This document shows, in pieces, positions 1 to 64,000 of a stretch of DNA of 64,000 nucleotides. A program made the position numbers and the translations under genes. Numbering within the stretch: the first letter of the stretch is position 1; every line of letters starts with the position of its first letter. The stretch spans positions 22,568,001 through 22,632,000 of the forward strand of contig OZ024746.1 of assembly GCA_964016885.1 (NCBI GenBank). Direction: 5' to 3'. The DNA is from Eledone cirrhosa (taxonomy: Eukaryota). The notes beneath the pieces were generated by a model. The model was not told the origin of the DNA and did not search any database. It was given only the letters and a program-made list of their open reading frames with translations.

Positions 1-172
1 ATATATATATATATATAGTATATATATATAGTATATATATATAGTATATATATATAGTATATATATATAGTATATATATATAGTATATATATATATAGTA
101 TATATATATATAGTATATATATATATAGTATATATATATATAGTATATATATATATAGTATATATATATATA

Positions 173-210
<38 letters not shown>

Positions 211-244
211 TATACATAGTATATATATATATATATATATATAT
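1..244. repeat. (TA)n microsatellite with periodic G
   Basis: Direct inspection. Confidence 0.95.
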
Positions 245-286
245 ACAATATTAACAAATGGAAACTATATTTATAAAACCATATTT

Positions 287-349
287 ATTTCATTATACAT
301 ATTTCAAGGACACCAAGTTAAATTATGGTGTGCTTTCATCAGATAAAAT
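287..349 (-). ncRNA. minimal type-I hammerhead ribozyme motif (inverted copy of 434-496)
   Basis: AUUUUAU-CUGAUGA-AAGCACACCA/UGGUGUCCUU-GAAA-UAUGUA-UA-AUGAAAU on minus strand. Confidence 0.7.
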
Positions 350-433
350 ATAATATAAATCAGTTTTATAAATACATATTGACAAACCCTTAAAGAATGC
401 AACCTATTGCTGTTGGAAGCTCCTGGATATTAT

Positions 434-496
434 ATTTTATCTGATGAAAGCACACCATAATTTAACTTGGTGTCCTTGAAATATGTATAATGAAAT
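434..496 (+). ncRNA. minimal type-I hammerhead ribozyme motif
   Basis: Stem I AUUUUAU/AUGAAAU, CUGAUGA, stem II ACACCA/UGGUGU, GAAA, near-palindromic UAUGUA, AUA triplet. Confidence 0.7.
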
Positions 497-625
497 TAAT
501 ATGGTTTTATAAATAAAGTTTCCATTTGTTAATATCGTATTTTTACTCCAAATATTTGTTGAGTGCTTTATATCAGTTATAAAAATATTTGCTTGTTGTA
601 TCCCAACAATTTAAATAGAACTTTT

Positions 626-629
<4 letters not shown>

Positions 630-672
<43 letters not shown>

Positions 673-838
673 GGATATATAATATTTGTATATAGCATAT
701 ATATATATATATGGATATATAATATTTGTATATAGCATATATATATATATATATATATGTGTGTGGATATATAATATTTGTATATAGCATATATATATAT
801 ATATATATATATATATGGATATATCATATTTGTATATA

Positions 839-872
<34 letters not shown>

Positions 873-1670
873 ATATATAATATTTGTATATAGCATATAT
901 ATATATATATATATATGGATATATAATATTTGTATATAGCATATATATATATATATATATATATGGATATATAATATTTGTATATAGCATATATATATAT
1001 ATATATATGGATATATAATATTTGTATATAGCATATATATATATATATATATATGTGGATATATAATATTTGTATATAGCATATATATATATATATATAT
1101 GTGGATATATAATATTTGTATATAGCATATATGTATATATATATATGGATATATAATATTTGTATATAGCATATATATATATATATATATATGGATATAT
1201 AATATTTGTATATAGCATATATATATATATATGGATATATAATATTTGTATCTATATATATATATATATATATATGGATATATAATATTTGTATATAGCA
1301 TATATATATATATATGGATATATAATATTTGTATCTATATATATATATATATATATATGGATATATAATATTTGTATCTATATATATATATATATATATA
1401 TGGATATATAATATTTGTATCTATATATATATATATATATATATGAATATATAATGTTTGTATCTATATATATATATATATATATATGGATATATAATAT
1501 TTGTATCTATATATATATATATATATATATGAATATATAATGTTTGTATCTATATATATATATATATATATGGATATATAATATTTGTATCTATATATAT
1601 ATATATATATATGGATATATAATATTTGTAATATATGTTATATATATATAGTATATATATATATATATAA
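630..1670. repeat. minisatellite: tggatatataatatttgtatatagca core separated by variable (TA)n
   Basis: More than 20 units; variant ending gtatcta dominates after ~1250. Confidence 0.95.
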
Positions 1671-2998
1671 ATATTGTGGCTAGTTCTTACAATGGCACCA
1701 CACCAGGTGTAAACATTTTGTTGGTCGTGAGGACTTACTTGTTCAACCTGTGCCGATGAAAATGAACCGGACAATCTAGCCTGGTATGGCGCTGTTGTAG
1801 TAACTGACCTTAATAATTATATTCAAACTTGCCCTACAGACTTGAGTTGCTCTCTACCTTGGACTTTTTACCTATCTACACTACTATATATATATATATA
1901 TATATATACGGGGCAACAAATAATAGTTAAATGCAGTCCACTTAGGTAAAGTCCAGTTATGGTATTCCAGGTAGTGGATGATATTAACGCTTGGCTTGGT
2001 TTGACTCAACAAGGCGTTTTCATAGTGATGCTGCGGGTATGCCGTAATTCCTATGTTGTAAACACTTGGAGTAATAATAAATCAGGAAAGAAGGTTGACA
2101 TGGTTTGCTATACAAAATAAGCGAATAGCGATCTCTAGACCTACCAGTTCAGAGAAACAAATGTCAGCTATGAGATTAAAAACCTTTTTTGTATAGCAAA
2201 CCATGTCAACCTTCTTTCCTGATTTATATATATATATATATAAAAGGATGAATCTGGGATAATCTTACTATACTTTTTGAAAATAAAGTATGTTGTTGGA
2301 ATATATGAAATACCTAATTGGAATTATCTTGTAACATAATTTTTATCATAAGACACTTGCTGTTCCTTCTAGAATATTTTGGTTCGTTTCTCTTTAACAC
2401 CATTCAACAGTTATATGATGAATGAAATCACACACACACACACACACATATTATTTATATCATCATCATCATCGTTTAACGTCCATGTTCCACGCTTGCA
2501 TGGGTTTGGACGGGAGTTTTCCCACTTGAGGCAAGAGTGGTTGTCTTGCTCGCATAGGACTGTCTGGCGGGTTTTCTACAGCTGGATGCCCTTCCTAACA
2601 CCAACCACATTTACAGTGTGGGGCTGGATATATATATATATATATAATATGTGTGTGTGGGTGTGTATGTATATTTTATTTTGTATCAGTATTGGTATAA
2701 AATTAATTATCCGTCTGCTTTGTGTAAATCTGTCACCACACAATGTTTGTAATCTGGGAAACATACCAATATATGTTCTATAACAGCTGCATTTTGATAC
2801 ATTTATATAAATATATATATATATACACACACTCACACACTCTCTCTCTCTCTCTCTCTGGGGTAAATACAAGTAAAAGAAAAGAACAATCAACACATAT
2901 GAAACATGAGAATATTTATATTAACAATTTATCTTGTTTATACATTACCAGTGGTTTTAAAATCAATCTCATCAGATGTCTTCGAAAATATTTTCTAA

Positions 2999-3052
2999 TG
3001 CATCTGATGAATGAAATAGATTTGTTTGTATCTTGAAACCACTGGTAATGCA
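2999..3052 (+). ncRNA. type-I hammerhead ribozyme motif (weak stem II)
   Basis: UGCAU-CUGAUGA-(imperfect stem II)-GAAA-CCACUGG-UA-AUGCA; degenerate inverted partner at 2942-2979 has GAAA changed to AAAA. Confidence 0.55.
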
Positions 3053-3159
3053 GAAATAAGCTAAACTGTTATTATAAATACTATGTATGTCTGTGTGTGT
3101 ATATATATATATGTAAATATTATGTATATTTATATGTAAATATTATGCGTATATATATA

Positions 3160-3201
<42 letters not shown>

Positions 3202-3415
3202 ATAATAATAAATTTGGAGACTAAAATCCAAAGAGGGCTCGCTAAGGATAAATATATATCAGATATATAAGAGCTGTAAAGCAAATATTTATTAAAATAA
3301 CATTAAAGTTTAAGCAAAGAATCGCTGCTTTCACCCTTAACGGGATCTTCTGAGTTTCAACTTTAATCTGTTATTTTAATAAATATATATATAGATATAT
3401 GTAAATACTATGTAT

Positions 3416-3447
<32 letters not shown>

Positions 3448-4586
3448 GTATTATATATATGTAAATACTATGTATACACACACACATATATAGCTGGATT
3501 GTAAACAATTGAATATCTATCCTTAATCACATAACTGTATGGCCACCTGTTCAATAATCAGTTTATGCATTAATTACATTAATTAGCTTTAAGTTTGTTG
3601 AAATTAATTTATTTTTTCATACTTTTCAATCAGATGCTATCACGTGGATTCTTTGTTTATTTTATTTCCTTTAACATATTTTTAATTACAGTTATAACCT
3701 AAATTCAATCAATATCCTACATGAAAATTTGGTTTAAAACAATTAGTATTACAAATTGTATATACACACACTCATACTGACACATACACACATATACAGA
3801 TAGACAGACAGACACACATATAGACATGTTAGAAATTAACTGAGCTTCAGATACCTAGATGGAACAATACATATTGTATATATTATTGTTTATTTACTGT
3901 TTTCTTTTGGTTTCCAATTCATTTGGACCAATCATTAGATCAATATATGAAGTCTAGTTTGTCTAATTTAGCTAAATGTTACAAGCATGATATAATACCA
4001 CTTGTTGTTGTTGTATAGTCCCATGTCAGTTCCAATCAAGAGCTGATCGAATAAGTTCAATATTGAATCTATGGCTGATAATTTCTCCAGTCCTATTAAC
4101 CCTTTTGTTACCATATTTCTAATGGAAAGCACTGCCTAAAACTTCCAAATAATTTTGAAAATAATCAAGAGTGATTTAGAAATATAACTTTCTCAATATT
4201 AAGCTGGTGTCTGGAACATTACTTAATAAAGGTTCTTCGATAAAATTATAATGGAAGGTTTTTAGATAAATACAAACATTTTAAAATAAACAGTTTTGTA
4301 TCCTAGAACCAGAGGTGGTTTCAGGTGATTTGGTATCAAAAGGGTTAAATGTTTAAATCTTTATATTCCAAATTTTTTTTATGCCCAAATTAACGCACAG
4401 ACATGTCCAAAAAGGAAAGAAAGATCTTGTGAATCTCCTATGTGAATTTTCCAGATCTTCCAAAGATGCTTGTTATTTTTTAGCTTTCTAGATATTTTAT
4501 GATTTATCTAGAAACGGGGACATTTTCTTTTATATTGCAAAACTCTTGTTACAATGATTCTTTTATTTTCTCTTCACTTTTTGAAG

Positions 4587-4628
4587 GATTATAATGAAGA
4601 AAATGTAAAGAGAAAACTCAGTTTGTAA
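4587..4628 (+). CDS. possible terminal coding exon of a plus-strand gene (DYNEENVKRKLSL*)
   Basis: Long pyrimidine tract ttcttttattttctcttcactttttgaag, followed by U-rich UTR-like DNA and AATAAA near 9112. Confidence 0.25.
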   Translation, partial: DYNEENVKRKLSL

Positions 4629-5077
4629 ACACTCCAGTTTTAACAAGGTCCATGGCCTAGTGGTTAAGGTGTTGAACTGATGATCATGAGGTCATGGGTT
4701 TAATTCCTGGACTAATTGATGAATTGTGTTCTTAAGTAAAATATTAAAATATTTTATTTCCCATTGTTCTTTCTGCCAGGTTTTGCAACCAACAGATAGT
4801 ATCAGCTTTGGAAAGACCAATGGGAACATTGTGTCGTTGGTCCAATCTTATGATCAGTACCTTTCCTCTCTTCCCTTTATTAACAATTATTAACAAGGCT
4901 ATATGTTTTTTTATGGGAAGATGAATGAATTTAATAGCTGCATGATTCTTATTAACCCTTTACCTACTAGAGAAGCCCCATTACTGACAAAAACCTTTCA
5001 AATTGCCACATTTAATTGATAAAACCAGTTTACAGTATTTTTTTTTTTTTTTTTGATAAAATCATTTTTGTAACGAA

Positions 5078-5130
<53 letters not shown>

Positions 5131-5344
5131 ATATGTATAAATGCCTTTAGTAGTGTACAGAATAATATATTAAAGTATTACTGTCAGAAGTAATAAAACA
5201 ATTCATCACTTGAATAAAAATTAAAAAATAGAATAACAAACATTGTTTATAATTTGTATGTATTATAAACATTTTATTATATTTTTCATTCAAGTGATAA
5301 ACATGTCTTATTACTTCTTCTGGCAGCGATACTTTATTAATAAA

Positions 5345-5384
<40 letters not shown>

Positions 5385-5460
5385 TCAGAACATACACACA
5401 CATATACTCATGATATATATGATAATTGTGCTAAGTCTATCTTGGATATTGCTTCAGTAA

Positions 5461-5571
5461 CTATTTCCCTGCATTGCTAACTGGTTCATTGTTCATTGAT
5501 TGGTTTCTCCGTCTGCTGAAACCCCGTCTTTTTTTGGTGGCTGTCCCTACGCACAATGCTTTATTGGTGAC
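5461..5571 (-). CDS. possible terminal coding exon (VTNKALCVGTATKKRRGFSRRRNQSMNNEPVSNAGK*)
   Basis: ctacattttag acceptor; only the phase-0 frame stays open for more than a few codons; non-repetitive, GC-richer than flanks. Confidence 0.3.
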   Translation of the reverse strand, partial: VTNKALCVGTATKKRRGFSRRRNQSMNNEPVSNAGK

Positions 5572-8500
5572 CTAAAATGTAGACTAATTAAACAAAAACA
5601 ACAACGATGATAACTGTTTACACTAATAATGACATCAATGATTAAAGATAAGCAGATATTTTAATTTATGCCAAAGGAGAGACATTTAAAACATGCAACG
5701 TTAGCCACTCTTGCTGCCTAAATTCACATCTCTGCTCTTTCCTATAATTCTTGAAGTATGCACTATTAGGTCTGCAGGCAATGTTTGTCGTCATTGTTAC
5801 TGCTTAACAATGTTCTATAAGTTATATTATTGTAATAATACTGTCTGCTTATGTTCAGATGATTTTTAAAAAACAATTTAGTCATGTCTTCAGATGTTAT
5901 CATAGTTTATATAGATGGCTATAACATTGTCTATTTAGCTTTGTCTTTTGATGGTTTTGTTGTCTCCATAAATGACTAATATAGTGTTTATTATTATAGT
6001 TGGTTGATTCACAATATCAGTAGAGCATTGGACAACATGCTTTGCAGCATATAATTACTTTGCTTTGCATTCTGAGTTCAAATCCCACCAAGGTTAACAT
6101 TGTTTTTCATCCTTACATGGTTGATAAAATAAAGTACCAGTAACACACTGGGGGTTGATTTTATTGACTTTCCCCTCCCCCAAAAACCATTATTATAGTT
6201 ACTGTCCAAAATTGTTTAAAAGTAAATTATATGGTATAAATAGCTAGTTTGTATATGTTATACACTTATATACATGTGTATCCACACACATTGAAGTAAG
6301 AAATAATTTTGATATCATCCTGTTAATATTAAGAACTTTCATATAATATATTCAGTATTACTATGTAGTTGTTGCAGTTTGCTCATGTTTGTCAGTATTT
6401 GCTATTCTATGAATTAACTCTTTGTGGACATATTTTTAATAAATTAAACCATACATGTATGTTTCAATAAATTTTGAAAATAAATCAAGAATTTGGAAAA
6501 CTGGCTTGTTCATAGCTAAGCTGGTGTTAGATACATATCCAAACAAAAGCTTATTCATTGTTAAGCTGATGTTTTATACATACCTGAACAAAAGGTTCTT
6601 AAAATGCGAGAGAAGGTTTTTAATTTAAGTATGAATAGTTTAAAACGAGCAGTTTTTTAATTTTTCTTTTTTTTAAAATCAGAATGAGAGGTGACCTCTG
6701 GTAGGTTAATATTAAAAAAGGGTTAACGTAATGAATGAAGATACTCAACAAAAGTATTTGTAGAATACAACCCCCACTAGTGTGTTATACTGTGGTGTTT
6801 TGTCCTTGTTTGAAGGCTTAAAATTGAAATTATTTTCTGTGTGTATATAAACATAAAACAACCTCTATTATGATAGCTTTTAACTTAGCTGGAATTGAAT
6901 AGTGACTATATCATATATATTTGAAATATCTATAACTTTTTTATAGGATTAATATATGGATTAGGGCTGTAGATTGGCAGAATTGTTAGAGCAACAGACT
7001 AAATACCTTGCAGTATTTGATATCATCTTTTTCAATTCTGAGCTAAAAATAAAATCCTGCCATGGTCAACTTTGCCTTTCATCCTTTCAGGGGTCAATAA
7101 AATAATGTACCAGTCATATACTGGGATTGATATGTACTGTCTCCTTCCCACCAATATTTACGGATTACTGCTTTTTAGCTGATCTCTTGTCAAGTGAGTT
7201 GCTTTCCTCAGTGCTGGCATATTTTCCATTCCTGTTTTGGTGTAGAAATTTGGTTTATTCTTCAGTATTTCTAATTCTTTCGTTAAGAAATGGTGAAACT
7301 TGGGAAAATTAATTTATGAAGATTAATTTTGTTTGTTTCATTTTTCATTTAAACTGAATATGTTTACATTCACTTAAACTTTTAGATAAAAACATTTTCT
7401 TTGCTTCTGTTGTAAATTAGAAAATCCAACTCATATAATGCTAGTTGGTGTCCTATCTTATTTCCTTTTTTGTTTGCAACAGGTTAAAATATTTTGAATA
7501 TTTTTTTGATAAATTTATATATTCATATATTAATATATATGTAGTATTTTTTCTTTAGATAAAAGTTTTATTTGTGGCATTTCAATTTGCAATGAAAATG
7601 TCTCACAGAATTAAATTATCAAACTCGTGTTAAATTCTTTAATTAATCCTAACTAGCTTTTCTTACACTGATTGACTTTTTTTTTTTTTTTTTTTCTTGT
7701 AATGAAGCTGAATAAATAGGATGAGATTATATCAGTTTGTTAGCGAAGGTGTATTACCTTATGATTAAATTGTTGGACTCACCGGTTTAATCCCAGGTTC
7801 AGCCAGCTTATTGTCTTTGAGCAAGACATTTTATTTCACATTGCTCTGAGCTACTGAGCAACACCTGGTGGCAGAGGGGAATTCATCTTGCTACAGATTA
7901 GTTCTCATCCAAGAGGAAATTATATGCTCTCAATTGCTTAGCTCCCTGTTTGACTGGGTTGGAGCTTATCCCAGTTTGTCACTGAGTTTGATAATATAAA
8001 TTTATCAATGTTAAACAAAGAGGTGGATATTTAATTTAATGTGGGCAACATCTAACTAAAACTAACAAGTGATTTAAGGACCATTTTCCCTGCTGGATCA
8101 AGGATTAGGCTTACAGGCCCTCATGAGAGACTTAATACCCATCATGGGTTCCTTTTTGAGGCAATATTTTACAGCCATATGCCTGGCATCAACCTGTTTA
8201 AATCATCTTTTACGATATGCAAGGATAAAGTGTACCTATTCTAAACCAGGTATACACAGTATCAATTACTATAGATATAAACTATGGTAGTTTAATCTTT
8301 CCTCGTGGCCTATTGAAATGCTTCAAAATTGAATCACTGTATGAGGACTTTAGATCTCATAAAATAGTTTTCATTGTTTTGTTGTTTCTTTTATTAGTTT
8401 AACCAAACAAATGAAAAATGTCTTTGTGTTTCTACGTTGAAATGTTTTCCTATTTCTTAAAACTGCCAAAAAAAATAAAGGAAGATTTTCTTGGTGTTTT

Positions 8501-9039
8501 TAACATGTCAAATTCTTTGATACAGCATCAGTTCACAGTCATTAATTTTCATTATGTTTGTGTGAATGGGAGTATGAGAAACGGGCTGGATGAGGAGAGA
8601 ATGTGTGTCTTGTACACGAAAAAATCTTACATGTATTGCATGTATCTTCCATTGTCCTCCCTCTACTATTTTTTTAGTTTTTCGTTTTGTGTTTTTTCCC
8701 CTAATTTTTCAATTCCCCTTGTTTTTTTCCCCCGATTGTATCTTCAAAATATATAGATCTTCCCTGGCAGGTAAATTCATTCATTTTTTTTTTTTTGCAA
8801 AATGTCAGCCATTATCAGTCTGATCTTTCTCTCTCTCATAGATATTCTCTCTCTCTCTATATATATATATATGTAAGTATGTATGTGTGTATATATATAT
8901 TCTTTTTTTTTTTTCCTTCACCACAATGTGGTGTAAAAAGATATGACGACTGTTATTTGGCTAAAAAAAGAAGTCTTATCCCTCCACTCCAACCCTCAAT
9001 TGTACATTTAAAAAAAATATAAATTTCAATTCATTTCTG

Positions 9040-9070
<31 letters not shown>

Positions 9071-9829
9071 CATGGTAGGGGGCCATGTCTTTTCTGTTGT
9101 CCTTTGAAGAAATAAAAACTAAAAGAACAAATCTCTATATCTCAACTTGTTTGTCTTTCTTAATTTAACCTCACAGACATAGGAAGGGCATCCAGCTGTA
9201 GAAATCTAGTCAGAAATAGTTCTGTATAAGCAGGACACAGTCACCTGACCCAACTTCTCAAATGGGATAACCCGTCTAACCCATGCTAGCATAGAAAGTG
9301 GAAGTTAAACGATGATGATGATGAGACATGCTCCGAATTGAGATATCATAGCTCTGATACTATGGGCATGGGGTTAAGAATTGCTGGACAGATTTTATGA
9401 GCAAAACCAAAAAGCAGGAGACCCAGGGGTAAACTCTGAGCAAGAAGGTTGGGTAACATCCATGAGTTCAGCTGGTCTCACTTGGGGATTCAGCCAGATT
9501 AATTGGAGATGATTGCTTCTGACAGGACCTGCTGGAAGGAGTGTTTGAGGACTCTGCCCCAACAAACCTCCCAGGAATAAGTAGGTGAAGAAGAGCCATG
9601 TATGTATACATGCATGCAGTCATGGCTGTGTGGTCAAGAAGTTTGCTTCACAACCACTTGGTTTTTTTTTTTTTTTGTTCTATCCCACTATATGAGTTGT
9701 TTGTCTTTCTTAGTTACTAACATCGTGTACCTCATGAAACCATATTAGAAAGACATTATTGAAAAGTACAAAACAGCACTATAACTGCATTACATACAAA
9801 AATTAGTCATTACTTTAGTTTAAAGCTAA

Positions 9830-10245
9830 TTTCCACAAGGGTCTGTGTACAAAAAACAATGTATTTTCAATGCTCCTATATGGGTGTGAAACAAGGAAAG
9901 TGAAGACCAGCCAAGAGACCCAATTAAATGCTTTTGACAACAAATGCCTACAGAAAATTCTTGGCACAAGGTGGGATGCCGTCATCACCAACAAAGAAGT
10001 TTGTCAACATGTCTAACATCATGTGCAAGTGTCGACTTGGTTGGTTGGGACATGACACGCTAATCAGGTCCTGTATTAGTAACCCCATAGACAGAGGCAA
10101 AGTGGATGTCCCGAGATGAACTGGTGGAAGATAATTGACGGACCTGAAACCTGTCAACTAAAGTTGGAACAATGTATTGACAGATTCAACTGATCATGGT
10201 CATTGGAGCACTTCGGCTGCCTCATTCATCTTAAGATATAGGAGC
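9830..10245 (+). mobile_element. degenerate RTE-clade LINE 3' fragment
   Basis: LLYGCET..LNAFDNKCLQKILG.RW..ITNKEV, then RLGWLGH in a shifted frame. Confidence 0.75.
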
Positions 10246-11779
10246 TTTTGTCTGTCCTCTCGTAAAGATACTATAAATATTTGATTTAACAAACTTGTTT
10301 TTAGATATTTTCTGCTAAATCATTAAGGACTGAAATAAACATATGGTTATGTCTGCCTGAATAGATGCTTATAAGGATAGGTTCCTACTGCATAATTTTG
10401 TATTGACTTATGATTGAAATTTGGTATATGGAAGTTGTGTGTATGCATATATATATACACATGGAGAGAGACCAAGAAGACCTTGGTGGAAGTGGTGAGA
10501 GCTGATCTCAAATTGCTGAGACTCACAGGTGAGAGGATAAAGGAACGCAGCATGTGGAGAGATGCCATATTCAAATGCATGCAAAAATGATGATGATGAT
10601 GATATATGTATATTTTATAATATATATATATATATATATATGAGGGTATTGTAGTTTGCTTGAAGCAGTGAGTTTGTATATAAAGCAGTGTTATTTGAAG
10701 GCTGGACAGTAGATTTTGGAATATATTGAAGGCAACAAAGATGCTTATGTGTCACCTGTTATTTTATTTCGGGTCTAAAAACTCTTTGTCAGAAAACCTA
10801 ATAAGAAACTGGTTCGAAGTTTGTGTTTTTGTTGTTACTGGCTCGTCATTTTTAAGAAAATGAGGATTGATATTCTAAGATTCAAATTTCAGTTTTGTTC
10901 TTCAAAAATTTCACTAAGTTATTTGAAAAACTGTCATGATAAAAAAAAAAAGCACCTAGTTTGCTCTGTAAGTTGGTAGTACTGGTTCCACAATAAAATG
11001 CTCCCAGTACAAGATGTACAGTGGTTGGCATTAGGAAGGACAGCCAGTCGTATAAACCGAGTTAAAAACAAAAGATGCCAAAGACTTAATCCCTTGAGTG
11101 TCTACTCTCAGAATTTGACAACCCTTCTAACCCATGCAGGCATGGAAAATAGTCAAATGGTGGTATGGTGATGATGATGTGCAAAAATTTGACTATGTTC
11201 TTTTTTGCTCGTAGAGCCCTTATGAACTCTATTTTTCTCAGCACACTTCCTTCTCTTCAATTTAACATTGTACAATCTACTACACCTCTATTTACAATGC
11301 TGCATATATTTTAAATGGGGATGCATGGCCTAGTGGTAGGTGTATTGGACTTAACATCATAATGTCGTGGGTTTGGTTCCTGAACTGGTTTGTGTGTTGT
11401 GTTCTTGAGCAAAGCACTTCATTTCACGTTGTTCCAGTATAGTCAGCCGAAGGTCCTATCCAGGGGAAAGTATTTTATTCTCAGTCGCTTAATGTAATGG
11501 AAACCAGAATAAGCTTCCAAGCTCGAGACAGAATTTAAACATTTAGACATATTTTGAATAGAGGTTTTTGTGGGTTCAGTAAATAAGTAACATACATGCT
11601 TTTCATGCTGTATATACAGGAATATAAGGTATGCTCCCTCAGCACGGTGCATATATTTAGTTTTTCTTTTGTTTTTATTTTTTATAAATATTTCAAAGTA
11701 CTATTTTGTTGTATTAAAACAAAGTACTACAATAGTGAAATATTTTAATTCCAAGATGTTTGGCAAGTGATTTGATATG

Positions 11780-12960
11780 AGAACGTGTGTTGAAACTGAA
11801 GCAATTGCATTGCGGAAGTGTCATTTTAGTCGACTCTTACAGGATGAAATATTTTACCTTTTAACAAAACTCTTTAAAAAAATAACAATTATTTCCGTCA
11901 CACCATCTAGAACTTCGAATAGAATTATTTGCGGTATTTGTTCGGGCTCTCTACTCTCGGAGTTCAAATCCCGCCGTGGTCAACTTTGCCTTTCATCCTT
12001 TCAAGGTCGATTTAAAAAAAAAAGTACCAGTCTAGTACTGAAATTGATTCTTCTATTCTTTCACTGTCTATCTCTGGAAGAAATCTGCTGTGTTCAGACT
12101 TTGAGAGGGGGTGGGTCCCGCCAGGTTTTAAAATGCCCTAAGAAACGTCGTATGTCAATACGTTGTACCTCAGGAATTACGGGTACATACCATTAGAAAA
12201 CAAGAATTATTTCCCCTTGTAATATAGAACGGGAGATAACTCATTGCTATTTACAATTTAGCAATATAATTGTTTCTACTTTTTTTTGGCACAAGGCCAG
12301 CAAATACTCAGTGCATTACTGGTACTTTATTTTATCGACCCCGTAAAGATGAAAGGCAAAGTCAACCTCGACGGGATTTGAACTCAGATCGTAAAGGGAC
12401 GTAACTATGCTGGAAAGCATGGCGTCCGACCCTCTACCGATACTGATAATGCTTTCTTTATTAACAATATAATGATGTTTTCTTAAGATCGGAAATAAAA
12501 AGTAATATATTCAAATTCAATTGTTTATATTTACAAACAGGACGTACCTTTGGATTCACGGTGCTATGCAGAAAAGATGGCGAAAGCATCGCCATGGAAA
12601 ACACCCAATGATACCAGCTATTCAACCTCGCATTGTAAACTCTACACGCTTGGCTAAACGTTAGTTCACTCTATTTCTGGCATGGACAAAGTAGTGTCTA
12701 TAACTCGATATTTCCAATTTTCTGGGGGTTTTCGATAATATTTATACCTTTATCTTGTGCTACACCATATATTTTAAAATAAATATTTCTTTAAAGGAAG
12801 CTGTTCGCCACAGGATCAGCAAGTAATGCCAAAGACTATCTCTAATGTTTACGTCTAAAGTATGTCTCGGGTCCGTGATCTTAAGTTCAACACCCTTCCC
12901 ACTAGGCCACACGCCTCTACTGATGGTGGCTAAGATATCCAAAACATCTCGAAAAAAGAC
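11780..12960. promoter_or_regulatory. CpG-retaining putative promoter region
   Basis: More intact CpGs than flanks, even inside SINE copies; CGGAAGTG (ETS-like) at ~11813; AAGATGGCG (YY1-like) at ~12574. Confidence 0.35.
12548..12595 (-). CDS. possible first coding exon of a small unknown gene (MAMLSPSFLHSTVNPK)
   Basis: ccATGG start, AAG|GTACGT donor, locally CpG-rich; no homology recognised. Confidence 0.3.
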
Positions 12961-13956
12961 TTTAGAATAATGTGAGTTAACCCTAATATATATTTTTTCT
13001 AATAGCCATATTAAATATTTTTGAGGTCATTTCTGTTGTTGAAAACATTGAAAATAATGGTTTGTAATTTAGGCACAAGGCCAGCAATTTTTGCGGGAAG
13101 GGAAAGTCGATTATACCAACCTCAGTACTTTAATGGTACTTTATTTTACCAACCTTGGAAAGATGAATATTGCGGAAATATCCATACATATATAAGATTG
13201 GTATTAATAATATGTGCATGGCCAGTGCTACCATTAAGGCCATAGGCAGCTGCCTAAGGTGCAGAACTTACAAAGGTACATTGCAGAGTGACTGGATATG
13301 TATGTATGGTCCCATAACTCATGAGGCAGTTATAGTGGCACTGTATTGATATACAGTGTTTCTAGAACATTTTTTAAACCTGGCAGAGCACAGCTCCTCT
13401 ACAGGTCTGATTACAGCAGATTTCTTCTAGAGAAGGATAGAAAGTGAGAGAGATATAAAGGAAGAATGAACCCCAGTATTTGACTGGTACTTTTTTTTAT
13501 CAACCTTGAATAGATGAAAGGTAAAGTTGACCTTGGCAGGATTTGAACTCAGAGAGTAATGAGCCAAAACAAATTACCACAAAGCATGCTATCTGATGAT
13601 CCAACGATTCTGCCAATTTACTGCCTAGAGACTTAAGTAAGACTTAGACTCTGCATTTCTAAAGACTCAAGACTCTAGAAATGCGGAGTCTAACATTCAC
13701 CATAATATTATACCGCTGTCTGTTAATGACCTCATCAGGGCTTCCACTATGACCCAGGAAGATATTAAGTATCTAGCAGTTTAGAATCTAACTCTTTCAT
13801 TATTATGCACTGATATATTCAGACTAGTGTCCTCATTTTTACAACCACATAGTTCAGTCGCATTGCGTGACACCTTGGGAAAGTGTCTTCTACTACAGCC
13901 TCATGTTGACCAATGCTTTCTGAGTGGAATTTGCTTGATTGAAATTGTGAGGAAGG

Positions 13957-13999
<43 letters not shown>

Positions 14000-14016
14000 T
14001 GAATTTTACTTGCCTT

Positions 14017-14058
<42 letters not shown>

Positions 14059-14123
14059 ATTATTGTCTGTGATCCTGTGATAAACTTCAGAGTAGCAAGA
14101 CTCACTATTTAACCTTAATAAAA

Positions 14124-14178
<55 letters not shown>

Positions 14179-14459
14179 TCCAAACATAAAAACTACTGCA
14201 GTCAATATCATCAACTAAATCCATTGAATGTGGTGCCCCAACATAGGTACTGTCTAATGAGGGGAATCAGTAAAAAGACAAAGAATATAGATATATAAAT
14301 ATATATAGAAATGTTTATTTGTTCAGCTCTTAATAATTCTTACCCATCTCACCTTTTCTCAATTATAATTGTTATAATACATATTCATTACTTCATTATT
14401 ACACTCATATTTTTCATCCATTCGGTGTTGACTATATATTATATGTATGTATGTATGTA

Positions 14460-14504
<45 letters not shown>

Positions 14505-14760
14505 GTGTATATATATGTCTGTGTGTGTATGAGTGTATGCAGGTGTGTATGTATAAATTTATACATCTATGTATGTATGTATAATGGTAATATATTCAAT
14601 TGATACACTTTTCAACCAATAATATTGGTTTTCTGGTTGCCAAGTCAGAAGAATTTATTCAAAATTTTTAAGAACACATTTTATTTTTGTCCCCAGTTGA
14701 AGTGATTTCTTTTATTTCCATGAACGTAAGCATCACTCAGTTGTCAAAGTATACAACATA

Positions 14761-15060
14761 TCAACTGTTTATACATATTGAGAGAATATTAGTGACAGAA
14801 GTGGACCTGGTCTTAAAACCAGCCTGAGTATCCTGTTGACATTCACAAAACAGACTGCTGAGGCCGAGAGGTGTGTTTTCCCTGCTCAGCCAAGACATGT
14901 TCCATTTTAACTTCCATATTTGTGCAGAGGTTATGACTTCAGTTTTCTTTGATGTTTTTGCAGCTGTGTTTTTTTTTTCTTGTAACCAATCCTGTGGTCC
15001 CCAGGGCATTGCTCTCAGTTTGCTTCTTATTTCTGTTATATCAGCAGATCTCAACATGTT
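14761..15060 (-). CDS. RGS22: RGS22-like terminal exon (NMLRSADIT...ICINS*)
   Basis: ctaac branch-like motif and catacag acceptor; phase-0 frame open to TGA; AATAAA on minus strand at 14711-14716. Confidence 0.7.
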   Translation of the reverse strand, partial: NMLRSADITEIRSKLRAMPWGPQDWLQEKKNTAAKTSKKTEVITSAQIWKLKWNMSWLSRENTPLGLSSLFCECQQDTQAGFKTRSTSVTNILSICINS

Positions 15061-15179
15061 CTGTATGTTGTAGGAGTTAGTGTGTCAAAATGTAAAGCAT
15101 TTGAACTGTTTATTGGTGGTGAGGGAATATTACCGATATATATCTGCAGGATCAATCAAACAATCAATACATATATATA

Positions 15180-15210
<31 letters not shown>

Positions 15211-18200
15211 GGATGTATGTATACAGATGTCCTGTCTATTTCAGATGTTCAATAGGTAGTATAAATCAGTTGAATTAAGCAGTGAGCCATAGAGAACTAG
15301 AAATAGATTAAATAAATTTGAAAAAAGTGACAATATATAAACTGTTTCCATAGTAACATTTGACTGGCAATAAATAAAACAAAAACAAGCATTTGAAAAC
15401 CATTTTTCTTGATAAAACAGCAGTTAACATTGAAGCTCCTATGGTAAGCTTCATATCTATCATAGAGATCTTGTTTGAAGCAATGTTTTATGGGTGGATA
15501 CCCTTCCTAACGTTAACCCTTTTACTTATGACATTCAGGAATATGTTGTGTCTATTATAAACTGAATACACACAGTTTAAATAAACAAATAAATAAATAT
15601 ACAATGAAAATAGAAATAAAAGAAAACATAAATATATGGTCAGTATCCTCTTTATTTCTTAAATGAACCATTAACAGTTATGTTGCTAAAACAGTGTAAA
15701 TAATGAAAGCCACTTTTTTCTTACTTAGATATATTCTCAACATCTCTTTATACTTATCTAATATTATGTAATAATATATGATGCAGATAATGTATGAAGG
15801 TTAGAGAGAAATAAGGCTAGCAGCATTCTCCAATTGACACATAATGTTATGTGCAAGAATGATGAAGTACAGATGAATTGAAGGGGAACCTGGGCCTAAG
15901 AGGTATCAAATGTACTGTACATAAGAGAGTGGAGGTGTGTGGCCTCATGGTAAGGGTGTTGGACTTACGATCATGATGTAGTGGGTTTGATTCCTGGATT
16001 GGGTTGTGTGTTGTGTTCTTGAGCAAAACACTTCATTTCATGTTGCTCCAGTATACACTAAACCTCACAGAGGAGATAATGAAGGAATACAAGAAGAGGA
16101 GGAATGTTGTGCTGGAGATTACCTGTCCAACCTAGCAGGGAAAAGTGGACTTAAAAAGGATAATGATGATGAGGAAATTTTAACCATATAAATATGTGAT
16201 TGAACTACTTTGTAACAGTTGAACAACACTTAAGTTAGAGATTTAATTAAATATTTATTAACGATTCTCTTTGCTTATGAGACAATCAATATGTCCTTGA
16301 GATGATCACACGAGGCCTCATAAAGTGATGAGTTAACACACTCTTGGGTTCAGATATAACTTTGTGGTTTAAGGGTTCACTTTACACCCCTGTGGTGGTT
16401 ACTTTTTGAGTGCAATTTAGTAGATAGGAAGTCCAGAAACCTGTTATCTATGTATAACAGCATCATCATAATCATCATTATTTTATGTCTGATAGGGCGG
16501 TGGATTGGCAGTATCGGTAGAGAGTCGGACGCCATGCTTTCCAGCATAGTTACGTCCCTTTACGATCTGAGTTCAAATCCCGCCGAGGTTGACTTTGCCT
16601 TTCATCCTTACGGGGTCGATAAAATAAAGTACCAGTAATGAACTGGGTAATTGCTGGCCTTGTGCCTAAAGTAGAAACAATTATTTTATGTCTGTACATT
16701 AACAGTATTGGTAGAACGTCAGATAACATGCTTTGTGACATAAAGTAATTTCTGTTTTCCCTGCTAGCAAGGGTTCAATGGGTTTACAGTTGTGACTTAG
16801 TTTATGTAGACTCATCCAACCCTTGCTAGCAGGGAAAACAGATGATAAAACCATGACGATGACGATGACGATGATGATGATGATGATGATGATGATGATA
16901 TGAGTGTGTGTGTGTATATCTTCTAGCAATGTATCTTGGTGTAAACAGTAACCAAGCTTTCCGATAAATAGAGATTGCTGAAATGAGTACCAAAGTGAAA
17001 TAAGTACTGAGGTTGATATGATTAACTAAAATGAAAAAAAAAAAATCATATTTACACTTACCCATAAAATGGTATAGTTCTATGAATTAACGGTTTTCTT
17101 TGGGGGCATTTCCAATGGCACAAATGGACGTAGGGAGGATATTGGCTGCCAACAGATATAAACATCATTATTATCATCATCATTTTATGTCCATTTTCCA
17201 TGCTAGCAGAGACTGGACAATTTATCACGGTCAGAAAGTTGACTGGTCAGAGAACCATACCTTGCTGTATACATTCCATACTTTGGCATGGTTTCTACAG
17301 CTGGATGTTCTTTCTAATGCCAACCACTTTTCTGAGTGTACTGGGTGCTTTTTTATCATGGCACCAACACTACCACTTTATAGAATATACTGGGTGCATT
17401 TTATCATGGTATCAGAACTACCACTTTACAGAGTGTACTGGGTGCATTTTATCATAGTACCAGTACTACCACTGTATAGAATATACTGGGTTTTATCATG
17501 TCACCACAAAGAAGTAGATGGATTTAATAGTAGTAGTAGTAGTGGTACTTACCCTCCATTTCACACCGTCAGCTAAACTATAACTGAGAACTTTCACAGT
17601 TCCCTGGGGAACAGATGGCAGAGTGATTTCTTTGGCAAAAGGTGACTCCTTGCTGGTTGTATCAACAGATTTGATCATTGCCTGGGGCTTGCTCTCCTCT
17701 AAAATATAACACAAGATTAACTCACGTCAGTTACTGTAGCAAAAGTACAAAACTAAAGTACAGATTTCATCATTATAACAACCAGTGCTAGTGCTACCAG
17801 CACTACCAGTTTACAGAGTGTACTGGGTGTATTTTATCATGGCACCAGCACTACCACTTTACAAAATGTACTGGGTGTATTTTAACATGTTATCAGCACT
17901 ATCATTTTACAGAGTGTATTGGGTATGTTTCATTATGGTACCAGCCCTACTAATTTACAGTGTACTGGGTACATTTTATAATGGCACAAACAATAACATT
18001 ATACAGAGTATATTGAGTGTATTTGATCATGGCACCAGCACTACCACTTTACAGAGTGTACTGTGTGTATTTTATCATGATACCAACACTAGTGAGGTTG
18101 TTATTTCCTTGATAAGATCAAAGGGTCCTCTCTACCCAGAAAAAATGAAATTTACAGTAGCTCACACCTAGGCAGGTTTAGCTAGTCTCCTCTGAAGCTG

Positions 18201-18525
18201 CATCTCAAAAGTGGTTTTAATTACAGGGGAGCCCAGTCTTATCATGAAAAGCAGCACGGAATGAAGCATCTTGTTCAAGAACACAATGTGCCACCTGGAC
18301 CAGAGATTGAACTAACAACCTTATGATTATAAGTCTAACTAAGTCCAACACTCTAACCATTAGGCTATGTGCCTAGGTTCTCCCAGCTCTTTCACCAACC
18401 ACTTGAGAGGGTCTACTATATATACACTGACATAGACACACATATTTATATATAATGTTTTCACTCTTATTTAAAAACCCATCTCTATTTACTTTTCTTT
18501 GCCCTTCTTATCTACTTCTATATAA

Positions 18526-18572
<47 letters not shown>

Positions 18573-18876
18573 ATAGTAGTAGTAGTAGTAGGAGCAGCAG
18601 TAGTAGTAGTAGTAGCAGCAGCAGTAGTAGTATACAGTAGTAGCAGCAGCAGTAGTAGTAGTAGTAGTAGTAGTAGTAATAGTAGCGCCTTACCTGAAAG
18701 CTCAGAGGGGTCGACTGTCCTGCGAAAGTTTACCCAGAACATTAACAACTCCTTAAATACATGAGCTTGAGCTTCATCAAATATGCTGCAACTTGTCTGT
18801 TTCTGGCTTAAAAATGGGTAACCAGCCTGTAATGTCCTTTGGTATATGTCATTAGGAATATCAATCTAACAATAAA

Positions 18877-18908
<32 letters not shown>

Positions 18909-19674
18909 ATGTATGTATGTATATATATGTATGTATGTTTATATATGTATGCATGTATATGTATGTATATATAATAATAATAATGAAATTATTGTGTACA
19001 GTGCTCAGGTGCACTACAACTCATCAAAGGTGCATGTATAGTACATAGAATAATGTACAAATGTCAGGAAAATGAACAGTGTATGAGTCATTATATAATA
19101 ATAATAACAATAATGAAATATTGTGTACAGTGCCCAGGTGCACCACAACTCATCAAAAAAGTGCATGTACAGTACATAGGGCAATGCACAAACATCAGTA
19201 AAATGAACAGTGCACGAGTCATGATACACACATGTGTGCATGTGTATGGAAGGGGTACATCAGGTGTAGTTTTGGCATATTTCGGGAAGCATGAGTGTCT
19301 TAAAGGATGCAGTGTCTCGGCAGCTAACAACTGACGCAGGCAGTTTGTTCCATGCTTCAGCAACTCTGAGCGTGAAAAAATGTAGTATGTATATATGTCC
19401 GTTTTTATATATATATATATATTTTTTTTTTCTCGTGCAATGGCCATACTCGATAACGAGGGGGCAGCCATCATGTATATATGTATGTAAAAAGTAAACA
19501 GAAATAACAACACAATTGGTACAGTATATGGAAGGGATATATTAGGTTAACGCTTGCTATAGCAGGAAGAGGGTCTTAACGTTTCGGACGCTAGTCCTTC
19601 ATCAGAAGAAAGAATGAGAAATAAGATAGATTGAAGGGACGGGCTATGTGTGTATATGTATGTGTATATATATG

Positions 19675-19715
<41 letters not shown>

Positions 19716-22700
19716 GTATGTGTGTTAAGTATTTCCGTGGAAAAGGTAAAGGAAAGAAGAGTGCTCTATGTATAGTACAGAGCTATTCAATTATATAATA
19801 AACAACACAATATTCCATTACCCAAGGTTTCACGAAGTTAGACGAATTCTAACAGAAACGTCTGATATCGCTCATCTGATAAAATCTTTATTATCTTTAT
19901 GTAATAAAGATTTTATTAGATGAGTGATATCAGACGTTTCTGTTAGAATCATCTAACTTTGTGAAAGCTTGGGTAATGGAATAATTATATTGTGTTCTTT
20001 ATTATATAATTAAATATATATATTAAATATATATATTAAATATATATATTGGCCTTGCAATCAAAAGGTTGTGAGTTCAATTCTCAGACCGGGTGATGTG
20101 TTGTTTCCTTGAGCAAGACACTTTATTTCACATTGCTCCAGTTTACTCAGCTGTAGAAATGAGATGATAGGGACCGGGGTCCCTATCATTCCACTGCAAA
20201 GTGGTCGTGGAGGTGCCACAGCAAAAAAGCACCCAGCACTCACTGTAAATGAGGTTGATGTTAGGTAGGGTATCCAGCTGTAGAAATCAAGCCAGAATCA
20301 GTTCCCGTCCCACCCTTGCAAGCAGGGAAAAAGCGGACGTAAAATGAAATGATGATGATGATGATAGGAAAAAAGTCAGGACCGCGACGGCTGAGCTCCA
20401 GCCGTTTCGACAGCTATTTCTGAACTATATATATAAATATGTGGTAAGGGTGTTGGACTTATGATTATAATGTAGTGGGTTCAATCTCTGGACTGGGTTG
20501 TGTGCTGTGTTCTTGAGTAAAACACTTCATTTTTCACGTTGTTCCAGTATATTCAACTAAAAACGAGTACCAGTAATAGCTGAGGGTTTATCTTTGTGAT
20601 TGACTGGCATCCTGTCCAGGGGGTAGTCTTGAATGCTCTGTCACCTCATGTTACGAACACGAAGATAAGCACTGGCCTGATGAATCTCAGGGCTTGAGAC
20701 AGACTTCAACTCTTATTAATAACTGCATTATTTCTTTCCAGGGACTATGTTTGAAAATAAACCTCATTTGGTCATTCCATGAGAGTATCTTGGTCAGTCT
20801 ATGAACTTTTCAGCTTTGAGCTTTTCAGTCAACCCTCATATCATCATCATCATCATCATATGTATGTAATAATTTCCTGTGGTCAATAAATAAATTGCTA
20901 AACATTTTTGGTGTATAGCAACATTGTACTATACACCAAAAATTGGATTGTGTAGTGTTATGACCTGATATGATTTTGGCATGAGTGAGTGTGGACCGTG
21001 TAGTGAAATATACAGGCTTAGTAGTGTTTTTAGTGTGGTCAGAGAGAAATGTGTCAAAAGCAAGGTTTATTAGCTTAACAAATTGTAAGTTGAAATTATT
21101 TTATTGGTTAAACTAGGCAAGAGAATAAATTTACTACTAATGATGAAGATGTTTGACTAAAATTGATGATGGTGAAGATGGTAATGATGATGGTGGTTGT
21201 AATGATCGTGATGATAATGTTACTGATGGTGGTGATGTCAATGATCAAGATGATGATGATGGTATGATGGTGATTTTAAACATTGATGTTGAAGCTACAA
21301 AAGAAAAATGGAAGATAAAATATATATAAATTTTTGCACCAATTATAATGATTAAGTTTGCTGAACTTACACAAACAGTTGGTGGTGTTTTAGAGTTTAG
21401 GTAGGATTCCAGAATATGTTGAGCTCTTCTCCTCAATACTTTTTCATTAACTGGTCCCTTGTAACTTTCCTTGAAATAAAAATGGAAACAAAGCAAGATA
21501 AACACATTAGCAACAATTATACAGGTAAATGCAATTGCAACTTGAGATATGACTGACCATTTATGGAGGGGAGGGGATGTTCAGACAAAGTATTCAGTGT
21601 AATTCTATAAATAGGAACTCCTCAAGATATTTCACAGGGTTACTATTTGGGGTGAGAAATATTTAGATAAAGCTATAAATTGGTTAAACATACAGAAAAA
21701 AAGCAGCATTAAAGGACTATAAATGTCATAAATGAGAGGAAAAGGAGGGGGAGAGCAAGGACTAACATGGAATACAGATATAAAATGATGAGGATGATGA
21801 TGGTGATGATTCTTACCTTTAACCTTAGAACATCAATGTAAAAGAGCAGGTCTTTGTCAACATAAGGCAACATATCATCATCAACATGTTTGGTGAGATA
21901 AATATGGAAATAAATTAGTTGAACACTCATCTGACCTATGCAACACTGATGAAGAATTGTTTGGAGTTCTTCCTGTTCTTCTTGGTTTGGTATAACATAA
22001 GGAACAGACTGGAATAACAGAGGTTTAATCATTGAGGAGGGCAATGGGCTGGAACAATAGACATTTTGGTGTTTAGAACATTAGACATTTTGGTGTTTAG
22101 GAAAGCAATGGGCTGGAACATTAGACATTTTGGTGTTTAGAAACGCAATGGGCTGGAACGAAGTCTTCCTGTGAACGTGACCTGGGCATTACGGTCAGCA
22201 GCGATTTGCGTTGGACGAGGCACGTCTCTAAAATTGTCAAGAGGGCCGAGAGTGTCTTAGCATCACTCAGCAAGACCTTTGTCAGCCGCTCTCCAGATAT
22301 CTATTTAAGGCTGTATACAGCTATGGTGCGACCACACTTAGAATTTCCATCACCAGTCTGGAATATATCTTGCTCAGGACATTGACCGCCTGGAAACTGT
22401 TCAGAGACGTGCAACCAAGCGAATACCCTCCATCAGGCATCTACCATACTCTGAGCGCCTTGCTTCCCTGGGCATGGATTCATTGAAGCTCCGACGCCTG
22501 GCAACTGACTTGGTAAACACCCACAAAATTGTTAACATGTTGCCAACAACAACCCTGAGTGCCTTTTCGATTTCCATGTGTCTAACACACGTGGACATGC
22601 CCACAAAGTAAGAAAACAGCACAGTTCCCATGACTTTCGGAAACATTTTTTCACGCTCAGAGTTGCTGAAGCATGGAACAAACTACCTGCATCAGTTGTT

Positions 22701-25700
22701 AGCTGTCGAGACACTGCATCCTTTAAGGCCTCCATGCTTCCCGAGATCCGCCAACACTACAGCTAACACATACAAACATGTACTTCCCTGACATTTGTGT
22801 ATTATTCTATGTACTATATTGACGAGTTGTAGTGCACCTGAGCACTTTACACAATAATTTCATTATTATTATTATTATTTAATAGAAGAAATTTGAACAT
22901 ATGAGCAAAGCTGGTCTTGAGCTGTGTCAACCCCTCCAAATCTTACCATCATGGTCACAGGTTTAAAATGATGATGATGATGATGATGATGATAGTAGAG
23001 GTAGTGGTGGTTATGATGATTTGACTGATACAACATAGATTGCAATATTTTGGCTCAATGGACTGGAAGTGTAGAAATTGTTATAGTTGTGAGAGCTGTA
23101 CTGTGTCAATAGAGATTTTAATGTTGCAATTAATAAATTAATTACACATAGCACAATGTATATATTGGGTCGTCTGAAATGTATAATACAAGTATAACTA
23201 CTACTTTTTAAATTACAAACCTTGCTGTGAATTGTAAACAAATGTAAACACATTTTTATATCCTTCCAGGAGCAGAAAATATGATATTTTCTAGATATTT
23301 TTCTGGACAGAAATATTAGCTCCATTGGTATATGTATTAACATAATCATGATCATCATCAAGGTTTAGTGGTTAGAGAATTGGATTCACAGTGTGAGGTT
23401 GTGAGTTTGATTCCCAGACTGGGTGATACATTATACCCTTGAGCAAGACACTTTATTTCATGTTGTTCTTTTTGCCAGAGTTGCAATTGGTAGATAGTAT
23501 CAGCAAAAGAAATATCAATGAAAACCTTGTTTCCTTGGTCCTATTTGATAAGTTCCACTCCACTTGGAAAGGAAATGTGGCTTGATCAATTCCATTGATC
23601 AAGTGATCTTTTATATCTGCTATCCATGCAGGTCATCACATTCAGAGTCAACAGGTCATCACATTCAGAGAACGAAATATGTTCCATATTTTGGCAAAGT
23701 TTCTATGGATGGATGCTCTTCCTAATTCCAACCACTTTACATTATTGTAATTCTTGTTGAGAGAAATTAGTTCTACTACTATACCTTTACTTTCTTACGT
23801 TGACTGGCAGTCTTTCTTGGTGCTTGAATAGTGTAGCTCTCTCTGTCTTTCTTTGTAAGTAAACCAACAAAATCTATTCTGTTCATATGTGATAATTCCA
23901 TCTCACCAACACCACATTCATCACACCGGGCCTGTTGATAATAGGAAAGAAGAGCATATTCCACTGAGCTATGACAAACAATTTTATTTTATAAAGAAAA
24001 ATGTATATAAGTTAACTAACGTTTATTGTCTGGTCGGGAAAGCAAGGGAGACAACTCCAACTGCTTTTTGAAATGTTTAAACTTGATCAGGTGAAACATT
24101 GTCTTTGTCATTGCTTGTTAGCACTGTTGTAGCTAACTTACTGAAATAGTCTATTTCTAAAGAATAAATGAATAAACAAACAGAAAAGGATATAGAGTAA
24201 TGAAATTAATTTATATTTTAATTATAAAGGGATGATTTGCCTATTTATGTAAATATTTTCTCTAACCCATGCTAGCGTGGAAGATAGACGTTAAACGATG
24301 ATGATGATGATGATGATGATGATGAATTATTGCATTTAGCATGGTTGTGAAGTAAACTCTTTAACTAAACAGTTATGCCTATGACAATATTCCTATATAC
24401 ATATTGAACTTTGTTTTATAGATATAATTCAAATTTCCTTGTTATATTCTAACTGGTCTACTTACCATTAAATAACTATTAAAAGCATCTTCCACTTTTC
24501 CTGCAATATGTTCCTGAAGTTTTGTCAGAATATCTAAGTCCAACGTATTCATGTCTTCCCCATCCATTAGCCGTACCTCACCATCTTCAAAGACACTCCT
24601 GGCATTTATTAATTTGTTTTCACTGAGACAGGCTCTAAACAAGAAAAGTAAATATTCAGTTAAGTTGAACAGAGATTACTAATAAAAAGAACAAATCAAA
24701 ATATTTGTTGTGACTATAAGGTGGTAAGTTGGTAGAAACATTAGAATACCAGATAGAATGCTTTGTGGTACAGGTTCCAGATATTTGAGTCCAAATTTCC
24801 ATGAAGTCAACACTTTGTTTTTCTTCTTTTGGGAGTTGTATATATTTATACATGTGTGTGTGTGTGTGTAAGTGTGTTGTGTGTGTGTCTGTATTTAGTG
24901 ATTCAACAAAATGAGATAGATAAAACGAGACATCATACATGAAAAATTAAATAATGGTTTCAATCTGATCAAATAAATCCATTCAAGGCAGTGGCCCAGC
25001 ATGATCGCAGTCTAAATGAAACCAGAGATTATTGTTTTGAAAGTCAAAGTCCTTACTCTTTTATTCCATTTACCAATTCTAACTTCATATCACTAACTGT
25101 GTATTTGGTGCTGCCAGAGTTAACAAGATTCTTCAATTGTTCAATGTCAGAGTATAATTTAACTACTGACACCATCTGGTAGCCATCTTGTACACCTTTC
25201 ACATATTTCTTGAAGGCTGTCATAATTCTAGAAAGCAAAATAGAAATTATAGAGACACACAAACCTTTAAGATATATATATATATATATATAATCTGAGT
25301 TTTTCAAATATTAATAATAACATTCGATTTGTTTGTAAAATTGCAAACGAATCAAATGTTATTATTAATATTAAAAAAACTCAGATTACATTTATTGTAT
25401 TCACCCATGTAGAGCGAAATTTATATATATATATAAGTATGTACACGTACATACATATATGTATACAGACGTACAGTAGTATGTATATATATACATACAT
25501 GCACACATATATATATATGTACGTATGGATTCACCAAACATTTATTATAATGCTCGGTGTGTTTGTAAACAAACATCCCGTATTAAGCCGTAGTGTCCAG
25601 CAACCATCGCTGCTCATTTGTTCAACACTGACAAAGGAACGCTGTACTAGTTTCAAGCTTATTAGCTATCGTCAGCAACGTATACCTTCCTGCCAGATTG

Positions 25701-26355
25701 TTGAACGTATATACTTACCTTATGCATATTAACGGCTGAGTAGCCCAATTTGCATATCAAGTGGGTTAATCGGCCGGGTGCACCGAAAACGATAAACGGA
25801 AAAAATGAAATGGGATGTTTGTTTACAAACACACCGAGCATTATAATAAATATACATACTACTTTATGTCTTAGTACTAAGAGTGGGAAATGAAATTTCG
25901 TTTCATTTTTTCCGTTTATCGTTTTCGGTGCACCCGGCCGATTAACCCACTCGATATGCAAATTGGGCTACTCAGCCGTTAATATGCATAAGGTAAGTAT
26001 ATACGTTCAACAATCTGGCAGGAGGGTATACGTTGCTGATGATAGCTAATAAGCTTGAAACTAGTACAGCGTTCCTTTGTCAGTGTTGAACAAACGAGCA
26101 ACGATGGTCATTTAGACTTGGCAAGCTATTTAGAACACTGGTTTGACAACTTTACTTCCCTCTGAAGAAGAGATATTATCTCGAAAATTTAGGACATTTA
26201 AATAAATCTAAGGTAAAAGACTAATTGTCAACAATATCTTTTGCATTTGCATTCTTTATTCTATGTCCATACCTGCATTGTTTTGGCTTTATTATACATA
26301 TACAAACGTTTATACCTCATTACACAATGCTTTAAGTGAACTATAACCTCCTCCC

Positions 26356-26386
<31 letters not shown>

Positions 26387-26661
26387 CACTTGCTACAAAG
26401 GGAGTCAGTTCCCTTTCTTGACCGGTGTATCACGTGGTAATTTCTCCCTCTACCTTTTGAGATTTTCTCACTTGCTACGAGTGTGTCTGGAAAGTGTTCT
26501 TTCCCTGAGGAGTTCCTTGAAAAGCTGGTGTGCCTCACAACAATATTGCACATCTATAATGTGCAATTGTTGCAAACTGACCAGCGAAACTGTACAGTCA
26601 AGACTTTGAAGAAAAACATATGTATATATCTGTGTCTATTACTTCTTATTTTATAATTTGT

Positions 26662-26716
<55 letters not shown>

Positions 26717-29700
26717 AGAGCGAGAGAGATGAACTAATTTTTTATCATAAGTAATCATCATCATTATTTTGCATTCACAGTGTATTGGGTGCAATTTAAT
26801 GTGACACCAACAGTAGAGATACAAACAATGGGCTTCTGCACAGTTTCCAACTACCAAATTTCACTCAAGAAGCATTAATCAGCCTGAATCTGTAGTAAAA
26901 GACACTTGTTCAATGTGTCACCCATGGGACTAAACTTGTAATCACATGGATGCCAAGTGAACACCTTAAGCAGAAAATTGAATGGAAGTTGTATGTTGTG
27001 GGATACTATGTTAAGATGAGAACTCTGCCCCCAACAACCATCCCAGGAAAATGGATGATGAAGAAGAAGACAATGACGATATCAATGGCTGTGTTAAAAT
27101 GTTTGTAGAAATAACTTACACTTTGTTGAAGATAAAGTCTTTAAAACTAGGAATATACAGAGGATAGTCATTATCATCACCATTTTCTGTAATCTAAAAC
27201 AGAAATATGTATTATGTAAACAATAACAATGGATCTGATGTACTCTGGATTACAGCATTTAAAAAATATTTTCGTCTGTATTTGTGTAATTGTAACACAA
27301 TGTGTATTTGTCTTGTTTGTCCAGTTTTTATGGAAAACTTAATACAGGGTTGTTTCTAATATATGAATGTGTTAGATATGAGAAATTGCATAATATGTGT
27401 TATTAACCCCTTAGCATTTACACCAGCTGTATCTGGCCAGAACTCTCTCATCTCTTTCTGTTCAAACTGGCTGGAACTGGCCACTCATGCCTACATTAAA
27501 GTATTGTTCTCAAAATAAATAACATCAAAATCTTGTAGATTCGATATAACTCAACTGAGGCACATTAATACCTTTTGGCCTCTGATAAAGCTAGGCGTGA
27601 AAGTCGGATTGCCTTCCAAACACACCCTAGTCTTCCACCTGATATCAGCCCAAAGCTGCATGCTGCAGCTTCCTTAAACCACAACTCGGCAGAACATGAA
27701 AGCTTCAGCCATTGTGATGATGGGCAGATATGGAAGTTTATTAAGGCTGGTGAAACATAGAAAAGAGATACCAGCTGGTCTGAAAACACTGTACCCACAA
27801 CAACTGACAATAAAAAAACTGAAAAAACTCTAGGAAACTAAATCAGAACAACCTGCCATCCCCTGCACATAATCATAGACTGGAATCAAGGTACAAATTT
27901 TTGTCCTTAAATTCACGTAGTCTATACAATAAGATACATCTTTTTGACTCCTACGTCAAAAGTATCGACCCTGACTTCATTACAGTCACGGAAACATGGG
28001 CACATTCCTTACTCTGTGATGGGGTTTTCAGCATAACTAGCTACAACTTGTTTCATAAAGGTCAATGTTCGGTCAAATTAATGTTCGGTCAAATTTTTCA
28101 GCAATTCCTTGTGTTGATTTGAACCAATTGCAGCAAGAAGTATTTTTCTGCAATAAACATATGACCATATCAACACTACTACTTGGAGTCGTTTACCATC
28201 ACCCAAATTACCATCAGCACACTCAACTTTGTGATATCCTCAGAGCTGCTGTCAGAAAAACAGCCACTTATGTTTTTATTGCAGAGGACTTCAATCACCA
28301 AACCATTCATTGGCTGCAAAGTGCAAATGATTTCCTTGAGCTAGTGCTGAACTCGAACTGGTCCCAAGTAGTCACCTCCCCAACAAGAGGTGACAACACT
28401 TTGGATCTACTCTTCACCACTACTCCTGAAACGGTTATTAGTGTTACTACTGAGGAACCTTTAGGTGACTCTGATCATGCTATGATCATTGCCAATCTAT
28501 CCCTCATGAGCAGTAACAAAAACCACAACCATCTCCAAACTGTTCACTTTGACTGGAATAAAGCAGACTGGAACTGTTACTGCACCGAGCTGCAACGTCC
28601 AAACTGGCTTGAGTTTTACGACTCTGGAGATGTGAACACTGTACTTCAGAACATCCTGAACTCAATATGGACAGCATGTGCAGCATCGGTGCCACGTAAG
28701 CAGACAAAACATCCCAAAAGTGCAATTTGGGAGGCTGCAGCAGTCCGTCTTGCCAGGAAAGAACGTTGTAATGCTGAATGTGTGTACAAACTGCATAAAT
28801 CAGATATCAATAGGAAAAAGCTAAATAAATCATCCAACCATCTCAAGCAGATGACAAAAAAGGCAGTGCTTGAATTTGAGCAGTGCATAGCAACCAACTC
28901 TGACAATCAGGTGTTCTGGAAGTATGTTCTCTCAAAGCAGAAGCCTCACTCTTCAGTTGGTCCTCTTCGCAATCCCCACACAAGCCAGGTTACTGATGAC
29001 CCCAAGGAATGCGCAGAACTCATTGCTGAATGCTATGCAGGCATTTTCACTGTTGAAGACCAGAGTGTACCATCTCCACCATCTCTGACATCGGATTCTA
29101 TTACAACTATGGAATTTACACCTGCAATGCTGCGACGTCACCTTAAAAATAAACACAACCATGCCTCTCCTGGTCTTGATGGTGTTACGTACCTGCTTCT
29201 TAAACGTGGTGGGTACCTCCTTCTGCACCAGCTATCACGCTTCTTCCAATTCTGTCTGAACAACGGTGCTACTCCAGAACAGTGGAAAACTGCCAGTATC
29301 ATTCCTCTGTTCAAAAAGGGTGACCGCACATCACCTATGTACTATCGTCCAGTCAGTCTTACTAGCTGCATTGTCAAACTGATGGAATCCTGTGTCAGAG
29401 AAATAAGTTGGAACTTCTGGAACTCTCACAGTCTTATCCGGCTCTCGCAATTTGGATTTATCCCTAACTCCAGCTGCTGTGATCAACTTATAGAGTTTCT
29501 TGAAGACATCACCCGGATCACTGATGGCGGCTCATGGGTGGATGTTGTTTACCTTGACTTTGCTAAAGCTTTCAATTCTGTGCCACACAAAAGACTTATG
29601 GCAAAACTCTCTGCAATGGGTGTGAAGGATGATCTTTTTAACTCATTGAAGTCCTTCATTCTCAGTCGAAGAGAAGTAGTCACGGTTCTATGACAGCATT

Positions 29701-31038
29701 TCTCACTGTATGAGATGTCATCTGGTGTACCACAGGGATCTGTTCTTGGCCCCCTTTTGTTTGTGGCATATATTAATGACATAGATGCCAACTTAAAGAA
29801 TGCCACAGTACTGAAATATGTAGATGACATCAAGCTGTACCTTGAGATAAAAAGGACAGATCCTGAACACTATAGATCTTGCCTGCAATCTGACCTGGAC
29901 ACAATGCAACAATGGATCACAGACTGGCAACTCAAGCTGCTCGAGCTGGCTGTGGACAAGTGTACCACCATGCATTTTGGAAGTAAAAACCCAGCGTCCA
30001 CATACTCCCTCCACAACACTAATATCAAGAAGTCTTCTTGTGAACGTGACCTGGGCATTACTGTCAGCAGCAATTTGCGTTCGACAAAGCACGTCTCTAA
30101 AATTGTCAGCAATACCTTTGTCAGCTGCTCTCCAGATATCTATTTAAAGCTGTATATAGCTATGGTGCCACCACACTTAGAATTTGCATCACCAGTCTGG
30201 AACATTGACCACCTGGAAACTGTTCAGAGACGTGTAACCAAGCGAATACCCTCCATCAGGCATCTACCATACTTTGAACCCCTTGCTTCCCTGGATATGG
30301 ATACATTGAAGCTCCGACGTCTGGCAACTAACTTGGTAAACACCCACAAAATTATTAACCATCTTGCCAATAACAACCCTGAGTACCTTTTTGATTTCCA
30401 TGTGTCTAACACATGTGGGCATGCCAACAAAGTCAGAAAACAGCACAGCTCCCATGACTTTCAGAAACATTTTTTCATGCTCACCGTTGCTGAAGCATGG
30501 AACAAACTCCCTGCGTCAGTTATTAGCTGTCGAGACACTGCATCCTTTAAAACCTCCATGCTTCCTGAGATTCGCCAACACTACACCTAATATTCCTCCT
30601 CCATACACATGCACACATGTATATCATGACTCATACACTATTCACTTCCCTGATATTTGTATATTATTCTATGTACTATACATACACCTTTGATGAGTTG
30701 TAGTGCACCTGAGCACTCTACACAATAATTTCATTATTATTATTATTATTGTTGTTATTACTCTTTGAGTCGTAGTCATTGATGTTAGTTAACTGGAAAG
30801 TTTGTTGAAATGAATATCCAGCCACTACCTGCAGCCTCAGATATTCAGGATGTATCGGAGGGTTCTTGCTGTTCCCAACAAGCATGCCTTTTGAAGCGTT
30901 CCAAAAAGCGTGAAGGGGCCAATTTTCTTTAACCATCCCTGGAAACTTTTTGAGATAGTCCCTAGTGCGCCTATGACAATCGGGATCACTTTGACTTCAT
31001 GGCAGTTCCAAATCCTTTTTACCTCCCACTTTAAGTCC

Positions 31039-31075
<37 letters not shown>

Positions 31076-34000
31076 GTGAGATAATTATGTAAGATAAAGC
31101 ATTTAATGTGAAAATGCAATAGTAAATATAGAATAATGTAAATGTAAAAGGGTTAAGCAAGAAATCAAATTGTGTGTGTTTGACTGTATATCTGTCCATC
31201 TGACTGTCTAAGAATGTCCTTTGTCACAGGTACTAACTGGAAGTGAATATATTTGCTAGCATGATATAAATTAATGAAGAAACACAGTTGTGAAAGACAT
31301 CTTATGTTACCAATGTTCTGTTTTCTTTCTATAATTCTTGTTATATATTTTAATGGTGATATAGCTACAGAAACCATGCTAAAATTGAAATGTGTACAAG
31401 CAAGACATAGCCTCTAGCCAGTTTAGGTGGATAGTAGCTCTGTCTAAATACTCACTTGGTCTGTGACAACTCATCCAAACCATGCTATCATGAAAAAACA
31501 AATGGACACTAAATTGTGATGAAGATGTTGGTGATGATGATTATGATTTCTATTTTTCCATGCTGACACTGACAGGTTTGATATGGCTGCAAATATCAAT
31601 ATTTGTGTGTGTTTGTATGTATATATTTTAGATCAATCATATTTGGTCCAATTGCTCTTCAGAGCAATAACTATAACAAGTATGAACAAGTAATGGTTTC
31701 TTATTTAGGCACAAAGCCAACAATTTTGCGGGAGGAGAAAGTCAATTAAATCAACCTCAGTGCAAAACTGGTATTTTATTTTATTAACCCAATAAGGATG
31801 AAAGGCAAAGTTAACCTCAGCAATATTTGAACTCAACATAAAGGGACATAAGAAATATTGGTTTCTGATTTATGTACAAATCCAAAAATTTTCAAGGAAG
31901 GGAAAATCAATTAAATCAAACCCAATGTATTATAAGTGCTTTATTTTGCAAGGATGAAAGGCAAAGTTAATCTCAGCAAGATTTGAACTCTAATAGTAAT
32001 AATAATTTACCTGTTAAGGCCCTAAGCCTTATGAAATTTTAGGCCCTTCTCTAAAATATTATAATTGTTATTTTTTATATTAATGTTAGTGATAAAGAAT
32101 AAATTATATATATATATATATATACGATTATTGATGGATTAGTGTTCACAAATAAAAACTAATGATAAAATAAAAATATATTTTTCAAAATGAGACCCCC
32201 TTCCTCCCGAGGGTGAGTGACCCTAAGTTATATCTTATTTAGCTTATAGGTAAGTTCAGCACTGAACTTACTGCTCAACGTATGATTTAAAACTTTTGAA
32301 ACCAACCCTGCCAAAACCAGCTCTAGTTCTATGAAACAAAACCACTCACTTTAAAGGGTTCATATTTAAGTGAAAATCTTCAAACATTATTTTGTATAAG
32401 AGCCATATGTTAAGTTTACTTTCTCAGTATAATGAAATAATTAATGGTATTAGTAAATCCCTAAAAAATCTCCAGCAATTAATTGAAATACAGTGTATTT
32501 CATTAGAAATATGGCCATGAAAGTGTTAAACCTCACATTTTATACCTGAAATATAAAACAACTCCCTATTTTCTTTCAGGGGTTTGATATTTTAGGATTA
32601 TAAGTTCATCTTAAATACTGACATATAGAGTATATATTTTATTGACCTTAGAAGGAAGAAAATCAAATTCTTTGGTGGTATTTGAATTAAGAACACATAA
32701 AGGGCTGTAACTAAATATAGCAAGATATTTTGGTCGAGACTCTCACAATTCTGATATGTAATTTATTGATATTGATTATACAAGATTATATCTGAAGAGA
32801 AAAATCAATATTTCAGTAGATGTATGTAAGATCACCCCAATGGATAATGACATGATGCAGCTAAATAAAAAAAGAAAGCTTTTCTAGGATGTATAATAGT
32901 AGTTAAGGTTAGTGAGTGGACATGATGATAATAGGGAAATGTGGTGAAGGATGCTTGTCATGGGACCTGCAAAACTAACCTCTGCTTTAGCAGAGAAGAC
33001 GACCTTAAAATGCTTGTTTTATTGTTGTTGTGTAATTGTAGTTAGAGTGTTAGGCTTATGATCATAATGTCATGAGTTCTATTCCTGGGCTAGGAGGTGC
33101 ATTGTGTTTTTGAGCAAAACACTTCATTACACGTTGCTCCAATCAACTTAGTTGAAAATAAATACCAGCAACAGTAGCAGGGTTTTAACCCTAAGATGGA
33201 CTGGTGTCCTGTAGAAGGAGAGTCTTAAACTATCAGATGTTTAACACCAATGAAAACAGGATAAGTTCTGGCCTAATGAGCCTCAGGGCTTAGGACAGGC
33301 TTTAACCTATTTTTTTTAATAAATGTGATGGGAATCAGCCAAGCATAAGCAGATGAGAGATTTCATAGTCAATCCTGGTAGCATAGGAAATCTAAAATTT
33401 TGCTTCAATTCTCTAGAAATATTTGAACAGTAATTATTATTACATTTCTATTTAGGGCAATGGGTTGGCAGTATTGGTAGAGTACTGGACTAAAGCTTAG
33501 CAGTATTTGTTCTGGTTCTTTACTTTCTAGGTTCAAATCTTACCAAAGTTAACTTTGCCTTTCATCCTTCTGAGGTCAATAAAATAAAGTAACAGTCAAG
33601 TACTGAGTTTGATATAATTGGCATTCCCTTCCCTCCAAATTATTGTCTAACTAAAAGTATTATAATATTGCTTTGTGTTTAATTAAGAATATTATAAGAT
33701 TGTTTAGAGTCTAATTAAGAATATTATAACATTGTTTTGTGTCTAATTAATAATTGTTTCTACTTTTGGCACAAGGCCAGCAATTACCCCAGTGCATTAC
33801 TGGTATTTTATTTTATCTCCCTCGTAAGGATGAAAGGCAAAGTTAACCTCAGTGGAATTTGAACTCGGAACGTAAAGGGCCATAACTCTATGCTGCAAAG
33901 CATGGTGTCTGACGCTCTACCGATTCTGCCAATCCACCATGTCTAATGTTGATACTTCAGTCTAATTATTGAATGAATGTATAGAATCAGATTGGAAGAT

Positions 34001-37000
34001 GATATATTTTACCAAAATAAAAATGAGTTTGTTTTACAACTGTTGTTTTTTAATTTTTACCTTTTCTGATTTAAGTGCCTTCTTCTTCATTTCTTCTCTT
34101 CTATGTTGAGCAAGAAGTATAGCTTTCTGGCGTTCCTTCTCTTTCAGTTTACGTTCTTCTTCCAATGCTTGCTTTCTTTCCAACTCATTTTGGTTCCCAG
34201 AACCATCTTTGAGGAATGTCTGATATTTGTTACTGTCAATTTGAGAAGCATTTCTAAAAATAGATTAGTTTATACACACACACACACACACACACATACA
34301 TATGTACATGCGCACGCACACACACACACAGATACACATACACACACACACACACAGAGAGAAAGAGGCAGAGTGATTATTCTACTCTACTACATAATAT
34401 AGAGTATTTTTTCACTGCTTTGCTCCAAGATGAACCCATAATTACATATACATCTGTGTGTGTGTGTGTGTGTGTGTGTGCACACACGTGTATATGTGTG
34501 TGTGTTTGTGGGAGTGTATTTAGCAAAAGTTTTAGTTGATTTGATTTATTCAATCGTCCATGTGACCATTAGTTGTTGAGATGTGCAAGTGGTCCAACAA
34601 TTATAATATTCAGAACAAATTTAAAATGTTTAATTCAACATAGTATAGCTAATATGAAGCACTATGAGATATGTAATAAATGACTGATAAGTTTCAGAAA
34701 GCCAGTACAATGTGGTAGAAATACCGTTTTCATTTTTACATTTGAAAAGAGGGTTATATCCCTGAAATATTATGTTGAAATATATTGGGTAAAAACATTG
34801 TTTTATTAGTGACCCCTTTGCCCTTTATATATTTCTACCACATTGTACTGGTTTTCTGAAACTCATCAGTAATTTATTTTCATCTAACATTTTTGACACT
34901 CACATTCCATTCCAGAATGTTGGATGTTTGATGATAAGTTTACCATCTTTCAGTGATACTTGAATACTATCATCTGTTTTGGAAAGCTGTGATCTAACAT
35001 GGCACCTTAAAAGAAAAAAAATAGGTTATTGTACAGGATTATAGTATACTATATTTTGTCAAATAAAGGTTTCTGATTTAGGTACAAGGCCAACAATTTT
35101 AGGTAAAGGGAAAGTCGATTAAATCAACCCCAGTACATTACTGGTACTTTGTTTTATCAACTCCGTAAGGATGAAAGGCAAAGCTAACATCGATGTTGCC
35201 TTTTGTCAAATAATAAAATGCACCCAATACACTCTGTACACAATGTAAAATAGCTGACGATCAAACAGTGACAATGTAGGGTAGAGAGGCCTTTTTAGTT
35301 ATATTCAGGACATAAAAATCTCTCTTGTGGTAGTGCTGCAATAAAATGCAACCACTACACTCTGTAAAATGACATACTTGAATTGAGACAAAGAAGAGAG
35401 AACCCTTTAGACATTCTGCGAGTATGGCAACCTCTTCTGTGCTGATGCCAAAATAAAAAGCACCCAGTAAATTCTGTAAAGTGGTTGGTGTTAGAAAAGA
35501 CATCTAGCCATGCCAACATTTAAAATACACAAACATTATATGGTCTCCTGACCTGTCTAGGAGAGCAGTAACTCCAAATAAGAAGTGATTCACACTATGA
35601 TGACCATGCCAGTATGGACAGTAAACAAAGATGATGTTTGTTTATTTTGTATATTTATATATACAATTTCATCAGACAGTATCATCATTGTTTTAGTGTC
35701 TTCTTTCCCTTCTAGTGAGGGTTGGACGGGTCTACATAGACCAAGTTTGTACTGAAGCAGGGTTGCTGATCTCCCAGACAGGCCAGGGATATGCATCTCA
35801 CTTATGTATGGTCAACACTCCATCAAGTGCACAAGAGATGCCATGTCTTTGACACAACTCAGGGTCCTCCCAACCCTTTATTTGGCAAGCTTTCTGTGGC
35901 CATGCTGTGGCACTGTCAAGAGGGGATTTAGTAAATGATATCATCATCATCATCGTCATCATTTTAATATTCACCTTCCCTGCTATCAAGGGTTGGATGG
36001 GTCTACATAGACCAAGTCAGTACGGAAGTGTGGTTACTGATTTCCCAGAAAGGCCAGGGATCTATTGTCTCACTTATGTATGGTCTCACATTTCACATGA
36101 GAGTTGTCATGCCTTTGATACAACTGCCTTTGATACAACTGGCAAGCTTTCTACAATTGGATGCCCCTCCCAACACCAACCACTTGACAGCATGTACTGG
36201 GTGCATTTATCTATGTAAAAATTGAATATATTGATAAAATGTCTCACTCAAAATATCTCTTCAAATCTTCCTCAAGATATTCTATCCAAACTGTTTCCAG
36301 TTTTTTCACCACAAATTCTTTAATGGAGTTAAAAATCTCAGCAGATATATAACCCTGGGTGTTCTGCAGTGCTGTAAAAATATCTTCTTTTTCTTCCTTA
36401 CATAAGTCTGAAATGAAAATCAGAATTAATTTTCAATTTTATAAAGGATTATTGAGAAGTTTGGTCTTATAACATTTCAACTTAATAATGGTTTCTGATT
36501 TAGGTACAAGGCCAGTAATTTTCTGTGAAGGGAAAGTCAATTAAATCAACCCCAAGGCATTACAACTGCTTTATTTTATTGACCCCATAAGGATGAATGG
36601 AAAAGCTAATCTCAGCAGGATTTAAACTCAGAATGTAAATTCAGATGTTGTCTGATGCTATACCGATACTATCAATCAACCACCCTAAATTTCAAGTTAA
36701 TAATTGTTTCTACTTTTGGCACAAGGCCAGCAATTACCCCAGTACATTACTGGTGCTTTATTTCATCGACCTCGTAAGGATGAAAGACAAAGCTAAACTT
36801 GGCAGGATTTGAACACATAACGTAAAGGGCCATAACTCTATGTTGCAAAGCATGTCTGATGCTCTACCAATACTGAAGTCAATAATAAATGACAAACATT
36901 TAACTACTGAAACCTAATACTATCTACCATGTAAGAATGAGATTTCAATCTAAGAAAATATTTTAATTTGTACACTTTAAAAGAGCCTGTTTTAGTGAGG

Positions 37001-40000
37001 CTGGTATTTAAAAGGAATAAAACCACCACCTAGTCCTTGGATACATTTAGTAAGTCTAGGATGTTACAAGCATTCAAACCAATTTAAGAATACTTTCCTC
37101 CCTCCTCTTATCATTCTTGGAGGCCCTGAAAATGGCCATTGGTACTGCCCTTCTCTCCCATACTAAACAGTACAAAAATGCAGCTTATATAGTCTTAAGC
37201 AGTTATATCTGAGTGGAACTATTTTTACATTTTTACATCCTAATCAGTCATGCAATAGTGCAAGTTTATTTTAAGAATCACAGACAATCAACTATGGTTC
37301 TTTTTGCTGAACATAAAGAATTGATTCATGATTTATTTTAACGATGATGGTAGTGGTGGTGATAATGATAATGGTGATGATGATGATGATGATGATAAGC
37401 TGAAAATGTTTTTAACCTTTTCATTACTATATTTCTAATGAATAGAGCATTGAACAGAACGTTTTGTGCCATTTGTTTCAGTTATATACATTCTGGATTC
37501 AAATCCAACTAAAGTCCACTTTGTCTTTCATCCTTCTGGAGGTAGATCAAATAGAGTACCAGTCAAGTACTGGGTCCCAAATTGCTGGCCTTGTTTCAAA
37601 TTTTAAAAAGAATTACTATATCTCTAATGAAAGATACTGCTCAGGATTTTCAAATAATTATGAAAAGAATCAAGAATTTTGAGGGATTTAGTAATATAAC
37701 TAACTTTCTCATTATTAACAAAAGTTCTTACATAAAATTATGATGGAAGGTTTTTAGATAAATATAAACAACTTCGCTAGTGCTGGTGCCAGAATAAAAT
37801 GAACCCAGTAGACTCTGTAAACTGGTTGATGTTAGAAAGGTCATCAGTTATAGAAAACCTGCCAAACATAGTGTTGAGAAAAGTCTTCAGTTGTGTTAAA
37901 GGAATGGCAACCTCCTTAGTGCTGGTGTCACAATAAATGTATCTGGTATACTCGGTAAAGTGTAGGACTGTATGGAAGAAAGATGCTGCCTCCAGCCAGA
38001 CTGTGATGGAAGGTTTTTAGATAAATATAAACATTTTGAAACAAACAGCTTGGTATTGTTGAATCAGGAGTAAAAGATGAGTGAGATGATAATGTATTCC
38101 ATACCAAAACTATTACTGTTTCCATCTGCAATAAAGTTGTGGTAGATGTCCCATGCATGTTGATGACAAAGATGTCGGTCTACTGATTCACTCATTTGGG
38201 AGCCATATTGGGTAACAGCTTGCCAGAAATGAAGACACTTTAACGAATCTTCATCATCTTTCCTAATTTGATAAAGAAAAAAAATTAATAAAAAGAAATA
38301 TAAAGAAATATAATTAATGAAATATAAAGAAATATAAAACATGGTCATACATAAGCGAAATGCTGAGCCTCCGGCCTGTCTGGGATATCTGTAGCTCTGC
38401 TTCAGTACTGACTTGGTCTATGTAAACCCATCCAACACTCGCTAGCAGGGAAAGTGGATATTAAATGATGATGATGATTAAAGAATATATATCATCATCA
38501 TTGCCATTCTGAGTTCAAATCCCGCTGAGGTTAACTTTGCCTTTCATCCTTACGGGGTCGATAAAATAAAGTACCAGTAATGCACTGGGATAATTGCTGG
38601 CCTTGTGCCAAAAGTAGAAACAATTATGATAGTATGTGTTCACTTACTATGCTGGAATGTGTTAGATGGGTTGTCACAGTCCAAGACGTGACTGACTGGA
38701 GGACCAGTTTCATATCTTAGATTGATTTCTACAGCTTGATGCCCATCTTAATGTCACACACACACATACACCAACATACACACACATACACACATATACA
38801 CACCAATGCTATCAGAGAAAGTAAAGGATGATGATGATGGCGATGAAGACGACAACATCGATGATGATGACACACATTTGAACTCAGAATGCGAAAAGCT
38901 GGAAGAAATACAAGACATCTCATCCAACTCTGCTAGTGTCCCATCCTAGATGGGTGTTTTATTTATGAACCGCAGAAAGATGAAACACAAAGCTGGCAGG
39001 ATTTCTACAGCTCGATGCCCTTTCTAACACCAACCACTTTGCTGGGTGTTTGGGGTGCATTTTGTTGTGGTACCAGCAATAGGGAGGTTATTTACATTTA
39101 TCTCAAAACCTTCAATCATAATTTTATGTAAGAGCCTTTGTTAATAACTTCTGATTTATGCACAAAGCCAACAATTTTGTGGGGAGGAGAAAGGCGATTA
39201 AATCAAACCCAGTGCATGACTGGTACTTTATTTTATCAACCCTGTAATGATGAACGGCAAAGCTAACCTTGACAGGATTTGAACTCAGACCATATGCCAC
39301 GAAGCATGTTGTCTGATGCTCTACCAATACTGACATTCCACCACCCTTTGTTAAAAATGAGAAAGTTAGTTGTATTACTAAAACCCTTGAAGAGACTTAG
39401 ACAAGAGCAAGTGGAGTGGCAGCAAGTGAAATAAATACCAAAAGGTATTTTATAGAACACTCTAATAATCTTCACAATTCACTCACCATAGTGATACCAT
39501 GTTTTCTTATTTAACTGATCTGATCAGTGATACTAATCTAATCAGTAGTAAAGCTGTAACTAATGCCAATATATTACTCGTGGTGCAGGAAGTAAGGTGA
39601 GAGTGGGGAGAAATTGTTGTCTTGATTGGCAACAGAAAAATTCTTTCTCACAATAAAAGATATGATAATAATCATCCCTGGATTAAACATTAAAATAAAA
39701 TGACATGTTTAAGGCCTCAAGCAAAGAAGAGCTCCATAGAGATTTTTGTTATTTGGACACCAGATGTTTCCACTGTTATGACTTCAATAATAAACCAACC
39801 AGTAGTCACAGATTAATTGTTAGTTTTGACAAGGTACATGGCACATGGCACAAAACTAATGGCACTATATTTTTTCAGTGGGTAACAGAAATCAAAATGA
39901 TGATGATGATGATGTATTTTGTTTGATTGAATTTATAAAATACTCACATATTCAGATAAAACTCAAATGGTCCACCATATCTCTTGTCATTGGTCAAAGC

Positions 40001-40718
40001 AACAAGAAATACATTGTTTCCATCTCTGAAATATATGGAAAAAATATTGAAAATATCAGAAACAAACATGTTTGTTGAGCTCAGCTGTTGTGCGGGTTGG
40101 TGCCTAGACAGAATGATCCCTTTTCCTGTTTGAGGTAGTAGACCCCTTATCTAGGATGCCACATGTGGTACATTCTCTGGTTCTAACCTCATTGTCCTGA
40201 CCACAAATCTGGGCATCACTACACAGAGGAGCGAAAGATAACCAAATACCAGGCTTTATATATGCGGGTCAGCTGAAAAGTTCATAGGCTGACTATGAAG
40301 GAGTTTTACTAGAGCTGTGAAATCTTGCATGCATTCATTCTAATTTTTCTTATTAATAACTGCATTGTTTCTTCCCAGGGACTATTTTGAAAAATAAACC
40401 TCATTTGGTTATTCCATGAGAGTATCTTGGTCAGCCTATGAACTTTTCACCTGACCCTCATACATAACTAATATGAGCTGTACTACCTAACTAATTTATA
40501 TATATATATATATTTTTTTTTATTTTAATGCTTTATTGTATATATTTGTAAATATGTAAAGAGGTTGGAGATAGGAAGGATATCAAGCCATAGAAAACAT
40601 GCCAAATATGTCAGGAGGAATCTTCAATTAAATTGTCCCCAGTGCATTACAGGTACTTTATTTTATCGATCCCATAAGGATGAAAGGCAAAGCTAACCTC
40701 AGCAAGATTTGAACTCTA

Positions 40719-40749
<31 letters not shown>

Positions 40750-43077
40750 TGGTTTCTGATTTAGGCACAAGGCTAGCAATTTTGGGGGAGGGGACAATCA
40801 ATGAAATCACCCCCCCAGTGCATTACTGGTACTTTATTTTATTGCCCCTGTAAGGATGAAAGGCAAAGCTAACCTCGGCAGGATTTGAACTCTAATAATA
40901 ATAATTGTTTCTACTTTTGGCACAAGGCCAGCAATTACCCAGTGTATTACTGGTAATAATAATAATACCTTAAATTTGTCGACATATTATAAATGACATC
41001 TGTTGAAGATTCAACTGGAATCTGATTGGTTGAAGATTCAACTGGAATCTGATTGGTTGGAGGTTCACAAAGAGTTGGTAATTGTTCTGAAGACACCAAA
41101 GGAAATGGAAGGGAACCATATTGTTCTTCCTTTGTTAACCATTCTGGTTCATTGTTGTGACTCCGGGGTAAACTGGAATTTCTGAAATCAAATAAATGAA
41201 TACTGAAATGCACCCATGCCACTCTCTAATGTGGTAATACTGGTGCTACGATAAAATATACTCAGTACACGCTGTAACATAGTAATGCTGGTGCCATGAT
41301 AAGATACACTGCATACACTCTGTATTGTGGTAATACTGGTGCTACAATAAAGTGTACTCAGTACATTCTGTAAAGTGGTTGTACTGGTTCTATGATAAAA
41401 TGCACCCAGTCCACTCTGTAATATTGTAACACAGGTGTTATGATAAAATATACCCAATATGCTCTGTAATATAGTAATTTTATTGCCATGATAAAATAGT
41501 GGTGCTACTTAAAGCAACTGACTCTCTGACCTCTGAGCTATGCACTCTATTGAGTAATGTTACTCCAAAGACCCTTCAGAAGAACCCCATTTCGGCTGCT
41601 TGTATTGAAGCCAACTCTTACCTATGGTCATGAATCTTGGGTTATGACTGAAAGAATACAAACACAAATTATAATACCTTTCCTAAATAAACATTTCTAT
41701 TTTACTACAAACTGCTCTTCTTGATGCCATCCCTTTTAGTCACTCTTTACAACATACAGGGATATGGTGTACCTATTCTAAAACCTAATACATGGTTGTC
41801 AAAAATAATTGAAAGCTTATACTTACAATAGTTTGCTGTTCCTTTCAAGGTGTAAGAAGTAACGAGGGACCCAATAAGATCTAAGTCTGCGCAAGACATC
41901 ATACTGTGTTTGGACAAATATTGTGTGACTCAGACTGACATTATTTGCAGACCTCTGAATGTGTTCTTTTGCTTCCTTTGTTAAACTCATTTTATATTTA
42001 TCTTGAATGTCTCTGAAATAATATCAAATAAATGATAAAATAGGTAGCATTAGTGGCTGAGTATTCCAAATACATCTATGTTCTTAATGTACAACATCAG
42101 CTGAAAAGTTCATAGATTGACCAAGATACTCTCATGGAATGACCAAATGAGGTTTATTTTTCAACATAGTCCTTGGAAAGAAACAATACAGTTAATAATA
42201 AGAAGAGCTGAAATTAATGGATGCAAGATTTCATAGCACTAGCATCATTCCTTCATAGTCAGCCTATGAACTTTTCAGCCTACCCTCATATATACTAAGC
42301 TCTCTGTCTCAGGGAATAGGGTGATGATGATGAGGAAGAGGAGTGGAGGAGGAGGAATAATTTAAAGGGAATCTTTAATAGTCCATTTCACAAACCTGAA
42401 CAGCTGGTTCCTGTTTTGAATGTTCACATTGTCTGTGTAATCTTCCATTGTGTCCTTAAATTCTTCACAATCGAGCCAGAAGTTTAGTAAATGGATACCA
42501 GAAGTGTGTGTCAAGAATTCTTGAAATGCCTTCATTCCTCTGTGCTGTTGAAATAATTGAACATTGCAATTTTTATCCTACTGTGGAACAATGAGTTTTA
42601 CATAGTGTAACAATTCAAGAGAAATTATTTCATCATCATCATCATCATCATCACCGTTTTACGTCCGTTCTTCCACGCTAGCATGGGTTAGACGGGTTGC
42701 CCTGTTGTGGGCAGTGTCTGGTCGGCTGACCATGCCTTGCTCATACAGGAACTGATTTGGCTTGATTTCTACAGCTGGATGCCCTTCCTAACACCAACCT
42801 CATTTACAGTGAGTGCTGGGTGCTTTTTCGTGGTGCCTACACGTCCACTTTACAGTGTGGGCTGGGTGCTTTTTTTGCCGTGGCACCTCCACGACCACCT
42901 TGCGGTGGGGGGTGTGGGGGCATATTGTCTATATGCTTCAGCTTGTACCCATGGGAGGCCGGGTACTCTGTATTACTGCGTGACGCCAGAAGTCACGGTC
43001 GTGTGTCATTGTCTTTGAGAGGTGCAATTGGGTAAGGTCGGCTTTTATCACCTCATCCCAGGTCATCTTGGGTCTCC

Positions 43078-43151
<74 letters not shown>

Positions 43152-46100
43152 TGTATATATATATATTAATATATATATATATTAATATTTATATATTAAT
43201 ATATATATATATTAATACAGTATATATATATATATGACACACGACCGTGACCTCTGGGGTCACGCAGTAATACAGAAGACCCGACCCCCCCCCCCCACGG
43301 GTACAAGCCGAAGCTGAACCATATAGACAATATGCCCCACCCCCTCCCACTGCAAAGTCGTCATGGAGGTGCCACAGCAAAAAAGTACCCAGCCCACACT
43401 GTAAAGTGGACGTGTAGGCATCACGGAAAAAAAAGCACCCAGCACTCACTGTAAATGAGGTTGGTGTTAGGAAGGGCATCCAACTGTAGAAATCAAGCCA
43501 GAATCAGTTCCTGTATGAGCAAGACATGGTCAGCTGGCTGGGCACTGCCTACAACAGGACAACCCGTCTAACTCATGCTAGCGTGGAAGAATGGACATAA
43601 AACAGTGATGATGATGATGATGATGATGATATATGACTTCCACAGGATTTTCCTGGTGATTTCTTATGAATGAAACAGTTTTAGTCCAGTAGATGTAATT
43701 TCTATAATAAAATAAAGATGCCTATACTCTACTAATGATTTGAGTACCTTTTTTTAACTGTAGTCATCTCCTGATGTACATTGGAAATCCACCCATTATG
43801 TATATATATATCTATAGCGTGGAAAATGGAAGTTAAAAGGTGATGATGATCTATATATAAATTAACGCTAAGACATGTTACAATTACAAAATCATATTTA
43901 TTGTGTAATACATATTTCTGTGACCCCAGGCTACAGCCATTATGCAATCATTTTACCAGCAACTGATGCCGGTGGGACATCATCTTACCCAAATTTCTTT
44001 GCATAATTGTGTTAACATCTGATGATACTCCATTGGCACCAGTTGCTGTTGTAATGATTGCATAACAGCTGTATGACATATCTTGGCCTGTTTTCTATGG
44101 CTGAATGCCCAAATATTATTAATTATTTAATCAAGATAATATTTCTAACATAATAAATGTTTCTTATATTTAAAAAATGTAAAGGAAAGTTTTAATTTAA
44201 ACAGGAACCTTTTAATCTTCAGCACACTCTAGGCGCATTATGTTACCAATAGAATAACCTCCCCTTAATATATAATGCAGTGTCAAGGGAAGTAATTCAT
44301 AAACATTTCTAGCATGCTAAAGATTAAAATAGGTGGTAAATGAAGGAAAGTATTGAAGAAAAAATAAGAAAAAAAGAAAGCATGAGTTAGAGAGATAATT
44401 ACTGATCCTAGAATGTGTCTTTTCACATCATGGAGTGACATTTGTAGACGACCCTCCATATGATGGATATCAGCATCAGTGATACCAGTTTCGTTACTGG
44501 CCCCGTTGTTAAAATCAATGTAAGCTTGACTGCCAGAATATTCATTTGTAGGTCTAGTGTCACGAAACATTTCATCAAACTGGCTGTACCAATTGACCCT
44601 GAGAAGGTCCCTATAACAGACTGGTGCTGATGATGTCCTGTAAAGAAACCAATAAATATAATGTGTTAGGTATCTGTCGATTCCAATAACTAATGGAAAC
44701 TATGGAACAGCCTGCCCATGAATTTACATGCAAGTGGCTGAGTATACCTCAAACACATATACTGTTATTAAAGAGATTCACTGTGACACAGTGTGAGACA
44801 GTGTTGAATATTTAAATTATAGATACCAGTATTTTTTTGGCTGAGTGGACTGGAGCAATATGAAATAAAGTATAATATCTTGCTCAAGGACACAATGTGA
44901 TGTAGGAAATATATAGTTTAGAATATACCTGAAAAATTGGCGAGCAGCATCTTTCATATGAGATGTCGGACTAATATCTTGAGTTGGGTGTATAATTACT
45001 TCGTTATCCACTGGAAGGAAACAGGAATGTATGTTTAATTACTCCTTTTCTTATAGATACATTCATTAAAAAAAAACTCATCAAAGACCACAGACCAAAA
45101 TGTATACTGTATCTAGAGTAGCACTTCTGTAATAATAACTGCATTTTACAAACTTCTGATATAGCAATCTCTTTTAAAATATGACTGGATAATTGTAGAT
45201 ATACAAAGAGCTATTATATTAAACCATGTAAGGTTGGTGGATGGCAGAATCAGTAGAGCATTTGACAATATGCTTTGCGGTATATATTTATGACCCTTTA
45301 CATTCTGAGTTCAAATCCTGCCGAAGTTAGCTTTGCCTTTCAGGGTCAATAAAATAAAATACCAGTAATGAACTGGTGTCGATTTAATTGACTTCCCCTC
45401 CTCTAAAATTGTTGACCTTGGGTCTAAATCAGAAACAATTATATTAAACCATGTACTAACCTTGAGAATCACACTTATAAGATAATACTGTGTTTTCCCT
45501 TGAAAATGTTACCTCCCGCATCTTTGTCTGTGATTTAGGTGTCAGTGTTGATAATGATGATTGAGGGAGACTGGCTGAAACTTCAGTTGTTACATCTGTC
45601 ACTTTGGTTTGCTTTGGAAGAGAAGAGGAATCACTGAAAGAATAGAAATGATAATATGAATAGATAATTTATATTATATTAACCAATAAAGAAAGGAAAT
45701 TCTTAAAATGGTAAACTGTATGGTTTATTTACAATGGTTGTAGAATTTACTAAGTAAAACAGGGCAACATGTGAAATGTTGGCTCTTCCACCAAACCAGG
45801 GTCTGGTGAGGAAGGTAAGTGGAACCCCAGTAGCACAATAAACAAGAGCTGTTAAAAGGTCAGATGAACTCCACCCCAACTATGGGTTAAATAACCTCAC
45901 GTATCTGCAATTAGCCAAGCATGGTGAGTATGGCTACATCCTTGACATGACCAAAACCAAACAGAAAGTGGAGAAAGTCAACTAAGAAGGGGTTCCTCCT
46001 ACAGTAGTGAGAAGATCCTGGATTGGATCGGAAATGTTGGGCTCAGCATATTAGCACTTTTGTCACCATATTTTTAATGAAATACACTCTATTTCAATTA

Positions 46101-49100
46101 ATTTTGAGGCTTTTTTTTTTTTACTAAAATTAGTTATTATTTTATTACTAAGATAGTAACTTACATCTGGTTCTTATTCAAAATTATATTAGAAGACTTT
46201 TATTTAAATAGGAACCCTTTAAAATTGGTGGTTTTATTTCATAGAACTAAAGTGGGTTTTCTAAAATAATTGTTTCTACTTTTGGCACAAGGCCAGCAAT
46301 TACCCAGTGCATTACTGGTACTTTATTTTATCGACCCCGTAAGGATGAAAGACAAAGTCAACCTTGGCGGAATTTGAACTCAGATCGTAAAGGGACGTAA
46401 CTATGCTGGAAAGCATGGTGTCTGACCCTCTACCGATACTGCCAATCCACTGCCCTTAAAATAATGAAATAACTCACTGCGATATAATTTCCTTACAACT
46501 GTCAGAAGTTGGTTTAGGTGTTTTACTTTCACTCATCAAAATATCACTGTCTTTCTGTGTACAGGAAGTAAGGTATCCATCATCAACAACAGCTCCTCCA
46601 CTAGCTTTGTAAAGAAAAAAAACAACACAAACAGAAACAATACAAACAGTATTATAGAACAATTGATTTATCTGGAATCTATTTTAACCCCTTTCTTACC
46701 AAAGTACGTGAAATTGTCTAAAGTCTGTCTTGAACCTGAAGGTTCATCAAATCGGTGCTTATTCCAGTTTCCATGGTATTAAGCAACTGAGACAGTCCAT
46801 TGCAGGGTTAAATCTTCAGCTACTACTAGTACTCATTTTCAACTGAGTATTCTGGAACAATGCGAAATGAAGTGTTTTGCTTAAGAACACAACCCAGTTC
46901 AGGAACTGAACCCATGATGTTATGATGATAAGTCCAACACACTTACCAATAGACCACATGAATAACCATAATAATAGTCGTTTGCTGTAAATAGTTAAGA
47001 AAATCTGGTAAAGTACCCTTGGAGATGGAAAAAAAGTAGATTTAGGCACATGAAAGGAATTGAACCTGTCATTTCTCAGATGCTGGACGAGTGTTAACCA
47101 TTACACTAAAAAACCACTGGTTAGTTAGTTAAAATCTGTTCTAAGCTGAAGGTTCATCAGGCCCTTGCTTATCCCTTGGTGCTAAGTAACTGAGAGTACA
47201 AAGGTCTCCCTGGACAGGATGCTAGTCTATCACAGTATTAACTTCCCAACTACTGCTGGTACTCACTCTGGAGCAACATGAAATAAAGTATTTTACTCAA
47301 GAATACAATGCAGTACCCTGTCCAAGAATTGAACCGACAACATTGTGATCATACATCAAGCATCCTAATTATTAGGCAATGGTTACCAATTAATAATTTT
47401 AGTAAATTTCTCAAAATTCCTAATTAATTATTTCAAATAGAGTTTATATCATTAGGATTTTTTTCAACAAGCTCACACATATATGTATATGTGTGTGTGT
47501 GTATGAATGTAGATTGTACACACAAATGTAGTGAATGTTAAACACTGTTTTCTGCAGTTTGTCGACACCCTTCCTTCCTCAATCATCTCTAGTGTGTGAC
47601 GTCATGACCCCTTCCTTCCTCAATCATCTCTAGTGTGTGACGTCATGACCCCTTCCTTCCTCAATCATCTCTAGTGTGTAACGTTATCAACCCTTCCTTC
47701 TTTTGTCATCCCTAGTGTGTGACGGACAAATACACAAGGCTATTATATTATTAGATTAGAGATATGGTCAGAAAAAGGCTAAATGACTTACGTGCTTCTG
47801 TTGCAGAGTGAGAGAAATAAGTTCTATGAGGTTGTGGAGCTGAGTATGTTAAATTTATCCAAGAGAAGTTAGGTTCTTGACTCTCAGTAAATTTAGAAGA
47901 AGCTCCATTGCTCAAACTGGAAAGACAACTCTCAGTTTGTCGACTGTATCCTCCGATAAGTTGACTAGATTCTTGGCTGTCTCCCATATGCTGCTCCTCC
48001 AATGGACGTAATATTGTTTTACAGAGCTTCATCTCTCGAAACAGATCAGACCTGGAATGATCAGGATATGTGTATGCGTGTGTGTGTGTTTATGTGTTTG
48101 TGTGTGTGTATGTATGTTTGTGTGTGTGTATGTATGTATATTTGTATGTATGTATGTATGTGTGTATGTATGCTTGTATGTATGTGTGTGTATTTATGTA
48201 TGAATGTATGTATGTATGTGTGTATGTATGCTTGTATGTATGTGTGTGTATTTATGTATGTATGTATGTATGTGTGTATGTATGCTTGTATGTATGTGTG
48301 TGTATTTATGTATGAATGTATGTATGTATGTTTGTGTGTGTGTGTGTGTGCATGTATTTGAAGAGCCAGCCTTGTCACATTCTGTGTCACGCCAAATCTT
48401 CCTGAGAACTACGTTAAGGGTACGTATGTATGTGGAATGCTCAGCCACCTGCACGTTAATTTCACCAACAGACTGTTCTGTTGATTTGGATTAACTGGAA
48501 CACTCCTCATCGTAACCGACAGAGTGCCTTCCATTCCATTCCATGTATGCATGAATGTATGTTTGTATGTATGTGTGTATGTATGTATGTTAGTGTGTAT
48601 GTATGTATGTATGTATGAATGTATGTTAGTATGTATGAGTTTTCCAGTTGTTTGGCCAATGGAACAGCCAGCTGCTGAAAATTAATTTCCTGGCATGGCA
48701 TGGTCACAGTCGAATGGCTGAAACTAGTAAAAGAATAAAAGAATATGGTGCTCCAGCATGGCCACAATCTAATGGCTGAAACTAATAAAAGAATATGGTG
48801 TTCCAGCATGGCCACAGTCTAATGGCTGAAACTAGTAAAAGAATAAAAGAATATGGTGCTTCAGCATGGCTACAGGCTAATGACTGAAACTAGTAAAAGA
48901 ATATAAGAATATGGTGTTCCAGCATGGCCACAGTCTAATGGCTGAAACTAGTAAAAGAATATAAGAATATGGTATTCCAGCATAGCCACAGTCTAATTGC
49001 TGAAACTAGTAAAAGAATATAAGAATATGGTGTTCCAGCATGGCCACAGTCTAATGGCTGAAACTAGTAAAAGAATAAAAGAATATGGTGTTCCAGCATG

Positions 49101-52100
49101 GCCACAATCTAATGGCTGAAACTAATAAAAGAATATGGTGTTCCAGCATGGCCACAGTCTAATGGCTGAAACTAGTAAAAGAATATGGTGTTCCAGCATG
49201 GCCACAATCTAATGGCTGAAACTAATAAAAGAATATGGTGTTCCAGCATAGCCACAGTCTAATTGCTGAAACTAGTAAAAGAATAAAAGAATATGGTGCT
49301 CCAGCATGGCTACAGTCTAATGGCTGAAACTAGTAAAAGAATAAAAGAATATGGTGCTCCAGCATGGCCACAATCTAATGGCTGAAACTAATAAAAGAAT
49401 ATGGTATTCCAGCATAGCCACAGTCTAATGGCTGAAACTAGTAAAAGAATAAAAGAATATGGTGTTCCAGCATGGCCACAATCTAATGGCTGAAACTAAT
49501 AAAAGAATATGGTTCTCCAGCATAGCCACAGTCTAATGGCTGAAACTAGTAAAAGAATAAAAGAATATGGTGCTCCAGCATGGCCACAATCTAATGGCTG
49601 AAACTAATAAAAGAATATGGTGTTCCAGCATAGCCACAGTCTAATTGCTGAAACTAGTAAAAGAATAAAAGAATATGGTGCTCCAGCATGGCTACAGTCT
49701 AATGGCTGAAACTAGTAAAAGAATAAAAGAATATGGTGCTCCAGCATGGCCACAATCTAATGGCTGAAACTAATAAAAGAATATGGTATTCCAGCATAGC
49801 CACAGTCTAATGGCTGAAACTAGTAAAAGAATAAAAGAATATGGTGCTCCAGCATGGCCACAATCTAATGGCTGAAACTAATAAAAGAATATGGTGTTCC
49901 AGCATAGCCACAGTCTAATTGCTGAAACTAGTAAAAGAATAAAAGAATATGGTGCTCCAGCATGGCTACAGTCTAATGGCTGAAACTAGTAAAAGAATAA
50001 AAGAATATGGTGCTCCAGCATGGCCACAATCTAATGGCTGAAACTAATAAAAGAATATGGTATTCCAGCATAGCCACAGTCTAATGGCTGAAACTAGTAA
50101 AAGAATAAAAGAATATGGTGCTCCAGCATGGCCACAATCTAATGGCTGAAACTAATAAAAGAATATGGTATTCCAGCATAGCCACAGTCTAATGGCTGAA
50201 ACTAGTAAAAGAATAAAAGAATATGGTGCTCCAGCATGGCCACAATCTAATGGCTGAAACTAATAAAAGAATATGGTATTCCAGCATAGCCACAGTCTAA
50301 TGGCTGAAACTAGTAAAAGAATAAAAGAATATGGTGCTCCAGCATGGCCACAATCTAATGGCTGAAACTAATAAAAGAATATGGTATTCCAGCATAGCCA
50401 CAGTCTAATGGCTGAAACTAGTAAAAGAATAAAAGAATATGGTGCTCCAGCATGGCCACAATCTAATGGCTGAAACTAATAAAAGAATATGGTATTCCAG
50501 CATAGCCACAGTCTAATGGCTGAAACTAGTAAAAGAATAAAAGAATATGGTGCTCCAGCATGGCCACAATCTAATGGCTGAAACTAATAAAAGAATATGG
50601 TATTCCAGCATAGCCACAGTCTAATGGCTGAAACTAGTAAAAGAATAAAAGAATATGGTGCTCCAGCATGGCGACAATCTAATGGCTGAAACTAATAAAA
50701 GAATATGGTATTCCAGCATAGCCACAGTCTAATTGCTGAAACTAGTAAAAGAATAAAAGAATATGGTGTTCCAGCATGGCCACAGTCTAATGGCTGAAAC
50801 TAGTAAAAGAATAAAAGAATATGGTATTCCAGCATAGCCACAGTCTAATTGCTGAAACTAGTAAAAGAATAAAAGAATATGGTGTTCCAGCATGGCCACA
50901 GTCTAATTGCTGAAACTAGTAAAAGAATAAAAGAATATGGTGCTTCAGCATGGCCACAATCTAATGACTGAAACTAATAAAAGAATATGGTGTTCCAGCA
51001 TGGCCACAGTCTAATGGCTGAAAATAGTAAAAGAATAAAAGAATATGGTGCTTCAGCATGGCCACAATCTAATGACTGAAACTAATAAAAGAATATGGTG
51101 TTCCAGCATGGCCACAGTCTAATGGCTGAAACTAGTAAAAGAATATAAGAATGTTATACACTAGCATGGCTAAAGTCTAATGACTAAAACCAGTAAAAGA
51201 ATAAAAGAATATGGTTCTCCAGCATGGCCACAGTCTAATGGCTGAAACTAGTAAAAGAATAAAAGAATATGGTGCTTCAGCATGGCCACAATCTAATGAC
51301 TGAAACTAATAAAAGAATATGGTGTTCCAGCATGGCCACAGTCTAATGGCTGAAACTAGTAAAAGAATATAAGAATGTTATACACTAGCATGGCTAAAGT
51401 CTAATGACTAAAACCAGTAAAAGAATAAAAGAATATGGTTCTCCAGCATGGCCACAGTCTAATGACTAAAACCAGTAAAAGAACAAAAGAATGTGGTGCT
51501 CCAGCATGGCTACAGTCTAAGACTGAAACCAGTAAAAGAATAAAAGAATAACCTTATAAAAAGTGGTAAGCGCCTATATTGTGCCCATACAAGCATCTTC
51601 TCACATTCTTCTGATGTAGCGCCATACTGAAACAATGGTGTCTTCATAGAACCACCATCTTGACCAATATTTTGTTGGTTGTCTACAAAGCCTCCTGTAA
51701 GACGATTGTAAGTTAAACCAATGGGGAAGACCTGAAAGTAAAAATAGAAATATATGAATTGTTTTCTTTGACAATAAGATTTTGTCTTTTTATCCTCTAT
51801 TGTCTCAAATAGAGACAATAGAGGGAAGAGAGGACTTTTCAGTCTGGCCAAGCTTATGGCAGCCCATTCAGTACTGGTGCAATTATAAAATTCACCCAGT
51901 ACACTCTGTAAAATGGTAGCCACAATAAAATGTTCCCATTGTTCTCTGTAAGGTGGTATTGCTTGTGCCATGATAAAATGCACCCAGTACACTCTGTAAA
52001 GTGGTAGTACTAGTACCACAATAAAATGCACCCTACACAATCTCTATAGTTGTAGTGTTGGTGCCACTATAAAATGCACGCAATACATTCTCTAAAGTGG

Positions 52101-52238
52101 CTGGCATTAGAAAAGGCATCCAGCCATAGAAATCATGCCAACTATAGAAAATATTAGCTAGACGTGGTTCTCCGACCTGTCCAGTCTTTGACTGTGATGA
52201 CCCATCCAACTCATGCCAGCATGAAAAGTGGTCGTAAA

Positions 52239-52284
<46 letters not shown>

Positions 52285-52778
52285 AGAAAGCCGGAGATAG
52301 TATCAGCAATGGAAAGACCAATGTGGACATAGCTTTCTTGGTCCAGTCTAATGCTTGGTTTCTTTCCTTTTTATATACAGGGCCTCTATAACTGGTAGGA
52401 GGAAGGCAGGAAGGTATCCTAAACCAGAGACCTGGCTTAGATACAACAAAATGAACTCCATTAAAGGCATCCTGGGGCCAAGTGGTGGTGTTTAACAAAG
52501 TCACATATTAAGCCTACCATTCTTGTAGGCCATGGTGCGATTCAAAATCAGAATGCACAATGTCAAAACAAATACCACAAAGGATCTTGTGAAACATCTT
52601 AATAATTCCACCAATCCACTGCCCTGCAATGGTACAGTATTATATCAACCTTAAAAGGAGGAAAGGCAAAATTGATATTGGCAGGATTTGAAATCACAGC
52701 AGAGAGAAATGGAACATTTACTACAAGGTAGTTTGTTCTAGACTCTAATGCATTTAGCAACTCTAAGGCATTTAGCTG

Positions 52779-52845
<67 letters not shown>

Positions 52846-53140
52846 AGAATCAAACTCACAGCCTCACGATTATGAATCCAACCCTCTAACCACTAACTTT
52901 CATTACTATAACTACTACTATCCGTATTGTATAAAACCCAACTTTTCCCTGCCCCAAAAGTGAAATATATTTCCAAACTCACCGGTGCCATCAGAAAATG
53001 GTTAAAATAATCCCAGAAAACATCATCAAAGGACAGAAGATCTTCCAGATTGTCTTCAGGAATCTCTGATGCCGCTTGAGATAAAAATTGAACAGTCAGC
53101 AGTGGAAACAACCAAATATAAACAGTTTTAATATTCTAGT

Positions 53141-53215
<75 letters not shown>

Positions 53216-53763
53216 AAACTGAGGATGTCTGTCTGTGTGTGTGTGAGTTTGAATCCCTAAAACTAGAGAAGCACCCAACCGATTGTTTTCAAACTTTACA
53301 CATGTAATACTTATGTTTCAGGCAGTGTTCTGAGCAAAACAAATTTCAAATTTCCAATGCCCTAGGGGACCGCATTAGGCGATTTAGCGATATCTCTCTC
53401 TATAATTCTTAGTCTTTCTCTTTTTAGATAGATACATACATATAACGTCGTGCCCTTATAATATATGTCTGTATGTCTGGCTGTCTGCCACCCTTGCTCA
53501 AGACAAATCTCACACTCATTCCCCAAACAGTTGATGGGTGCACTCAACTTCTTCCTCACGTTTTAAGCAACATTGTTGCTTAGTTACATACCACCAGACC
53601 CTTACTTCTTTGCCAGCCGTGGTTGGGGCAATACTAAGTAAATAAGGTACTCAATACATAAGTAGAGTGATGACAGAGATATATATAGAAAAGACTTCTA
53701 CAGGACTAGAATTGCTTCATACAAATGAAACAGTTTTAGTCCTGTAAAAGCCTTTTCTATATA

Positions 53764-53847
<84 letters not shown>

Positions 53848-54084
53848 ATTATTATTATTATTATTATTATTAAGGCTAAATAGTGAGTTTTGTTACCCTG
53901 GAGTTTCACCAGTTTATCACTAGGTCATGATGACCTGTGATAAACAGACGAAAATCCTGAGTATCCAGACTCGCTATTTAGATTTAATAAAATGAATATT
54001 GAAACTCTACTTTGGTATTGAGTACTCTTTTCTTTCAGCCATCACTTCATATGGATATATATATTTATATAGATAGAGATGTGT

Positions 54085-54121
<37 letters not shown>

Positions 54122-55988
54122 TGTCAGTCTATGTCAATGTTTATGCCTCATAACTTAACAGTTTGTCAAAAAGAGATTGATAAAATAAGTATCAGACATT
54201 TGAAAAAGTAAGTACTGGGGTTAATATGATTGACTAAACTCTTGAAGAGGAGGGCCCTGAGACTGGTGGAGAGAGGGAGAAGGGTATCTTCAAATTAGAG
54301 ATTTGGTTCAATGTTGGCAGTGATCTTTATTGAAGTCCTTCAAAAGCTAGTTTAAGCTGTGTTAAACTGTTTGCCAGATTAAGTTTACCACCCAAGTAGG
54401 CCACAACAAGAATGGAACTCAGAACTCAGAATGCAAAATATTTGAACAAATACCACAAGGCACCTCATCTGATGTTTTAACTCTTTCATTATCATATTTC
54501 TAATGAAAGACACAGCCTTTAATTTTCAATTGATGTTGAAATAATAATAAAAATTTGGAGAGACTTTGTAATATAACGTTCACATTATTAAGATTCGATG
54601 TTAGCTTTGTCTTTCATCTATACAGGGTCGATAAAACGAACTACCAGTAATACACTGGGGCCAATTTAATCCACTTTCCCCTTCCCAACGTCGTTGGCTT
54701 TGTGCCTAAATCAGAAACCATCATTGTTTGAAACATTGAAACATTGAAAAGTTTCTTACATAAAATTATAATGGAAGGTTTTTAGATAAGTATAAAAACT
54801 TCAAAATAAATAGTTTTGAACTGTAGAACCAGGGCTAATTTCAGGTGGTTTGGTATTAAAAGAGTTAATTCTGCCATTATTCTCCTGGATTGGTACAATA
54901 TATTATCAATTTAACTTTGAAACAATGAAAGACAAAAGTAACCTTTTTCTATGGAAGTCTTTCTATGGAAGTCTTACTACAGTCATAGCTTTTTTCCTTG
55001 AACTGCCAGACTTTGGAACTCAGCAGTATTTGAACTCGGGATTCAGGGAACTGGACTTTGACAATTCACTGTCTATATTCAGTATTACTTTAACAATACT
55101 GATCAGTTTATTCACTTTTTTATTGATTATTGATTAAAACTGAAATGTGATCGATAGTGTTAGGTAAGCTTCATTAAGATGGAGAACTTAGTTTAAGTAT
55201 ATAACAGTGTTTTGAGGATATCGCCACTCCTACCTGGAGCAATAGAGAAAACACAAATGTATAGAATACATAACCACAATATCAATAGGTACATTAAGTC
55301 TAATTATTGTTTTATTCTTTTACTGGTTTCATTTGTTAGTCGACAACCATCAGGGGACCACCTTAAAGGGATTTAATCCATAGAGACAGAAAGAGAGAGA
55401 GAGAAAGAGAAAGAGATGCACACATATGTTCATATATATATAGCATAGGTGATTCAATAAAAACAAAAAACAAATTGTAAATTAACTTCATCGTTTTTAT
55501 GTGTCTTATATATATATATATAATCATCGTTTAACGTCGATTTTCCATGTTAGCATGGGTTAGACAGGTTATCCCAATTGAGGCAAGTCGGGGCAGGTGA
55601 CCGTGTCTTGCTCATACAGAACTATTTCTGGCTGGATGCCCTTCTTAACACCAACCACATTAACAGTATGTGCTAGGTGCTTTTTATCGTGACACCTACA
55701 CGACCACTTTACAGTGTGGGCTGGGTGCTCTTTGTCGTTATAGCAACACAACCACTTTACAGTGTGGTCTAGGGACTGAGGGAGGGGTGCAAAGGCATGG
55801 GAGAAGGGTGGTGTGATCAGATGTGGGTGGGGTGGGGTGCTAGGGCATGGGAGGTGTATGGAAGGAGAATATTGATTAAGAGATGCATACTAGATATATG
55901 CTTCAATCCATGCACATGGGTAGGTGGGTCTTCTGTATTACTGCATAACGCCAAAGATCTCAACCCTGTGTCATATATATATGCAAGG

Positions 55989-56065
<77 letters not shown>

Positions 56066-57965
56066 ATGAAAAATTGAACAGGGACAGAACAGAGAGGCAG
56101 TACGATAAATGTTTATTAAATTCACGCTCAGGAGAGTGGGGGGTAGGTGGAGGACGACGTTTCGGGCATAAGCCCTTCTTCAGGTGAGAGTTCAAAAGGT
56201 GTGTAGGGGAGTGGTGGAGAGACATATAGCGAAAGGAAACGGTGCGAATGAAAAATTAACAAATAAAGACAAAAATATAATAAATAATAAATAAAAATAA
56301 AACATGATCAAAATACAAGGAATGAGAACATTTAAAAATAAAGGCATGATCAAAATAAACTGAAATTAAAAGGGGGGTAAACAGGTGGTGGAAGGGTGTG
56401 GGGTGAGTAGAGGTGGTGGCGGGTGGAGTGGGGGGAGGGAGACGGGGTGTCCGAGCGGGGAGGGCTGAAGGTGGTGTGTGTGGTTAGGTGTGCGTGTGTG
56501 TGTGTGTATGTGAAAGTGAGGGTTGGAGGAAGAACAGGGTTGCATGTTCAGGAAGGTGTGTGTGGGGGGTGTTTTTGTGTGTATACATACATACACACAC
56601 ATATATATATATATATATTTATATATGAATGTATATATACAGATATCACTTTATCATAAATTTCAGTTCTTAGTGCACTTCTTAATATATATCTTGATTA
56701 ACTACCAACACAAGTGCTAATTATATGCAAATTAGTACATCCATTTCAGAATACTACTGAGTGACTGGGTATATAAGCTCATCAAATATGTGTTACCTTC
56801 TGCTGGTTTAGATGATATACACATTCTGATTTCTGATGTGTGTATATCATCTAGGGCCGATTAAAGGCGTTTATCATTTTTTCAATTACAGGTAAATTCT
56901 TATTTCTGGTATGTTTACATGCCTATATATTGAAGATGTGCATATTTATATACATTTTGGTGCAGTTTTGATTACCCACTCTGTATATATACAGATATAA
57001 CTTTATCACACACATATATATAGAGAGAAAGAGAGATAGATTGGGATTTACCAGTTTAGAATAGTAAGACCATGTTCCCATCTAATTACTCTATAGTTGG
57101 GAACCTAGAGTGTGTGTTGTAAATTGTCAGTGCCCAATGGCTGAGTTTATGCCATTTCAGTGGTTAGTGGATAACTGCTGTTGAAACAGCATGAGCTCAG
57201 CCATTGGGCACTAACTATTTACTATATATATTGATATACACAAGCACACATGAATTGATGATATAAACACACAATATGTTCATCTTGAACATATTGTTTA
57301 GTTCAGAGAGAGTAATAAAAAAGTTAACCAGTGAATGAGTAAAAAAAACAGGGAGACAGAGAGAGAGAGAGGGAAAAAGAGAAAAGATAGGAAATAAGAA
57401 ATCTATTTCTCACAGGTATTCAGGTTGTCAGATTTAGGTTTAGTAGTCCACATTGTTCCTTGTCTTTCTAGTAGTTCCAGCATGGTTGAAATAGGTAAGA
57501 AAATAGTTTACATTTACTAGACTGTGATAGCCTATGGTGTAGTGGCCTGTGGTAGTCTGTGGAGGTCTGTAGAGGTCTGTAGTACTCAGAAGTGGCTTGT
57601 GGTGGCCTATGGTGACACGTTGAAGCCTGTGGTGGCCTGTGGTACTCTGTAGTGGCTTGTGGTGCTCTGTAGAGGTCTGTTGTACTCACAAGTGGCTTGT
57701 GGTGGTCTATGGTGACATGTTGTAGCCTGTGGTGACCTGTGGTAGTCTGTAGTGGCCTGTGGTAGTCTGTAGTGGCCTGTGGTAGTCAGAAGGGGCCTGT
57801 GGTCACCTATGGTGGCATGTGCTGGCTCAACAGCCAGGCTTGCCTGTGATGGTTTGTAAGAAAATAAAAAAATCCTTAGGAACACTGCCAGGAAAACATG
57901 CATAAAACATAAAACTTTCAACAACTTTGGTTGGCAGCTTACAGCTTACACACTACAGATGGCAT
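14761..57965 (-). CDS. RGS22: RGS22/RGSL1-family multi-RGS-domain protein, whole spliced gene (25 exons, ~1290 aa)
   Basis: Exons join in frame with GT-AG sites; total 3873 nt is divisible by 3. N-terminus EDNLEDLLSFDDVFWDYFNHFLMAPVFP...WAQYRRLPLFIRSDLFREMKL resembles recalled RGS22 (EEFEDSLATDDFLVDYFNEFLSLPTF...WIKKERLPAFLESDCYFEYRL). It has an RGS box GMKAFQEFL..LLNFWLDCEEFK, YWVPRY, and C-terminal YLNSKTPPTVCIDIP..IFDEAQAHVFKELLMFW. Ortholog versus paralog is not resolved. Confidence 0.85.
16495..16685 (+). mobile_element. tRNA-derived SINE family A (representative full copy)
   Basis: A/B-box-like tggcagtatcggtag...gagttcaaatccc and core ctttgcctttcatcct..gtcgataaaataaagtaccagt. Other copies at ~6000, 6960, 11940, 12265-12450(-), 13480(-), 31690(-), 33455, 33750(-), 36490-36870(-), 38505, 39150(-), 40630-40950(-), 45235, 46266-46456(-), 52610(-), 54595. 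Confidence 0.85.
17553..17698 (-). CDS. RGS22: RGS22-like exon 24 (EESKPQAM...YSLADGVKWR)
   Basis: ttatattttag acceptor, AGG|gtaagt donor; phase 1 to 0. Confidence 0.8.
17785..18095. repeat. 48-bp minisatellite (tactgggtgtattttatcatggcaccagcactaccactttacagagtg)
   Basis: ~6 degenerate units; same unit at 17330-17500, 41205-41500 and 51870-52100 (last two reversed). Confidence 0.9.
18694..18865 (-). CDS. RGS22: RGS22-like exon 23 (IDIPNDIYQ...IFDEAQAHVFKELLMFWVNF)
   Basis: tttattgttag acceptor, CAG|gtaagg donor; RGS C-terminal IDI..F.EAQ..F motif. Confidence 0.92.
18970..19382 (-). mobile_element. two tandem CR1 3'-end fragments
   Basis: gaaattattgtgtacagtgctcaggtgcactacaactc 3' end occurs twice (~18985 and ~19115), each with a TAA tail. 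Confidence 0.85.
19573..19609 (-). ncRNA. minimal hammerhead ribozyme motif (Penelope-type)
   Basis: UCUU-CUGAUGA-A-GGAC UAGC GUCC-GAAACGUU-AAGA. Confidence 0.75.
20443..20715 (+). mobile_element. tRNA-derived SINE family B (representative)
   Basis: gtggtaagggtgttggact...gggttcaatc...gtgttcttgagcaaaacacttcatttcacgttg. Copies at ~4650, 7770, 11318, 15933, 18260(-), 20050, 23360, 33040, 46725(-), 47135(-). Confidence 0.8.
21371..21469 (-). CDS. RGS22: RGS22-like exon 22 (ESYKGPVNEKVLRRRAQHILESYLNSKTPPTVC)
   Basis: ttttatttcaag acceptor, TGT|gtaagt donor; resembles RGS22 FINSSIPPALQ. Confidence 0.9.
21817..22008 (-). CDS. RGS22: RGS22-like exon 21 (SVPYVIPNQEE...DLLFYIDVLRLK)
   Basis: ttattccag acceptor, AAG|gtaaga donor; RGS-like LLF..DV..K. 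Confidence 0.88.
22041..22160. repeat. ~40-bp tandem repeat at the 5' junction of a CR1 fragment
   Basis: gcaatgggctggaacattagacattttggtgtttag, about 3 copies. Confidence 0.85.
22160..22880 (+). mobile_element. 5'-truncated copy of the same CR1 family
   Basis: Matches ~30030-30750 (ERDLGI..., LETVQRRATK, AEAWNKLP) and ends in (ATT)n. Confidence 0.9.
23785..23931 (-). CDS. RGS22: RGS22-like exon 20 (ARCDECGVGEM...QRKKVK)
   Basis: tatcaacag acceptor, AAG|gtatag donor; 49 codons. Confidence 0.8.
24466..24634 (-). CDS. RGS22: RGS22-like exon 19 (ACLSENK...LQEHIAGKVEDAFNSYLM)
   Basis: ttttcttgtttag acceptor, ATG|gtaagt donor. Confidence 0.85.
25057..25227 (-). CDS. RGS22: RGS22-like exon 18 (IMTAFKKYV...KLYSDIEQLK)
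   Basis: ttttgctttctag acceptor, GA|gtaagg donor; RGS-like helices. Confidence 0.88.
25640..25680 (-). ncRNA. minimal type-I hammerhead ribozyme motif
   Basis: CGUUG-CUGACGA-UAGCU AAUA AGCUU-GAAA-CUAG-UA-CAGCG. Confidence 0.8.
26031..26071 (+). ncRNA. minimal type-I hammerhead ribozyme motif
   Basis: CGUUG-CUGAUGA-UAGCU AAUA AGCUU-GAAA-CUAG-UA-CAGCG; palindromic stem III, GUA triplet. Confidence 0.8.
26159..26193 (+). ncRNA. minimal hammerhead ribozyme motif (different family)
   Basis: CCU-CUGAAGA-A-GAGAU AUU AUCUC-GAAAAUUU-AGG. Confidence 0.6.
27120..27193 (-). CDS. RGS22: RGS22-like exon 17 (ITENGDDNDYPLYIPSFKDFIFNK)
   Basis: tttctgttttag acceptor, GT|gtaagt donor; phase 0 to 2. Confidence 0.8.
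27560..30750 (+). mobile_element. CR1-clade LINE, near-complete ORF2 (APE endonuclease + RT), disrupted
   Basis: APE motifs LNSRSL..K, ITVTETW, DFNH, TRGDNTLDL, SDH; RT motifs YRPVSLTS, YLDFAKAF, GVPQGSVLGP, YVDD; C-terminal FF..V..WNKLP; (ATT)n tail; frameshift at ~28064-28095 and in-frame TGA at 29691. Confidence 0.95.
30760..31040 (-). mobile_element. R4/Dong-type (RLE) non-LTR retrotransposon 3' fragment
   Basis: KDLKWEVKRIW..VIPIVIGALG..LQKACLLGTARTLR C-terminus; flanked by (TAA)n on both sides. Confidence 0.85.
34061..34253 (-). CDS. RGS22: RGS22-like exon 16, charged coiled-coil (ELERKQALEEERKLKEKERQKA...)
   Basis: ctaatctatttttag acceptor, AAG|gtaaaa donor; phase 2 to 0. Confidence 0.85.
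34904..35005 (-). CDS. RGS22: RGS22-like exon 15 (CHVRSQLSK...HPTFWNG)
   Basis: ttttcttttaag acceptor, AT|gtgagt donor. Confidence 0.8.
36248..36407 (-). CDS. RGS22: RGS22-like exon 14 (DLCKEEKEDIF...LETVWIEYLEEDLKRYF)
   Basis: ttttcatttcag acceptor, GA|gtgaga donor; phase 1 to 2. Confidence 0.88.
38105..38262 (-). CDS. RGS22: RGS22-like exon 13 (KDDEDSLKCLHFWQAVTQY...AWDIYHNFIADG)
   Basis: RGS-like L.FW and A..IY..FI motifs; aaattag acceptor, G|gtatgg donor. Confidence 0.9.
39948..40025 (-). CDS. RGS22: RGS22-like exon 12 (DGNNVFLVALTNDKRYGGPFEFYLN)
   Basis: tatatttcag acceptor, AT|gtgagt donor. Confidence 0.85.
40261..40462. mobile_element. mariner/Tc1-type MITE (~200 bp)
   Basis: 31-bp TIRs (tgcgggtcagctgaaaagttcataggctgac, 2 mismatches) flanked by TA; further copies at 42097-42290 and 20712-20840 (partial). 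Confidence 0.85.
40969..41181 (-). CDS. RGS22: RGS22-like exon 11 (NSSLPRSHNNEPEW...MSTNL)
   Basis: gatttcag acceptor, AAG|gtatta donor; phase 2 to 2. Confidence 0.8.
41827..42012 (-). CDS. RGS22: RGS22-like exon 10 (RDIQDKY...QYDVLRRLRSYWVPRYFLH)
   Basis: tatttcag acceptor, TT|gtaagt donor; end of RGS box. Confidence 0.92.
42396..42544 (-). CDS. RGS22: RGS22-like exon 9, RGS box (HRGMKAFQEFLTHTSGIHLLNFWLDCEEFK...)
   Basis: Classic RGS G..AF..FL....L.FWL.CEEFK signature; caacag acceptor, CAG|gtttgt donor. Confidence 0.92.
43235..43630 (+). mobile_element. SINE-like family C with (GAT)n tail (representative)
   Basis: ggttggtgttaggaagggcatccagctgtagaaa...aacccatgctagcgtggaa..gacgttaaacgatgatg. 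Copies at ~2461(-), 9175, 11000, 17165(-), 20175, 42631(-), 52090, 55525(-), 60116. Confidence 0.8.
44403..44637 (-). CDS. RGS22: RGS22-like exon 8 (RTSSAPVCYRDLL...VKRHILGS)
   Basis: tttctttacag acceptor, TCA|gtaatt donor; phase 2 to 0. Confidence 0.8.
44929..45010 (-). CDS. RGS22: RGS22-like exon 7 (VDNEVIIHP...RQFF)
   Basis: ttccttccag acceptor, CAG|gtatat donor; phase 1 to 2. Confidence 0.75.
45461..45633 (-). CDS. RGS22: RGS22-like exon 6 (DSSSLPKQTK...YKCDSQ)
   Basis: ttctattctttcag acceptor, AAG|gttagt donor; open frame, phase 2 to 1. Confidence 0.75.
46478..46604 (-). CDS. RGS22: RGS22-like exon 5 (SGGAVVDDGYL...EIIS)
   Basis: tttttctttacaaag acceptor, CA|gtgagt donor; phase 1 to 2. 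Confidence 0.75.
47566..47725. repeat. ~41-bp tandem repeat x4
   Basis: cccttccttcctcaatcatctctagtgtgtgacgtcatga. Confidence 0.9.
47792..48051 (-). CDS. RGS22: RGS22-like exon 4 (RSDLFREMKLCKTILRP...SATEA)
   Basis: cattccag acceptor, C|gtaagt donor; phase 2 to 1. Confidence 0.88.
48701..51550. repeat. satellite of alternating 50- and 58-bp monomers (108-bp higher-order unit)
   Basis: aagaatatggtgctccagcatggccacaatctaatggctgaaactaataa / aagaatatggtattccagcatagccacagtctaatggctgaaactagtaaaagaataa; ~50 monomers. Confidence 0.97.
51553..51731 (-). CDS. RGS22: RGS22-like exon 3 (VFPIGLTYNRLTGGF...WAQYRRLPLFI)
   Basis: ttttactttcag acceptor, AG|gttatt donor; phase 0 to 2. Confidence 0.9.
52983..53074 (-). 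CDS. RGS22: RGS22-like exon 2 (ASEIPEDNLEDLLSFDDVFWDYFNHFLMAP)
   Basis: ctgac branch-like motif, tttttatctcaag acceptor, CCG|gtgagt donor; RGS22 N-terminal motif. Confidence 0.9.
53205..53645 (+). mobile_element. possible non-autonomous Helitron-like fragments
   Basis: tatataaaa..gtctgtctgt..caaccgatt..tcaaactttacaca head; GC hairpin ccagcc/ggttgg then actaagta near 53640. Confidence 0.35.
56154..56185 (-). ncRNA. minimal hammerhead ribozyme motif (Penelope-type)
   Basis: AC-CUGAAGA-A-GGGC UUAU GCCC-GAAACGUC-GU; GUC triplet; stem I only 2 bp. Confidence 0.7.
57530..57820. repeat. 10-bp-period minisatellite (tggcctgtgg/tagtctgtag variants)
   Basis: Direct inspection. Confidence 0.85.
57950..57965 (-). 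CDS. RGS22: RGS22-like putative first coding exon (MPSVV+T)
   Basis: ATG CCA TCT GTA GTG T|GTAAGC gives the phase 1 needed by the next exon; very short, so tentative. Confidence 0.4.
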
Positions 57966-58134
57966 AAAATAATAATAATAATGTAATAAATAAAAATATC
58001 AAAGCAAACCAATAGCAATACAAATAATAAACAACAATAATAATAATAAAAATAATGAGGAGAAGAAGGAGGAGATGAATGATATTGATATGATGATAGT
58101 GTTGATGATGATAAACAATGCAATACAAATCAAC

Positions 58135-58140
58135 AGCAAC

Positions 58141-58184
<44 letters not shown>

Positions 58185-58335
58185 CAGTTACGGTGGTGGT
58201 GGTGGTGGTGGTGGTGGTAGTAGTAGTAGTAGCAGCAGTTACGGTGGTGGTGGTGGCAGTAGTAGCAGTAGTAGTAGTATAGTAGTAGTAGTAGTAGTAG
58301 TAGTAGTAGCAGTTACGGTGGTGGTGGTGGTGGCG

Positions 58336-58378
<43 letters not shown>

Positions 58379-58739
58379 CAGTTACGGTGGTGGTGGTGCT
58401 GATGGTGGTGGTGGTAGTAGTAGTAGTAGTAATAGCAGCAGTTACGGTGGTGGTGGTGGTGGTGGTGGTAGCAGTAGTAGTAGTAGTAGTAGTAGCAGTA
58501 GTAGTAGTAGTAGTAGTAGCAGCAGTTACGGCGGTGGTGGTGGTGGTGGTAGCAGTAGTAGTAGTAGTAGTAGTTACGGTGGTAGTGGTGGTAGCAGTAG
58601 TAGTAGTAGTAGTAGTTACGGTGGTGGTGGTGGTGGTATGGCAGTAACAATTGTTGTAGTAGTAGTAATGCTGATGATGGTGATGATAATAATGACAACA
58701 GTAACAGTAGTAGTAGTATTACTAGTATTATCATTATTG

Positions 58740-58778
<39 letters not shown>

Positions 58779-58800
58779 ATGATGATGATGACAGCAGTAA
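58135..58800. repeat. compound (GTA)n/(GTG)n trinucleotide array punctuated by gcagttacg
   Basis: Direct inspection; (AGT)n tracts also at 18525-18685 and 52780-52845. Confidence 0.95.
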
Positions 58801-59092
58801 CAATGGCAAAAGCAAATATTTAGGACTGTTTCTAGACATGTTAGGACATGGTTTGTATTGAAGATTGAGTTTCTGAAGAAATGGTTGATTTATTGCTTAA
58901 CTGTAACAGGGATCAGTCATAGCTACAGTCATAGTCATAGTCATACACACATATGACTGTGTGTGTGTGTGTGTGTATGTATGCATGTGTATGTATGTGT
59001 ATGTGTGTGTATGTGTGTGTATGTATCATCATCATCATCATCGTCGTTTAAGATCCATTTTCCACGCTAGCATGGGTTAGACGGTATGTGTG

Positions 59093-59162
<70 letters not shown>

Positions 59163-59240
59163 CCGTCTAACCCATATGTCCCAAGGCTCTGATACCATCA
59201 ACACTATAAACACAGAGCTGGCATATCTAAGAACTGAATA

Positions 59241-59296
59241 ACTGCCTGATGAGGTCATAGCCATTCAATTGCTATCATCGAAATATATATAGCAGT
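59241..59296 (+). ncRNA. type-I hammerhead ribozyme motif
   Basis: ACUGC-CUGAUGA-GGUcAUAGC..GCUAUcAUC-GAAA-UAUAUA-UA-GCAGU; perfect 5-bp stem I. Confidence 0.82.
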
Positions 59297-60046
59297 AAAT
59301 AAAGGATTATGGGTTCATGCAATTGACCTATGTTTCGTCACTATATATATATATTTATATATATATATACACACACATACATATATATGCACATATATAT
59401 ATACACACATATATATATACACACACACACCTACGCACACACATACACATATATATATAAAGTTCGATACAACGAAGTTTCCCTTTAAAATCTTTTTATT
59501 GAATATCAACCATTGCATGTTTCGTAGATGACTGATTGTTTTGAGATCTAAATTGATGTGATAGACATGATATATATATATATATATATACACAGAGGTA
59601 TCCACTGTAAGTTGTGGGGGTCTATTCTGTATGAAGAACTCAATGTAATCCATATGTTGAAAATGATGTAGGTTAAGATAAATCTCAGAAAACAATAAAA
59701 CATTAAAAGGAAAACAGAGTCATGATATAAGTTAAAACAATGAAATAAAAAATCAAGTCATTTGAGATATACTTCACTGCTTTACGATCGTTTCTAGATG
59801 GTGATAATACATTGTATCTATACTCAGTTATTGATCTATGTAAGTTTACAAACTATCAGATAGAGAGAATATTTACTTACATGCATATCACCAGCTGTTT
59901 TCAAAAGCAATAATAATTTTATTCAATAATAATTTTACTCAGAATTAGTATCATGTCCATATTTGGAGGTAGTTGAAGAACTAACGAATCAAATTGTTTT
60001 TTTCGTATGGTGTTAAGATGAAAAGTAATACACTTTAGTTGAGGTC

Positions 60047-60116
<70 letters not shown>

Positions 60117-60619
60117 TCTGGCATCACACAATAATACAGAAGACCCGACCCCCCCACGGGTACAAGCCGAAGCTGAAGCATATAGACAATATGGCCCCAC
60201 AACCTCCCACTGCAAAGTGGTCGTGGAGGTGCCACAGCAAAAAAGTACCCAGCCCACACTGTAAAATGGATGTGTAGGCGCCATGGAAAAAAAACACCCA
60301 GCACTCACTGTAAATGAGGTTGGTGTTAGGAAGGGCATCCAGCTGTAGAAATCAAGCCAGAATCAGTTCCCGTATGAGCAAGACAAGGTCAGCCGTGGAC
60401 ACTGCCCACAACAGGACAACCCATCTAACCCATGCAAGCGTGGAAGAACGGACATAAAACAGTGATGATGATGATGATGACATACATATATATATAAATA
60501 TATACATAAAGATCGAACCTTGAGCTGATCAATAGTGAAACGAGCGTCACTACTCAAATGTAATGAAGACCTGACAAATCGTCCTTTTTATTATTATTAG
60601 TATATATATATATATATAT

Positions 60620-61247
60620 AATAATGATAATAATAATGAAATTATTGTGTACAGTACTTAGGTGCACTACAACTTGTCAAAGGTGCATGTATATTACATA
60701 GAACTATATACAAATGTCAGCGAAGTGAATGGTGTAGGAGTCATGATATACATGTGTACGTGTGTATGGAGGGGAATATTAAGTGTAGTGTTGGCGAATC
60801 TCAGGAAGCATGGAGGTTTTAAAGGATGCAGTGTCTCAACAGCTAATAACTGATGCAGGGAGTTTATTCCATGCTTCAGCAACTCTGAGCATGAAAAAAT
60901 GTTTCTGAAAGTCATGGGAGCTGTGCTGTTTTCTGACTTTGTTGGCATGTCCACGTGTGTTAGACACATGGAAATCAAAAAGGTACTCGGGGTTGTTGTT
61001 GGCAAGATGGTTAACAATTTTGTGGGTGTTTACCAAGTTAGTTGCCAGATGTCGGAGCTTCAATGTATCCAGGCCAAGGGAAGCAAGGCGTTCAGAGTAT
61101 GGTAGATGCCTGATGAAGGGTATTCGCTTGGTTGCACGTCTCTGAACAGTTTCCAGGTGGTCAATGTTCTGAGCAAGATAGGGGTTCCAGACTGGTGATG
61201 CAAATTCTAAGTGTGGCCGCACCATAGCTATATACAGCTTTAAATAG
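60620..61247 (-). mobile_element. 5'-truncated CR1 copy
   Basis: MVRPHLEFASPVWNPY...AEAWNKLP, same 3' UTR, (TAA)n tail. Confidence 0.9.
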
Positions 61248-61346
61248 GTATTCGAAAAGTAAAAAACAATAACAAGGAGTACAGTTACGAAAATTGTTTG
61301 GTATTAGGTTGATGCTTACGTATGTATGTATGAATGTATGTGTGTT

Positions 61347-61894
61347 TGGTCGGGTCGTTGGCGGCTAAACTGGCAACCCCACCAAGGTTTCTTGGTGAGG
61401 AGGGCGACTTTGGACATCCTGCAGGACTAAAAACAAAACCTGTCAAAGGGCAAAGGAGCTCTTAAGAGTCAATGGCCATCCAAAACCACCGGGAGAGATG
61501 ACCCCTTAGCCTTTGTCGAGGCAGAATTCTAGGAGAAGGAAAACTCTGATATAACACCTGCAACCCTGATGGTTACCAATGATGTTGACTTGTTCTTCTT
61601 TTTGGTAAATATCATCTTGGTTAAGAGAGTGGGACTGGATTTGTGCAATACCTTTGCTCACTATAAAAGCTACACGGCACAGGCATTGCTTTATATCTGG
61701 AGATCTCTCTGCACTTGTCGTCACATGGTACCATGGGCCCAGCACTATGTGTCAATAATTGTAGTGTTTGTACCAGAGTTTTCAAGTCGCTGGCTGGACT
61801 AAAAAGTCACACTCGTTCAGCGCATCAGTAGGCGTTCTCCTACATGGATATTAAGTAGTGGCCGTACTCGAAAACGAGTTGGCAGCCACCATGT
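61347..61894 (+). mobile_element. ~550-bp non-autonomous retroelement, (ATGT)n tail, copy 1
   Basis: Near-identical to inverted copy 62776-63367; ctaggagaaggaaaactctga motif recalls RTE 5' UTRs. Confidence 0.65.
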
Positions 61895-62775
61895 GTGTAT
61901 GTATGTATCAATGTATGTATGCACATATATACACATATATATATATCTTTCTCTGTTGCGCATTATTGTTCTCTGACACACCTTTACTACTTGTCTCCAT
62001 ATCTCCTCCACCCACACATACATACAACAGATACTTCCCCTTCCCTCATATATATGTGTGTGTATGTATGCATACTTCCAAATACACATACACTCACATA
62101 CACCCACACACATGCATACACTCAACATGTACCTCCCTCTTTCATATATATGTGTGTATGTATGAATACATCCAAATGTACGTATGCACTCACATATACA
62201 TGCACCCAATATCTACACAATCCTTCATATATCTGTGTATATGTGTGCAAACTTATAAATGTGCATATGCTCTCAGATACACATATACATATGCTCAAGT
62301 GCACAAGCATACACACTTACATATGTGTGTACACTAGGATATATATGTGAATACAAACATACAGACACATGCATACACAAGCAAACAAATTCAGACACAC
62401 ATGTGTTAACACAAATAAAAATGACATAAAACTTTACATGCAGAGATGTACATACATACATACATAGATATATACATACATACATATATATACATACATA
62501 GATACATACATACATACATACATACATACATACATACATACATACATACATACATACATACACACATACATACATATATAGTTCAAGGAAACAACAAACA
62601 GATGAGCAAAAGTCTTATTAGTTTCATGCTTTTTATGCAAAAGGGGAAAGAAAGTTTGGCATGTCGGGATTTAGTCCTTAAAGAGAGAACAAATTTAGAC
62701 TGGATCACAAAGGATAGATACAGAATATAAAAGGTAGTCCAAGTAAAAAATACATACATACCTACCTACCTACAT

Positions 62776-63367
62776 ACATGGTGGCTGCCAACTCGTTTTT
62801 GAGTACGGCCACTACTTTATATCCATGTAGGAGAACCCCTACCGATGCGCTGAACGAGTGTGACTTTTTAGTCCAGCCAGCGACTTGAAAACTCTGGTAC
62901 AAACACTACACTTGTGACAATTATTGACACATAGTGCTGGGCCCATGGTACCATGTGACAAGTGCAGAGAGATCTCCAGATATAAAGCAATGCCTGTGCC
63001 GTGAAGCTTTTATAGTGAGCAAAGGCACTGCACAAAGCCAGTCCCACTCTCTTAACCAAAAAGAAGAACAAGTCAACATCATTGGATACCATCGGAGTTG
63101 CAGGTGTTATATCAGAGTTTTCCTTCTCCTAGAATTCTGCCTTGACAAAGGCTAAGGGGTCATCCCTCCCGGTGATTTTGGATGGCCATTGACTCTTAAG
63201 ATCTCCTTTGCCCTTTGACAGGTTTTGTTCTTAGTCCTGCAGGATCTCCAAAGTCACTCTCGTCACCAAGAAACCTTTGTGGGGTTGCCAGTTTAGTCGC
63301 CAACTACCCGACCATGGGACAGGTTGTACTGGAATACATGTTACCAGTAGCACCAACTGGTGACCTG
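62776..63367 (-). mobile_element. same non-autonomous element, copy 2 (longer 5' end)
   Basis: Reverse complement of 61347-61894 with small indels; (CATA)n-like sequence on both flanks. Confidence 0.65.
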
Positions 63368-63379
63368 ACATACATGCAT

Positions 63380-64000
63380 ACATTGAATGTCGCATCATAT
63401 CTCTCCGACAACATCTACGAACCTTGAAGCGTGGGAGCCCGTTTCTCGAGCAAGTCTATCTGCATGAAACAGATAAGATCATGAGAGTTGGGAAGGAACT
63501 CCTCGAGAGATATTCCCTGTATGATAATCAAAAACTCACACCCAGGGATGTCGCTCAGCAGTATCGCAGTGAATCCATGGATGAAAAACTGCATGCCTAT
63601 CAGCCAAAAATCATGGATATGTTACCAGGAAGCTCCAGAGTGAGAGTAATATAGATAAGGAAAGTAGTCTATCTTGGACCCAAAACCGCTATATTGGCTC
63701 CCACTTTGAAGGATACGCTTTTGCAATCCAGGAACAGGAGATTAGCACGAAATACCTGATTCACAAAAGAGATAGGGATGCAGGCAAAACACCTAGATGT
63801 GATAACAAGTGCAGACTCTGCAGAACTAACATCGAGGATATCACCCATGTCATCAGCAGCTGTCCAAAGATGTCATCGCGGTACTATCTACCTATGAGGC
63901 ATGATGTAGTGGCCAAAACACTGTACAATGCAGTTCGTAAAATAGATAGCCCTGATAATAAACACATTAAAAGCTACAGCAATGTGGAAGACATCCATGT
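63380..64000 (+). mobile_element. R4/Dong-type non-LTR retrotransposon fragment (runs off window)
   Basis: HGY...FEGYAFAIQEQEISTK...CRLC...HVISSC...RHDVVAK CCHC knuckle; frameshift near 63612. Confidence 0.85.

Follow-up and report, generated by a model that had tools for sequence, protein, structure and literature searches.

An intron of an RGS22-like gene in Eledone cirrhosa carries an insertion that physically joins a hammerhead retrozyme (F1) to a Penelope-like element (PLE; F2) that still holds intact open reading frames. We modestly favor the view that this insertion arose in one Penelope-driven event with a template switch between F2 and F1 RNA. Retrozymes, PLE tails and inverted copies are already known; the hybrid is what the locus adds. 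PLEs are candidate movers of animal retrozymes, and F1, a retrozyme, itself displays the two-start-site footprint of PLEs. The locus supplies a named enzyme (F2), a named RNA (F1) and two predicted start sites. Positions below refer to the window, the whole 64,000-nt stretch of DNA that we analyzed. The labels F1 to F5 and the monomer (M) coordinates were defined in this analysis.

The host is a minus-strand RGS-domain gene that runs from 53066 to 17086 in a full HMMER search. An earlier sequence-only reading had called it RGS22-like, and a host exon indeed matches an RGS-domain protein whose own best PDB match is RGS22 (E 5.6e-13). A single host exon used as the query in a word-indexed protein search gave no match. 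The acceptor at 25228 lies 312 nt from 25540, in line with the distance of about 300 nt first given. The exon that follows it, which had been numbered 18, is the 17th matched segment; the first 23 residues are unmatched, which is compatible with that number. One contig of run X9 covers only the exon at 25057-25227 and is a weak hint of an RNA run. None of the contigs compared reaches across the insertion, and no empty site turned up.

Three (TA)n-targeting families sit in the intron (Table 1). The F3 family gave 2859 first-look candidates, and a hammerhead lies upstream of the same F3 end in loci L216 and L080. The F3 copy in the window has no ribozyme inside it, and its 55-nt inverted repeat lies 56 nt from the acceptor. 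The window also holds a near-complete LINE in the next intron (28059-30590, + strand; APE endonuclease and RT, with one stop at 29691), fragments of the 3' end of this LINE at about 19100-19500 and 22100-22770, an inverted pair of hammerhead-like cores at 342 (-) and 441 (+), and further such cores at 19605 (-), 56183 (-), 59246 (+) and 34869 (-). A 17-nt direct repeat just right of the target tract (26380-26396 and 26462-26478, 82 nt apart) is unique among the loci compared, as is the stretch 26382-26480.

Table 1. Features of the insertion and its surroundings, in window coordinates
Feature	Position	Strand	Description
Host intron, RGS22-like gene	25228..27119	-	1,892 nt, of which F3, F1 and F2 make up 1,073 nt
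F3 remnant, two-armed, short	25284..25422		Belongs to a third and older family that targets (TA)n and bears hammerheads
Left (TA)n target tract	25420..25433		Common to the F3 long end and the F1 short end
Left F1 arm	25428..25810	-	From M259 across the cleavage site as far as the short end, M217-221; holds a and b
Type I hammerhead, left arm (host-sense)	25639..25681	-	Predicted cut between 25645 and 25644
Inner junction	25811..25873	+	a' = M66-105, then M161-174, then 10-nt filler
Main right F1 arm	25874..26108	+	M232 via the cleavage site to M42; holds b'
Type I hammerhead, right arm (host-antisense)	26030..26072	+	Predicted cut between 26066 and 26067
F1-F2 junction filler, 6 nt	26109..26114	+	Like F2-derived inner-junction fillers of pure F2 insertions L120 and L199
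Complete F2 pLTR	26115..26356	+	Holds a minimal hammerhead at 26159-26194, the short end site at 26314 and the ORF start codon at 26327; its long end is at about 26356
Right (TA)n target tract	26357..26381		Flanks the F2 long end

The insertion was originally described as an interlocked double inverted repeat (a-b-a'-b') confined to 25540-26193. We recovered both repeat pairs: b (25603-25810) and b' (25901-26108) are 208-nt inverted arms, 98% complementary, with exactly five differences, all transitions and three of them at CpG, and a (25540-25579) and a' (25812-25851) are a second inverted pair of 40 nt at 100%. The CpG richness of the arm (CpG o/e 1.21 in b vs 0.33 in the window) and its donor-type motif, AAGGTAAGT, at 25990-25998 (+) and 25721-25713 (-), were also borne out. 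The limits were set too narrowly, and the actual span is about 25428-26356. The interlock is not a unit either. Because a and b are neighbors in one F1 monomer, it is a by-product: two pieces of one monomer are seen twice, and the right arm has internal gaps. The inner junction is colinear with the right arm, so that M66-105, M161-174 and M232 to M42 follow one another and M106-160 and M175-231 are skipped, leaving gaps of 55 and 57 nt where an AT-rich hairpin lies. The 10-nt filler ends in a fold-back of M236-240, and the words of the inner junction are private to the window locus among 355 loci. The right-arm end at M42 is non-canonical and lacks TA.

We located hammerhead cores at 25675 (-), 26036 (+) and 26162 (+) by script. 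An Rfam scan returned no hammerhead at E<=10, only low-score matches that fell mostly over the TA-rich part. The hammerheads reported in the two b arms are present (CUGACGA at 25675, CUGAUGA at 26036), but the N7 difference between them is a family-wide polymorphism: 231 cores comprise 115 T, 114 C and 2 other, and we rejected the difference as meaningful. The third hammerhead, which had been taken as unrelated, is also present; it is not flanking sequence but belongs to the same inserted stretch, as part of the F2 pLTR.

Judged from its sequence, F1 is an apparently non-coding 424-nt hammerhead monomer that fits the description of a metazoan non-LTR retrozyme, and a and b are neighboring parts of it. 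Arm b' gave 1,242 first-look candidates in the genome, and the 40 that were scored are 97-100% identical. A 31-letter F1 core pattern has 24,587 exact genome matches (12,671 + 11,916), and its control has 0. The 424-nt monomer could be read whole; in L030 it forms a head-to-tail array with a 424-nt period, at least 7.5 copies and one hammerhead per unit, and no examined F1 copy was continuous with an ORF-bearing body. With an arm GC of 42%, F1 is a low-GC head-to-tail repeat within the 150-450 nt that characterize retrozymes. Each unit carries a type I hammerhead with its core and helices I-III, in which 96.4% of cells are paired. Pair 3 of helix I covaries (UG, GU, AU and CG) and is the only pair that changes on both sides, a modest test among related sequences. 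The monomer RNA is highly self-paired (z -9.75; 0 of 100 shuffles). F1 copies run through the predicted ribozyme cut site in 168 of 170 core contexts (overlapping loci partly deduplicated), and the template is therefore likely to have been a circle or an uncut multimer. A sister retrozyme subfamily (L044-L052 and L037) is about 82% identical to F1 and has the same core in units of 484-502 nt; in its helix I, G-U replaces U-G, and the subfamily has short and long ends of its own; the 502-nt sister has a longer TA tract. In L013 and L014, F1 arrays and a repeat that flanks them have been duplicated as one, with a period of about 1,670 nt.

The arms had been explained as a Penelope-type inverted pLTR insertion made by template switching, and a genome search with arm b had been suggested to look for full-length Penelope-like parents. 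In the loci mapped, none appeared: the dispersed copies are the apparently non-coding monomer, with no RT-EN ORF continuous with the arm. None of the 30 top-ranked GIY-YIG loci and none of the 10 F2 loci compared, a small share of 10,597 candidates, was an autonomous parent with F1 sequence, and the pLTRs of 40 GIY-YIG loci showed no F1 homology apart from two neighboring insertions. We rejected an autonomous PLE pLTR as the source of b and b'; at all mapped loci, b lies in an apparently non-coding tandem monomer. What survives of that explanation is that the insertion is young, Penelope-type, inverted and marked by template jumps, but its arms are a 424-nt retrozyme and not pLTR copies. Our confidence is high that F1 is a retrozyme and that machinery of the Penelope type mobilizes it.

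The domain content of F2 identifies it as an autonomous EN+ PLE, and the third hammerhead lies in its pLTR. The F2 ORF, which in other loci lies upstream of the repeat seen in the window, combines an RT (PF00078) with a GIY-YIG domain (PF01541) at the C terminus in one frame with a CCHH motif and a Cys linker spaced C-x5-C-x7-C, and open frames of at least 800 aa were found in 9 of the 10 loci fetched for long frames. The unit of about 3.13 kb occurs in tandem and shows pLTRs from partial tandems, inverted copies, an optional tail and a hammerhead in the pLTR, with 3,031 such cores in the genome. The window copy is one whole F2 pLTR including the start codon. Its 5' start, at 3149, falls in the family's modal range of 3140-3159 (27 of 122 arms). 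This 5'-end cluster corresponds to about 26106-26125 of the window, at a hairpin, small and imperfect, that lies 47 nt upstream of the core of the hammerhead; it does not coincide with the predicted cut site and is possibly a transcription start or an RT stop. The window subfamily accounts for 97 exact copies of the 3,031 and has UUU at the cleavage triplet, where most have UUA. This variant folds unstably alone (z +1.4) and is probably a weak ribozyme. The main F2 subfamily with intact ORFs (L236-L244) has the core CCGAAGA (U4C) and keeps the UUA triplet. F1 and F2 have no detectable common sequence, and the genome contains many other GIY-YIG families among the 10,597 candidates; F2 therefore need not be the usual partner of F1.

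Each family has two fixed end sites, a short one and a long one, at which its copies give way to (TA)n: for F1 these are M217-221 and M277, and for F2 they lie at window 26314 and about 26356. (TA)n adjoins every one of the 46 canonical F1 ends in L001-L205. Where both ends of a two-armed insertion are canonical, one is short and one is long in 24 of 24 F1 cases (L274 counted twice) and in 42 of 45 F2 cases; the other three are short/short, and long/long pairing does not occur among the two-armed insertions of either family. These counts leave out non-canonical ends, which affect 16 of 40 F1 and 4 of 49 F2 two-armed insertions, and they come from samples in which best-scoring copies are mixed with the first places on one contig. 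An earlier pass over L001-L205 gave 11/11 for F1 and 34/38 for F2, and further F2 insertions read by eye in 40 more loci were short plus long in 9 of 9. Tiny inverted long-tail pieces adjoin many apparently single short-ended copies. These sites mark the Penelope "tail", and we infer that F1 is copied in the PLE manner, with both cut strands as primers. Searching the literature by title or abstract, supplements and older PLE papers aside, we found no description of the pairing rule or of retrozyme-PLE chimeras.

The window insertion is very young and two-armed, and it lies in a (TA)n tract. Here the long/short pairing crosses families, with an F1 short end on the left and an F2 long end on the right. 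This pairing argues for a single event, as do the modal 5' start of the F2 piece and the absence of TA at the F1-F2 junction, where there is only a 6-nt filler. The right F1 arm and the F2 piece are each one base from the family majority, which points the same way. Two other loci offer parallels. At L138:2263-2390, a 5'-truncated F2 is joined directly to yet another hairpin family that targets (TA)n (F5, whose short end lies about 78 nt from its long end). The build is that of the window, with a short end from F5 and a long end from F2. In L167:2482-2580, about 75 nt of a foreign repeat, at a guess SINE-like, lies between an F2 segment and the F2 short end inside a long/short insertion. Against a single event, fillers of the F2 type are seen at the junctions of single arms as well (L121 and L161), and the left F1 arm has four differences from the majority vs one in the right arm. 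A chimeric query for a second direct F1-F2 join matched only the window among the 40 scored out of 2,096 candidates, and none was seen in the further loci surveyed.

Under the single-event model, a GIY-YIG endonuclease would cut both strands in (TA)n. The first reverse transcription would start at the F1 short site and, on F1 RNA in circular or uncut multimeric form, continue past the cut site as far as M259. The second would start at the F2 long site, copy to the usual pLTR 5' end and then jump onto F1 RNA at M42, going nearly once round the monomer and skipping both halves of the AT-rich hairpin. Short templated fillers would then join the two cDNAs.

The strongest competing account, to which we assign a substantial but smaller probability, is nesting: the first arrival in (TA)n was a solo F2 pLTR, and a Penelope-mobilized F1 followed in the left tract, with its right arm resolved at a non-canonical point and the remaining TA lost. 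Solo F2 copies starting near 3148 are common, and three families are already stacked at this one tract. F1 or another family abuts the F2 5' side through TA in L147, L109, L337 and L326; at least one non-canonical end is present in those 16 of 40 two-armed F1 insertions, and F1 arms end at odd positions without TA in L004, L029, L035 and L040. By a rough estimate, nesting together with an odd F1 end would yield the window layout about once per few hundred F2 copies. However, nesting requires that every TA be lost and yet that the loss end within a filler of 6-10 nt, it makes the short/long complementarity of the window and L138 a matter of chance (about 1 in 4), and it leaves aside L167, which shows foreign RNA capture within one event.

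Long inverted repeats are prone to deletion. A complete short/long F1 and an F2 could have lain side by side until the inverted repeat provoked deletions that removed M43-M277 of F1, the TA tract and internal hairpin pieces. The right-arm gaps over hairpin-forming sequence fit such a history, but its breakpoint would have to fall at the F2 modal 5' start with an F2-type filler, in an insertion that is very young, and we regard it as improbable. Very improbable is an assembly artefact from a fold-back long read: inverted repeats are a known weak point of assemblies (PMC8557442) and none of the contigs compared spans the whole stretch, but the arms differ at five sites, three of them CpG transitions, the outer ends fall on fixed family end sites, and the same architecture recurs in dozens of loci.

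We considered what the insertion might do to host RNA. A long pre-mRNA duplex had been anticipated in the RGS22-like gene, and the host-sense strand of 25400-26200 is predicted to fold at -485 kcal/mol (z -38). Only the left hammerhead of the three is host-sense. Its helix I pairing probability is 0.00 in the two-arm RNA vs 0.45-0.94 when the arm stands alone. With its palindromic helix III dependent on a dimer partner as well, this hammerhead is unlikely to cleave the pre-mRNA and is predicted to be silenced, buried in the 208-bp duplex. We rejected an A-to-I record in the dispersed copies, which show no A>G excess: retrotransposed F1 copies have 25 A>G vs 19 T>C (75 segments, p 0.37), and retrotransposed F2 copies 25 vs 33 (120 segments, p 0.60). 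A host-selected regulatory hairpin or ribozyme switch could draw on the 208-bp duplex 375 nt from the acceptor and on the consensus donor motif in host sense. We give this idea next to no credence, as the sequence is 98-99.6% identical to dispersed copies, its unique junctions are private and the sense hammerhead is predicted to lie hidden in the duplex. The insertion is probably a passenger that the host gene tolerates.

The single-event model allows a more tentative extension. A dimeric Penelope enzyme might load two separate RNAs, one subunit always using the short site and the other the long site, and might carry a retrozyme circle along with its own mRNA; the window would then be the fossil of a mixed particle, and F2 would spread the 25,000-copy F1. 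We consider this possible but rather unlikely. If true, it names F2 as the enzyme that spreads a retrozyme to which it has no sequence likeness.

We compared the insertion to known mobile elements. In L1 twin priming, both target strands prime, and a 5' inversion is joined by microhomology; the arms cover non-overlapping parts of one RNA. The window arms would share with L1 the priming of both strands but differ in that both are 3'-anchored and overlap. Metazoan non-LTR retrozymes are described as tandem monomers of 150-450 nt (PMC7229834; bioRxiv 10.64898/2026.07.22.740005). F1 resembles them in its 424-nt tandem monomer, GC under 45% and one type I hammerhead per unit (PMC7229834; bioRxiv 10.64898/2026.07.22.740005), as well as in its strongly self-paired RNA and tens of thousands of copies. 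Its hammerhead has a U-U at the base of helix II like axolotl HHR_Amex2, and a 1-bp helix III with a palindromic tetraloop like HHR_Amex1. According to the same two accounts, PLEs have been proposed as retrozyme mobilizers from co-occurrence and pLTR likeness only (PMC7229834; bioRxiv 10.64898/2026.07.22.740005). F1 goes beyond the tandem arrays they describe in its two-armed inverted insertions, fixed short and long ends, (TA)n targeting and direct join to a PLE pLTR. Unlike 21 Xenopus families, F1 lacks homology to the PLE loci compared.

By its motifs, F2 can be likened to the C-terminal EN+ PLEs with a Cys linker and CCHH, of the Neptune/Nematis type, although its linker is C-x5-C-x7-C vs CX2-5CxxC (PMC8557442). 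The tail is about 50 nt in F2 and 56-60 nt in F1 vs 30-40 in those elements (PMC8557442). The third hammerhead resembles minimal PLE hammerheads in its unpaired base between 9 and 10.1, G10.1-C11.1, palindromic 15.2-16.2 and short helix I; it differs in its UUU triplet (UUA in most of F2) and in a helix I of 3 bp (PMC4209133).

The closest mechanistic comparison is with Anolis Poseidon PAc, which is reported to cut and extend both strands in vitro from two internal RNA start sites that bound the tail, with starts independent of ribozyme cleavage (PMC11167929). F1 and F2 likewise show a tail bounded by two 3' ends and AT-rich targets, and their copies fit extension of both strands on an uncut RNA template; F2 shares with Poseidon PAc a tail near the ORF start (PMC11167929). 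The in vitro assays described for Poseidon PAc show no strand difference in start-site use (PMC11167929), whereas the two-armed genomic insertions studied here nearly always combine the two sites; this also holds for an apparently non-coding RNA, F1, and in the window it spans two families. The long/short pairing constrains how PLEs finish integration.
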